Of a DNA stretch of 64,000 nucleotides, positions 1 to 64,000 are shown piece after piece. The notes under the pieces were generated by a model, which did not search any database, was not told where the DNA came from, and was given only the letters and a program-made list of their open reading frames with translations. The DNA is taken from contig OX597824.1 of the NCBI GenBank assembly GCA_951406725.2, positions 34,348,001 through 34,412,000 of the forward strand. Reading direction: 5' to 3'. A program made the position numbers and the translations under genes. Source of the stretch: Octopus vulgaris (taxonomy: Eukaryota). Each line of letters opens with the position of its first letter. The first letter of the stretch is position 1.

Positions 1-169
1 TTAATTAGTAACAACGTATATTTTATTTTATTATATTTATAGTATAATTGTAGTAAAGTAAGTTTCTATTTTATTATAGTAAAATAATTATATATAATAG
101 TAATGTATTTTACAATAGAAATAATTAACTGGGTTATAGAAATAGCAATGGACTTGTCTATTTAGTATA

Positions 170-860
170 TCCTTTCATGCGTAGTATATGAGTTTGTCGT
201 TAGTTTTACTCCGTCATTAATCGTGTCTTCTTGCAATTCCAGTTCCACAACTCTGACATTTGTTTCCCTTTGCCCCTAACTTCTCCCTCCTCTCCTTCCT
301 CTCTTATAACTGTATCCTCTGCCTTCTCCTCCCATTCAAATTGCTACGTTTCACCGTCATGCAGATCTTCTCACTCGATCATTCAGCACTAACAGCCAAA
401 ATCATTTACCCTTAGCCGACTTCGCTTACATTTCTTTCTTTTCTTGTCACATCTCTTCCATTCATCGTTTTTTTTTTCGTCCGTCAGACTTTCCGAAGTC
501 TGTCATTTCATCTGTCTGTAGCTAAAGTAGTCTTTATGGTGTGGTATCAGCTCGTAGGGTGTTTTAGAGTGACAAGGTATCACCCAATTCCTGCTACAAT
601 TATTCACTCGAAAGGAAATAACAACAGAAAGGAAATAGGAGAAATAAACAGAAGACTTTAGGAAAAAAAAAATAAAGCAAAATCAAAAAGTGAAGGGTTG
701 AATAATAAATGAAAGGAAGAAGGTTAATCAAGAAGAAAGCTAGGCTCGAGCGGAACGGACGGAAGCCAAGCAGAAGATAAAGCAGCTTGCAAAGGGCTAC
801 CGGTGTCGTCGTTGTTTATCGTTCATTCATTCTTGTGTTAGTGAATGAATCTTGTTGAAG
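170..860 (+). promoter_or_regulatory. Putative promoter/5'UTR region of LCLAT1
   Basis: Repeat-free, relatively CpG-rich stretch directly upstream of the first coding exon. The TSS cannot be determined from sequence. Confidence 0.35.
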
Positions 861-1037
861 ATGACCAGTCGCTCGGCAGTATGTCTCGGAGTGACCTTTA
901 GCTGTCTTGTATTCCTTAGTAGTATGATGGGGACACTCTTCTTGCTGACGCCCGTCCTACCAGTTACCCTTTTTGAGCCCTTCTGGGGACGATGGTTATT
1001 AGATACGATCGTCCTTTCCTGGAAACTCTACGTCGTG
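861..1037 (+). CDS. LCLAT1: Lysocardiolipin acyltransferase 1, coding exon 1 (59 codons, N-terminal hydrophobic segments)
   Basis: ATG at 861; MTSRSAVCLG...WKLYVV; donor GTAAGT at 1038; phase 0 joins exon 2. Confidence 0.85.
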
Positions 1038-4000
1038 GTAAGTTTAATTAATATTTCTACTAAACAACTATATACATAATCCTTTTCCCCACTGGCTGCG
1101 TGCGTACGATCTGATACCAGCATTAATAAGTCTACTTTCAAATTCTGCGAAACAGATCGATAGAACTTTTCGCCAACAGTAAATTCCTCGCCACTTAACA
1201 GTTGCTGCTTTTATTCATGCTTTTAACAACAAAAACAAAACATTCCTTTAATATATTTTGCCGATAGTTTGTTTAACTTTGCTTACAATAAATCATTTAT
1301 TTCCTTGCACGTGATATCGATTCTATTTTCACAAATAGAAGTTTTCAAAAATCTTCCTCTACGCAAATTTGACTTTGTTGAGTCATTCTTCGTTCTGCTA
1401 CCAAACTGTATATACCCAAACATTCTTTAGATATTTAAAATATACGTAATTTTTAATGTAAACTTGAAAACTGTAATGTCGATGCTAATATTTGTTTTGT
1501 TTTTCCTGCTGCTAACTTTTATACTTCGACCTCAAAGCCATTGAAATTTTCCTCACTTTTGTTAATTATGTTGTAAGACGACTAACTTTATTATTCTGTT
1601 TGCAAAGCAAATTTAAAAACATTGTTATATCGTGTAATACTTAAACGAGCAGATGTTATGCTAGTGTTGGTCTTTGCAAATTGTACAAATATACTTGTCT
1701 TCTGTGTTGCAGACATTAATTTTAAATTAATGGATATTTATGTTCTTTCTCCTTGACAGCTAAACAAAATAATTGTGGATAAATTTCCGCTTTATAGTTT
1801 TTATTGTTTTGTTTTGCTTAAACTATATGAAACAGAGTTTATGAATCGGTTTTGAGTTTCAAAAACCTCTCCGGAAAATTAAACCGTTTGTCAGTTACAT
1901 GATAAGCCTAACCTGCTAGAAACAGCAGCAAATCTTCCCTTACCTTTAGAAAAAAAAAAGGGGAGAAAGAACACATCAGATAATGATGTTTTAGACATCC
2001 CTAAAAGGACGGAGTTGCCGTTGAACATAAGTCTGTTCGATAATTGTTGACCAGGGGTTACAAAAAAAACAACATAAAAACGTCCGCATCTCATTAATTA
2101 TGTTTTGTCACATTAACGAAATGTTATTGTAACATGTGGCGAAAAGAAAAAAAAAAGATTATTATTAATATTGATCGAACTGTTGTCACTCACTGACAAT
2201 ATATTTATTAACCTAAATAGAACTTGTAAAATCATAGCGTCTGCTATCAGTCAATTAAGCATCTAATTAATTATCTCCCTATTTTGTTTACATGCTGCTC
2301 AAGATTATTCCTATATACATACATACATACTGTATAATCTACATGTATGTGTGTGTGTAAACAACTATTGAAACATTAAAATAAATCTTATAGAAATTTT
2401 TTCAACTTCAGACTTGAGTTTCATAAAACAATTGACATAATTGTTCATGTCAAATATTTCTGCAATTGTTAAACTTCGGTTTGGTTTTTACAACTTGATG
2501 ATTGTTGATTTACTGAAGACAGTAGTGCTGCGTGCTTAACATTTCGTTTTCCTAACATGTATTTACAATTCCAGAGGTATTTACACTAGACTAATTTTAG
2601 CGATGTATATCGATTACATCTAATATATTCCTGTAGAAACCTTTGCAACTTTTGACTTAATTTCATTGAGTTAATATATTGTTAATTGAAGTAAATTATT
2701 ATTAGTTAATGTCGTTTGTTATTAACTTTATTTATGCTCAGTTTTTACATCAAGATGTTTGTTGATTTGTGGCAGACAACAGCATGGAAGACAATCCGTC
2801 ATGCTTCATGGTGAAATTATGTAGTTCAACATTTAGTTTTCCCAACTTTTCCCCTGTTCATCAAAAGACAAAACATTGACCATGAAATATTGGCAGCACC
2901 ATTGTCACGTGATATTGACGCCATTTTCTGGTTGTCGTTAAGTAGCTTTGTTAGATTATCAACCATTTAATTACCTTTTATTGCTCTTTGCACATCGAAT
3001 ACAAACCCTTAAACTTATTACTGACACAAACCATTATTCTTATTATCACTATTACGATAGATGACATTTTAATTTGAATGTCACACGCACTTGTATCCCT
3101 GTTTTTAAGAGCTTGCTTTATGACACTTGATGCTCGCCAACCTTTTTTTCTTCCGTCTGAAATTGTTGCCGTTTGAGATATATTTGTAAAATTATTTTTA
3201 CTAAACTATTTAATCCACATTCATTTGTGCAACGTAGTTCTTTACCTGGAGACTTTGTCAAAACAATTTACATTTAACGTTGAAGACAAAGCGATAATTA
3301 ATCGTCAGTCCAACTTATAAAATCTGTCATTACTAATGTCACAAGTGCAATTTGACTGTAAAGGGCATTCTCGGAAGGAAATGAAAAACATTTGAAGAAA
3401 ACAGATGTCATCTAGTTGTAATATCCTACGGTGAAGAAATGCTTTGGTCAACTTTTAATTGCCGAGTTGTCAATGCAATTTATCCAACTTTAATTACCTG
3501 ACCCACTGTTACCATAAAAAGTAGCACAAGCATTTTCAAAAAGTGACAGATTGTATTAGAAAGTAGTTCAAATTAAAAGTTTTACTAGTAATTTAAGAAA
3601 TATATTAGAACTGCTTGTAGAGTCAAAACGAAAGATTGCTTGGATCATTTCTAATTTATTTAGTCGATAAGTTAATAATATTCAACAGAAATTTTACATT
3701 TTAGAAATTAAAGTTTTAAAGTTACAAGTAACCCAAATCGGGGTGGCGGCGGGAGAGTAGCTGCAATGCTGATATATATCGTAACTCTATCAGCTACCTT
3801 GGAGTGATTGAGATTTCAATCACGATTGATAACGTCACACCTTGCACGTGCACGTACATCTTGCACTTGTAACTGGGTTAAAGAGGTTTTAAAGTTGAGA
3901 GATAAGTCTGAGTTTGTGGCCATTAAAAAGTAGTACAAGCTGAAAAAGAATGAAGTAGTGATAAAAGGTTTCTTTTATCACTTGTTCTTTCTTATTATTT

Positions 4001-5049
4001 TTCATTATTTATGAAGTACCTGTCAAGTATCGACTCAAGTCGATAATAACGACTAACCCCCTCCCCGTCAAAACTTGGCCTTGACCAAAAATTTGAAACC
4101 ATTATGTTGTAGTATGATAGTGTTTGCAGGAATAATGTATTTATACATGATGAGCAGCGTGACTTGTATAAGTTCATGTTGAACACCCGCTGTCACGTTT
4201 AGGATGGATCTGTCAATTGGTCGAATCCACCGTGAAGATCTTTTTGCTGCCTTCCTTTGGCGGGAAAAGGGCAGGTAGTCTTGGGAGTTTTTATCTGTTT
4301 AACAGCTTTGGCAAATGAGATTTGTATGGTGAACCGCACTGACAGGACTGAAGACAGACACGTTCCTCTTTGGCCAAATTTTCATCAACTTTTTCAAGTT
4401 TTACTTGAAAAGGAAAATAAAGACAGAGAGGGAAGTGCTGCTTTCCATCAAGTTTGTTGAAATATGGATGGAAATCAAAACCAATAGTAAATTTGAAAAT
4501 ATGTTGTTCAAAATAAAGATTACCGAAAATACTCTTTGACTTTTTTAGTATGGAAAATCTGGAAAAAGAAAAGAATTCTTCAGCTCTGGTATGACATCGC
4601 ATTTCTGTGACTTTCACAAGTACCCTAGACTCCACTCCACTCCACTCCACTCAATTACTTATATCATTCAATCATTAATACTTGACATTAATATTTCATA
4701 CCAAATTACAAATTAATTTACAAAAGAATATGGATTATAAAAGTAAACAGTAAAAAGATAGGTAGTCTTGGAATACCTATATCTTGAAGTCCTATCCATC
4801 ATTGGAAAGGAAAAGGGTAGTCTTTCTTTTTTTACCCTTCATTGAGTTTGCAAGTACATGGTTAGCCTATGTGAGTGTTGTACTGGTCTGACCAAAGCTA
4901 AGAACCTCCTCATCCATAATACCACAAACATGAACCTGAGAACTCACTCTGGATGACCAATGTGATGTATCAATTTGACAGTAAAACTGGATATGTGTGT
5001 GTGTTATGAAGAGAGATTCTTAGCACAATTGATCCACAACTGAATAGAC

Positions 5050-7230
5050 TTAAATGAGATGCAGTTTGAAGACAGTGTTTGACAGTGCACCACTTTACAA
5101 GCTATGTACAATGGTGTATTGGGTAAAATGAGAATCAACAATAATTTCAATGATGAATTTAGCATGAAGGTAGGAGTCCATTAAAGTTCAGTCTTCAATC
5201 CTTGTCCTACTGACCATCACAGAGGAGTTTCAGTCTGTCTATGGGAACTCCTATATATTGAGGATCTAGTTCTCATGGCTGAATCTATAGGGAAATTAGA
5301 GAGGAAAATCCAGGCTTGGAAACAAACCAAGGACTGAAAGATCTTAAGGTAAACTTAGAAAACATGCAGGATTTAGTTTGCAAGTAAGATGATGGCTCCC
5401 TGAGAGCTTCAATGAAATGGCCTTACTTAATATGCAGAAAAGAAGTGGGTATAAATTTCATATGCTGTACCCAATGTAAGCTATGTACATGTGAAATGTA
5501 GTGGAATCAAAGTCAGACTATACGAGAATGTAAGCTTTGGATGTAATAATACTCTGGAGCAGTACTTACTAAGAGCACACTGGAAATAAATTCTCTTTAC
5601 TAGTTCACTAGAAGCAGTTGGTAGCTTTTGTTACTTCAGAGATATAATTTGTAAGGAAGATGGTCGCTCGGAAACTATAGTAGCCTGAATAAGAATAGGC
5701 TGGCGAAAGTTCAGGGTGCTACATCTCCTGCTAGCAACAAATGTCCTTTTTCTTCAAAGTGAAGTGCAGATTGTTAGACACTTGTATTAGAACTGTGATG
5801 CTGCTTGGTAGTGAGACATGAGCCTTGAATGTAAAGGGTTTGAAATTACTGGAAAGAAATGGAGCATGCTCCATTTCATATGCAATGCGAGCATGCATGA
5901 AAAACAGTACGAATGTGCTGAGAGAATAACTGGGCATAAGAGGAATCAGGTGTAGTATGCAAGAAAGAAGACTGCACTGGTATTGGACATGTAATGCATA
6001 TGCATGAGGACAGCTGTACAAAAAAAGTGCTGTTCACTTAGTAACGGACGGAACTTGCAGAAGAGGGAAAACATGGGGAAAATTATGAAGGACTGGAATG
6101 ACTGGTGATACTTGTTCTTGAGATGACTCATCCAATTTGGTGAAACTGATTTCTGGAAGTACTGTGTGTGTGCACATATATATATATGCACAACTGGGAC
6201 CTTCACCTAATTTCCTTCTTCCTCAGGACACCCATCACATTCTTAACTGCAGTTCTTTTCTGATACCACTTACTTTTTTCACTACCCAGAACCTCTTCAC
6301 TTGCTGTCCATCCTTCATCCACTAATACGAAAACTGTTCTCTCCACCCACACTTTCATTGATCACCCACCTCCACTGAACCACCAAGTTATCTCTCTTCC
6401 CTCCCCACCATACTGAGTATAACTGAGTTATGGTAGTGCGTCTGTGTGTGTGTGTGCATATGTGTACATGTGTTTATGCACAGCTGAACCCATTACTCAA
6501 TTTCCTTCCTCCTAAAGACATCCCCACCAACTTTTAATTCTAACTACAGCTCTTCCTTGGTTCCACTTACTTTTTTAACTATTTAGTCACATTGTTTTGA
6601 ATTTACCCTGCATTTTCTTGTAGCTTTGAGATTTCGATGATGTGATTGTTTATTTTTAGACTTCCATTGTAGGGTAAATGTGAAAAGTTGGATCTGACCA
6701 GTTTGAACATAAAGCAAGCAGAATATTTTGGCTGGATATGGCTGCTTTAAATATTAAAGTTTTAACTGGGAATTGTTTCATTTGTTATTGATCCATCATC
6801 CATTATTTCTTTTCTCTCCACTACCATCCATCTCTCACTCATGTATTATACCTGCCTCTCTCCTCCACTCCCACAGTCCTGCAGCCTACCTAACATTATA
6901 TTTCTCTCATCCGTCTCCTATCTACTGTATTATCAATCACCATTCTGCTGCCCCACACTGTTAGTCATCTCCTACTCTGTGGCTACTTCTCCTAACTTAT
7001 ACATCAGTGGTCCTCCACCATTTACCATATTTGCCTTTCAACCCTACCTAATCTTTACAGTTGTAAAGTGCAGACATTTGCTGTGCACACACAGACACAC
7101 ACACACTACCACAACTCAGTTATGCTCAGTATGGTGGGGAGAGAAGAGAGACAATTTGGTGGTTTACTGGGAGTGGGTAGAGAGAACCACATGGTTCTGG
7201 ATTCAGTTATACTCCATGGCAACTTAGAAA
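5050..7230 (+). mobile_element. Degenerate RTE-type LINE 3' part (RT remnant, Cys-rich segment, C-terminus, pyrimidine-rich 3'UTR)
   Basis: Broken frames read LLYIEDLVLMAES (YADD-like), SFCY and GWRKF, with a Cys cluster. Homologous to 57640-58620. Confidence 0.7.
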
Positions 7231-8154
7231 AGTATCTTCTACTAATGCTTCAGGCAGATCAAAGCATTGTGAGTGAATTTGCTAGATGGAGACTGAAAGA
7301 AGCCCATCACATGTATAAATATCACATGTGTGTTTGTGTTTGTCCTCCACCACTGATCGACAACTGGTGTTGGTTTGTTTACATCCCTGTAATACAGTGG
7401 TTCAGCAAAAGAAACCAATAGAATAAGTACTGGGCTTAAAAGAAAAAGAAAAACAGTACTGGGGTTGATACATTTGAATAAAAATTATTCAAGGCTGTGT
7501 CCCGTCCCATCATGGCCACAGTCTAATGACAGAAACAAGTAAAAGATAAAAGGTGTGCATGTAGATATGTATATGACTCTGCATGTGTGAGTATTGTATA
7601 TGTTTATATAAATATATGTATGTGTGTGTCTATTTATATATATATATAATCTATGAAGAATGACTATCAACTTCCATTTTCCTGTTTTTCCACTTAATCA
7701 ATTATGTATATTTTTTTATACTCACTTCTTTATAACTAATTCATAAATGTTTTGATGCCATTAGCAACCACATGTACATCTTATAATGTATTATACTAAG
7801 TATGTGTTTATGTAGGTATATATATTTGTATGTGTGTGTGAATGTTGGTATGTGTATATATGTGAGAGACCCCTAATCTTTATTTAAACATTTTTCTAAA
7901 AGAAGGGAACTCTGAAATAACTCCTGCTTCATTGTGGAGCTAGAAATCTTGCTGTTGCTTGTGTCTGGAATATTGGGCTTTGTAGGTGAGAGTTAGTGGT
8001 GTTGTGCCAGCTGATATTGACTTTAAATTTCAATATGAGCATTGCTGTCAGGTCAGCCATTCACTTTAACATTTTGTATAAGATAATTTATTAATGATGA
8101 TCATACTCATTTACAAGTTGACAGGCACCAATTATGTATGTATATAGTTATGTC

Positions 8155-8179
<25 letters not shown>

Positions 8180-8191
<12 letters not shown>

Positions 8192-8569
8192 ATGAGAAGA
8201 CTCGGCAGGACAAGTGAGACCATAACCCGTGGCCTCTACCTGGGATGTAGCCAGTCCACTTATGCATACCTTTCCTTCTTGGGACATAAAACTCTGCTTG
8301 TGAAGACCTGTTGAGGCAAGTGAAAATCAAAATCGAAATCGATCAACATTAATGGAGATTGTAGCCGTGGTACCAGTGCCGGTGGCACGTAAAAAGCACC
8401 ATCCGATCGTGGCCGTTTGCCAGCTTCATCTGGCACGTAAAAAGCATCCACTACACTCACGGAGTGGTTGGTGTTAGGAAGGGCTTCCAGCCGTAGAAAC
8501 ACTGCCAGATCAGACTGGGCCTGGCGCAGCCTTCTGGCTTCCAACCCATGCTAGCATGGAAAGCGAACG

Positions 8570-8572
<3 letters not shown>
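8180..8572 (+). mobile_element. SINE family C copy (internal tandem GCACGTAAAAAGCA units, GGTGTTAGGAAGGGC block)
   Basis: More than 12 related copies: 10470-10710, 18476-18620, 31595-32170, 33652-33800, 37960-38415, 40090-40300, 50424-50630, 51560-52080, 52667-52980, 54847-55152, 56269-56520, 61813-61972, 63287-63438. Most end in (ATG)n tails. Confidence 0.8.
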
Positions 8573-8624
<52 letters not shown>

Positions 8625-8857
8625 GTATTAGGGAGTATAATTCCAAACTTACAGGGAAAAATTCAGTTTAGTATTAAATCAAATTTCACAATATAAATAT
8701 ATAATATATAAATTAGAGAAAAACCACTATTATGCAATTCAAACAATGATAGACATAAGCCAAATCATAAATAAAAAATAAAATATATATATTTTTTTCA
8801 AAACATATAACTAGATCACAAAAAGTACAAAAATGAATAATCAATATAAAGTAAAAA

Positions 8858-8952
8858 AACTACGTATGTTTCATGGCTATAATTAAATTCAAATTATAAT
8901 TAAATTTAATTGAAAATCAATTCAATTTAAAATTATTGTCACTCTTCAGGTT
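8858..8952 (-). ncRNA. Type I hammerhead ribozyme motif with long stem II, in a PLE-like unit (about 8620-9175)
   Basis: Minus strand: AAC-CUGAAGA-GUGACAAUAAUU...AAUUAUAGCCAU-GAAA-C-AUAC-GUA-GUU. The unit also carries a short inverted repeat (8705-8730 / 9148-9172) and sits between TA tracts. Confidence 0.6.
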
Positions 8953-9190
8953 AACAATAATAATAATAATTAAATGAATAAGCAAATAGAGTTAAACAAT
9001 ATTTATTAAAAAAATAAAATAATGATTTTTCTTGTAGAAGTAACTCCATTAACTAAATTTGAAACTTAAAACATTAGGATCATTTGCCTGCAATACATTT
9101 ATTATGTTAAATATTTAAGGTTAAAATAATAGAGTAAATAGATGAAAAATAGTGGTTTTTCTCTAATTTATATTTTATATATATATAAAA

Positions 9191-9545
9191 GCACATGGCT
9201 CAGTGGTTAGAGCGTTGAGCTTACGATCGTGAGGTTGTGAGTTTAATTCCTGGACCTGGCTGCGTGTGTTGTATTCTTGAGCAAGACACTTTATTTCACT
9301 CAGCTGTAGAAATGAGTTGCAACATCACTGGTGCCAAGCTGTATCAGCCTTTGCTTTTCCCTTGGATAACATCGGTGACATGGAGAGTGGAAGCTGGTAT
9401 GCATGGGCAACTGTTGGTCTTCCATAAAAACAACCCTAGGTTGTGCATTTGCTGGTGAGGCAACTTTCTGCTCAGACTTGTACCCCGGAGGGGAACCTCT
9501 CAGGTGCACCATGGCCATTTGTGGCCGACAGTCATATTCGAGAGT
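9191..9545 (+). mobile_element. tRNA-derived SINE family D copy
   Basis: Head TGGCTCAGTGGTTAGAGC (A box) with a B-box-like segment. Related copies at 39610-39790, 49207-49497 and 55985-56229. Confidence 0.75.
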
Positions 9546-9639
9546 TTTATATATATATATATATATATATGTGTATGTATATATATCACACACACACAGA
9601 CCTGCGTGCACACACATACACACACATACTTCCATCTCT

Positions 9640-9890
9640 TGCACTCTCCTGTCTTTGAAAGAACTTTTTCTTCACCCATTTCCTTCCGGTCGTTTCAATA
9701 TGTGACCGCGTGCGTATCGTTGGCGATTTTCTTACTCCGTCTTCCCTTCTTTGGACTTTTCTGTTTTTTCTATATTTCTGACGAAGAGCTCTGCTCGAAA
9801 TGTGAAATCCTCCTTCTTTCTTTCCTTTCCTGAGTGCCCAATAACACTATACTTATTCTACGTCCTCCGTTTGTTCATGCTTGGATTAAC
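9640..9890 (+). mobile_element. Short PLE-type repeat (family Y) carrying a minimal hammerhead-like motif at about 9775-9806
   Basis: UUU-CUGACGA-A-GAGC-UCU-GCUC-GAAAUGUG. Homologous copies at 25016-25145(-), 25550-25742(-) and, more distantly, 14490-14650(+). All adjoin TA/CA tracts. Confidence 0.6.
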
Positions 9891-9940
9891 TATATATATA
9901 CATATATATATACACACACACACACACACATGTATATATA

Positions 9941-10365
9941 AAATGACGAAGGTGGCTATATGCAATATAAAACTTTAAAAAAAATGCAATTGCCACTAAT
10001 TGTGACTAACGGTGCAGGGTAGCACCTACATTGCTAGAAATAAGAGTTAAAAGAACATTCCATATACCAATTGGGGAGATAACCACCTCACAGCGAGCAA
10101 GGTCACTATACTAGTCTAGTTTCGCTTAAAATTAAACTCATCAGTGGTAACTATGCCATCACTGGATGGTTTGGCTAAATCCTGTCTGTCAGTATATAGT
10201 ATTACCATATGATTCTATGGTTAATTCAGCACAATGGTAATGTGAACATGATAAAATAATGAAGGTGGCTACATGCAATATAAACTAAAAAGTAAAATTC
10301 AGTCGTCATGAATTGTGACTAATGGTGCTGAGTAGCACCTATATTGCTGGAAATAAGAGCCTTAA
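9941..10365 (-). mobile_element. PLE-like unit with partial direct repeats (9941-10050 / 10257-10360) and a decayed hammerhead at about 10108-10152
   Basis: Minus strand: UACCA-CUGAUGA-GUUUAA-UU-UUAAGC-GAAA-CUAG-AC-UAGUA. The cleavage triplet appears mutated from GUC to GAC. Confidence 0.55.
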
Positions 10366-10414
10366 AGCCGCAAGGAAGCACTTTCCATATGTGCTTCCTG
10401 TGGCAATGGAATTA

Positions 10415-10449
<35 letters not shown>

Positions 10450-11003
10450 TTGTGTATGTGTATGATTTGTGCCGGTACCATGTAAAAGGCACCCATGCCA
10501 GTGCCACATAAAAAGCACCAATGCTGGTCCACATAAAAAGTACCCTGTGCACTCAGTAAAGTGGTTGGTGTTAGGAAGGGCATCCATCCATAGAAACCAT
10601 GCCAAAACAGACAACTGGAGCTTGGTGCAGCTCTCGAACTTGTCAGCTCCTATCAAACTGTCCAACCAATGCCAACATGGAAAGCAGACATTAAATTATG
10701 AAGATGATGATATATATAAGCCTGTTGTATATGCATGCATATGTATGTGTATATATATATGTGTGTATGTATGTATTTGTGTATCTGTATTTGTCCCACC
10801 ACCATCACTTTGCAACTGATATTGGTGTGTTTACATCCCCATAATGTAGTGGTTTGGCAAAAGAGACTGATAGAGTTAGTACTAGGCTTACAAAGACTAA
10901 GTCCTGGGGTTGATTTGTTCGACTAAAGGCGGTGCTCCAGCATGGCTACAGTTAGATGGCTGAAACTAGTAAAAAAATAAAAGAATATACTCACGCATAA
11001 ATA

Positions 11004-11912
11004 CAAGGTCGTGTCAAAAAAATTCATGGACTAGTTCTGTAGTGTGCCAATAGATAGCAGCAATGGTTGCACGTGCAGTGAGAGCTAGCAATGACTTTCA
11101 TGAGGCAGTGTGCTGAGTGACATCGCTGTGTTTACTTTGCAAGTTGTGAAATTTGTGTTTTTTTTTATTATATGTATGTTGTAGTCTGTGATTTTTGTTG
11201 TGGACAGGAAGTTGGAACAAAGTGCCAGCATGAAATTTTGCGTGAAACTTGAGAAGTCTGCTACAGAGACACTAAGCATGCTTTGGCACACTTACAGCGA
11301 TGAGACAATGGCTCATACACAATGTTTCCTGTGGCACAGGTGCTTCAAAAGCAGAAGAACATTCCTGGAAGACAAAGGACATTCCTGGAAGACAATGAGC
11401 AATCTGGAAGATCTGCCATGAGTGTCACTTCTGGAAATGTAGAGAAAATTCATCAGCTTGTGCATGAGGATCGTCAGAGGATAATCAATGACATTGCTGA
11501 TGTTGATGGTGTCGTATGGCTCAATGCAGGTAATCCTAACATTCACGAAGTATTGGATTCTTCACAACAATGCACCCTGTCACTGAGCTCTCTTCACTTA
11601 TGAGTTTCTTACCCAAAACAACATGGTATCACTTCCACACCCACCCTATTCCCATCTCTTCCCCAAGATAAAAATGCAGCTAAAACATCACAATTTTAAC
11701 ACCATTGTCAAGATCCAGAGTGAATCGCAGAAGGTCTTCAACTTGCTTACAGGAAACAATTTCCAGACCAGATTCCAAAAGTGGCAGGAATGCTGGGACT
11801 GGTGTATTGCTGTGCGATGTGACTATTTTAAAGGAGATGATATTAAAACTTAAGTAAATAATTTATTTTTTATTAAACGTGACTAGTCCAGGAACGTTTT
11901 GATACCACCTCA
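11004..11912 (+). mobile_element. Internally deleted mariner element
   Basis: TA flanks and imperfect ~30-bp TIRs ending GGACTAGT. Transposase remnants EQSASMKFCVKLEKSATETL and LPHPPYS-HLFPKIK. Confidence 0.85.
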
Positions 11913-11939
11913 TATGTGTGTGTCTATGTATATATATTT

Positions 11940-12870
11940 ATGTGTGTAGTTTTATTCCAGACGATGTGAGGTTAAAATAAATAGGAAAGGAGAAGGTGTC
12001 TAGCTTTGGAGGAGGTACGTGGTTACCCCAGTTGCAAAGGGAAGAGGATGGTGGTGAAGACGTGTGAGGGTGTAGCCACAAGTTACAGGAAGGTGAATAT
12101 AAGAGAAGTGATATGGGTGGGTAAGTAAGTTTGCAGGAGTGTGAAAGATAGTGGCAGATGAAAAGAGGGAAATAGTGAGTGGTGAGCACTGGTGGAGAAT
12201 GTGGTCAATGATGAATATCTGTTGGAGGTGAAGGTGGAGGATGTAGTTGTGGGTCAGGGAGTTAAAAGGTGACAGCAAAGATGGTGTGAAATGTGTTAGG
12301 GTGTGAGAGAGACACACAGTGCCAGGGATGAAAGTCAGAAGTAGAAGAGGTTGGAAATGGTGAGACAAATAGAGGTAATGGAGAGAAGACTACCATTGGC
12401 AAAAGGAGGTGTGTGCAGAGAAAGGGGAGGTGAAAGGAAATAAGGTGGGAATAGTTGATTATGAAAATGCAGGTGACAAAGGAAGTGATTCCTGAGAGAG
12501 TGGTAATTGGTAGTTCAGCAGCAGACGAACAGAATATGTGCAGTTCTGTTCTCAAAATTACAGCAGCTGAATGAGTAGTGCCATAGTCAGAAGAATGATG
12601 GAGGGATGGGTGTTAGGAAGATAAGTAGAGGAGGGAAGATACATTAGGGACAGATTGGGTACAGAAGTTTAGATATAATTGATGTGCTTTTAGGACCCTA
12701 TTTGTGTTGATGTGGACAGGTTTTCTCAAGCACAGCAAATTGCCAATCATCTCAATCTTTTGTCTTCTCCTCCATGAGACTTGACATCTGGAGGTCATTC
12801 TTCCCTACTTCATTCCATGTCTTCCTAAGTCTCCCTCTTCCACATTTAGAGACTAGCACTTCTTTATGCC
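11940..12870 (-). mobile_element. RTE-type LINE 3' end and GA/CT-rich 3'UTR
   Basis: The minus strand near 12790-12845 reads GRGRLRKTWNEVGKNDL. The purine-rich tail resembles the complement of the tails at 6200-7200 and 58140-58620. Confidence 0.5.
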
Positions 12871-12879
12871 ACTATCAAG

Positions 12880-13860
12880 AGGGAAATTCGGAGTGAACTT
12901 AAAGAGTTTGATGAGGACTACAATTTACTGGTTCAGATAATTAAAAGTTGCAAGTGGAAGATAAGAGCAGATAGGAGCTTGACAGAAGAATCTTGGAGGA
13001 AATGAACAAGATGCTAGAAAAATGGAAAACTATGAATCACCTGAAGTATTCCATGTTCTGCAAAGCAATCAGACAGCAGGTGCTGATGCAAGCTGCAGAA
13101 GAAAGGAAAAGTCTAATAACCTGCAAGAGAGATAGCACTTAAAAACCAAGACGTTCAGGGTGACAGACAATCGGGAGATGGAAGACATATGCAAAACCTT
13201 CTACCTTAACTTTTATAAATCATCAGTGAAGCTTTATCCTCCACCATCACAAATGTTGGAAGAAGTGCCACTTATTCTGGTCTGTGAAATTGAAACTTCC
13301 TTCAAACTAATAGAAACAGATAAAGCTCCTGGGGAAGAGGGCATAACAGGAGAAATGTTAAAGTGCAGAGGCGAAGAGCTATGGAAAAGCCTTGTTCAAA
13401 GCTTCAGTTGCTGTCTGAAGGAGGGTAAAATACCTGCACTATGGAAAGAGTTGAATACCATCTTGCTTCATAAGAAGGGTAATGAAGAAGAATTAATCCT
13501 TTAGCATATAAACAGACCATATCAGGCCCAAATAATCTTTCTGTTTTATGATCCGACCTTTCACACCTGTCCTACAATGTCGTTCTAAAAATAAAGAATC
13601 ACACACTATTGAAATCTTGAAGTTTTGAGATACTGCAAGATTAATTCTCAAGAACAAGAATAAATAAGCATTACATTTGATAGAGTAATCTGAATGCTAA
13701 AGGGTTAAAAAAAACAACAAAAAAACTTGCACCCCATATGATTTTTCTCTGTTTACAAAGGTCATTGTCACCAGACTATTGAAACACCTCAATGACCTGT
13801 ATCAGAGTGAGTCACCAGGTTTCTGTAAGACCTACCGTGCAATAGTTGGAATCAGTAAAA
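12880..13860 (+). mobile_element. LINE RT N-terminal fragment interrupted by a TTAA MITE
   Basis: DKAPGEEGITGEML...IPALWKELNTILLHKKG; the homology appears to resume after 13708. Confidence 0.75.
13497..13704 (-). mobile_element. piggyBac-type MITE (about 210 bp)
   Basis: TTAA on both sides; ends (T/C)CCTTTAGCAT / ATGCTAAAGGG. Confidence 0.8.
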
Positions 13861-14059
13861 GAATTTAAAATAAAGACTATTCTAATTATAGTCCTGAAAT
13901 CACTCTCCTTTCAGTACTTTTTACTTGCAAACAATTCATCAACATAAATCATCACTGGAATATATACCATATTGGATGGCATGAAAAATGTATGAACATA
14001 TTAGATGCACCTCAATTTCAGTGACACATATTGAGAGGAAAATTGTTTTAGAGCCTTAA

Positions 14060-14279
14060 CCCTTTAGCATTCAGATTATTCTCTCAAATGTAATGCTTAT
14101 TTATTCATATTGTTTTGAATTAATCTTGCATTATCTTCTAGCTTTGGCATTTTGACGATGTGATTGTTTATTTCCAGGATGACATTGTTGGGTAGGTGTG
14201 AGAGGCCAGATCTGATTGGTTTGAACATAAAATAGGTAAAATATCTGGACTGTGTATGGCTGGCTTAAATGCTTAAGGG
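14060..14279 (+). mobile_element. piggyBac-type MITE, same family, opposite orientation
   Basis: TTAA-CCCTTTAGCATT...AATGCTTAAGGG-TTAA. Other copies at about 6575-6764, 31241-31452, 33392-33604, 43043-43245 and 57376-57596; partial copies at 49860-49930 and 58620-58693. Confidence 0.85.
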
Positions 14280-14846
14280 TTAAAACTTGTGGTAAACCCA
14301 ACATGGCATACAGGACCCAGAGTGGGTGTTTTGAAACTTTTTTTCTTTTTGGAAAGAAGTGCATTTTATATACCATTAAGTACAGTGTATTGATTCGTCA
14401 AACAGACACACATGTGTCTATATTTCATATATTTGCATGATATATGCAATATTTATTGTTTATATATATGATTGACTGATAATTCCAAAAGTTTTTTTTC
14501 TCTCTCTGTTTATTTCTTTGTGTTCCTTCCTGTTGAAGAGCATAGGCTCGAAACGTAAAAGACTTTCTCACCTTCCCGAGCATCAAACTAATACACCTGC
14601 TTGTTGTTTATACACCTGTCTTCATCTTTTGTTTTTCTGTAAATTTCAATTATATATATATATATAAAGTCCCACCCATGCCAGTAATGAAGGTGGACAT
14701 TAAGTGATGAGGATATATATATATCTGTATGTAGAAGAGACATTTTATTTATCCATTGATATACTTGTAGATGATATATAGATATCTAAGGAAAAAGATG
14801 TATGAAATTAACCATTGATGGGGTTTTTTTTGTTTTTTTTTTTCAG

Positions 14847-15045
14847 GCCTTATATGAAATTGTTTTAGGTGTGAAAATATCTGTTGCTGGATTCCCAGGA
14901 AAACGAGATGAGCAGTCTTTGATCGTTATGAATCACCGCACTCGGCTGGACTGGTTGTTTGCATATTCTTTTATGTTACGTTGTGGATCTCTTAGGCATT
15001 TGAAGATAGTTTTAAAATCTGGCTTAAAAAAAATTCCTGGTGCCG
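14847..15045 (+). CDS. LCLAT1: LCLAT1 coding exon 2 (acyltransferase motif I NHRTRLD)
   Basis: polyT-CAG acceptor; ALYEIVLG...MNHRTRLDW...LKKIPGA; donor GTAAGT; 199 nt, ends phase 1. Confidence 0.95.
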
Positions 15046-15999
15046 GTAAGTACAGATGATTTGTGTATATTAGGAAATATGCATTAAGTAGTGCATTGTT
15101 TATAAGAGTGACAAAATGAGGTATATGTATAGATGAATCATTGTGTTGTTTGTATAAAGTGGACCTTTATGATATAAGATATTGCAATTGAAAGGCTGCT
15201 TTATATGCAATGAAGAAGTTTGTAATAATTTGGACTCAATGTCATTCTTGAAGTATTTGCTAATGGATCAGTAGAAGATGTAGAAATACAAAGTAAGAAA
15301 GGGGATAGCTTAAAATATAACAGTATTTACTTTGTGTTTACTTCGACATATGTTAGCACTGATATAAAGTGATCATTGTCAAAAGATTATACATTCTGCT
15401 CTGTCAGATATAGTAAATGACAGTTTTTTTTCTTGAAGTCTGTTGAGAAATAACAGTATTGGTATTTTATCAGCAAGTTTATATATTTTCATTTAATCAT
15501 TAAAGAAATTAATAATTATCTTGAAAAAATGGCAGGAATGGCAAAAACCTTATAATGCTGGACAGTATACAATACTGATCAGAATTATGAATACAAAGAA
15601 GAAATTTAGCATTATTTTAAATATGTTTTGATATAAAATAAAAAGTAGATATTGAAAGTATGTATTTTGATATGTGAATGATGAAATATTTCTTAATTTC
15701 ATCTCCAGTTTGACATTCCTGGGACCTCAATATTTTATAAATTTACGAAATTTCCATTTAAAAAAAGAACTCAAATTGTTTTCCATAGGAGGGGACTCAG
15801 GTTCAGGAAGGTACCAACATAGTTAAATATTTCTTGGTCCTGTCCTGAAAGCTTCATCTTATTTTTGTCAGACAAATGAACATAAATCATTTGGCATAGC
15901 AGGCAGTCTTCATACCAGAAATCATCAAACTGATTGTATGATTCATCACTTTTATGTTATATCTCCATTTACATCTAGCAATGCCATACAAGCACTGAT

Positions 16000-16780
16000 A
16001 CCTGCAACAGTAAAATGCAGCACTGACATGGTAACAGGTCAGTTGCAGTTTCAAGGTACCCATGGAAAAACGTTCAGGATCATTTATAATTTTGTAGGGA
16101 CCATAAAAATTGGACTGTGTAGGATTGGTTTAAAGTCATGTTTAGTGCAAACTGTTAAACAGTCTGCATTTCCTACTCCTTTAATTTGTTGTCCAACAAA
16201 CTCAAGCATAGCCTCATGTATACACTTACAAGAGTCAAGCATTATGAATCCATTATTATACAGGGACCATTTCAGCAAAGGGAAGAGCTGGTATTTGAAT
16301 AATACCTCAAAGTGCACTAAACTCTAAAACATACTGGTATATTCTGGAGACATTGTTATTCACATAACTAGCTATAATAACTACTGTATTCCAACAGGAG
16401 GTACATCCTGCCATTCTACAAAATGCATAAAAGGTAGGTTTAGATCTCTTGATCTGAGCCCTAGAGAAAAATGTCTGCTGATTGTGTGAAAAAGAAAATT
16501 GCAGATTTCAATGCTTTAGCAATTCTGGATTAAAAAGAGAAGACAAGTTTGAACACAGGAAATAATGCTAAACTACTACAAAAAGCACATCTGACCACCT
16601 TGCTGCGCTGTTGGAGGCAAAGGAGGAGGTGCTATTCCAAGTGTAACATTTTGTAAACTGTTCTCAAGTTTTCTACTTATTTGATTAGAAAATACATTTC
16701 TTGTTTCCGTCTACATTATCATTTACAATATAAAACCATGTTTTTATCAATGTATTCAGACTTTTGAACATGACTATATA
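16000..16780 (+). mobile_element. Highly decayed Tc1-like relic
   Basis: An SLDLSP.E-like remnant near 16445 and a Tc1-like right end (...CAGACTTTTGAACATGACTATA). Confidence 0.35.
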
Positions 16781-17276
16781 AATGGGCCAAAGTTCAAAAT
16801 CAATGTTTACTGCAAACAATATATTCTACTACTTACTCTATTGTATAATGTGAGAAGGATAGTGAAGTAGTCTTTTTTTTTTTCTATTTTCTGCTCTCTG
16901 GCTGAACAGAAATTGATCTTATTGATTTATTTACTTAGTAAACCTGATGTGTGACATTGTAACTGATTCAAGTGTTTTAACATTTGCAGTTCATCTGTCA
17001 AGCAGATTCTATGCTCATGTGCTCCTCACTTTAAATATTGTATTTAAATATTTATTAAACGTATATGCCTGTTTTTGCATTGATCAGAAGGAAAAATCAT
17101 TAAAAAGGCTTATGAAAACTTAGTGAAATCTAATCATTATTTTGGAAACATTACAAAATATGTTTTGTATTTGTTTTAAACTAATCTTAGTATCAAAATT
17201 AGGTCATTTTTGTGTTTGTATTAAGCTAATCTTAATATTAAAATTAGCAACTTAATTAATTTTCTTTATCATTTAG

Positions 17277-17389
17277 GCTGGGCCATGCAATGTTTGGTGC
17301 TAATATTCCTGGATAGAAAATGGACCAGTGATGAAATCTTACTTGATAAATACCTTAATTATTTTAAGGCTTTAAACTACCCAACACAG
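17277..17389 (+). CDS. LCLAT1: LCLAT1 coding exon 3 (motif II IFLDRKW); absent from the ORF track
   Basis: TTTAG acceptor; (G)WAMQCLVLIFLDRKWTSDEILLDKYLNYFKALNYPTQ; donor GTAAGT; 113 nt, phase 1 to 0. Confidence 0.95.
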
Positions 17390-17946
17390 GTAAGTTTCTT
17401 AACTAAAATTAAAATTGTTGGATAAAATTTAGTTTCATCTTTGTTAATATACCTAGGGGAACATGTCTTGTACAGTTTATTTTAATATGGTTTCTACAGC
17501 TGATTTCCCTTCCCAACACCAACCACTCTAAGGTGTGTGCTGGGTCTATTTTTACCATGACATGGAATCTAGTTGTCATATCTTCAACCACACAAGACAA
17601 GAGAGTTCTTTTGAATTCATGGTGTCTCCATTTGTTAACCAACAATTTTACAAGGTGTACTGGATACAGTGTATTGTGGCACCAATATGAGAGAGGTTAC
17701 TTTGCATTCAAGACCAAGGCAGTATCCTCCTCATTGCTCTACAATTGCCCCGTTCGTTAAGGATGTGACCAATAGAATAGGTAGAAAGGAGGGCAATTGC
17801 TGATAAATAAAGGTGAGAAGGAGAAAGAAGAGCGAGAAAGAGTTGATGGAGGAAACAGAGGGGTGGGGAGAGGACTACTAATGTAGAAGAGGAGAGGGGT
17901 AATGAGAGAAAGAATGCTAGAGGCACAATGAAGAGTTATGGCATGG

Positions 17947-18154
17947 TAAGGCAGCGAGCTGGCAGAAACGTTAGCATGCCGGGCGAAATGCCTAGCGGTA
18001 TTTCGTCTGCCGTTACGTTCTGAGTTCAAATTCTACCGAGGTCGACTTTGCCTTTGATCCTTTTGGGGTCGATTAAAATGTAAACGACTTAATCCGTTTG
18101 TCTGTCCTTGATTGTTCCCTCTGTGTTTAGCCCCTTGTGGGTAGTAAAGAAATA
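17947..18154 (+). mobile_element. tRNA-derived SINE family B copy
   Basis: Head GGCAGCGAGCTGGCAGAA...GAGTTCAAATTC and tail GTGGGTAGTAAAGAAATA. Copies at 18956-19185(-), 34319-34540(-), 59501-59720(+) and 63583-63797(-). Confidence 0.8.
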
Positions 18155-18188
<34 letters not shown>

Positions 18189-19214
18189 AGCAGGAATTTC
18201 ATACAGAGTACTATGGATACTCTGGAGGAGTTTCAGGATTACAAACAGGCTGTAGCTGTCTAAGACAAGTAGCACTAGAAGTACCCATGTGATCTATTTA
18301 GCAGTAAATGTGACTGCTCTCAAAAATGAAGTAAAGACAGGTCAGAAAGATTTTATCTCTGCTCACAACAAAGGACTCCCCACTACAATGAAAGGGCAGA
18401 TTATATGATGTTTGTGTTTGAAGTGCAACACTGCAAGGAAGTGAGATGTTGGCATTGAGCACAGAGAATTGAGAATGGCGTTAGGAAGGGCATCCAGCTG
18501 TAGAAACACTGCCAGATCAAACTGGGCCTGGCGCAGCCTTCTGGCTTCCCAGACCCCAGTTGAACCGTCCAACCAATGCTAGCATGGAAAACAGATGTTA
18601 AACGATGATGATGATGATGATAAAGGAAAGAGAGGTAGTATGTAAGAGAGAAGACTTTGTTACTACAGGTATGTGATGTAGATGGAGGATGAACAACTGT
18701 ACAAGGAAATACCAAAAATGCAAAGTGAATAGAACCTATGGAAGAGGAGATCAAAGGAAAATTTAAGGTAAAGAGGTGAAGACAGATCTCAAGATGTTGC
18801 ATCTTCTGAAGGAAATGACTAAGAACTGTAATGAGTGGCAACATCACATTATCAGCACTGACCATTTCTACAACTTTCCATCACTCACTCACTTTTAAAC
18901 ATGTAGCTGCCAGCAGTGTTTCTCTACCATCATTACTGCGATTCTCATTATACCTGTTTCTTTACTACCCACAAGGGGCTAAACACAGAGAGGACAAACA
19001 AGGACAGACAAACGGATTAAGTCGATTATATCGACCCCAGTGCGCAACTGGTACTTAATTTATCGACCTTGAAAGGATGAAAGGCAAAGTCGACCTCGGC
19101 GGAATTTGAACCCAGAACATAACGGCAGACGAAATACGGCTACGCATTTCGCCAGGCGTGTTAACGTTTCTGCCAGTTCGCCACCTATATATATATATAT
19201 ATATATATATAATG

Positions 19215-19555
19215 TGTGTGTAAACAGTTAGCAGTTATAATAGCCAAATTAGGGATAAAATATCTATATATACTATTGGTATCCATTACCCGTATTATCC
19301 CTGGGCACTGGTGTGCAGGCACACCATGCATGTGGAGTGCAGGTAACAACGGGATAAACAAGAGTTTATCAGGAACCAATGCAAATAATCCTTTCTTTTA
19401 GCCTCTCTGGGCCAGCCTCTTAGCTTTTGAGGCACCATCTACAATTTTTGTTGCAGTTAGTCTAATTTTTAAATCTGATCCTGGTTTCCATGTTTTTATG
19501 AGATGATAGATAGTGGCAAGTTTACTTTTTCTTGTGGTGAAGTTGCACTTTATAT
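19215..19555 (-). mobile_element. Degenerate PLE reverse transcriptase fragment
   Basis: LATIYHLIKTWK...IRL...VMDTNSIY...IPNLAI resembles the PLE P..Y.L.K.HK..RPI...SLDV.SLYTNIP pattern. A second copy lies at 29770-30260(-). Confidence 0.55.
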
Positions 19556-19714
19556 ATATAATATTGGCTTGCTTCCTTACCACATGGTTCCAGGTTCAGT
19601 CCCACTGCATGGCACTTTGGGCAAGTGTCTTCTACTATAGCCTTGGGCCAACCAAAGACTTATGAGTGGACTTGGTAGATGGAAACTGAAAAAACCCCAT
19701 TGTATGTATGTATG

Positions 19715-19750
<36 letters not shown>

Positions 19751-19867
19751 ATATATATATTAGAAGATTTGGAGGTGATGTACAGGTATTATATATTAGA
19801 AGAAATAAAGTACTCAGAAATATTTACAGATTTTTATTAATATGTCACATGTTTTTATAAATTATAT

Positions 19868-19906
19868 ATTAGCGCTTGCATCTACTCTAGTAGACTCTTC
19901 AGATTT
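19868..19906 (-). ncRNA. Decayed minimal hammerhead motif
   Basis: CUGAAGA-GUCUAC-UAGA-GUAGAU-GCAA-GCGC-UA; GAAA is mutated to GCAA and the AGCGCU segment is palindromic. Confidence 0.5.
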
Positions 19907-20010
19907 GAATGTGTTTGAGATGATTCCTCTCTTTTTATAGCATTATTGAGTGTGTGGGGGTGGGGAGAGATATAGGATAGTAAAAGAGGGTGAAGAATGG
20001 GGAGAAAGTG

Positions 20011-20740
20011 AGAGAGAGTGTGTGTGTCTGTGTATCTGAAAGGAGTGTCAATGGAAAAGAGAAGGGAAGAGAGAAAGAAGAAAAAATGTGTTTACATCTT
20101 TACAGCTGGTCAGTTCTTTCAATAGAAAGTGATGAGTTGATTCTTGGCCTTTAAAAATGGTAAAACCAGGTGGCTACTCTGAGGGGGTCTTGATAAAAGT
20201 TATTTTTCAAAAAATTGTCTGGATTTATTTTCATCATTGTCCAGCGAGAGAGAGTGTGTGTGCCTGTGTATCTGAATGGCGTGTCAATGGAAAAGAGAAG
20301 GGAAGAAAGAAGAAAAAATGTGTTTAGGGTCTTGACAGAAGAAAAAATTGTGTTTACATCTATACAGCTGTTCAGTTCTTTCAATAGAAGATGACAAATT
20401 GATTAATAAGTTATTTTTCAAAAAATTGTCTGGATTTATTATTGTCATTGTCCAGTGAGAGAGAGAGAGAGAGAGTGTGTGTGTGTGCGCACACCTGTGT
20501 ATCTGAAGGGAAGAAAGAAGAAAAATGTGTTTACATCTTTACAGCTTGTCATTTCTTTCAATAGAAAGTAATGAGTTGATTATTGGCCTTTAAAATGACA
20601 AAACTGGGTGGCTACTCTAAGTGGGGTCTTGATAGAAGAAAAAATTGTGTTTACATTTGTACAGCTGTTCAATTGTTTCAATGGATGATGACAAGTTGGT
20701 TAATAAGTTATTTTTCAAAAAATTGTCTGGATTTATTATC
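20011..20740. repeat. Imperfect tandem array of about 3 units of roughly 230 bp with shuffled internal blocks
   Basis: Repeated GAGAGAGTGTGTG...TGTGTTTACATC...TTCAATAG...AAAAATTGTCTGGATTTATT blocks. Confidence 0.8.
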
Positions 20741-20952
20741 ATCATCATCATCTTCCTTGTCCAATGTTTGACTTCTCGTGCTGGAATGGGTTGGAAAATC
20801 TGGATGTAAGATTGTTTCTATTTATGTATATGTACATATGTATAGTACTGTGTGTGTGTATGTTTAATACAAAGTTACAGTTTACTTTACAAAATTGGTC
20901 CTTCATACAGTACAAATCATTATAGAAGTAGTGATATTTCACCAGTCACAGC

Positions 20953-21003
<51 letters not shown>

Positions 21004-21247
21004 TTCAAGAGGAATGAAGATAGGAACAATTCTTTACAAACCTGAAGATATTAGGATGGATAATAATGTACAAGGGAAAGTGTCTTGTGAAGGAGTTCGA
21101 TGAAACAGATATGCATACAAATTCTTGTGCATCGTGAGGACATTATTATAGAGACTAAGCTAATAGTTCCAGATAGGTTTGCCAAACTATATGGCAAGAA
21201 ACATAAAAGAAACTTACTCCCCATTCCTCACCCTCTTTTACTATCCT

Positions 21248-21708
<461 letters not shown>

Positions 21709-21712
<4 letters not shown>

Positions 21713-22145
21713 TGTTATATTTCGGAATGGTCATATTGCCAGTTTAGCCAATAAAAACACACGCACTATATATTTGGTGTTATTTTGCTTCAGTGATATT
21801 TATTTTTTACATTAATCTTAATCTTATTTCGGCCAAAGTTCTTTCGTCACACTCCTGTGACCGCATCAGTGGTCCTTTGTTTTCTTCTCACTTACTTGTG
21901 TCTCTCCTTACTAACCGTCAGCTGACGGTTAGTAAGGAGAGACACAAGTAAGTGAGAAGAAAACAAAGGACCACTGATGCGGTCACAGGAGTGTGACGAA
22001 AGAACTTTGGTCAAATAAGATTAAGATTAATGTAAAAAATAAATATCACTGAAGCAAAATAACACCATTCCGAAATATAACAATATCTGTTTCAACACAC
22101 GACTTCACATAAAAAATCTTGCACAACAAATATTTAAACGTACTA
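21709..22145. repeat. Fold-back palindrome of a PLE-type unit (family X), about 146-bp arms, centre 21921/21922
   Basis: 21775-21921 pairs with 21922-22067 with no spacer. A non-folded homologue lies at about 25213-25480. Confidence 0.9.
21969..22012 (+). ncRNA. Minimal type I hammerhead motif (mirror copy at 21831-21874 on -, paralog at 25264-25307)
   Basis: GACCA-CUGAUGC-G-GUCAC-AGGAGU-GUGAC-GAAA-GAAC-UU-UGGUC. The paralog has the canonical CUGAUGA. Confidence 0.65.
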
Positions 22146-22467
22146 TGTGTATATATATATGTGTATATATGTATATATATATATGTGTATATATGTATAT
22201 ATATATGTGTATATATGTATATATATATATGTGTATATATGTATATATATATGTGTATATATGTATATATATATGTGTATATATATATGTGTATATATGT
22301 ATATATATATATGTGTATATATGTATATATATATATGTGTATATATGTATATATATATATGTGTATATATATATGTGTATATATGTATATATATATATGT
22401 GTATATATGTATATATATATATGTGTATATATGTATGTGTATATATGTATGTGTATATATGTATATA

Positions 22468-22508
<41 letters not shown>

Positions 22509-23323
22509 ATATATGTATATATATATATGTGTATATATGTATGTGTATATATGTATGTGTATATATGTATGTGTATATATGTATGTGTATATATGTATAT
22601 ATATATGTGTGTATATATGTATATATATATGTGTGTATATATGTATATATATATATGTGTATATATATATATATATATATGTGTATATATGTATGTATAT
22701 ATATATGTGTATATATGTGTATATATGTATATATATATATGTGTATATATGTATGTATATATATATGTGTATATATGTATGTATATATATATGTGTATAT
22801 ATGTATGTATATATATATGTGTATATATGTATGTATATATATATGTGTATATATGTATGTATATATATATGTGTATATATGTATATATATATGTGTATAT
22901 ATGTATATATATGTGTGTATATATATATGTATATATGTGTATATATATATGTATATGTGTATATATATATGTATATATGTGTATATATATATGTGTATAT
23001 ATATATGTATATATGTGTATATATATATGTATATATGTGTATATATATATGTATATATGTGTATATATATATATGTATATATATATATGTATATATATAT
23101 ATGTATATGTATGTATATATATATATGTGTATATGTATGTATATATATATATGTGTATATGTATGTATATATATATATGTGTATATATATGTATATATAT
23201 ATATGTATGTATATATATATGTGTATATATATATGTATATATATATGTATATATATATATATATGTGTATATATATATGTGTATATATATATATGTGTAT
23301 ATATATATATGTGTATATATATA

Positions 23324-23418
<95 letters not shown>

Positions 23419-23419
23419 G

Positions 23420-23467
<48 letters not shown>

Positions 23468-23485
23468 GTATATGTATATATATGT

Positions 23486-23533
<48 letters not shown>

Positions 23534-23671
23534 GTATATATATGTATATATATGTATATATATGTATATATATGTATATATATATATATGTATATGTATA
23601 TATATGTATATATATGTATATGTATATATATGTATATATATATATATATGTATATGTATATATATGTATAT

Positions 23672-23703
<32 letters not shown>

Positions 23704-23798
23704 GTATATATATGTATATGTATATATATGTATATATATGTATATGTATATATATGTATATGTATATATGTATATGTATATATATGTATATGTATATG

Positions 23799-23864
<66 letters not shown>

Positions 23865-23880
23865 GTATATATATGTATAT

Positions 23881-23978
<98 letters not shown>

Positions 23979-23982
23979 GTAT

Positions 23983-24021
<39 letters not shown>

Positions 24022-24114
24022 GTATATATATATATGTGTATGTATATATGTATATATATATATATGTGTATGTATATATGTATATATATATATATGTATA
24101 TATATGTGTATATA

Positions 24115-24166
<52 letters not shown>
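22144..24166. repeat. About 2-kb compound (TA)/(TG) microsatellite
   Basis: Seen directly; this is the source of the long Y/I/M/C/H/T pseudo-ORFs. Confidence 0.98.
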
Positions 24167-24167
<1 letters not shown>

Positions 24168-24369
24168 TCTTTACTCTTTTACTTGTTTCAGTCATTTGAC
24201 TGCGGCCATGCTGGAGCACCGCCTTTAGTCGATCAAATCGACCCCGGGACTTATTCTTTGTAAGCCTGGTACTTATTCTCTCGGTCTCTTTTGCCGAACC
24301 GCTAAGTGACAGGGACATAAACACACCAGCATCGGTTGTCAAGCAATGCGAGGGGGACAAACACAGACA

Positions 24370-24459
<90 letters not shown>

Positions 24460-24630
24460 TACATATATACGACAGGCTTCTTTCAGTTTTCGTCTACCAA
24501 ATCCACTCACAAGGCATTGGTCGTCCCGGGGCAATAGCAGAAGACACTTGCCCAAGATGCCACGCAGTGGGACTGAACCCGCAACCATGTGGTTGGTTAG
24601 CAAGCTACTTACCACACAGCCACTCCTGCG
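24167..24630 (-). mobile_element. tRNA-derived SINE family A copy (central TA/TG tract, ...GACTGAAACAAGTAAAAGAG tail)
   Basis: Head GCAGGAGTGGCTGTGTGG...GGTTCAGTCCC. Near-identical copies at 33853-34258(-), 40491-40914(+), 44381-44778(+), 47772-48188(-), 52081-52427(-) and 53241-53461(+, internally deleted). Confidence 0.9.
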
Positions 24631-24834
24631 ATATAAATTTAACATTCACTCTATGCTGATTGGTGATACAGTATGGGTAGATTTTCGAAATTCAATGAAT
24701 CTTTATACATTTATAGTTAGGGAATTATACAAATATACTTTTTCAAGGAGATATGATAAGCCTATTATAATGGGTAATACTACATGTACTTTTTATATTT
24801 TTTATATTGTAATGTAATCTTTGGACTAACAATG

Positions 24835-24927
24835 TTTGCGACTGAAGAGAGCTTTAAACCATCTTTTATATTAATACACTGATGTAATAACGGATTGTTT
24901 ATAAAGCTTGAAACACGTGTACCGTGA
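24835..24927 (+). ncRNA. Type I hammerhead motif with long stem II
   Basis: UUGCGA-CUGAAGA-GAGCUUUA...UAAAGCUU-GAAA-C-ACGU-GUA-CCGUGA. ACACGUGU is palindromic; there is one stem I mismatch. Confidence 0.7.
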
Positions 24928-25740
24928 TATCCTTTGTGTTCTGTTTTTAAATAATATTTTATATATATATATACATACATACATACATACATGTGTGTGT
25001 ACATATAAAGAGAAAACAACAACGCGAGGACGTGGAACAAGTACGGTATTATTGGACGCTCATGAAAGAAGGAGGGTTTAACGTTTCGAGCGGAGCTCTT
25101 CGTCAAGAAACATAGGAAGAGGAAAGATCCAAAAAAGGGAAGACATATATATGTGTGTGTATATGTGTTTGTGTGTAATAAAGACGCACAGTAGGAATAC
25201 GAAATACAAAATGGCTGACCGTTATTAAGGAGAGACACACAAGTAAAAAAGAAGAGAGCAAAGGACCACTGATGAGGTCACAGAAGTGTGAGGAAAGAAT
25301 TTTGGCCGAAATAAGATTAAGATTAATGTAAAAAATAAATAAAGCTGAAGCAAATTAACACCACATATATAGTGTGTGGGTTTTTATTGGCTAAACTGGC
25401 AACATAACCATTCCTAAATACAACAACATCTGTTTCAACACACGATTTCACATCAAGAATCTTGCAAAACAAATATGTAAACATATATACATATATATAT
25501 ATATTTGTGTATGTATGTATGTATATATATATATATATATATATAATCCAAACAGAAAACACAACAATGTGAGGACGTGGAGCAAGTATAGTGTTATTGG
25601 ATGCTCAGGAAAGGAAATAAAGGAGGATTTAATGTTTTGAGCGGAGCTCCTTATCAGAAACATAGAAAAAGGAAAGATCCATGGAAGGGAAGACGGAGGA
25701 AAAGAAATCACCAACGATACATACGCGGTCACATATTGAA

Positions 25741-25792
25741 TGTATATATATATACATGTATGTATGTATGTATATATATACATGTATGTATG

Positions 25793-25823
<31 letters not shown>

Positions 25824-25875
25824 TGTGTATATATGTATGTATACATGTATGTACTTGTGTATATATATATATGTG

Positions 25876-25962
<87 letters not shown>

Positions 25963-25963
25963 T

Positions 25964-26012
<49 letters not shown>

Positions 26013-26248
26013 ACATGTATGTATATGTGTATATATATATATATGTACATGTATACATGTGTTATATATATATATATATATATACATGTATCTATATATA
26101 TGTATCTATATGTGTATATATATATATATATATACATGTATGTATTTGTGTGTATATATATATGTGTGTGTATATATATATATATATATATGTATACATG
26201 TATGTATATGTGTATATATATATATATGTATGCATATGTATACATGTG

Positions 26249-26279
<31 letters not shown>

Positions 26280-26296
26280 CTATATATATGTATCTA

Positions 26297-26341
<45 letters not shown>

Positions 26342-26354
26342 CTATATATATGTA

Positions 26355-26400
<46 letters not shown>
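25741..26400. repeat. Compound (TA)n microsatellite
   Basis: Seen directly. Confidence 0.97.
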
Positions 26401-26403
<3 letters not shown>

Positions 26404-26404
26404 G

Positions 26405-26772
26405 AGCGAGAAAGAAGCAACAAGAATGGATAAGTTTTTAGTACAATCGTTTCATACAAAGACAGGCTTTATTAAAAGTTGCAAAAATTGCAGCATATAA
26501 ACGTGTCCCGTACTCATCAGCTAAAATACATGTGAGTTCCCTAGACATCTTAGTGGTTGAGGCTATACTCATGAAGTAATGTAGATAATTATCTACATTA
26601 CTTCATGAGTATAGCCTCAACCACTAAGATGTCTAGGGAACTCACATGTATTTTAGCTGATGAGTACGGGACACGTTTATATGCTGCAATTTTTGCAACT
26701 TTTAATAAAGCCTGTCTTTGTATGAAACGATTGTACTAAAAACTTATCCATTCTTGTTGCTTCTTTCTCGCT
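26405..26772. repeat. Perfect 368-bp palindrome (184-bp arms, centre 26588/26589)
   Basis: AGCGAGAAAG...GTAGATAA|TTATCTAC...CTTTCTCGCT; no spacer and no mismatch seen. Confidence 0.95.
26651..26741 (+). ncRNA. Intact type I hammerhead ribozyme motif (mirror copy at 26436-26526 on -)
   Basis: Stem I UUUUAG/CUAAAA; core CUGAUGA; long stem II GUACGGGACA...UGUCUUUGUAU; GAAA-C-GAUU-GUA. Predicted cleavage 3' of A26735. Confidence 0.8.
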
Positions 26773-27082
26773 TATAATCACCCCACATTACTGTATTGTT
26801 AAAACCGTATAGTTTTTTGGTGCATCTAAGTTAGGTACCATATTCAAGTAAATTCATTAAAATTGACTTGAATCTTTATTGCTTTTTATATATATATACA
26901 TGTATCTATATATATAATAGTTATCGCCATACTAATATGGCATTCTTATAAAAATAAGAAAAAAGCTGTCCGCTTATTAGCTCCATGAGGCCATCGCCTT
27001 AAGTTAGCTATTTGATACACAAACTGTATCCATATAACCTTCGAACAAGGGAGGTCAGTCGCTCCACACTACTTGACCGGCA

Positions 27083-27129
27083 GCTACAGACGCGTTTCGG
27101 AGTATTGCCCCTTTTCAATGCAGCGTAGC
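27083..27129 (-). ncRNA. Decayed minimal hammerhead motif of the PLE type
   Basis: GCUAC...UUGAAAA-GGGGC-AAU-ACUCC-GAAA-CGCG-UC-UGUAGC; ACGCGU is palindromic. Confidence 0.6.
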
Positions 27130-27451
27130 CAGCCAGTAGGTGTCGCTTCCGACAATCTCTGTTCGATGGTTTTATTTACCTAGTTTCGGTGGAATACATC
27201 CACTTGTTTTCAATAATAGAAATATTAAAATAACTAAGTCTCTCTAAAAGAGACTTAGTTATTTTAATATTTCTATTATTGAGTTATATTTACCTAGTTT
27301 CGGTGGAATACATCCACTTGTTTTCAATAATAGAAATATTAAAATAACTAAGTCTCTTAAGCTAAAGGCACCAGAATTTCGTTTGGTATTATCCATATAA
27401 ATCAAATGGGGTGATTATAATCAAAATAAGTAACAAGGATATCCAAGGTAG

Positions 27452-27539
27452 TGTAGTACAATTGTTTCATGCTACTTCATTTTATTAAACACTGTAAGTA
27501 TTACATCAGTTTTAAAATGTCCAGCAATCTTCAACCACA
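27452..27539 (-). ncRNA. Long-stem-II hammerhead motif (C3 to U)
   Basis: UGUGG-UUGAAGA-UUGCUG...UAGCAU-GAAA-C-AAUU-GUA-CUACA. The flank resembles the 26405 unit. Confidence 0.6.
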
Positions 27540-28459
27540 TATAGAATTTTTTAAAATTAAATGGACAATGCACATTCTTATACTTATTTCACTTGCCAAC
27601 ATTACTAAGATGGTAGATATATACACAGAGAGGTTAATTTCATAATTAATAACATGGTGGTAGTATGTTCCTCTCTGTCTGTAGATTTTTTATCACTGAG
27701 TTCACTTTGTTATTTAGATCTATCAGTGGGGAGGGGGTTTTCTATTCTTGGTTGAATGGAGACAAACAATAATTTTTTTCTATTTATAGATAGAGGAAGG
27801 GGTAGTACAAATGTCAAAGCGATAAATCCATCCATACATTTGAATGTATTATAGCAAAAGCATGTAGGCTGAAGTTAGTGGGGTAGGGAGAATAGAGACT
27901 ACTAATGCTCTAGAGGTTTTCAATGTCCCTTACCATTTAACAGCCATAATTCTGTATTGTGAATTTTAAATAAATATCCTTTAGATAATTTTCTGAAAGA
28001 TTCCAATATATATTAGTGTCTTATATAGGGATAGAAAATATAGAAATCATTTCATATTTATATAAATATATATATATATCCATTTCTATTAATATAGAAT
28101 CATAGTTAGTTAGTAAATAGTGATTTATTTTATTAATGAGTTAAATTAAAAGAATATGTTAGACATAATATTTACTAACTGTGGAAAAAAAAAAAACCTT
28201 ATCAATTTAGCACATATATCAGGAATCAATAAGATATATTAAAATGTAATGTAAGGGAGGTAATCAAGATGAACCAAATAATTTCCCTAGATATATAGAA
28301 TTTTTTGCAATCCCATATAGGAGAATATAAAAGAAATTCTAATTTCACTATATTTAAATTTATTTATATAAAAATCTCTCCCACTGATAAAGAACCTAAT
28401 AAATATAAGACTAAAGGGAATAACGAATCCTTAAAGGATATGGATAACATTAATCTTTC

Positions 28460-29340
28460 CCACCCTTACTCAAATAAAAAAATTCAAAAGAAAAAATATT
28501 GTATGGCTAAATATTCCCTTCAACTGTACAATTTCTACGAACATATACGGCAAATTTATGTCCATACTAGAAAAAACTTCCCTGCTTCCCATAAATATTA
28601 TAAAATAATTTCTAGTAAATCAGTGAGAATATCATACTCTACTCTTTCAAATATGGGTACCATAATAGCTAGACTAAATAGAAAAAATATTAAGTTAGCT
28701 AGAAATGGAATAAATAGTAACAACAATAATAATGATAATAATAAATATGATGATAATAATAATAATAACATTAATATAAACAATAATAATATCAATAATA
28801 TGAATGATAATAATAAAAATGTGGAAAGTGAGGAAATTAGGAAAAAATTAGTAACAAACAACTCTAACTTACATAACAATATAATTATAGATAAGGGAAA
28901 TAACACTAATGCTAGTAATAGCTCTAGTTATGAAAATAAAAACAGCTTGTTCCTAAATAATACTAATATCGGGAATCACCCCCCACCCCCCACCCCAGTT
29001 GTAATTGTAGAATTAGATCAAAATGTCCGGTATCTGGTCATTGGTTCAAAATGTAATTTATAAATGTATCTTTATTTCAGATGTTCCATAGACCTAAAGA
29101 AACGTTTGAACAATCATTTTTTCTTCTTTTAGACTTAAACATAAGGCGGGTTGCACAATGCTGTCTAGTAAAATTTGGGAACTGAAGGAAAAAAATATCG
29201 AATTTAACCTAAGATGGGATATAATAAAAAAGGCACAGCCTTATAAAAATAGTAGGGATGGATGTGAACTTTGTTCTATGGAGACATAGGAAATTTTGAA
29301 ACATAGTAATAATACAAACTTATTGATTAACTGTTCTGAA
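28460..29340 (+). mobile_element. Penelope-like element pseudo-ORF: RT C-terminus, Asn-rich linker, Cys motif and GIY-YIG endonuclease remnant
   Basis: NFPASHKYYKIIS..SVRISYSTLSNM..II..LN; CNCRIRSKCPVSG; NVIYKC; LKKRLNNH; TMLSSKIWELKE...W.II....PY......CELCSME, across frameshifts. Confidence 0.8.
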
Positions 29341-29769
29341 TAAGTCTTTGGGCCGATTTGTTTGACTAAAAACCTTCAAGGAAGTTCTCCAGCATGGCTG
29401 CAGTCAACTAACTGTAACAAGTGGTCATTATCAAAAGATTATATATATCTCATACTGCTATTAATTAAAATGAGAAAGACCTTTATATCTCATCTTTCAA
29501 TAGCAAATCACAATAATAACACTGCCATGTTTCCTTCTCGGTGACAGTGTAAGGAAGTGTACCATTATCGTTTCGCACTTGCTTTTCCACAACATTTCAA
29601 TATTTTATTAAACACTTTGCAATCTGGAACATTTTATGCGTATCATCCTTATGCCATGAAACGTAAAATCTACTTTCTGCTTTTCTCCTTGCTAATTACA
29701 TCTTATGTTTTACTTTCCTTCTTTGAATTACTTGATAAAGTTCTCTGCTTATTCCTTTCTTTCAGTCTT

Positions 29770-30260
29770 TCTAGGCCACCCTCTTGAGTTTTGAGGCACC
29801 AGCTGCAATATTATTGCAGTTAGTCTAATTTTAAAATTTGATCCTGGTTTCCATGTTTTTATGAGATGATAGACGGCTGCAAGTTTACTTTTTCTTGTGG
29901 TGAAGTTGTACTTAATCTTGTTTATAAGTAAACTCTCTTCACAGGTGTTCGTCCAGCCAGTGTTTATGATAGCTTTCGAGCTGGCTAGGTGTGATGTTAT
30001 TGACTTTTTCATGTAATGTGACGGTGTTAAGATGCTTAAATGCCAAGTTGTCATAGTTATCTATTAAACAGAATTCTCTCCCTTGATCTGAAGATGGGCT
30101 TATAAGCGTTAAAAAAAAAATTTAAATTTTTTTCTTTTAACAGGTTTTTTTTGTTTAGAGTCAGGAATCGGGAGTTGAAGAAAGTAAAGGATGGAGTGGA
30201 ATGTTTTTGTAAGGGGCTGAAATTTTTCCCAGTTGTATTCTTGTAGTGATAGGTCTTATC
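29770..30260 (-). mobile_element. Second degenerate PLE RT fragment (same family as 19215-19555)
   Basis: Shared FTTRKSKLA..YHLIKTWKPGS..KIRLTA. Confidence 0.55.
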
Positions 30261-30566
30261 TCTTCCAGTTACACTTGAATGACATCACACATATATTTTA
30301 TTCAACACTATCTCATGTGACGTTAATTATTTACACACATTCATCTCAAAAGTGAATAGACTCCATCATTTTTGAAAAATTTATTTCTAGGAACAAGATA
30401 ATGTCATTTGATGCATTTAAATATTTAAACTAGTGTTTAAAAGGCTTACCTTGTGCACAATACTTTAACAAGTTTGAAGCATCAGGCAGCATCTGCACAG
30501 GTTAAGAAATATAAATCTGCTGTAGTTGATACTGAAATACTATTTTGAAGTTTGTTTTCTTTGCAG

Positions 30567-30717
30567 GTTCTTTTATTTCCCGAAGGAACAGATTTGACAG
30601 AACAAACTGTGAAGAAGAGTAATGACTATGCTGAAAAACACCATTTAGAAAAATATCAATATGTTTTACATCCGAAAACCACTGGATTTGTCTATATTGC
30701 TGAACACCTCCGTAAGG
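30567..30717 (+). CDS. LCLAT1: LCLAT1 coding exon 4 (motifs III FPEGT and IV LHPKTTG)
   Basis: TTGCAG acceptor; VLLFPEGTDL...YVLHPKTTGF...HLRK; donor GTATGT; 151 nt, phase 0 to 1. Confidence 0.95.
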
Positions 30718-30779
30718 GTATGTGTGTCTACATCATTTGAAACATATTTTTTTATCTGGGAGGGTCGTTGGGGTAGTGT

Positions 30780-31100
30780 ATTCAGACATCTCTTCCTTAG
30801 GGTCCTATCAGAAATAAACATCATTAGATTTTCCAGCTGGATTTCCAAGCATGACCAACTAAAGATTATGGATATTTTCCAGCCATCTCAATCCAACCTT
30901 GGGTCTGCTGTTGGTTTACTCTACTTGAAGATTCCATATTTTGATTCTTTCCTACAACATTCTAATTACATGTCCATGGTACCAGAGCTAATGTGGAGAA
31001 GTAGCAGATCAATCTGAAGAAACTCTGCTGATCTTCAAGTTATGCACCCTGTTAAGTAATATTATTCTAGAGACTCTTTGGAACCCCATTTCGGCTGTTT
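30780..31100 (-). mobile_element. LINE 3' remnant, homologous to 50940-51290(+)
   Basis: Shared CCAAGCATGACCAACT block and an RP.RW-like remnant. Confidence 0.5.
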
Positions 31101-33815
31101 ATGTTTTCTCTTTTAATTTTAATATATCATTTGAAAAATTAAATATAAACTGTCCAATTGTACATTTAACTATTTGAGCTGAATTTTTGATAAGATGATC
31201 GGTTTTCTGACCATTAATCTTTTTTTTTTTTTTTTTTTAACACTTTAGTATTGAAACTGGCTATATCAGGCCCAAATATTTTACCTGTCTTATGCTTCGA
31301 CTAGCCAGACCCAGCCTCTCACACTTATTCTGTCATTCTTAAAATAAACAATCACATCATCGAAATATCAAAGCTACAAGATAATAGATGATAAGTTCAA
31401 AATAATAAATAAATAAGCATTACATTCAACAGAATAATCTGAATACTAAAAAGTATTCAAAGAATTAAAAAGGTAGTTTTCAATCTGAAAGATTAGCTTT
31501 AATATCTTAATTTTATTTTTCACTTATTTTATTCATTTGACTCTGGCTATGCTAGGATACCACCTTTAAGAATTTTAGTCAGACTAATCAACGACCATCA
31601 TCATCATTTAACATCAGTTTTCCATGGACAGTTTAACAGGAGCTGGCCTGCTAGAAAGCTGCCTGGGCTTCATTTGATTGTTTTGGCATGGTTTCTACAA
31701 CTGGATGTTCTTCCTAATGCCAACCACTTTACAGGATGCTCTTTACATGGCACTGACTCAAGTGCTTGATATGTGATACTGGCACCGATGCTTTATATGT
31801 TGCACAAGCATAGGTGCTTTTATGTGGCACCAGCACAGATGCTTTTATGTGGCACCAGCACAGGTGCTCTTATGTGGAACTGGCACAGGTCCTCTTATGT
31901 GGCACTGACACAGGTGTTCTTACGTGACTCTGGCACAGGTACCCTAACATGGCACAGGCACGGGTGCTTTTTATGTGGAACCAGCACCGATGCTTTCCTA
32001 TGTGATAACAGCGCAGGTGCTTTTTATGTGGCACCAGCGTCCATGAGCCCACTAGACAAAGACTGCTAGGCTGAGTGAGGGAGTGGTGGGGCATGGCTGT
32101 AAAGGACATGCTTGAATGTATGGATGACTACAATTTTACTTAGCTTGACTTCTCAAGCCCAACAAATTGCCAGAAATCTCACTCCCATAATATTTATTAT
32201 CTTTTTAAGCTTGGCACTTATTCTGTCAGTCTCTTTTACTGAACTGATAAGTTACAGGGACGTAAACACACCAACACCAGTTGTCAAGTGGTGGTTGAGG
32301 ACAAAGACACACAGTCATATATATGTATATGATGGGCTTCTTTCAGTTTCTGTGACTAAATCTACTCGCAAGTCTTTGGTCAGTCTGAAGCTATAACAGA
32401 AGACACTTGCCCAAAGTACCATGCAGTGGGGCTGACCCGGTATCATGTGGCTGGGAAACAAACTTCTTACCATGCCTGCACCATGATTAGCTTTAGTATT
32501 TTTCTTTTATCTTTTACATACTTTGGTCATTAGACTCTGGCCATGCTGTGGTGCCACCTTGAAAAGTTTTCGTCAGACAGATTGAACACAGTGCTTACCT
32601 TTTAGGTCTGGTTCTTATTCTCTCAGTCTCTTTTGCTGAACTGCTAGGTTATAGAGACGTAAACAAACCAACACCAGTTGGTTTGTCATGTAGTTGGGGT
32701 GGGAAACACAGACACTGTGACACACACACACACTTATGTTTATGAATTTGTGTTGCAAGATTCCTGATGTGAAACCATGTGTTGAAACATATATTGTATT
32801 TTGGGATGGTCATTTTTTTCCCCCAAATAAACACACAAACTATGTATTCATTCTTCACTCATTTTGACCTCTTCATTGACACTTTCTGTCTTTGTGTGTG
32901 CTCTTGCTCTGCTTATTCCATTCTGAGAATAGAATAAAGGAATGTTGGCCTGCTCGCCTAGCCAGCAGGGTGATGTCATTTCAAAGGTAAAACAATGCAA
33001 AGCGCATTGTGGCCAGTTGACCAGTGGTATATAACAATATCTGATTGTCTGGGTGATACCATGACACTGTGAATTTTTGGTTGGAACAACATTTTGAATG
33101 CCGTTGCCTCAGCAGTTAATCTGTTTTCTATTTTCTAAAATTGTCATGTCATTGTTAGAAACTTGTGATGACAACAAATAACAGATGTTGTCCGTGTCAA
33201 ATGTTTATTAGATTAAAATATGGAATATTGATATTTAAATTTAGTCTTTTTCTGTAAAGTAGTCTTTTTCTCTGAAGTACAAAAAAAATTGCAATGTTAA
33301 TTGAGTTTGTTCATATCCAGTGATCTTAAGATATAAAACAAGGAGAATATGATATTGCAAACTATTTGTTTAATAGCTATTTAGAACTGAACCTTTTAAA
33401 TTGGCTATATTCAGCCAAAATATTATAGTTGCTTTATGTTCAAACTGGTCACATTTGCCTCCTTACACCTACCCTACATTGTCATTCTAAAAATAAACTA
33501 CCACGTCATCATACACTTGAAGCTACAAGATAATTCATGATTAATTCAAAACAATGTGAATAACTAAGCGTTACATTTAACAAAATAATCTGAATGCTAA
33601 AGGGTTAACATCTTCAGTTTATTTTAACATTATTGGTTTTAATGATCCTTGCATCATCATTATTTAACGTCAGTCTTCCATGCTGGCATGGGTTTCATGG
33701 TTTGACAGGAGCTAGAATGCCAGAGGGCTACAAGCTCCACTGTCTATTTTTGGCATGGTTTTATACGGTTGGATGCCTTTCCTAGCACCAACCACTTAAT
33801 AGATACAACAAAATG

Positions 33816-33855
<40 letters not shown>

Positions 33856-34256
33856 TCTTACTCTTTTACTTGTTTCAGTCAGTTGACTGTGGCCATGCTG
33901 GAGTACCGCCTTTAGTCAAGCAAATTGACCCCAGGACTTATTCTTTGTAAGCCCAGTACTTATTCTATCGGTCTCTTTTGCCGAACCGCTAAGTGACGGG
34001 GACATAAACACACCAGCATCGGTTAAGCAATGCTAGAGGGACAAACACAGACATACAAACATATACATACACATACATATATATATACATATATACTACA
34101 GGCTTCTTTCAGTTTCCGTCTACCAAATCCACTCACAAGGCTTTGGTTGGCCCGAGGCTATAGCAGAAGACACTTGCCCAAGATGCCACGCAGTGGGACT
34201 GAACCCGGAACCATGTGGTTGGTTAGCAAGCTACTTACCACACAGCCACTCCTGTG

Positions 34257-34321
<65 letters not shown>

Positions 34322-34705
34322 CTTTACTACCCACAAGGGGCTAAACATAGAGGGGACAAACAAGGACAGACAAAGGGATTAAGTCGATTACATCGACCCA
34401 GTGCGAAACTGGTACTTTATTTATCGACCCCGAGAGGATGAAAGGCAAAGTCGACCTCGGCGGAATTTGAACTCAGAACGTAACGACAGACTAAATACGG
34501 CTACGCATTTCGCCTGGCGTGCTAACGATTCTGCCCCGCCGTGTTAACATGTACCTCCTTGCAACAATGTAAACTTTCATTTAATCAAAATATCCTTGCC
34601 TGAAGAGTAGCCTGTGGTATACACCTTGTTTGGATATTTACCTCTTCTGAAGTTTTGCTTACTATGGAACATGTAGCCTGGATCTTATCAACTCCATTCC
34701 ATATA

Positions 34706-35964
34706 CAGGGGTTGGACAAAATAATGGAAACACCTTGCATAATAGCATCATAATTTTGAAATATTTATAAAACTGTCAAAAGTTTATTTATTTTCTTATT
34801 AGTGTTGCTTAATATGCTTTGCTAAAATTGCTGTTTCTTTTCAGATATCATCACAAAAAGGTAATTAAAATTCATTAAAATGACAGATCTGTCGGGCTTT
34901 CAAAGCAGTCAAATTATTGGTGCTCGTATGGCAGGTGCTAGTATAACAAAAACAGCCGAAATGTTTGGTGTATCAAGAAGTACTGTCTTGAAAGTAATGA
35001 CACAGCCTTTGAGAAAGAGGGAAAAACCTCCTTGTCGAAACAAAGCTCTGGAAGAAAACCAAAACTTTCAGATAGTTTGGACTCTTACGCAAATTGTTAG
35101 AAAGGATCACAAAAGTACAGCTCCCAAAATTACTGCAGAGCTTAATGGCCACCTCAAGAAGCCAGTTTCCACAAAAACTGTTTGCCGGGAGCTGCACAAA
35201 GCTGGATTTCACAGGAGGGTTGCAATCAGAAAACCACTACTTTCAAAAACAAATGTTGCAAAGTGTTTAGAGTGGAGTAAAAACTTAGAGAATTGGTCCC
35301 TAGAGCAGTGGAAGAATGTTATTTTCTCGGACAAGTCCTCATTCACCTTATTTCCGACCACCAGCCAAGTATACGTGTGGAGACAGCCAAAAGAAGCATT
35401 TGTCCCAGACTGTCTTCTCCCAACTGTTAAACATGAAGGAGGATTTGTGATGATCTGGGGGGCTGTATCTTGGAAATCTGCTAGCCCAATGGTTTCCCTT
35501 CATGACAGAATTAATAGTCAAGACTATTTAAGCATTTTATCCGATCAAATTCATCCTATGGTTGCAGAACTGTTTCCAGAGGGAAACGCAATCTTTCAGG
35601 ATGATAATGCACCAATTCCCACAGCTAAAATTGTTACTGAATGGCACGAGGAACATTCTAGTGAAGTTGAACATCTTATCTGGCCACCACAGTCCCCAGA
35701 TCTCAGTATTATTGAAGATTTATGGTGCATTTTAGAAAAACAAGTAAGGAGTTGCTATCATCCATCGTCATCACTACAAGAACTGGAGACTGTTTTAGCT
35801 GAAGAATGGACAAAAATTCCTTTGGAAACAATTCAAACTTTGTACGAGTCCACACCTTGTAGAATTCAAGCTGTAATTACTTCCAAAGATGGTCCTACCC
35901 CATATTAAAATAGATAGATTTGTTTGAAATTTTACGGTGTTTCTATTATTTTGTCCAACCCATG
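34706..35964 (+). mobile_element. Full-length Tc1-like transposon with DD36E spacing (Incomer-like)
   Basis: TA TSD; about 29-bp TIRs CAGGGGTTGGACAAAATAATGGAAACACC with 2 mismatches; 1259 bp long. Confidence 0.95.
34880..35908 (+). pseudogene. Tc1-family transposase, 342-aa ORF, probably defective
   Basis: IFSD, QDDNAP and SPDLSIIE motifs with D-x36-E. Compensating frameshifts at about 35001-35077 and substitutions DESSF to DKSSF and NAPxH to NAPIP. Confidence 0.85.
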
Positions 35965-36895
35965 TATATAAGTGCATGTATGGTTAAGAAGTTTGCTTCT
36001 TAATCAAATAGTCTTAGGTTCAGTCCCACTGTGCAGCACCTTGGGATGGTATAACTCCAGGGTGACCAAAGTCTTGTCATTGGATTTTGTAAGCAGAAAC
36101 TGAAAGAGGCCCAGTGTATATGTGGTTGCATGTTTTTACCACTGTGCTAACATTCCTGTGATGATTGTAAACATGCTTCAATATCATACAAACAATGTTC
36201 ATTTTCAGTCTTCTAGAGCAAAACATGCCTAACTATGGAGAAATATGAACTTGTTTGGAAACGGGTGAAGGTTGGCAACAGGAAGGGCATCCATCTGACC
36301 CATGCAAACATGGAAAAGTGAAATGATGATAAATATTCACTACAGTTATGCAGTTTAATTATTAGTAGTATAGCATAGTCAAACAAGCTGGGTACAATTG
36401 TAAATTAAGGAGAAATACTGAAGAACTGATACAGATCGAAGGCTGTATGTTATTGAGTTTACTAATCTGCCTATTTTGAGTAAAACCACATCTAACAAAA
36501 GTTATTGTTTAAACCCAAGCCAGCTCTAATTGAGTAGGCCATTAATAAAAGATAGTCCAACTATGGCCATTCAATTTTTTTAATATATCTAAAACATCCT
36601 TTTTTTAAAGGTAACAGGATGTGAAGTGAAGGAGATTTTGTAGCTATTTCTAGCATCATGAGCAGCTGCATAGAAGCTTCTTATTGGATTACTGTTGTTG
36701 CAGCTGTTTTATTTTTTTACATTTCTTTCTCATTTTCACACAAATGCAATTTCCTTCATTGGCAAAGCAATTAAAATATTTGTCTGCTTGAATAAAACAA
36801 GCATTGTTTTTATAAACACTATCCTCTGTGTACACTTAACAGATCATTCACCTCCTTTATTATTTATTTTTTTTTTTTTCATTTACTCTTTCTAG

Positions 36896-37383
36896 ATAAC
36901 CAAATGGAAGCTATTTGGGACCTTTCAATTGCTTATCCTATTAATATTCCTCAAGATGAAATTGATATCGTCATGGGAAATTTTCCAAAAGAAGTTCACT
37001 TTTATGTCCGTACATTTCCAAATGATAAACTCCCTCAAACACACGATGACCTCATACTCTGGTGTAAAGATGCATGGAGCACAAAAGAAAATCTGCTGAA
37101 ACAATTTTATACAGAGAAATTTTTCTCAGCAGAATTAAAATCAAATCCAAGAGGCCCATATCGAGCACGAAGTGAGTTTTTGGTTCGCTCTATTTTATAT
37201 GTGTTTTTGATAGGTTGGAGTATTTTGTTACTTTTTATGCTCTACTGTTTTTATTGTTCATCATTTGTTCGCTGGTACTGTCTGTTCATCAGTATCTTCT
37301 ATACTGTGATAACTACATCATATTTTGGAGTGGACATTTTGCAAACAAAAATACTTGATTGGCACAAAGAAAAGAAATGCTAA
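36896..37383 (+). CDS. LCLAT1: LCLAT1 terminal coding exon (C-terminal domain, two TM segments, KxKxx ER-retrieval end KEKKC)
   Basis: TCTAG acceptor; (D)NQMEAIWDLSIAYP...WCKDAWSTKE...KEKKC-stop. Spliced CDS totals 1128 nt = 375 aa. Confidence 0.95.
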
Positions 37384-37471
37384 TTAGTTACACTGTCAAT
37401 TTGATTAGATCAACACTGCTGCCTTTTTTTTTATCCTTGCATATTTTTCTTCATCTTTTTTTTTTTTTTTT

Positions 37472-37656
37472 AATAAATAGAAGATGAAGAAATATCATGC
37501 TTTCGTGACTGCTCTTATTTACCTTTGTATAAAATTTATCAATTCAAATGTTACAAAAGTTTACTTAGGAAGTATATTTATTCAAGAGACTTCATATTCT
37601 TTCCTTTGATCCAATAATATATACAATATGTTGTTTTATAGTAATAAAAAAATAAA
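37472..37656 (+). terminator. Candidate polyadenylation signals of LCLAT1
   Basis: AATAAA at 37472, 37643 and 37651, with T/GT-rich sequence downstream. Confidence 0.4.
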
Positions 37657-40331
37657 GTCATTTATAAAATATAATTACTTAATTCATATTTGGATTTGTT
37701 TTGTTACTGATTCAAGTTTAAAATCTGTTTTCTTTTGCATTGTAAAACTCCTTAATTGTATTCCGTTTTGTTTTACTTTGTTTTGTTCCAAATGTTTATT
37801 GCTGTTGCTGAATTCTCTAATTTGTTGTTCTCCAACACCAATAACATAAAGATAAGCTGTTGTTGTATGGAGAGCAATGCTTCCCAGAACTCATACTACA
37901 ATATAATATCTAGCCAACCTCCACTATCCCAACCAGATTGCAACTTCAAAATACCACTTGGATTCAAAATCAAAATCAAAATTCAAATCAAAATCGAGGC
38001 AAGTGAAAATCAAAATCGAAATCGATCAACATCAATGGAAATTGTAGCTGTGATACCAGTGCCAGTGGCCGTTACCAGCGCTGCCCCGACAGGCCTCTGT
38101 GCCGGTGGCACGTAAAAAGCATCATCCGATTGTGGCCGTTGCCAGCCTCGTCTGGCTCCCGTGCCGGTGGCACGTAAAAACCACCATCCGATCATGGCTG
38201 TTTGCCAGCCTCATCTGGCACCTGTGCAGGTGGCTCGTAAAAAGCACCCACTACACTCACAGAGTGGTTGGCGTTAGGAAGGGCATCCAGCTGTAGAAAC
38301 ACTGCCAGATCAGACTGGGCCTGGTGCAACCTTCTGGCTTCCCAGACCCCAGTTGAACCGTCCAACCCATGCTAGCATGGAAAACAGACGTTAAATGATG
38401 ATGATGATGATGATGGTTATCATGTCTCTCTAAGGCAACAGTTTATAGAGCAAGCATAATATCTACAGATGATATCAAGCAGATTCATTGCAAACAACTT
38501 TAAGATTAGATTCAATCAACACATTCATTCATTCAAGGGATTGAGAATTCTAACATTTTATTGCAATATATCTAGAAATTAATGAATAGTAAAATTAAAA
38601 ATGTTCCCTAAACCTGGAATAACAAAGATAGAGCAACTTCATACTCCCACAATGCAAGGTGTGACCTACATATATTTAATAAATATCTATCTCACATAAT
38701 GACGTAGACTCTTGAAAAGAAGATACAAGATCCTATCTTTGTTCCAACTGGATTTCTTCCTAATCTAGAGTAGTTCTCTTAGCCATAAATTATTTAACTG
38801 TTCTTTTACTAGGATTATGTATTTATCTTGAATACACTTGAACAGTTGCAAATGGCAAGAAACACTAAAGAATGACAATAAATCATTAACTGTAGATCAA
38901 AATGAATAAATTCTACTCCAATGTATTGAGAACCAGTTCTTGCTTTTGTAAATCTAAACACACAAGCATCATCATCCTCTTTTAATGTCCACCTTCCGTT
39001 CTTGTATGGGTTGGAGTTTGACAAGATTCACCAGGCTGGGGGACTACATCAAACACCACTGTCTACTTTGACATAATTTCTATGGCTGAATGCCCTTTTT
39101 GATGCCAACCACATTTTTTACAGAGTGTACTGGGTATTTTTTAAGTGGCACCAGTATTAATGAGCTTGCCATGTATCTTGCAAGACTAAGCTCTTCAACT
39201 GAGCAGGGAGAGAGAGAGAGAAAGACAGCTATATGCTAGGTGATAGCGGTTAAAGTATGAGAGAAGGGTCTCGGATAGGTTTCTTGCCATAGAAAAGACA
39301 CATGGCTTCTATCATTATGTAAGAGTGAGTGGGGTGGCTGGGGTAGAGGTGGAAAGAGAAAGTCAGCCATCCTTACTAACTACAAAACTTATAACTAACA
39401 ACAACTGCAAAACCAGCACATATAAGCTGCAATAGATGCCTCTATTCATTATATAACCTGTAAGATCTCATTTTTTTTATTTTTTACAAACTAAACCAAC
39501 TTTGTGAAATCTTCTTTTCTACCATATCTCAACCATTATTTGGAAAGGGGCCCTGGCATGGAAAAAGCCTCAACATTTTCTGCCAGTTTTGCATCTAACT
39601 TCATGTGACAGTGTGTGGCCTAGTGGTTGCGGTGTTGCTCTTTTGATCGCAAGATTGTGGTTTCAATTCTCAAACTGGGTGGAGTGTTATGTTCTTGAGC
39701 AAAACACTTCATTTCACTCAGTCCAGTCTGCTCTAAATGAGTAAACCTACAACAGACTGAGGTCTCATTCTCAAGGGAAATGTTGGGACATCAGTCACTT
39801 ATATGCCATGCAAACCAGGTTATCAGCTCTCTGAGTTGACAGTAATCACCAGGATACTTACTTTGCATCTAATTCTACACTACATATAGCAGGTAAATCT
39901 CCTCCCAAACTATCCCTTTTGACTCCACTAAGCAAACATATATACCAAGTGCAAAAGTCTCCTCTAGTCACTTTCCTTTGTTTTCCAGTTGGAGTATCTA
40001 TGTATCTACTCTACAGCAAGACAATTATCTCCTCTATACCTTAAATGGCACTAAGCCACACACCCTCGATACTACTCTTCCACCTTCCCAGTTGAGAGAT
40101 CCTTGTTTTGCAAGGTACTTGGTAATCCTGTTGGTGCTGGTGCTATTTAAAAATCCCCCAGTACACTCTCGGAGTGGTTGGTGTTTCAGAATGGCATCAA
40201 GCTGTAGAAACAATGCCAAAATGGATGATAGAACCAGGTGCAACTTCTGTCAAACCGTCCAACCCAACCCAGCGTGGAAACCATTAAATGATGGTGATGA
40301 CATCCAACTTATTGTTTTGAATGCTGTACAC

Positions 40332-40658
40332 CAGTCGTTCTCAGCCAGGGTCCATATAAGATTTTGGCAGGGCCCACACAACAAAATAGTAAATTGGGGA
40401 TCTACAGTAGTATTTTAAGGGCCCCTGAATAAATTTTGATTTAGATGTATGTATTGTAAGAAACAAATGTTTCTTTCTCAAGTGTTTTACGCAGGAGTGG
40501 CTGTGTGGTAAGTAGCTTGCTAACCAACCACATGGTTCCGGGTTCAGTCCCACTGCGTGGCATCTTGGGCAAGTGTCTTCTGCTATAGCCCCGGGCCGAC
40601 CAAAGCCTTGTGAGTGGATTTGGTAGACGGAAACTGAAAGAAGCCTGTCGTATATATG

Positions 40659-40691
<33 letters not shown>

Positions 40692-41073
40692 TTCTGTGTC
40701 TGTGTTTGTTCCCCTAGCATTGCTTGACAACCGATGCTTGTGTGTTTACGTCCCCGTCACTTAGCAGTTCGGCAAAAAAAGACCGATAGAATAAGTACTG
40801 GGCTTACAAAAAAAAAAGAATAAGTCCCGGGGTTGATTTGCTCGACTAGAGGCGGTGCTCCAGCATGGCCACAGTCAAATGACTGAAACAAGTAAAAGAG
40901 TAAAGAGAGAGAGAGTTCAGCCTACACAAGTTAATGTTTGAGAAACAAAATAGGAATTTTGAAAAAAAGTTTCTATAAGACTAGTTTTTAAACATCGAAT
41001 GGCTATGGGGTCCACCAGAACAAAATAGTAATCAAAGGGGCTCATAGATGAAAAAAATGGTTGAGAAACCCTG
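40332..41073. mobile_element. Non-autonomous hAT (Charlie/Buster-type) element with a nested SINE-A
   Basis: TIRs CAGTCGTTCTCAGCC / CAGGGTTTCTCAACC; 8-bp TSD CTGTACAC / CTGTAAAC. Confidence 0.75.
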
Positions 41074-41140
41074 CTGTAAACTGTGGTTATTATCGTGAGA
41101 AATCATCTTGTGTAGACATTAAATGCTAACAAAGCACAGA

Positions 41141-41341
41141 TTATAACAGTAGACGCAATTTCATCAACACTAGCAGATGGGGCTGTTGTATCACATAATT
41201 TCAGTGTAATTTGTGCTTCATCACCAACAGACATTTGGTGGTAGGTAGCCTGTTGCTGATAAAATTGCAATTTACACTGAAATCACTTGATACAACAGTC
41301 CCATTTGCCAGTGTTGATGAAATTTTCGTCTGCCAATATAA
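41141..41341. mobile_element. Hairpin MITE (about 200 bp, almost wholly self-complementary)
   Basis: AGACG..AATTTCATCAACACT..TGTTGTATCA..TTTCAGTGTAA is mirrored by TTACACTGAAA..TGATACAACA..AGTGTTGATGAAATT..CGTCT. Confidence 0.75.
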
Positions 41342-42195
41342 TGTCTTTATTATATAGTTTTTAACACTTAGTGACAGTACAGATGTAAAATAATGGTACT
41401 AATAATGCCCTGCCATATGTGGGGTCTTGTTTTGCTAATTATTTAGTAACCTCACAGGTGCTGGAGCCACATAAAAAGCATTCATGACAATGTATAAAGT
41501 GATATATGTTAAGAAGGGCATCCTGCTGTAGAAACCACAAAGCAGACATTGGAGCTGGGTGCAGTCTTGTGACTCTCTTGTCAAATCACCTAATCTATGC
41601 CAGCATGGAAAATAGAGAGGTTAAGTGGTGATGATGATGAATAATGTGTTTTAGTAAATTTTGAAGAGCTTAAATTATAAGTACAGAGTGCCTACAAACA
41701 TGAAATTTTAGTAGGTTCTTAACTGATATTTAAACACTGCCATCATCATACACAAGTGGAGCATTTATAGAAGAGCCAATCCTGCCTGCCTTAAGTGGCC
41801 AACATCTGATGTTATAAAGATAAAATAGAGTAAAATAGCACAAACAATAATTTGAGATGGAATTGTACATCCTCTTAGTATAATTAGTTATGTAGTAATG
41901 CAATAAATGATAGATATGTCATTTGAGTCCAACCATGGAACAGATGCTTGCCTATCCCAAAATGGTACTTATGTCTAATATCATTCTAATATATTTATAA
42001 ACTGAAGGCTACAATTATACATTTCAGTCCCTGAAATTTTGTATAAAGGCACATCTTTTCAAGAAGAAAAAAAAAACGTAGGCCATGTGTAACTAATCTG
42101 ATACCTGCTATAAACTTGGGAAAGATCAAGCCTTGGTGTTAGTTTACATTAAAAATATTAATAGTTAATTCATAAAAACACAACAGTTTGAACAA

Positions 42196-42206
42196 TTTAT
42201 TTTATT
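42196..42206 (-). terminator. Candidate polyA signals of the IL17R-like gene
   Basis: Two overlapping AATAAA on the minus strand about 1.3 kb past the stop. Weak evidence in AT-rich DNA. Confidence 0.3.
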
Positions 42207-43470
42207 ATTTATATAAATGCATAACAATAGGTATGTTTAACAAATTAAATGTTTTTTTTAGACAATTTTTAAAACAAATAAGAAAACAATCAAGAAATGC
42301 AATGTTTTTAACAACAAAAGATATTTCTCAGTGTCTTTTGTTTTTTTTTTTTTAGGTCTTTTTCTTTTTCCCAAAGCAAAAATATATTTTTATAAGAAAA
42401 TATACAATGGTTTATGAAAAAGGAGTATTAAGAAATTGGACTGTGTAATTAGTAAATATCACATTCTATGTTTGTCTGATAAGATGAATTGTTTGATTAA
42501 AATGATCTAGCACCAAATAGCAAGGATTCAAGTTTAATCAACACAAAACTTCAGAGTTGAGATTTTAATGAAGGAATAGTAAAACATGAGATTCTCATTT
42601 TTTTTAAAGTTATTAGAAATATAAGTTTCAAATGGAACCAAAACTGACTCCTAAATTCAGCTCATTTGAATATGTTTTATTTATTATATTTGTACAAGAC
42701 AGGCATATCTCTCACCAGAATAGGTTGAATCAAATCTAGTACAGAATTAGTACCTATTTCATTGACCCTTGAAGAAAAGCAAGGTTGATCTCAAAGGGGA
42801 TTTCAGCTTAGAATACACAAGGCACCTAAGGTCACCACTACAGCCTCTGTTACTTAAGTGTCTTCAGTTTTTTCTGTAAATTTTCCATAACCCTTAAAGG
42901 TTTATTGGGTGATGAATGAAGCCTGCAGAGTGTGTCCATCTAAATTTCATTGACAACAGTTGGATATTACAAGTGTAGTGGATAATTGTGGTGAAAACTT
43001 GCTCCTTTTTTTCACTACAACAATGCCATTTGATATCTTTAACCCTTTAGCATTCAGATTATTCTGTCAAATGTAGTGTTTATTTATTCACATTGTTATG
43101 AATTGATCATGTATTATTTTGAGATTTTGATGATGTGATTGTTTACTGTTAAAATGACATTGGAGTGTAGGTATGAGAGGTCGGATGTAGCTGACTTGAA
43201 CACAAAGCAGGTAGAATATTTGGGGCCAGATATGGCTGGTTTAAACACAACAGTAATAGAAAAATGAAATGTTCACTCCTAGTACTATATACTTCACACA
43301 CATCTGAAAGAAGAATCAAGATTTCAAGACTGTCATGCCCCTAACATAACATTTCAACAGTGGCAGTTAAGGCTAGCTGTCTTACAGTAAACTGCAAAGT
43401 AAATCTAACCCATAATAGTAGTATCATTCAGTTACATAAAACTGAAAGGAAACATTGCTTGTAGATTGTC

Positions 43471-44237
43471 TTAAACATTTAGTATACTACTGTTTTCAAT
43501 ATTGTTTATGTTAAAAAAGTTCAATAGATTTCCTTCATCATTTTTCTTTTGTAATGTGTGGAGCAATTCACTTACACTGCAGCTGTTAATTGAACAATCT
43601 ATATTAAAGTTATTGTTATTCTTTTTCGTACTTTTTCTATCTTTGCTGTATAAAGAGGAGATCAAATTTTCAGGAATGGGATCACCATATTTTTCTGAAA
43701 ACCAATTTTTATTGCATCTTTCATATTCTGCAGCATTGCTGATGGCATTCAGTAATGCTTGCTTTTTAAAAAATCCTCGAAATCTTATTGAAACATCAAC
43801 CATACTTTTAACCATGTCAAATAAATTTCTTGGTATAGAAAAATTTCCATTTTGTGAAGGATAATGCTTAAACACTGGACTGTCAGGAGTGTGGTCAAAT
43901 TTCAAGCTTATTATTTTATGGCAGTCTTTTTCAAGGTTTAATTCATCAATCAATATGAATGTTTGATTGGTCAGGTTACTTGAATGTTCTTCCGTAAAAA
44001 ATTTTTCATAATCTTTTCCTTCAGCCCAAGCCTTCTGTCTCTCAGCCAATGCAGTAGAATTTATAAGAAGAACAATATCATATACATCAAAGACACATTT
44101 ACCAAATTTTTTGGCATGGTGAACAATCACTCCAAAATCTTCCAAATATTTAATTAACTGTTGCACAGCCTTATCATGCAAAAAATGATCATTGAGGCAC
44201 AATAACATGGCATATTTCTTTGGAAGCTTTTTGGAAC
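43471..44237 (-). CDS. IL-17 receptor-like gene, last exon (divergent SEFIR plus TILL-like region)
   Basis: TTTACAG acceptor, phase 1. AMLLCLNDHFLHDKAVQQLIKYLEDFG resembles SEFIR box 1; YDIVLLINS and KIISLKF follow. ALLNAISNAAEYERCNKNWFSEKY resembles the IL17RA/RD post-SEFIR L..AI.......P.WF motif. Confidence 0.8.
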
Positions 44238-46097
44238 CTGTAAAGATGAAAGAGAGAGAAAATAAATTGAATTGTTACAATTTCACTAAAAAAAATATGC
44301 TTAACCCTTGAAAAATTGCAAAATATTGTGGGGAAAAAGTGTACGAAGAGGGAAACAGAAAATAAATATGACTAAATATAGGTGTAGGAGTGGCTGTGTG
44401 GTAAGTAGCTTGCTTACCAACCACATGGTTCCAGGTTCAGTCCCACTGCGTGGCACCTTGGGCAAGTGTCTTCTACTATAGCCTCGGGCCGACCAAAGCC
44501 TTGTGAGTGGATTTGGTAGACGGAAACTGAAAGAAGCCTGTCGTATATATATATATATGTGTGTGTGTGTGTCTGTCCCCCCCAACATCACTTGACAACC
44601 GATGCTGGTGTGTTTATGTCCCTGTTACTTAGCAGTTCGGCAAAAGAGACTGATAGAATAAGTACAAGGCTTACAAAGAGTAAGTCCTGGGGTCGCTTTG
44701 CTCAACTAAAGGCGGGGCTCCAGCATGGTCGCAGTCAAATGACTGGAACCAGTAAAAAGAGTAAGAATAAAGAGTAAATATGTTTCAATAGAAATTTTGA
44801 AGGTGAAAAAAGGAAATTGGAAACTATAAACAAATGGTGCTAGAAATAACCTAAGTACTATTGACCTGTTAGTCAATGGTTGGTAAATTTTGATGCCTCA
44901 GTATCTCATTAGTGAAGTGAATATAATGTTAACTGTTCAGTACATGTTGCATTGCAGGATTGCAAATGATGTGTATGTTAGTAATTTTACTAGAGTTGTC
45001 TGTGTAGTTAAGGCTTCAAAAGTACGTTTACTTATTATATAAGAGTAGACAGCAGCAGTTTAGTGTGGAAGTACTACCAAATCTGTCTTGATCTTAAACT
45101 GGTCAATTTAAAATGGCAAACTACATCTGCTGTAATCTGTGGCAACTTTATGACTATGAACACACTTTCCGAAAGTTCTTGTGAAGTATAACCAGAACTG
45201 ATTACTTTCATATACATAGAAGCAGTTACCAAAACCTAGCCTCAGTAGCACATGTTCTCAAACCGAAATTACATAAAAGAAGACTTGCAGAGCCCTGTAC
45301 AACAATGACAAGCAAAATTATGAAGCTTTTCACACCTTTAAAAAGTCAGTTCAAAACTGGATGTGATCCCAGCACACATGTCCAAACCATTCTGCTCCTC
45401 TAAATTAGCAAGACAGGCCCATCCACTATACTTGCTGCTTCTCTTTTCTTTACCCCTGATATGTCTAACCTCCTTCTAATCTTGTGCAAAACATTTTACT
45501 AAATCCCTTTTTCACAAACTGCATCCCTCTGAAACTCCTTCCTGACTTATATTTTTTTCTCCGCCTATCAAGGGAATTCCCACAAAAGTTAACATCATCA
45601 ACCTCACCAGCATAGATAGGCCTGAAAGTCTATAAGCACATCCTCTCTTTCATTGACTAAGAAATATATTAGATCATCCCATAAGTAATGTTCAAACAAA
45701 GCATTAGAAGGAACGATCACTAAATTTCAGATTTTCTCAAAATTCATTTGTCCTAAATAATAATAATAATATGCTAATACCTACACTTGTGGTGTGTGTC
45801 ACACTTAGTTGAAAGGAAGAGGTAAAAAGAGAGATAACGTGTTAAATGCAGGAGGATGGGTGAGAGGCAAGGAGATATAGAGGAGGGAGGGGAAGGGAGA
45901 GATTTAGAGAGATAGATTGAGTGAAGGAAGGGAGTGGATAGAGAATAATAGTGGAAGAGAATGAAACTGTTCTCATTTCGTCATAGAGAAAATGCAGGAA
46001 AACTTTTCGTTTTGGATGACATATGATAAAGCCATTGAAAATATGGAAACTGTAAGAAGAAATATTGCCCATTTATCTATCTATCTATCTATCTGAC

Positions 46098-46560
46098 TGT
46101 TATATTAACTTCATCAGTTAAAAGCATAAAATATCTTTTTAAATATGTTTATAAAGGACATAACTGTTCAGTGATGGAATTTATTTCAGACCAACAAAAT
46201 GCCACTGAAGGTGGAGAAATAAGACTGCGTCAACAGTATGAGGAAATAAAACAATTCTTGTCCTGCAGATATGTTTCCGCTCCTGAAGCAATGTGGTGCC
46301 TCTCCAACTATCCTATGCATAGCCAATCTCGTACAGTGTACCATCTAGCTGTACATCTTCCAGGTGAACAGAAAGTGTATTATCGACAGGGAGAGCAACA
46401 AGGAGCAGTTAATAGAGCTTGAGTATGTGACACAACATTAACTTCTTGGTTCAAATCAAACCAAAATTATATAAATTCATGCCCTTTTCTGTATTGCAAA
46501 ATTCCTGATCACTACGTATTCAATAAAAACACATGTTCAACACACAGACAACGAGCATGC
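46098..46560 (+). mobile_element. Helitron Rep/helicase fragment
   Basis: SVKSIKYLFKYVYKGH...EIKQFLSCRYVSAPEAMW...LAVHLPGEQ...TTLTSWF...IPDHYVFN with an internal stop. Confidence 0.85.
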
Positions 46561-47381
46561 AATATTCTTTTCTACTCTAGGCACAAAGCCCGAAATTTGG
46601 GGGGAGGGGGAGAGGGTCAGTCGATTAGATCAACCCCAGTTGTGCCAGGTTGTGGCCCTAATACCACTCAGTGTCAGACCAATCTGCCTTGGGTGGCCCT
46701 ACCAGGAACCAAAGTTCTCAACGGCATAGCTCTAACATTACTCGTTGCCAGCGTCCCCACCACGGTGTGGAGGGGATGGACTTTGGACTACAGGTGGTAA
46801 TAGTTAAACAAAAAATCTTCAATGCTCACACCACCTGGGGATGTGGGAGTGAGCAATGTGCATGTATATGAAGTGTCCAATTTAAAAAATATCAAATTAT
46901 ATTGCATAAAAATTTACGATCATCAGTAGTATAACATAAAAATAAAAAAATTATTTAATAGTTAAATATGGTCACTATTTAAAGATGCTTACATTTTTTG
47001 TATTCTGTAGAATTTCCCAAGGTCCTGCTTATACATAATTATTTGATAGTTATTAAATGAAATCACTATTTACAGATGCTTGCATTTTTTATGTTTTCCG
47101 TGAAATTTTCACAGGTTCAGCTAGTTTACATAATTATTATTATCATTAATGACCTTCCAATGGTTTGTAAATTCACTTGAATACTAAATTCTGCATCATT
47201 TTCAATCAAAAGCTATCTTTTGTGGTTTTTGTGCTAATAAAAGGAACCAAAGTCTAACAAGATTTCAAAATAACACTGCTAACATTACGAATACTTGTTG
47301 AAATATCAAAAAAGTACTTGTGGCTTTTAAACAAAACATAAAACAATGATATTATACCATAGAAACATATTTTCAACTTAC

Positions 47382-47501
47382 TTTTACATAAGACACATTT
47401 CATAATGACTAAAATCGAAATAATTGCAGCTATAACAATAATTGCAACAGTAATATTTTTAATCATGTCTGGTTCTGGAGTTGGATTTCTCGGACATATA
47501 T
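47382..47501 (-). CDS. IL-17 receptor-like gene, transmembrane exon
   Basis: TTTCAG acceptor, GTAAGT donor; 120 nt, phase 1-1; ICPRNPTPEPDMIKNITVAIIVIAAIISILVIMKCVLCK joins the last exon in frame. Confidence 0.85.
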
Positions 47502-47597
47502 CTGAAAGACAAAACACAATTTCTAAATAGTTATATTTCATATAATTACCATTTCATTTTGAAATTTTTACTTTTAGTCTGAGATTTTAATGGTTAA

Positions 47598-47983
47598 CAC
47601 GTAAAGCGTGATGGGCTATAATCATGGCCCAGATAGATGCATTTAATTTATGGGCATTTGTTGGGGTCTAATGTCACTCAAACACTCCGATAATCCCCCC
47701 CCCCCCCAGAATGCAAGAGGACTAACAGTTCAACTAATGATTTTTCAGATGATGTAAAACTTGCCACCATTACTCTTTTACTTGTTTCAGTCATTTGACT
47801 GCGGCCATGCTGGAGCACCGCCTTTAATCGAGCAACTCGACCTCGGGACTTATTCTTTTGTAAGCCCAGTACTTATTCTATCGGTCTCTTTTTGCCGAAC
47901 CGCTAAGTAACGGGGACATAAACACACCAGCATTGGTTGTCAAGCAATGCTAAGGGACAAACACAGACACACAAACACACACA

Positions 47984-48023
<40 letters not shown>

Positions 48024-48316
48024 TACGACGGGCTTCTTTCAGTTTCCGTCTACCAAATCTACTCACAAGGCTTTGGTCGGCCCGAGGCTATAGTAGAAGA
48101 CACTTGCCCAAGGTGCCACGCAGTGGGACTGAACCTGGAACCATGTGGTTGGTAAACAAGCTACTTACCACACAGCCACTCCTGCGCCTACCATTGTATA
48201 CTAAGAAGATATTTTAACTATTTAAAAAAATTTTTATGTGTGCATGGTCATCTCATTTTCATAAAACGTGCTCAGCAGTCCATGCTATGTAAGTGCAAAT
48301 CTCAGTGCTTTATGAG
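47598..48316. mobile_element. Possible older TTAA-flanked MITE with a nested SINE-A
   Basis: TTAA-CACGTAAAGCG ... TGCTTTATGAG-TTAA; ends match as an inverted repeat at 8 of 11 positions. Confidence 0.4.
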
Positions 48317-49589
48317 TTAAAACCCCACTAAAACTGTCTTGTTATAAACATCCTACAGAAGAAATCAGAAGAGAAAAATACTTCCCAACATCTAATAAGT
48401 GTATTTCTCTAATGACTATTAATAAAACTGTTCCTGGAAAATTACCCAAGACTATTGATGGAAAAATAATCGTGAATCAAACAGTTCCAGAACACTTATA
48501 TCTATTTCTATTACTGCTATGAATATACGACTCCATAGATATATAAATTAAGTGATTTGGTATAGAGGCAACAACAGTAGCATGATATGCTCAAAGATTG
48601 TCTATTCCTTCTACTAATTATAACATTTAACAACAAGGCTGTCACTATAACTGTTATTGGTTTGTAGCTGAGTCTGTTATTCAGAAGCAACAGAAATTTC
48701 AAAATTTTATCAATAGCAAAATTTAAAATCAAAAAATAACAACCACTCAATTATGAATGAACTTTCTTTAGAAATCTTGTAAACCAAACATATCTAAAGC
48801 CTTTAAATATACAAGGTGACTTGTATCAACAATAATACTGGATTGGTGTTATACAGTATTGGTCACAATATTCTTCCAATACTTTCCTGCTTGTACACAT
48901 CTTTTCCATCTTGGCTCAAATCAAGACTTTTTTTAAGGAGTGGGGGGGGCAGATTTTAAATTTTCTTTATTTCCTTGTTGTTTGAAAGTGCCAACAAGGA
49001 GTAGAGATAGAGAAAAATTTAAAATCTGCATACGAGTAATTTATTAGATTTGATTTCACATGACATAATTTCTATTAGAGGTAGGACTTTTCCCACAAGT
49101 AATATTCCCAAGTTTTCCTGCAATCAAGATAAACTGAAGCATCTAAAAATCAACATCCAGTCTAAAGATAGAGGAACCAGTTGTTATAAATTTGATATGA
49201 AGATCCGACTCAGTGGTGAGAGCGTGAAGCTCACAATCACAAGGTGGTGAGTTCGATTCCCAGAATGGGCTATGTGTTGTGTTCTTGAGCAAGATACTCT
49301 ATTTCATGTTCACTCAGCTGTAGAAATGAGTGCCAAGCTGTATCAGCCTTTGTCTTATCTTTGAATAACATTGGTGGCATGGCGAGGGGGGGGGGGGGGC
49401 TAGTATACATGAGTGACTGCTGGTCTTCCATAAAATATCTTGCCCAGACTTGTGCCTCAGAGGGTAACTTTCTATGTGCAATCCCATGGTCATTCATTTT
49501 ACTTTTAATTCACCCCTAGAAACCAGATAGTTAGTCCTTAAATAATGCAAAATCTATGGCAGATTCTGATAACTGAAATGTAGGAGCTG

Positions 49590-49790
49590 TTTTGGAATTG
49601 GTTACTAATATCACAAAATCAATCAACTTTATTAATCCTAAACCATTAAATGCAAAATATTTTTCAAAAATCTACAAACCAGTAAATTCTATTTTATGTG
49701 TACTTGTGACATCACATAATTTGCATGTGTTTCCCTTGGTGCCACAAAGACAGTTATTTTCATCAATTGAATAGGGTTTAAGCTAGAAAA
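49590..49790 (+). mobile_element. Possible decayed hAT transposase fragment
   Basis: VLELVTNITKSINFINPKPLNAKYFSKI resembles the Buster-type V...VKIINFIK.RPLN.RLF segment. Confidence 0.35.
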
Positions 49791-51464
49791 AGAAATTTTG
49801 AAAATATTGTGAGTTCATCTAACTGAAAGTTTCTAAAATTATACATTCTTTATAGCAGAAGCATTCAAATTACTTTATCAAATGTATAATCCTTATTTAT
49901 TCACATTGTTTTGAATTAATGCTGCATTATCTCAGTGATAAAACTTTTCAAACAAGACGATTTCTAGCAGATACAACACTCAATCATTTTTTTCTCTTTT
50001 TTTTTTTCTGTTGGTCACAGTGACTTGATTACTTAGATTACATGAATAAGTCATTCTGTTGTGTTTTTTCATTGAGCTGATAGAAAATATAGTCACAAAC
50101 AAAATGTATCTCATAGGAAAAAAACAGAAAAGAGAGGAAGATCGTTAAAAAATGCAAGTCAGAAATAGGACTCAAATTGTAGGATATTGAGCTGACAGAC
50201 ATTCTATTTTCTGAACGAGTCACTATAATAGTAACAAGTGATTCAGTACAGTTTCTTTTGGTCTTTTATTATGTAATTCTCTCTTACATAGCATAAGCTA
50301 TGCTAAAATTGTATTGCATTAGCACAACAATACATATGATCTAAGAATATATTATTTAATTTTTGTCAAGTCAATCTAATTAGGAAACTTTTCTTTCATT
50401 TACCATAGTTTTGCCTTTGAATGCATCATCATCATTATCGTTTAACGTCCGCTTTCCATGCTAGCAGGGGTTGGATGATTTGACTGAGGTCTAGCGAACC
50501 AGATGGCTGCACCAGACTCCAATCTGATCCGGCAGAGTTTCTCCAGCTGGATGCCCTTCCTAACGCCAACCACTCCAAGAGTGTAGTGGGTGCTTTTACG
50601 TGCCACAGGCATGAGGGCCAGTCAGTCAGTCAGACGTTTTTTTAAATTTCTTGTTATTAAGATAATCATTTCACAAACATCAGGAGTTTGTGGATAGGAA
50701 TTTTATTCTGGTCTCTGTTGTATTAAATAATTGAGATAAATCTAGAAAATGGAGAAGTCACTTTTTTACATAGCTTCCCCAGATCTGATGGTTATTACAG
50801 CTATTATGAACTCAAGCCTGTACAATATATGTCCAGAGATACAATGAAATGCATACAGTAAGTGTTAAACCATGTCCCATGAACTGGTTATCTATTACCT
50901 TCCTTCTTCAGTCAGATTTATAGCAGTAAACAACAGTCACTGTCATTTTGGGTAATGACCAAAAGAGAAGGATCACAAATACGAGAGACTGAAATGGAGT
51001 CCCTCTGAATGATCTCTGGAGTAACATTACTTGAGAGGGTGCATAGTTCATAGATGAGGGAGTCTCTCCAGATTGAGCTGCTACATTTCTACATTGAGAG
51101 ATCACAGCTCTGATACTACAGACATAATTAGAATTTTACAGAAAAGGATTGTAAACTAGATTCTTCAAGCCAAGCCAACTGGCAGGAGACTCAAGAGTAG
51201 ACCAAGAACAAGGTGAATAACATCCATAGTCCCAGTTGGTCATGCTTGGGAACCTAGCTGGAAAGTTTAATGACAGTTGTTTCTGATAGGACTTCTCCCC
51301 ATGACTCTCCCAGAGAATAGTGAGCAGAGAAAACGGATAGATTGAACAAGTCATTACAAATCACACTAAAATGCTAAAAAAACATTTGTTCTTTTGTAAG
51401 TTTCTCTAGCAAAAAGAACTGTGTGCCTTTAAAACCATACGAAATAAAAATAAAATTAGTTTAC

Positions 51465-51512
51465 CTTTACAACATATTTTCCAGAAACATCAACTTCGAA
51501 AGTAACAGATGG
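51465..51512 (-). CDS. IL-17 receptor-like gene, 48-nt ectodomain exon
   Basis: TTTTCTAG acceptor, GTAAAC donor; PSVTFEVDVSGKYVVK (FnIII-like G.Y.V strand); phase 0-0, in frame with the upstream exon. Confidence 0.7.
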
Positions 51513-53024
51513 CTAGAAAATAAAAATGTAAAGTGTTATGGTTTAATCTAGCAAGGAATATCATCAACATTATCGTTTAACGTCTGTTTTTCCATGCTGG
51601 CATGGGTTGGATGGTTTGACCGAGATCTGGAGAGCCAGCGGCTGCACCAGGCTCCTATCTGATCTGGCAATGTTTCTACAGCTGGATGCTCTTCCTAACG
51701 CCAACCACTCCGTGAGTGTAGTGGGTACTTTTTACATGCCACCAGCACAGGAGCCAATCAGGCAAGCCTGGCATCAATCACGTTCAGATAGCACTTTTTA
51801 TGTGTCAGCAGTACAGGGCCAGTCAGGCAGACCTAGCATCAACCACGTTCAGATGGTGCTTTTTATATGCCACTGGCACAGGAGCCAGTCTGTGGGTACT
51901 GGCATCGGCCATGTTTCGTTGGTGCCTTTTACGTGCCACTGGCATGGGAGCCAGTCAGGCGGACCTGGCATTGACCACGTTCAGATAGTGCTTTTTACGT
52001 GCCACCAGCACAGGAGCCAGTCAAGAAGAACTGGTCACAGCTACGATATTAGTTTTACTTGATTCAACAGGTCTTCTCAAGCACCGCCTTTAGTCGAGCA
52101 ACTCGACCCCGGGACTTATTCTTTGTAAGCCCAGTACTTATTCTATCAGTCTCTTTTGCCGAACTGCTAAGTGACGGGGACATAAACACACCAGCATCGG
52201 TTGTCAAGCAATGCTAGGGGGACAAACACAGACATACACGCACACATATATATATATACATATATACGACGGGCTTCTTTCAGTTTCCGTCTACCAAATC
52301 CACTCACAAGGCTTTGGTCGGCCTGAGGCTAGAGTAGAAGTCACTTGCCCAAGGTGCCACGCAGTGGGACTGAACCCGGAACCATATGGTTGGTAAGCAA
52401 GCTACTTACCATACAGCCACTCCTGCGTACTCTTAACATAGTTCTTAGAGAGATTCAGCATGTGACATGGCTGGCCCTTTGAAATACAGGTACTACTGAT
52501 TTTTACCAGCTGAGTGAACTGGAGCAATGTGAAAATAAAGTGTCTTGCTCAAAGATGCATTATGCCACCAAGAATTGAACTTACAACCTTATCATGAGCT
52601 GAATACCCTAACCACTAAGCCACAAGTCTTCAGGCAACTATGCAACTACAAATATCAAATGCTTTATCATCATCATCATTTAACGTCCGCTTTCCATGCT
52701 GGCATGGGTTGGACGGTTCAACTGGGGTCTGGAAAGCCAGAAGGCTGCACCAGGCCCAGTCTGATCTGGCAGTGTTTCTACAGCTGGATGCCCTTCCTAA
52801 TGCCAACCACTCCGTGAGTGTAGTGGGTGCTTTTTACGTGCCACCGGCACAGGTGTCAGACGAGGCTGGTAGATGGCCACGATCGGATGGTGCTTTTTAC
52901 GTGCCACCGGCACGGGGACCAGAGGAAGCTGGCAACGGCCACGGTCGGATGGTGCTTTGGCTGTTGCCAGCTTCGTCTGGTCTTAATATTAACTGAAAAT
53001 AAAGTAAATTAAAATATAACTCAC

Positions 53025-53200
53025 CTCTTCAATTTTATTTATGATTTCATCATGAATAACTTTATTATTTTTCTCAAGAGAAATCATATAGTTTTCAAAA
53101 TTGAAACTTTCTGGAGCTTTTGTGAAGTTTACTTCAATGTTATGCAAAGGATAGCTGTATGTGATTGTCATTGGACTTTGCCAAGAACCACGATCCTTGC
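53025..53200 (-). CDS. IL-17 receptor-like gene, ectodomain exon (FnIII-like)
   Basis: TTTCAG acceptor, GTGAGT donor; (G)KDRGSWQSPMTITYSYPLHNIEVNFTKAPESFNFENYMISLE...KIEE; phase 1 to 0. Confidence 0.8.
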
Positions 53201-55287
53201 CTGAAATATAAAAAAAAAAAAGGTTAAAGTAGCATGTATAGGTGCAGGAGTGGCTGTGTGGTAAGTAGCTCGCTAACCAACCACATGGTTCCGGGTTCAG
53301 TCCCACTGGTGTGTTTACGTCCCCGTCACTTAGCGGTTCGGCAAAAGAGACCGATAGAATAAGTACTGGGCTTACAAAGAATAAGTCCCGGGGTTGATTT
53401 GCTCGACTAAAGGCGGTGCTCCAGCATGGCCGCAGTCAAATGACTGAAACAAGTAAAAGAGTATTTGGGAATACAAATGTAACAAACTATTCATTAGAAG
53501 TATTGTATGTACCAGTGAATAAGACATGCTTTTTGTTTTACTTTCAGATGTATCAAAATATGCCCTGCATCTAAATGTGGTTGTATTACAGGTAGGAGAC
53601 CAAGCATCATAAACTAGGGAGCTGTTTGGCACAATAATTGTGACTAATAATGAAACAATGAAAACAAGCCAAAATATCACAGTCTGTTAGCACAAACTTA
53701 TGAATAATTACTTATAGTATGTTGGCAGCTATATTAAGCGATCATATTTTTTTAAACCTCCTTCAACAGACACAACCTAGACCTGATATATGTCTTACAT
53801 TATTTAATGACTTATTTTTATAAAACTTTTTTTTTAATTGTCTAAACGAAAAATTCTCCTAGAAAGGTGAAAGGAATGTTAATAAACATTCATCTACCTA
53901 TCAGCTATTTGCAATGAGTTGATGACAACAAAACTATTGTGGCAGTGCACCATACTAATGATCAATTGTAGAAACACACAATACATTACAGCCAGAAATA
54001 TGAGTTTTATATCCTACATGGCAATTCTCTTGAACAAAATATGAATAACTATATAGCTGATATGAAAGAAGATAAAGTGCAAATTCAGTACTTCTATGAC
54101 AGTTTACTTATGATAAACTAGCTGGTGTACCTGGTAATTCTCGGGGGTAAAGATGTTTTATTGAAACGCCTTACTACTCTGATATAAGAAAGCAATTTCA
54201 TTATAACTGCCACAAAAGGTGTATTTTTGTATTTTCCATCATGAAAAAGTACAAAAAGCTGTCAGCTGGAGGAGGGAGAGATTGCTGGAGGTTGGTGAGA
54301 GAGGTTATATAAATAAATGAATGAAGTGTTTGAAGAAAGTACAATAATGACGTTCACGCTCACTGATGGTCATTCTCAGTAACTACCTTTAGCTTACAGA
54401 GTTCTTGTTTTTATAACTATCAAAAAGCAGCCAGAAGGATAGATATATTTTTGAGAACAAATGATTTCGTTGGAGGTCCGTTATCTCCATTCCAGCCAGT
54501 GGTGGTCTAGAAGAGGTTAGAAGGTTCAAGCGGCAAAGACATTATTCTGCTTAGCGAAGGCAACTGGGAAATGTATAAATGCTGTCATTCACAGAAAAAC
54601 TATTGTTTTACATTGAGAAAAGCGCTGTTGAAGTTTTAAGTGAAATTTGGCAATTGGGGATTTTGGTCAGCAGCCCTCAAGTTGTCCCATAAGAACCTCC
54701 AGTTGTCCTCTATGTTATATGTTTTTATAACTCCCTCTTTGTCATCAAATGCTTCATGTAAAAACATCTCTGAATTTCTGACCATTCAGAGGATCCTTAA
54801 ACTTCCAGATATTTCTTTTTCAGATTGGTTGTCTTCTTGGCAATATATCATCATCATCATCATTTAGCATCCACTTTCCATGCTAGCATGGGTTGGACGG
54901 TTCAACTGGGGTCTGGGAAGCCAGAAGGCTGCACCAGGCCCAGTCTGATCTGGCAATGTTTCTACGGCTGGATGCCCTTGCTAACGCCAACCACTCCGTG
55001 AGTGTAGTGGGTGCTTTTTACGTGCCACCGGCACAGGTGCCAGATGAGGCTGGCAAACGGCCACGATCGGATGGTGTTATTACGTGCCACCGGCACTGGT
55101 GTCACAGCTACAATTCCCATTGATGTTGATCGATTTTGATTTTGATTTTGATATATATATATGACATGTTAAGGTCATCTCTACAGCTTTACATAGAAAT
55201 TATAGCCAGCACTGATTTTGTTACAATGTTTCATATTCAAGATGCCAGATGTAAACAATGAGATCGAGAATGAAAAAAGGGATAATA

Positions 55288-55335
55288 GGCATATATAACA
55301 TATTTCGGGAGTTTTTGCTCCTTCATCAGCACCCA
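55288..55335 (-). ncRNA. Hammerhead-like motif in a TA-flanked unit
   Basis: CUGAUGA-AGGAG-CAAAAA-CUCCC-GAAA-UAUG-UUA; stem I is weak. Confidence 0.4.
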
Positions 55336-55426
55336 TCTAACACATTAACCATCCATGAACTCATTGCTTAAATAGCCACTACATATAGCAGTGTAACGTT
55401 ACTGGATATACTTTATACACATACAT

Positions 55427-55475
<49 letters not shown>

Positions 55476-56235
55476 TGTATATATACATGTATGTATACAT
55501 ATATATACACATGCACATGCAAAATAAGGGGTGTCTATTTACTTTTGAGATGTCTGTGTGTGTATATATGTGCACACACAAGCGCAGGTGTATGGTTAAG
55601 AAGCCTACAGCTTGCTTCCCAACCAATTAGTTCAGGGTTCAGTCCCACTGTACAGCCACACAAGGCAAATGTCTTCTACTATAACCCCAGATCAACCAAA
55701 ACCTGGTGAGTAGATTTGGTTGACAGAGACTAAAAGAAGCACATTGTATGTCTTCATCATCATCATTATTATTATTTACTGTTCATTTTCCATGCTGGCA
55801 TGGTATTCTTTGTTTACAAGTCTTCATGAAATCATGTCCTGCCATGGAGGAAAGATTACCTTTTTGAAAACAGTGAGGGTTGGAGACAGGCAGAGCATCT
55901 GGTTGTAGAAAATTTACCTTAACAAATTTTGTCCAACCTATGCAAGCATGGAACAGTGGACATTAAAATGATGATTATATGATATGACACTTTATTTCAC
56001 ATTGCTCCAGTTCACTCAGCTGTAGAATTGAGTTGTGATGTCACTGGTGCCAAGCTGTATCAGTCTTTGCCTTTCCCTTGGATAACATCAGTGGCATGGA
56101 GAGGGGAGGCTGGTATGCATGGGTGACTGCTGGTCTTCCATAAACAACCTTGCTTGAACTTGTGCCTTGGGGGGTAACATTCTAAGTGCAACCCCATGGT
56201 CATTCATGACCCAAGGGGGTCTTTATCCTTTATAT

Positions 56236-56269
<34 letters not shown>

Positions 56270-56517
56270 CATCATCATCATCATCATCATCGTTTAGCAT
56301 CCGCTTTCCATGCTGGCATGGGTTGGATGGTGCAACTGGAGTCTGGGAAGCCAGAAGACTGCACCAGGCCCAGTCTGATCTGGCAATGTTTCTACAGCTG
56401 GATGCCCTTCCTAATGCCAACCACTCCATGAGTGTAGTGGGTGCTTTTTACATGCCACCGGCACAGGTGCCAGACGAGGCTGGCAAACGGCCACGATCGG
56501 ATGGTGCATTTTACGTG

Positions 56518-56569
<52 letters not shown>

Positions 56570-57639
56570 TATATCTATACACACACACATATAGTGTGTG
56601 TTTGTTTGTTTGCATAGTTGTAGAACCAGTTCAGTACCACTGGTAAAACCATTGGCTATGAAAAGGTCAGGTATCTAGGTTATTGATAAGAGACAATGTG
56701 AAGAACTTGAGTAAGTTCAGCTGTACATCTGATTGAAAATATGGTTGCCAAGCTGGTTGCTATTCTGTATGACTATATCTAGGCTATCAATAAAAGGACT
56801 GATTGATTTTATACCTGGGAGTCTATCATTTGTTTTGTCCGTTGTGACCATGTCTACCATGCTTACTCCCACAGATACTGGCTATTGCTACCTTCACTGT
56901 GTTGACTGTCACACTGCAATGTAGTATTGTCTTTGGGTTGTGCCAACTAAATCTGCCACTCTAGATTGGGTTGCATGTCCAATTCCAGATGGTTAAGTTC
57001 TTCAATGATGGCACTTTCAAATGTTAATGCATAATAATATATAGTCATTGACCAGTTTGAAAGGGAATGCAGTAGGCATGATTGTTGACAAATATATGTA
57101 TTAAGATGACTGGTCAGAAAGATGATGACATAAGCATGTCAGTTGATACTAGTTTGTCTACGTGAATGAACAGGCTGGTGCATTAGTTGATTAGTCTAAA
57201 AAATGATGACATAGGCATGTCTGTTGATGCCAGCCTGTCCAGGGCATTGTAGTTTAGTCTACCAAAGCAAGATGTAAATTTGAGAATTTACATTCATATT
57301 GTTGCTACACCCTGAATATAACAAGGTCAGACTCTTGCTACAATCATTTCAGAGAAATTTGTTCTCAAAATAGAACTCCTTAGCATTCAGATTACTCCGT
57401 TAAATGTAATACTTCTTAATTCACATTGTTTTGAATTAATCAGGTATTAACTTGTAGCTTTAAGATATCGATGATGTTATTGTTTATGTTTTGAATGACA
57501 TTGTAGGGCTGGTGTGAGATGCTGGATCTGGCTGATTTGAACATAAAATAAGGTAGAATATTTGGGTTGGATAAGATCAGTTTAAATGCTAAAGAGTTAA
57601 CAATGAACTATGTTAATACTTTCATTACAATTTTACTGA

Positions 57640-58620
57640 CAAATTTACCACTGCTGACAAAAAGAAATCTTTACCCTCAGAGTGAAAGGCAGATTGTATG
57701 ATGCTGGTGTTAAAACTGCAATGCTGCATGGTAGTGTGACATGGGCCTTGAATGCAGAGTACTTAGGAAGACTAAAAAGAAATGAAGTGAGTATGCTCCG
57801 CTGGACATGCAACATTAGTATGCATGAAAGAATCAGTACAAAGGTACTGAGAGAAAAACTGGTCATTAGAGGAATTAGTTGTTGTGTGCAAGAAATAAGA
57901 CTGCTAATGTGGACAAATAATGCATATGGATGAGAACGGCTGTATTTAGAAGCACTGTTCACTTAATGTGGCTGGAACCTGAGGAAGAGGAAGACCCAGG
58001 AAGATGGGATGAAATGGTGAAGGCTGACCTCTGGACATCACTGAGCCTGATAGAGGAGATGACAAAGGGCTGGGATATCTGGTGATATGAGGTTGTTGAA
58101 AAGACTCAACCTCTTCAGTGAAGCCAAGTTCTAGAAGTGCTTTTTATTGTACTCTCCACCCACCTTATATGACTCATCCCCACCTCTCATGCATTAGGCC
58201 TACCTCTTCTCCCTGACCCCTGGCTCCTGCAGATTACCATTCATGTCATCCACACAGTCAATTCTATCATCTTTACTATTCATGCTACTTGCCTCTCCAA
58301 CCACTCTTTTCGCCATCCTCTATCTCCCCCCAACTCATAGCTCCTTGCTCATCCACCCTTCAACCATACCCATTTTGGCAATCTGCCTCCACTCCCACTA
58401 ACCCTTCATTCATCTTCCAATACAATCTTGCAAATTGATTCAACTTACCTTGTACATTGTGAGGTCATCTAAGCACCTCATTGCTATTATCTTTTGCAAT
58501 TCCTAATGTTCATTTTCTTTCTCTTCCCCTATTAGGTATGTGTAGCCTAACAGATCCCCTACATGAACCTGCACTGTACCCCTTTCCCATAGTCCAATCC
58601 ATCATCCACTAATATAAAGC
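57640..58620 (+). mobile_element. RTE-type LINE 3' fragment and 3'UTR
   Basis: VKGRLYDAGVKTAMLHGSVTWAL...LKRNEVSMLRWTCNI...GRGRPRK. Confidence 0.75.
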
Positions 58621-59736
58621 TGTTAATATGATTAATTCAAAACAATGTAAATAAGCATTACATTTGATAGAATAATCTGAATGCTGAAGGGTTATAGACC
58701 TCTCTCTCTCTCTCTTTTTAATAGTAACAAGTAAGGCTTCCATAAAATCAGATCTACTAGAGATTTACTTTATGTCACTCGCCTTTAAGAAAATTACTGA
58801 AAGCTGTGTTACACTCAACATCATAAAATCAGTTGACAATGTGTGCAATATTAATCTGACAAAACTGTACTTCAAGATGCCCCAATGGTTGGCTCTGCCC
58901 ATCACAACTGTCTTCCTCTACAGCAATAATCTATTGACCATCACTCTAGCTATGCCCACCACTATGTATATGATACAACCGTTTATTCCTCAACAATGTT
59001 CCATACCAAAGCTTCATCCATAGGTAACACTAAGAAATTCAGGCAGACGTTTATTTCTTATCTTGTTGGTCTACTGTTAAGGTTTCAAGAAAGAAGTATA
59101 GCTCTGCACCAGCCCAAGCAGGACCTTGAAGTTGTGGCAAGTAGTACCACATGCCCATTGCAAAACCTTCACAACTAAGTGTACTATCACGTCAACTTAA
59201 AATAGATTTGATTAATAATTAATGAAATGCTGGATGTAGAAATGATTACAACCACATAAAATAGCTTAACTCCTATTTACGTTGAATATTCAGTATTACA
59301 ATGTTTACTTATGCTTAGTGACATCTTGTCCATCTTTATGTTCTGTGATCAAATTCCATCAAGGTTGACTTTGACTTTCAACTTTTTGGGGTTCATAAAA
59401 TAAGTACCAGTTGAGCACTGGAATCAATGTAATTGATTAACTCCAACCCCCAAAACTGCTGGCCTTGTGCCAAAATTTGAAACCAATATTTGGTTGAGGT
59501 TAAGGTGGTGAGCTGGCAGAATTATTAGCATGCCAGATAAAATGCTTAGCAGCATTTCATCTGCTTTTACATTCTGAGTTCAAATTCCACTGAGGTCGAC
59601 TTTGCCTTTTCATCCTTTCAAGGTTGCGAAAATAAGTACCAGTTGAGTACTTGGGTTGATGTAATCAACTTAACCCCATCTCCCGAATTTGCTGGCTTAG
59701 CCTACATTTAAACCCAATATTATAAAGTTAACTTAC

Positions 59737-59866
59737 CTTTGTCAGGGTGGGGCACAAGCAGAATCTGGCGCTGCACATTTTCGCTGCAATTACTTTTGGG
59801 CAAAGAATATAGTTCTAATCCCCAGACAGCTGGACAAATACGTTTCAGTTCTAAGCTAAACAGTTC
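59737..59866 (-). CDS. IL-17 receptor-like gene, ectodomain exon (most 5' exon found in the window)
   Basis: Polypyrimidine-GGCAG acceptor, GTAAGT donor; ELFSLELKRICPAVWGLELYSLPKSNCSENVQRQILLVPHPDK(G); 130 nt, phase 0 to 1, joins the 53200 exon. Confidence 0.75.
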
Positions 59867-60393
59867 CTGCCACAAGAACGAAAAAAGTTATTGAAATGTG
59901 AATTAAATATTAACACATTCAAAATACAGTTTTGTTTATTACATATGTACTGGTGATTCGAAACTGAACCTCCAGGTAACCGGTCATGCATCATGATCAA
60001 ACCACAGTAGTTCCACATGATCTATTAAGCAACGAATCAGCATCAAGTCATTGCACAAGTCAATCTTCTAGAATCTTCTTGTATCCTATAAAAAAGCCAC
60101 TTTTAGCAGTAATTGCAGAATGCTGAAACACCCATGTGTTGTGTCTCCACTCTTGCAACACTTAACCACCTGGTTAAGACAGATGTCTGATAGTCAACAA
60201 GATTTTTTGTTACCACAAATATAGCACACTTATTTCTAGTTATGTTGGGCCAGCCACAGATTGCTGTAGCAATAAGCTTACCATAAACTCCATGCAGTAT
60301 GTTTCTCCCAATATGTAATTATTGCTGTTATTGTTTGTAAAAGACTAACACCATTAAAATTCTATGTGCAATAATAAAATCTGTTAATTGTTC

Positions 60394-60948
60394 ATGGACA
60401 AACCAAAGTGTTGATGATAGGCTCTTAAATATTAACTTTTACTGGTGTCTAATTTTTTTATCAGCTTAATCACACATGATATTAGCAAATATTGTATTTT
60501 TGTTCATAGAAGCTTTGTAGAAATGTAATATTTGAATTGTAATCATAAACAAAATTTTAGTTTACAGAGTCGTCAGTTACTTCTTCACACAGCCCAAGAA
60601 ATACATTTTCATTCATCAACTCAACAAACCATCATCTCAGAACAGCCAACAACACTCCAAGTTGCAATACATATAATAATTAATGTTTTCAGCTCCTAGT
60701 CAAGACTTATTACCAACTGCATATGGTGAAGACTACTTTACTGAAGGCGGCATCATAATAAACACAATCAATACAGGTTTCGAAGTCCAGTTTTTTTCTC
60801 TGTAAACTAAAATTTTGTTTATGATTACAATTCAAATATTATATTTCTACAAAGCTTCTATGAACAAAAATACAATATTTGCTAAAATATTAGACACCAG
60901 TAAAAGTTAATATTTAAGAGCCTATCAGCAACACTTTGGTCTGTCCAT
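60394..60948. repeat. Fold-back element with long inverted arms (60394-60569 / 60798-60948) and about 230-bp spacer
   Basis: ATGGACAAACCAAAGTGTTG...TTTAGTTTACAGAG is mirrored with high identity. The left arm has a roughly 25-bp extra segment. Confidence 0.9.
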
Positions 60949-61217
60949 AACCAAGACACTTAGTGACTAAATCCCTTTAAAAGGCTACCATAAGGTGATC
61001 CAATTCTCTGCAGTAAGGAGTTGTACTATAAAATTGTAAGCTTGCAGCACTTGGAAATGTTACTAGTGATAAGCTGGTGCCATATCAAGGTGAAAATATG
61101 TTTCTCACTTGGTTAATGCAACAAAAACTAGAGGTAAGTTCAGGCTTAATGGATTGTTAAAACCTATAACAAAGTAATCGTTAATTGTTATATAATTATA
61201 ATAAAACAACCGTTAAA

Positions 61218-63584
61218 CTTGCTGAAACATTATCTCTCAGGCTAAAAAAGAGAATAATAATAAAGGTCTAAAATATACATACAGTTTTGTATTTTTCAAT
61301 TTGACTCATATGTGAATGGCTTGTTATTTAAATGAGATAATTATTTCTAAAGATGGAGTGAGATATGACAGAGTACCTAGAGTTAAAGGTACCTAGTTTA
61401 GAGAGCAGCTTTCGCTATTAACAAAGATTTCTCTTTCTATACAGTTGATTATATGATCCTTATCATGGAGTTATTATATTGTATGGTAATGAAACATTTG
61501 CATAAAAATTAGTAGAAATGAAAAAATTAAAAAGGAATCAACTAAGTTCAATTTGTTGAATGTGAGCTTCAAATAAGTTGTATATAGTATAGACATATGA
61601 TGTTGTGTGATAAAGTAACTTTGAGAGTGATAGTGGATACATGCACAAACATGAAGGAGACTGATAAAACTCATGAAAAAGGCAGTGTAGAATTTAGTTT
61701 AGTCCTTTCAAACAAGTGAGAATCTTTCAAACATGTGAGAATCTTGGAAAGATACTATAGTACAGATCTATGTTAGCATGGAAAATCAGACATTAATGCA
61801 ATTATGATGTCAATCATCATCATTATCATTTAACGTTCGCTTTCCATGCTAGCATGAGTTGGACGATTTGACTGAGGTCTGGCGAACCAGACTCCAATCT
61901 GATCTGGCAGAGTTTCTACAGCTGGGTGCCCTTCCTAACGCCAACCACTCCGAGGGTGTAGTGGGTGCTTTTGTCCAATGCAATCCCATGTCCAGGATAG
62001 TCATACTGATCAGTACTGACAGCGAATTAACAAACAACAGTTGCGGGTTTCTCCATCATTATCCTGCATTCAAATTGAAACAAAATGATCATACAAAAGC
62101 CAAAAACAATGATATTCTTGCTGAAACATTATCTCTCACGCTAAAAAAGAGAATAATAATAAAGGTCTAAAATATACATACATTTTTGTATTTTTCAATT
62201 TGACTTATACTGGGGTATGTAAATACTCGAAGGTAGTTAGTTTTTTTCGGATCACATATACCATAAAGTACAGTCAGATTTAAGAGAAAGCCCTGCAAAT
62301 GCTTGATTGCTGTAAGAATAAATAAAAAGTAAAATATATTAATGAGAGGTTAGCGTCTACATTGAAAAGAACAACTGTAAAATTCAATTTTGGAGGGAAT
62401 GCTTAAGAAAATTTGAAATCTATGCAAGACGATAAAATACCATATCCATTGTGACTATCATTTGTTCAATTTGCTCGGCTGTTGAAACTGAAGTTAATTA
62501 TATTTTTTTAAGTTCAAATGCAAATAAAATTTTAGTGACCTATCCAACTGATTTTAAATAATCCCAGTTTTCAGTTATAAAGCAGTGACTTGGGTTGCTA
62601 AAGTTTAAGAAAAGATCGTGTTTAGTTGAACAGGAATAGCATGTATAACAACCAGGTATACAAATGTTGCATGGAATCAGAAGACAATTAAGGAATTAAA
62701 ATTTCTGTAGCGCCAAATTTTGTAAAATATGTAACCAAAACTGAAGATTATGAGCCTCTTAGATGGTTTACTTAAGTGAATGGCTTGTTATTTAAATGAG
62801 ATAATTATTTCTAAAGATGGAGTGAGATATGACAGAGTACCTAGAGTTAAAGGTACCTAGTTTAGAGAGCAGCTTTCGCTATTAACAAAGATTTCTCTTT
62901 CTATACAGTTGATTATATGATCCTTATCATGGAGTTATTATATTGTATGGTAATGAAACATTTGCATAAAAATTAGTAGAAATGAAAAAATTAAAGAGGA
63001 ATCAACTAAGTTCAATTTGTTGAATGTGAGCTTCAAATAAGTTGAAAATAGTATAGACATATGATGTTGTGTGATAAAGTAACTTTGAGAGTGATAGTGG
63101 ATATATGCACAAACATGAAGGAGACTGATAAAACTCATGAAAAAGGCAGTGTAGAATTTAGTTTAGTCCTTTCAAACAAAAGAATCCTTCAAACAAGTGA
63201 GAATCTTTCAAACATGTGAGAATCTTGGAAAGATACTATAGTACAGATCTATGTTAGCATGGAAAATCAGACATTAATGCAATTATGATCATCATTTAAC
63301 GTCCGCTTTCCATGCTAGCATGGGTTGGACGATTTGACTGAGGTATGGCGAACCAGACTCCAATCTGATCTGGCAGAGTTTCTACAGCTGGGTGCCCTTC
63401 CTAACGCCAACCACTCCGAGAGCGTAGTGGGTGCTTTTGTCCAATGCAATCCCATGTCCAGGATAGTCATACTGATCAGTACTGACAGCGAATTAACGAA
63501 CAACAGTTGCGGGTTTCTCCATCATTATCCTGCATTCAAATTGAAACAAGATGATCATACAAAAGCCAAAAACAATGATATTCT
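61218..63584. repeat. Local duplication A-B-A'-C-B' (A 61218-61305, B 61312-62118, A' 62117-62205, C 62206-62776, B' 62777-63584)
   Basis: Near-identical B copies each contain the same truncated SINE-C; the ORF track also shows duplicated ORFs. Confidence 0.95.
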
Positions 63585-63797
63585 TTTCTACTCTGGGCAC
63601 AAGACCTGAAATTTTGTGGGAGGGAGCCAGTCAATTAGATTTACCCGAGTATACGGCGGGTACATAATTTATCGCCCCCAAAAGGATGAAAGGCAAATTC
63701 TACCTCAGCAGAATTTCAACTCAGAACGTAAAGACAGGCGAAATACCACTAAACATTTCGCCCAGCATGCTCATATTTCTGCCAGCTCACCACTTTA
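63583..63797 (-). mobile_element. SINE-B-related copy with a 16-bp TSD
   Basis: CAAAAACAATGATATT at 63567-63582 and 63798-63813. Confidence 0.8.
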
Positions 63798-64000
63798 CAA
63801 AAACAATGATATTGAATGATCAATGATGATAAAAAAATATTTAGACTTATAAACCATACGAAAAAATATTTAAGGATCCAGCAATTCTTTCCATGCAAAG
63901 TAAACATATTCTTCAACATTTAAAAATCTATTTCTTATAATATAAACCCTAATGTTTTAAGACTTGAATGTAAGGAATAAATTTGGCACCATGAACAAGT

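Follow-up and report, generated by a model that had tools for sequence, protein, structure and literature searches.

A palindrome carrying a hammerhead motif on each strand in an Octopus vulgaris intron is probably the inverted end of a truncated Hydra-clade Penelope-like retrotransposon

Results

Organization of the palindromic locus

The window analysed here is a 64,000-nt stretch of the Octopus vulgaris genome (contig OX597824.1, forward-strand positions 34,348,001 to 34,412,000), whose own numbering is used below. As originally described, it contains a perfect 368-bp palindrome: the two arms (26405-26588 and 26589-26772) are each 184 nt long, are 100% complementary, and meet with a 0-nt spacer. 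The element extends beyond the palindrome to approximately 26887, on which the original prediction did not remark. The features of the locus are given below, with reference positions being those of one natural copy of the family, L062, of 4637 nt.

17390-30566, + strand: intron of the host gene (LCLAT1-like acyltransferase), within which the main arm is sense-oriented
25743-26400, unstranded: (TA)n-rich target tract, left flank
26401-26404, + strand: four extra bases belonging neither to the element nor to the TA tract; similar short additions are present at this end in many other copies
26405-26588, - strand: tail-less inverted arm of the pLTR, whose outer end is reference position 4511, within the fixed tail-less end of the family (4511-4515)
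26436-26526, - strand: mirror hammerhead motif, with a predicted cut after the residue at 26442
26586-26591, unstranded: native, self-complementary junction hexamer TAATTA, common to both arms (6-nt microhomology)
26589-26772, + strand: main sense pLTR arm, 5'-truncated at reference 4325-4328 and matching other copies in the genome at up to 100% identity
26589-26887, + strand: tailed main arm in full, tail included
26651-26741, + strand: type I hammerhead motif (stem I, 26651-56 with 26736-41; core, 26657-63)
26773-26887, + strand: the "tail", about 115 nt long and found on just one of the arms; in tandem copies it lies immediately upstream of the ORF start
26888-26919, unstranded: (TA)n-rich target remnant, right flank

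Exons of an acyltransferase gene flank the site on the + strand, with matches to PF01553 at 14871-15044 (E = 1.1e-5) and to PF16076 at 36925-37110 (E = 4.5e-12). The name LCLAT1 and the count leading to "intron 3" are our assumptions, based on motifs presumed to characterize this gene. The earlier placement of the palindrome against a TA tract in LCLAT1 intron 3 was borne out as to the tract and the intron, and the numbering is correct provided that coding exon 1 is the Pfam-negative frame at about 861-1037.

Several further repeats were observed in the window. A 75-nt direct repeat (27169-27243 and 27283-27357) encloses a palindrome of about 73 nt (27210-27282); this structure (27169-27357) lies 280 bases to the right of the element and belongs to another repeat. 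Another repeat, about 140 nt long, is represented by two diverged copies (83-87%) at 25009-25144 and 25554-25694, spaced 545-550 nt apart. Frames at about 35500-35680, 11185-11850, and 13136-13500 resemble remnants of Tc1/mariner transposases and of a LINE RT.

The element belongs to a high-copy Penelope-like family

With the right arm plus 28 bases as the query, 1961 first-look candidates were obtained in the genome, and the 40 that were scored yielded 50 matches of 96-100% identity; the family size is about 2,000 candidate matches. The similarity among copies runs to approximately 26887 and then gives way to TA, and other copies continue upstream of the palindrome centre into a long element. 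The palindromic copy in the window is without an ORF. An open frame of 690 aa was found in L031, and among six regions fetched as full-length copies, four (L058-L061) had open frames of 976-984 codons and two had shorter ones.

The L058 protein (encoded at 1877-4747) is 957 aa long from its methionine and comprises an RT together with a C-terminal GIY-YIG domain. The whole protein gave no match against Pfam, and its sub-regions matched RVT_1 (E = 3.8e-4) and GIY-YIG (E = 1.1e-3), both under the curated cut-offs. Alignment with seven of 42 database relatives extended along the RT and endonuclease, except for two Asn-rich inserts at approximately residues 490-570 and 655-810, which were missing or far shorter in all seven. 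An Octopus sinensis protein was among the database matches, with 70% identity over 40% of the query. Motifs identified in L058 included RWK (residue 37), DKT (residue 124), and YRDD, as well as CxCx5C, CxxC, and CxH from residues 818, 915, and 936 onward, respectively.

The Hydra clade of Penelope-like elements (PLEs) was defined by a C-terminal GIY-YIG, RWK, a change of DKG to DKT, a CxCx5C linker, and CxxC/CxH (Craig et al. 2021, PMC8557442). In L058 the CxxC and CxH surround conserved E and N residues, as in that definition, and no CCHH endonuclease motif was apparent by eye in the alignment. On the strength of the motifs that are present, with the reference proteins compared by eye, the family is assigned to the Hydra clade. 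The hallmarks of endonuclease-bearing (EN+) PLEs are also present: a single ORF for RT and GIY-YIG, pLTRs in partial tandem, inverted 5'-truncated copies, and a tail at one end.

The family shares with published Hydra-clade PLEs, including Hydra-1_Obim, the C-terminal GIY-YIG, RWK, DKT, CxCx5C, and CxxC/CxH near the end of the protein, together with a canonical hammerhead, (TA)n targets, an inverted 5'-truncated copy, and a tail at one end (PMC8557442). It differs from the members described there in having two Asn-rich inserts and a long 3' UTR, a unit of about 4.6 kb encoding 957 aa rather than one of under 3 kb encoding about 700 aa, and a tail of approximately 115-120 nt rather than 30-40 bp. 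The reference unit of 4637 nt exceeds the "under 3 kb" of the clade due to the Asn-rich inserts and the long UTR, and that size is described as a tendency and not as a criterion (PMC8557442). We considered and rejected identity with Hydra-1_Obim, which is 2507 bp long, encodes 709 aa, and has a different hammerhead, the two being set apart by eye only (PMC8557442). The family is of a long, Asn-rich Hydra type, unlike the published octopus Hydra family. An octopus repeat annotation lists 31 recently active Penelope-like families, and the word "Hydra" is absent from its main text (PMC13282606); the present family may already sit in an automatic repeat library. The family itself is probably undescribed. 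For the study of PLE insertion products it is useful in having ORFs that are intact, a sharp boundary at either end, and no fewer than 108 tail-less junctions on a single strand.

Adjoining one copy of the family is an intact-looking frame of 781 aa with RT and GIY-YIG (L035, 2437-4779, - strand), which belongs to another PLE family. Two family RT matches lie less than 3 kb from contig starts (G000, C23:2652 and C26:2461).

Inverted copies share a single architecture

When the genome was searched for the tail-less end abutting TA, 108 matches were obtained on the reverse strand and 310 on the forward strand, the latter with each site counted several times. The sample consisted of all 55 distinct sites among 100 matches listed, on contigs C1-C5, and was chosen by the tail-less end only. 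An inverted partner was found at 44 of these, 9 had no partner, and 2 were tandem arrays; the latter 11 sites were left out of the junction statistics. Every one of the 44 inverted partners ended in a tail, at reference 4624-4637, so that both outer ends are fixed in the family, the tail-less one at 4511-4515 and the tailed one at 4624-4637. The copy in the window obeys this rule, with its tail-less arm on the left and its tailed arm on the right. As for the (TA)n target, tailed ends were seen to enter TA in loci viewed without selection for TA, and both flanks in the window are TA-rich.

These observations bear on whether the palindrome might be a library or assembly chimera generated by a fold-back read, as the original prediction had cautioned. 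The palindrome is indeed perfect and spacerless, and no public contig listed from four runs bridges its centre. A further zero-spacer palindrome, in L109 (350-590), has a second arm full of 1-3-nt deletions, possible read errors that suggest long reads struggle through such hairpins. Against a chimera, the inverted arm in the window stops at the fixed tail-less end of the family, beyond which come extra bases of the kind usual in the family and then TA, not a mirror image of the tail and flank, and the same architecture was found at 44 of 55 sites. In addition, head-to-head joints of the family were present in two of four public short-read assemblies (7 in X1 and 3 in X3). None of the contigs listed from the four public runs spans the locus, an absence that is uninformative because palindromes collapse in such assemblies. 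We consider a chimera very unlikely.

Taken together, these results led us to interpret the palindrome, with a probability of about 0.9, as the end, inverted head to head, of a 5'-truncated insertion in (TA)n of a young, high-copy Hydra-clade PLE. The remark in the original prediction that hammerheads occur in PLE pLTRs, which can be inverted, fully accounts for the palindrome, and the youth ascribed to it agrees with the 0 differences between its arms and the identity of up to 100% to other copies. Its proposal of an undescribed fold-back ribozyme system is not upheld, the palindrome being no stand-alone ribozyme element but part of a single truncated insertion from an autonomous PLE family. 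Junction palindromes were already published for PLEs (PMC3846280), as were opposite-strand hammerheads (PMC4209133). The locus is real yet ordinary, a known by-product of PLE insertion from a family of known clade, and as one among many truncated, inverted PLE insertions it carries little weight singly.

A similar architecture is that of Penelope in the rotifer Adineta vaga, in which head-to-head inverted pLTRs with junction palindromes, an optional tail, and ORFs with Asn-rich inserts have been described (Arkhipova et al. 2013, PMC3846280). The palindromes named there are 18-38 bp long, versus whole spacerless arms of 147-184 nt here, and the copy number of that family is low, versus about 2,000 candidate matches here (PMC3846280).

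Properties of the arm junctions

We then compared the points at which the two arms of each inverted copy meet. The inner arm ends were within 25 nt of each other on the reference at 16 of 44 loci, versus 2.9 expected by permutation, and within 5 nt at 8 of 44, versus 0.77 expected (P about 5e-5). The arms were unequal by more than 100 nt at 24 of the 44 loci, with the tailed arm longer in 10 and the tail-less arm longer in 14. At near-symmetric junctions, the longer arm was tail-less in 5 cases and tailed in 8. Among 35 simple junctions, 20 were overlapping and 15 had inserted letters. The overlap was at least 3 nt in 10 of the 20, as compared to 6% by chance, with lengths taken from BLAST ends against a copy diverged by approximately 3%.

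The two arms of a locus resembled each other more than they did those of other loci, with own-arm differences at 31 of 6888 nt (0.45%; 30 loci and the window) as compared to 1.95% between loci. Low own-arm divergence was also observed at strongly asymmetric loci, such as L115, L132, and L148. This similarity could alternatively reflect two RNAs of one source locus, or later gene conversion.

Four patterns searched genome-wide yielded 30 near-symmetric junctions (10, 13, 5, and 2). Seven of these, including that of the window, were zero-spacer palindromes, and all seven were centred on native self-complementary hexamers (TTGCAA four times, and TCTAGA, ACATGT, and TAATTA once each). Zero-spacer palindromes were not found with the pattern whose region lacked a self-complementary hexamer. 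The suggested search for other hammerhead-bearing palindromes in the genome was also rewarded: L140 is a perfect zero-spacer palindrome with 147-nt arms and the hammerhead on both strands, although its centre is of 2 nt only. Junction positions are scattered along the element, and many of the palindromes are without the hammerhead. The same junction was present at six loci (L149, L150, L153, L112, and two more) on GTAC, one base off a perfect palindrome and adjoining the hammerhead cut site; it was found in both arm arrangements and is therefore likely recurrent.

Formation of the inverted ends

The junction statistics favour the joining through microhomology of two cDNAs made off one template. 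In such a scheme, the RT-endonuclease would nick both strands of the TA target, and synthesis of a cDNA would be primed at each nick, the tailed start site being used for one and the tail-less start site for the other. Both cDNAs would stop near the same point on the same template, their 3' ends would anneal at TAATTA, and fill-in would produce the zero-spacer palindrome, with the hammerhead carried passively in both arms as the ordinary ribozyme motif of the pLTR. For ends that are identical, pairing is possible only where the word is self-complementary, and the outcome is a perfect palindrome. In vitro, the protein of an anole PLE was shown to cut both strands of its target, to extend them, and to start at two adjacent sites that bracket the tail (PMC11167929), and the origin of inverted pLTRs and one-sided tails in PLEs has been called open (PMC8557442, PMC11167929). 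A literature search covering few subscription papers did not find a junction-level test of double priming in PLEs. The zero-spacer junction of L140 on a mere 2-nt centre speaks against double priming, and snap-back self-priming would account just as well for the small-loop junctions, among them five identical ones. With the joining step inferred from end products, we would give the detail of two cDNAs, one template, and microhomology joining roughly even odds.

Palindromes at PLE junctions have been read in print as the result of snap-back, as proposed for rotifer Penelopes, in which the nascent strand folds and copies itself back (PMC3846280); resolution by the endonuclease would then leave the tail at one end. 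The 16 near-symmetric junctions among 44, the several junctions having 5-20-nt loops and 1-4-nt stems, and the private variants common to both arms are all in keeping with this published proposal. However, at the 24 junctions asymmetric by more than 100 nt the inverted arm does not mirror the sequence adjacent to it, the longer arm is mixed among near-symmetric junctions (the 5 tail-less and 8 tailed noted above), and a zero-loop centre would be hard to form inside one strand. Snap-back alone fits the small-loop junctions but not the 24 asymmetric ones, and we regard it as an unlikely explanation, though not a negligible one. A hybrid, in which snap-back is followed by annealing to a second cDNA, is possible.

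We would tentatively, and at somewhat less than even odds, extend the double-priming reading to the octopus Hydra-clade family as a whole, which would then be a natural record of PLE integration in which both target strands were primed on one RNA and the products joined by microhomology. If true, one double-priming mechanism would explain both the one-sided tail and the inverted pLTR, replacing self-priming on an antisense template, and many intronic dsRNA hairpins would have been seeded in the octopus lineage, in which A-to-I editing is heavy.

Poseidon PAc of Anolis, a member of another clade, resembles the present family in having a pair of fixed RT start sites on either side of the tail, an AT-rich target, and a hammerhead upstream of the RT start sites, but differs in the overlap of its hammerhead with the ORF start (Frangieh et al. 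2024, PMC11167929). In the results considered here for that element, inverted-arm formation was not reconstituted. The position of the hammerhead upstream of the RT start sites, in PAc as here, means that the template must be uncleaved.

The hammerhead motif and the proposed switch

The hammerhead motif reported on each strand was confirmed; its core lies at 26657 on the + strand and at 26520 on the - strand. It comprises CUGAUGA, GAAAC-GAUU-GUA, and a stem I of 6 bp, and cleavage is predicted after A26735. Stem II has a long insert, and the core halves are about 60 nt apart. Two details had been missed: helix III is just 2 bp long, with a quasi-palindromic loop, and pair 10.1-11.1 is G-U. Judged by its sequence, the window motif is a type I, dimer-dependent PLE hammerhead for which self-cleavage is predicted. 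The helix III loop could pair between two copies, with a predicted energy of -7.8 kcal/mol.

Sister-family pLTRs of approximately 74% identity (L013 673-838, L014, L029 2375-2540, and L060 450-543) have G-C at 10.1-11.1 and a stem I with compensatory changes. In two copies from sister families the core is retained, and two of the stem I pairs differ in both partners. Pairing was retained in 98.3% of 60 cells from four related sequences only, a value reached by 18 of 500 shuffles. A search of Rfam returned 0 matches at the gathering threshold and no hammerhead among 62 E-value matches, which were mostly miRNA-like hairpins. Free folding of a single arm did not give the hammerhead (z of -0.31, 1.25, and 0.30), the constrained hammerhead fold coming to -9.7 versus -13.3 kcal/mol.

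PLE hammerheads described previously are likewise of type I in the pLTR, with a short palindromic helix III implying activity as a dimer, and dual motifs lying 100-700 bp from each other on opposite strands are among them (Cervera and De la Pena 2014, PMC4209133). The roughly 60 nt between the core halves and the G-U at 10.1-11.1 are unlike those described there. The activity in vitro of the PLE dimer-type motif is low (PMC4209133). The Non-LTR retrozymes (bioRxiv 10.64898/2026.07.22.740005) are similar in having a short pLTR-related sequence with a type I hammerhead; we rejected an assignment to them, as those are head-to-tail tandems with at least two hammerheads on one strand, whereas the arms here are head-to-head with one per strand, in a truncated copy belonging to an autonomous family.

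It had been proposed that the palindrome acts as a self-silencing switch. In a fuller form of this idea, the hairpin would be selected to regulate cleavage or to feed ADAR or Dicer as a source of small RNA, silencing the family or tuning the host gene. The intron is transcribed in the sense of the main arm and a 184-bp duplex would form, and the hammerhead is conserved with compensatory changes in sister families. However, the palindrome hairpin is predicted at -328 kcal/mol versus -9.7 kcal/mol for the monomer hammerhead, a gap of about 318 kcal/mol from which the hammerhead is predicted to be off at all times. Within a transcript of the intron, the motif would be trapped in the 184-bp hairpin and inactive. 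Each strand carries one sense motif, preceded by its antisense, and hence there is no dimer partner in cis. Junctions are scattered over the element with many palindromes excluding the hammerhead, every A>G difference listed for a possible RNA run was also present in DNA runs, and the copy is too young for selection to show. A look for expression listed no RNA run containing the sequence, which speaks neither for nor against transcription. We therefore consider such a switch very unlikely. The palindrome is likely a by-product of insertion and not a selected switch, and no function of this palindromic copy is implied.

We also considered, and rejected, the idea that cleavage in vivo has left its mark as truncations at the cut site of the hammerhead. 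The lead had been that 3 of 44 arms end at reference 4476-4477 and that 3 of 10 public-contig joints mirror to 26733-26735. A first test gave 13 versus 17 rows, by a design that misses symmetric junctions. The genome-wide count of near-symmetric junctions was 10 at the cut site versus 13, 5, and 2 in three control regions, and thus there was no excess.

Unrelated type I hammerheads were observed near family copies at L078, L102, L110, L114, L144, L018, L022, L023, L103, L123, L142, and L154, with L102 holding one unrelated pair on opposite strands. These suggest the presence of several other PLE families in the same regions.
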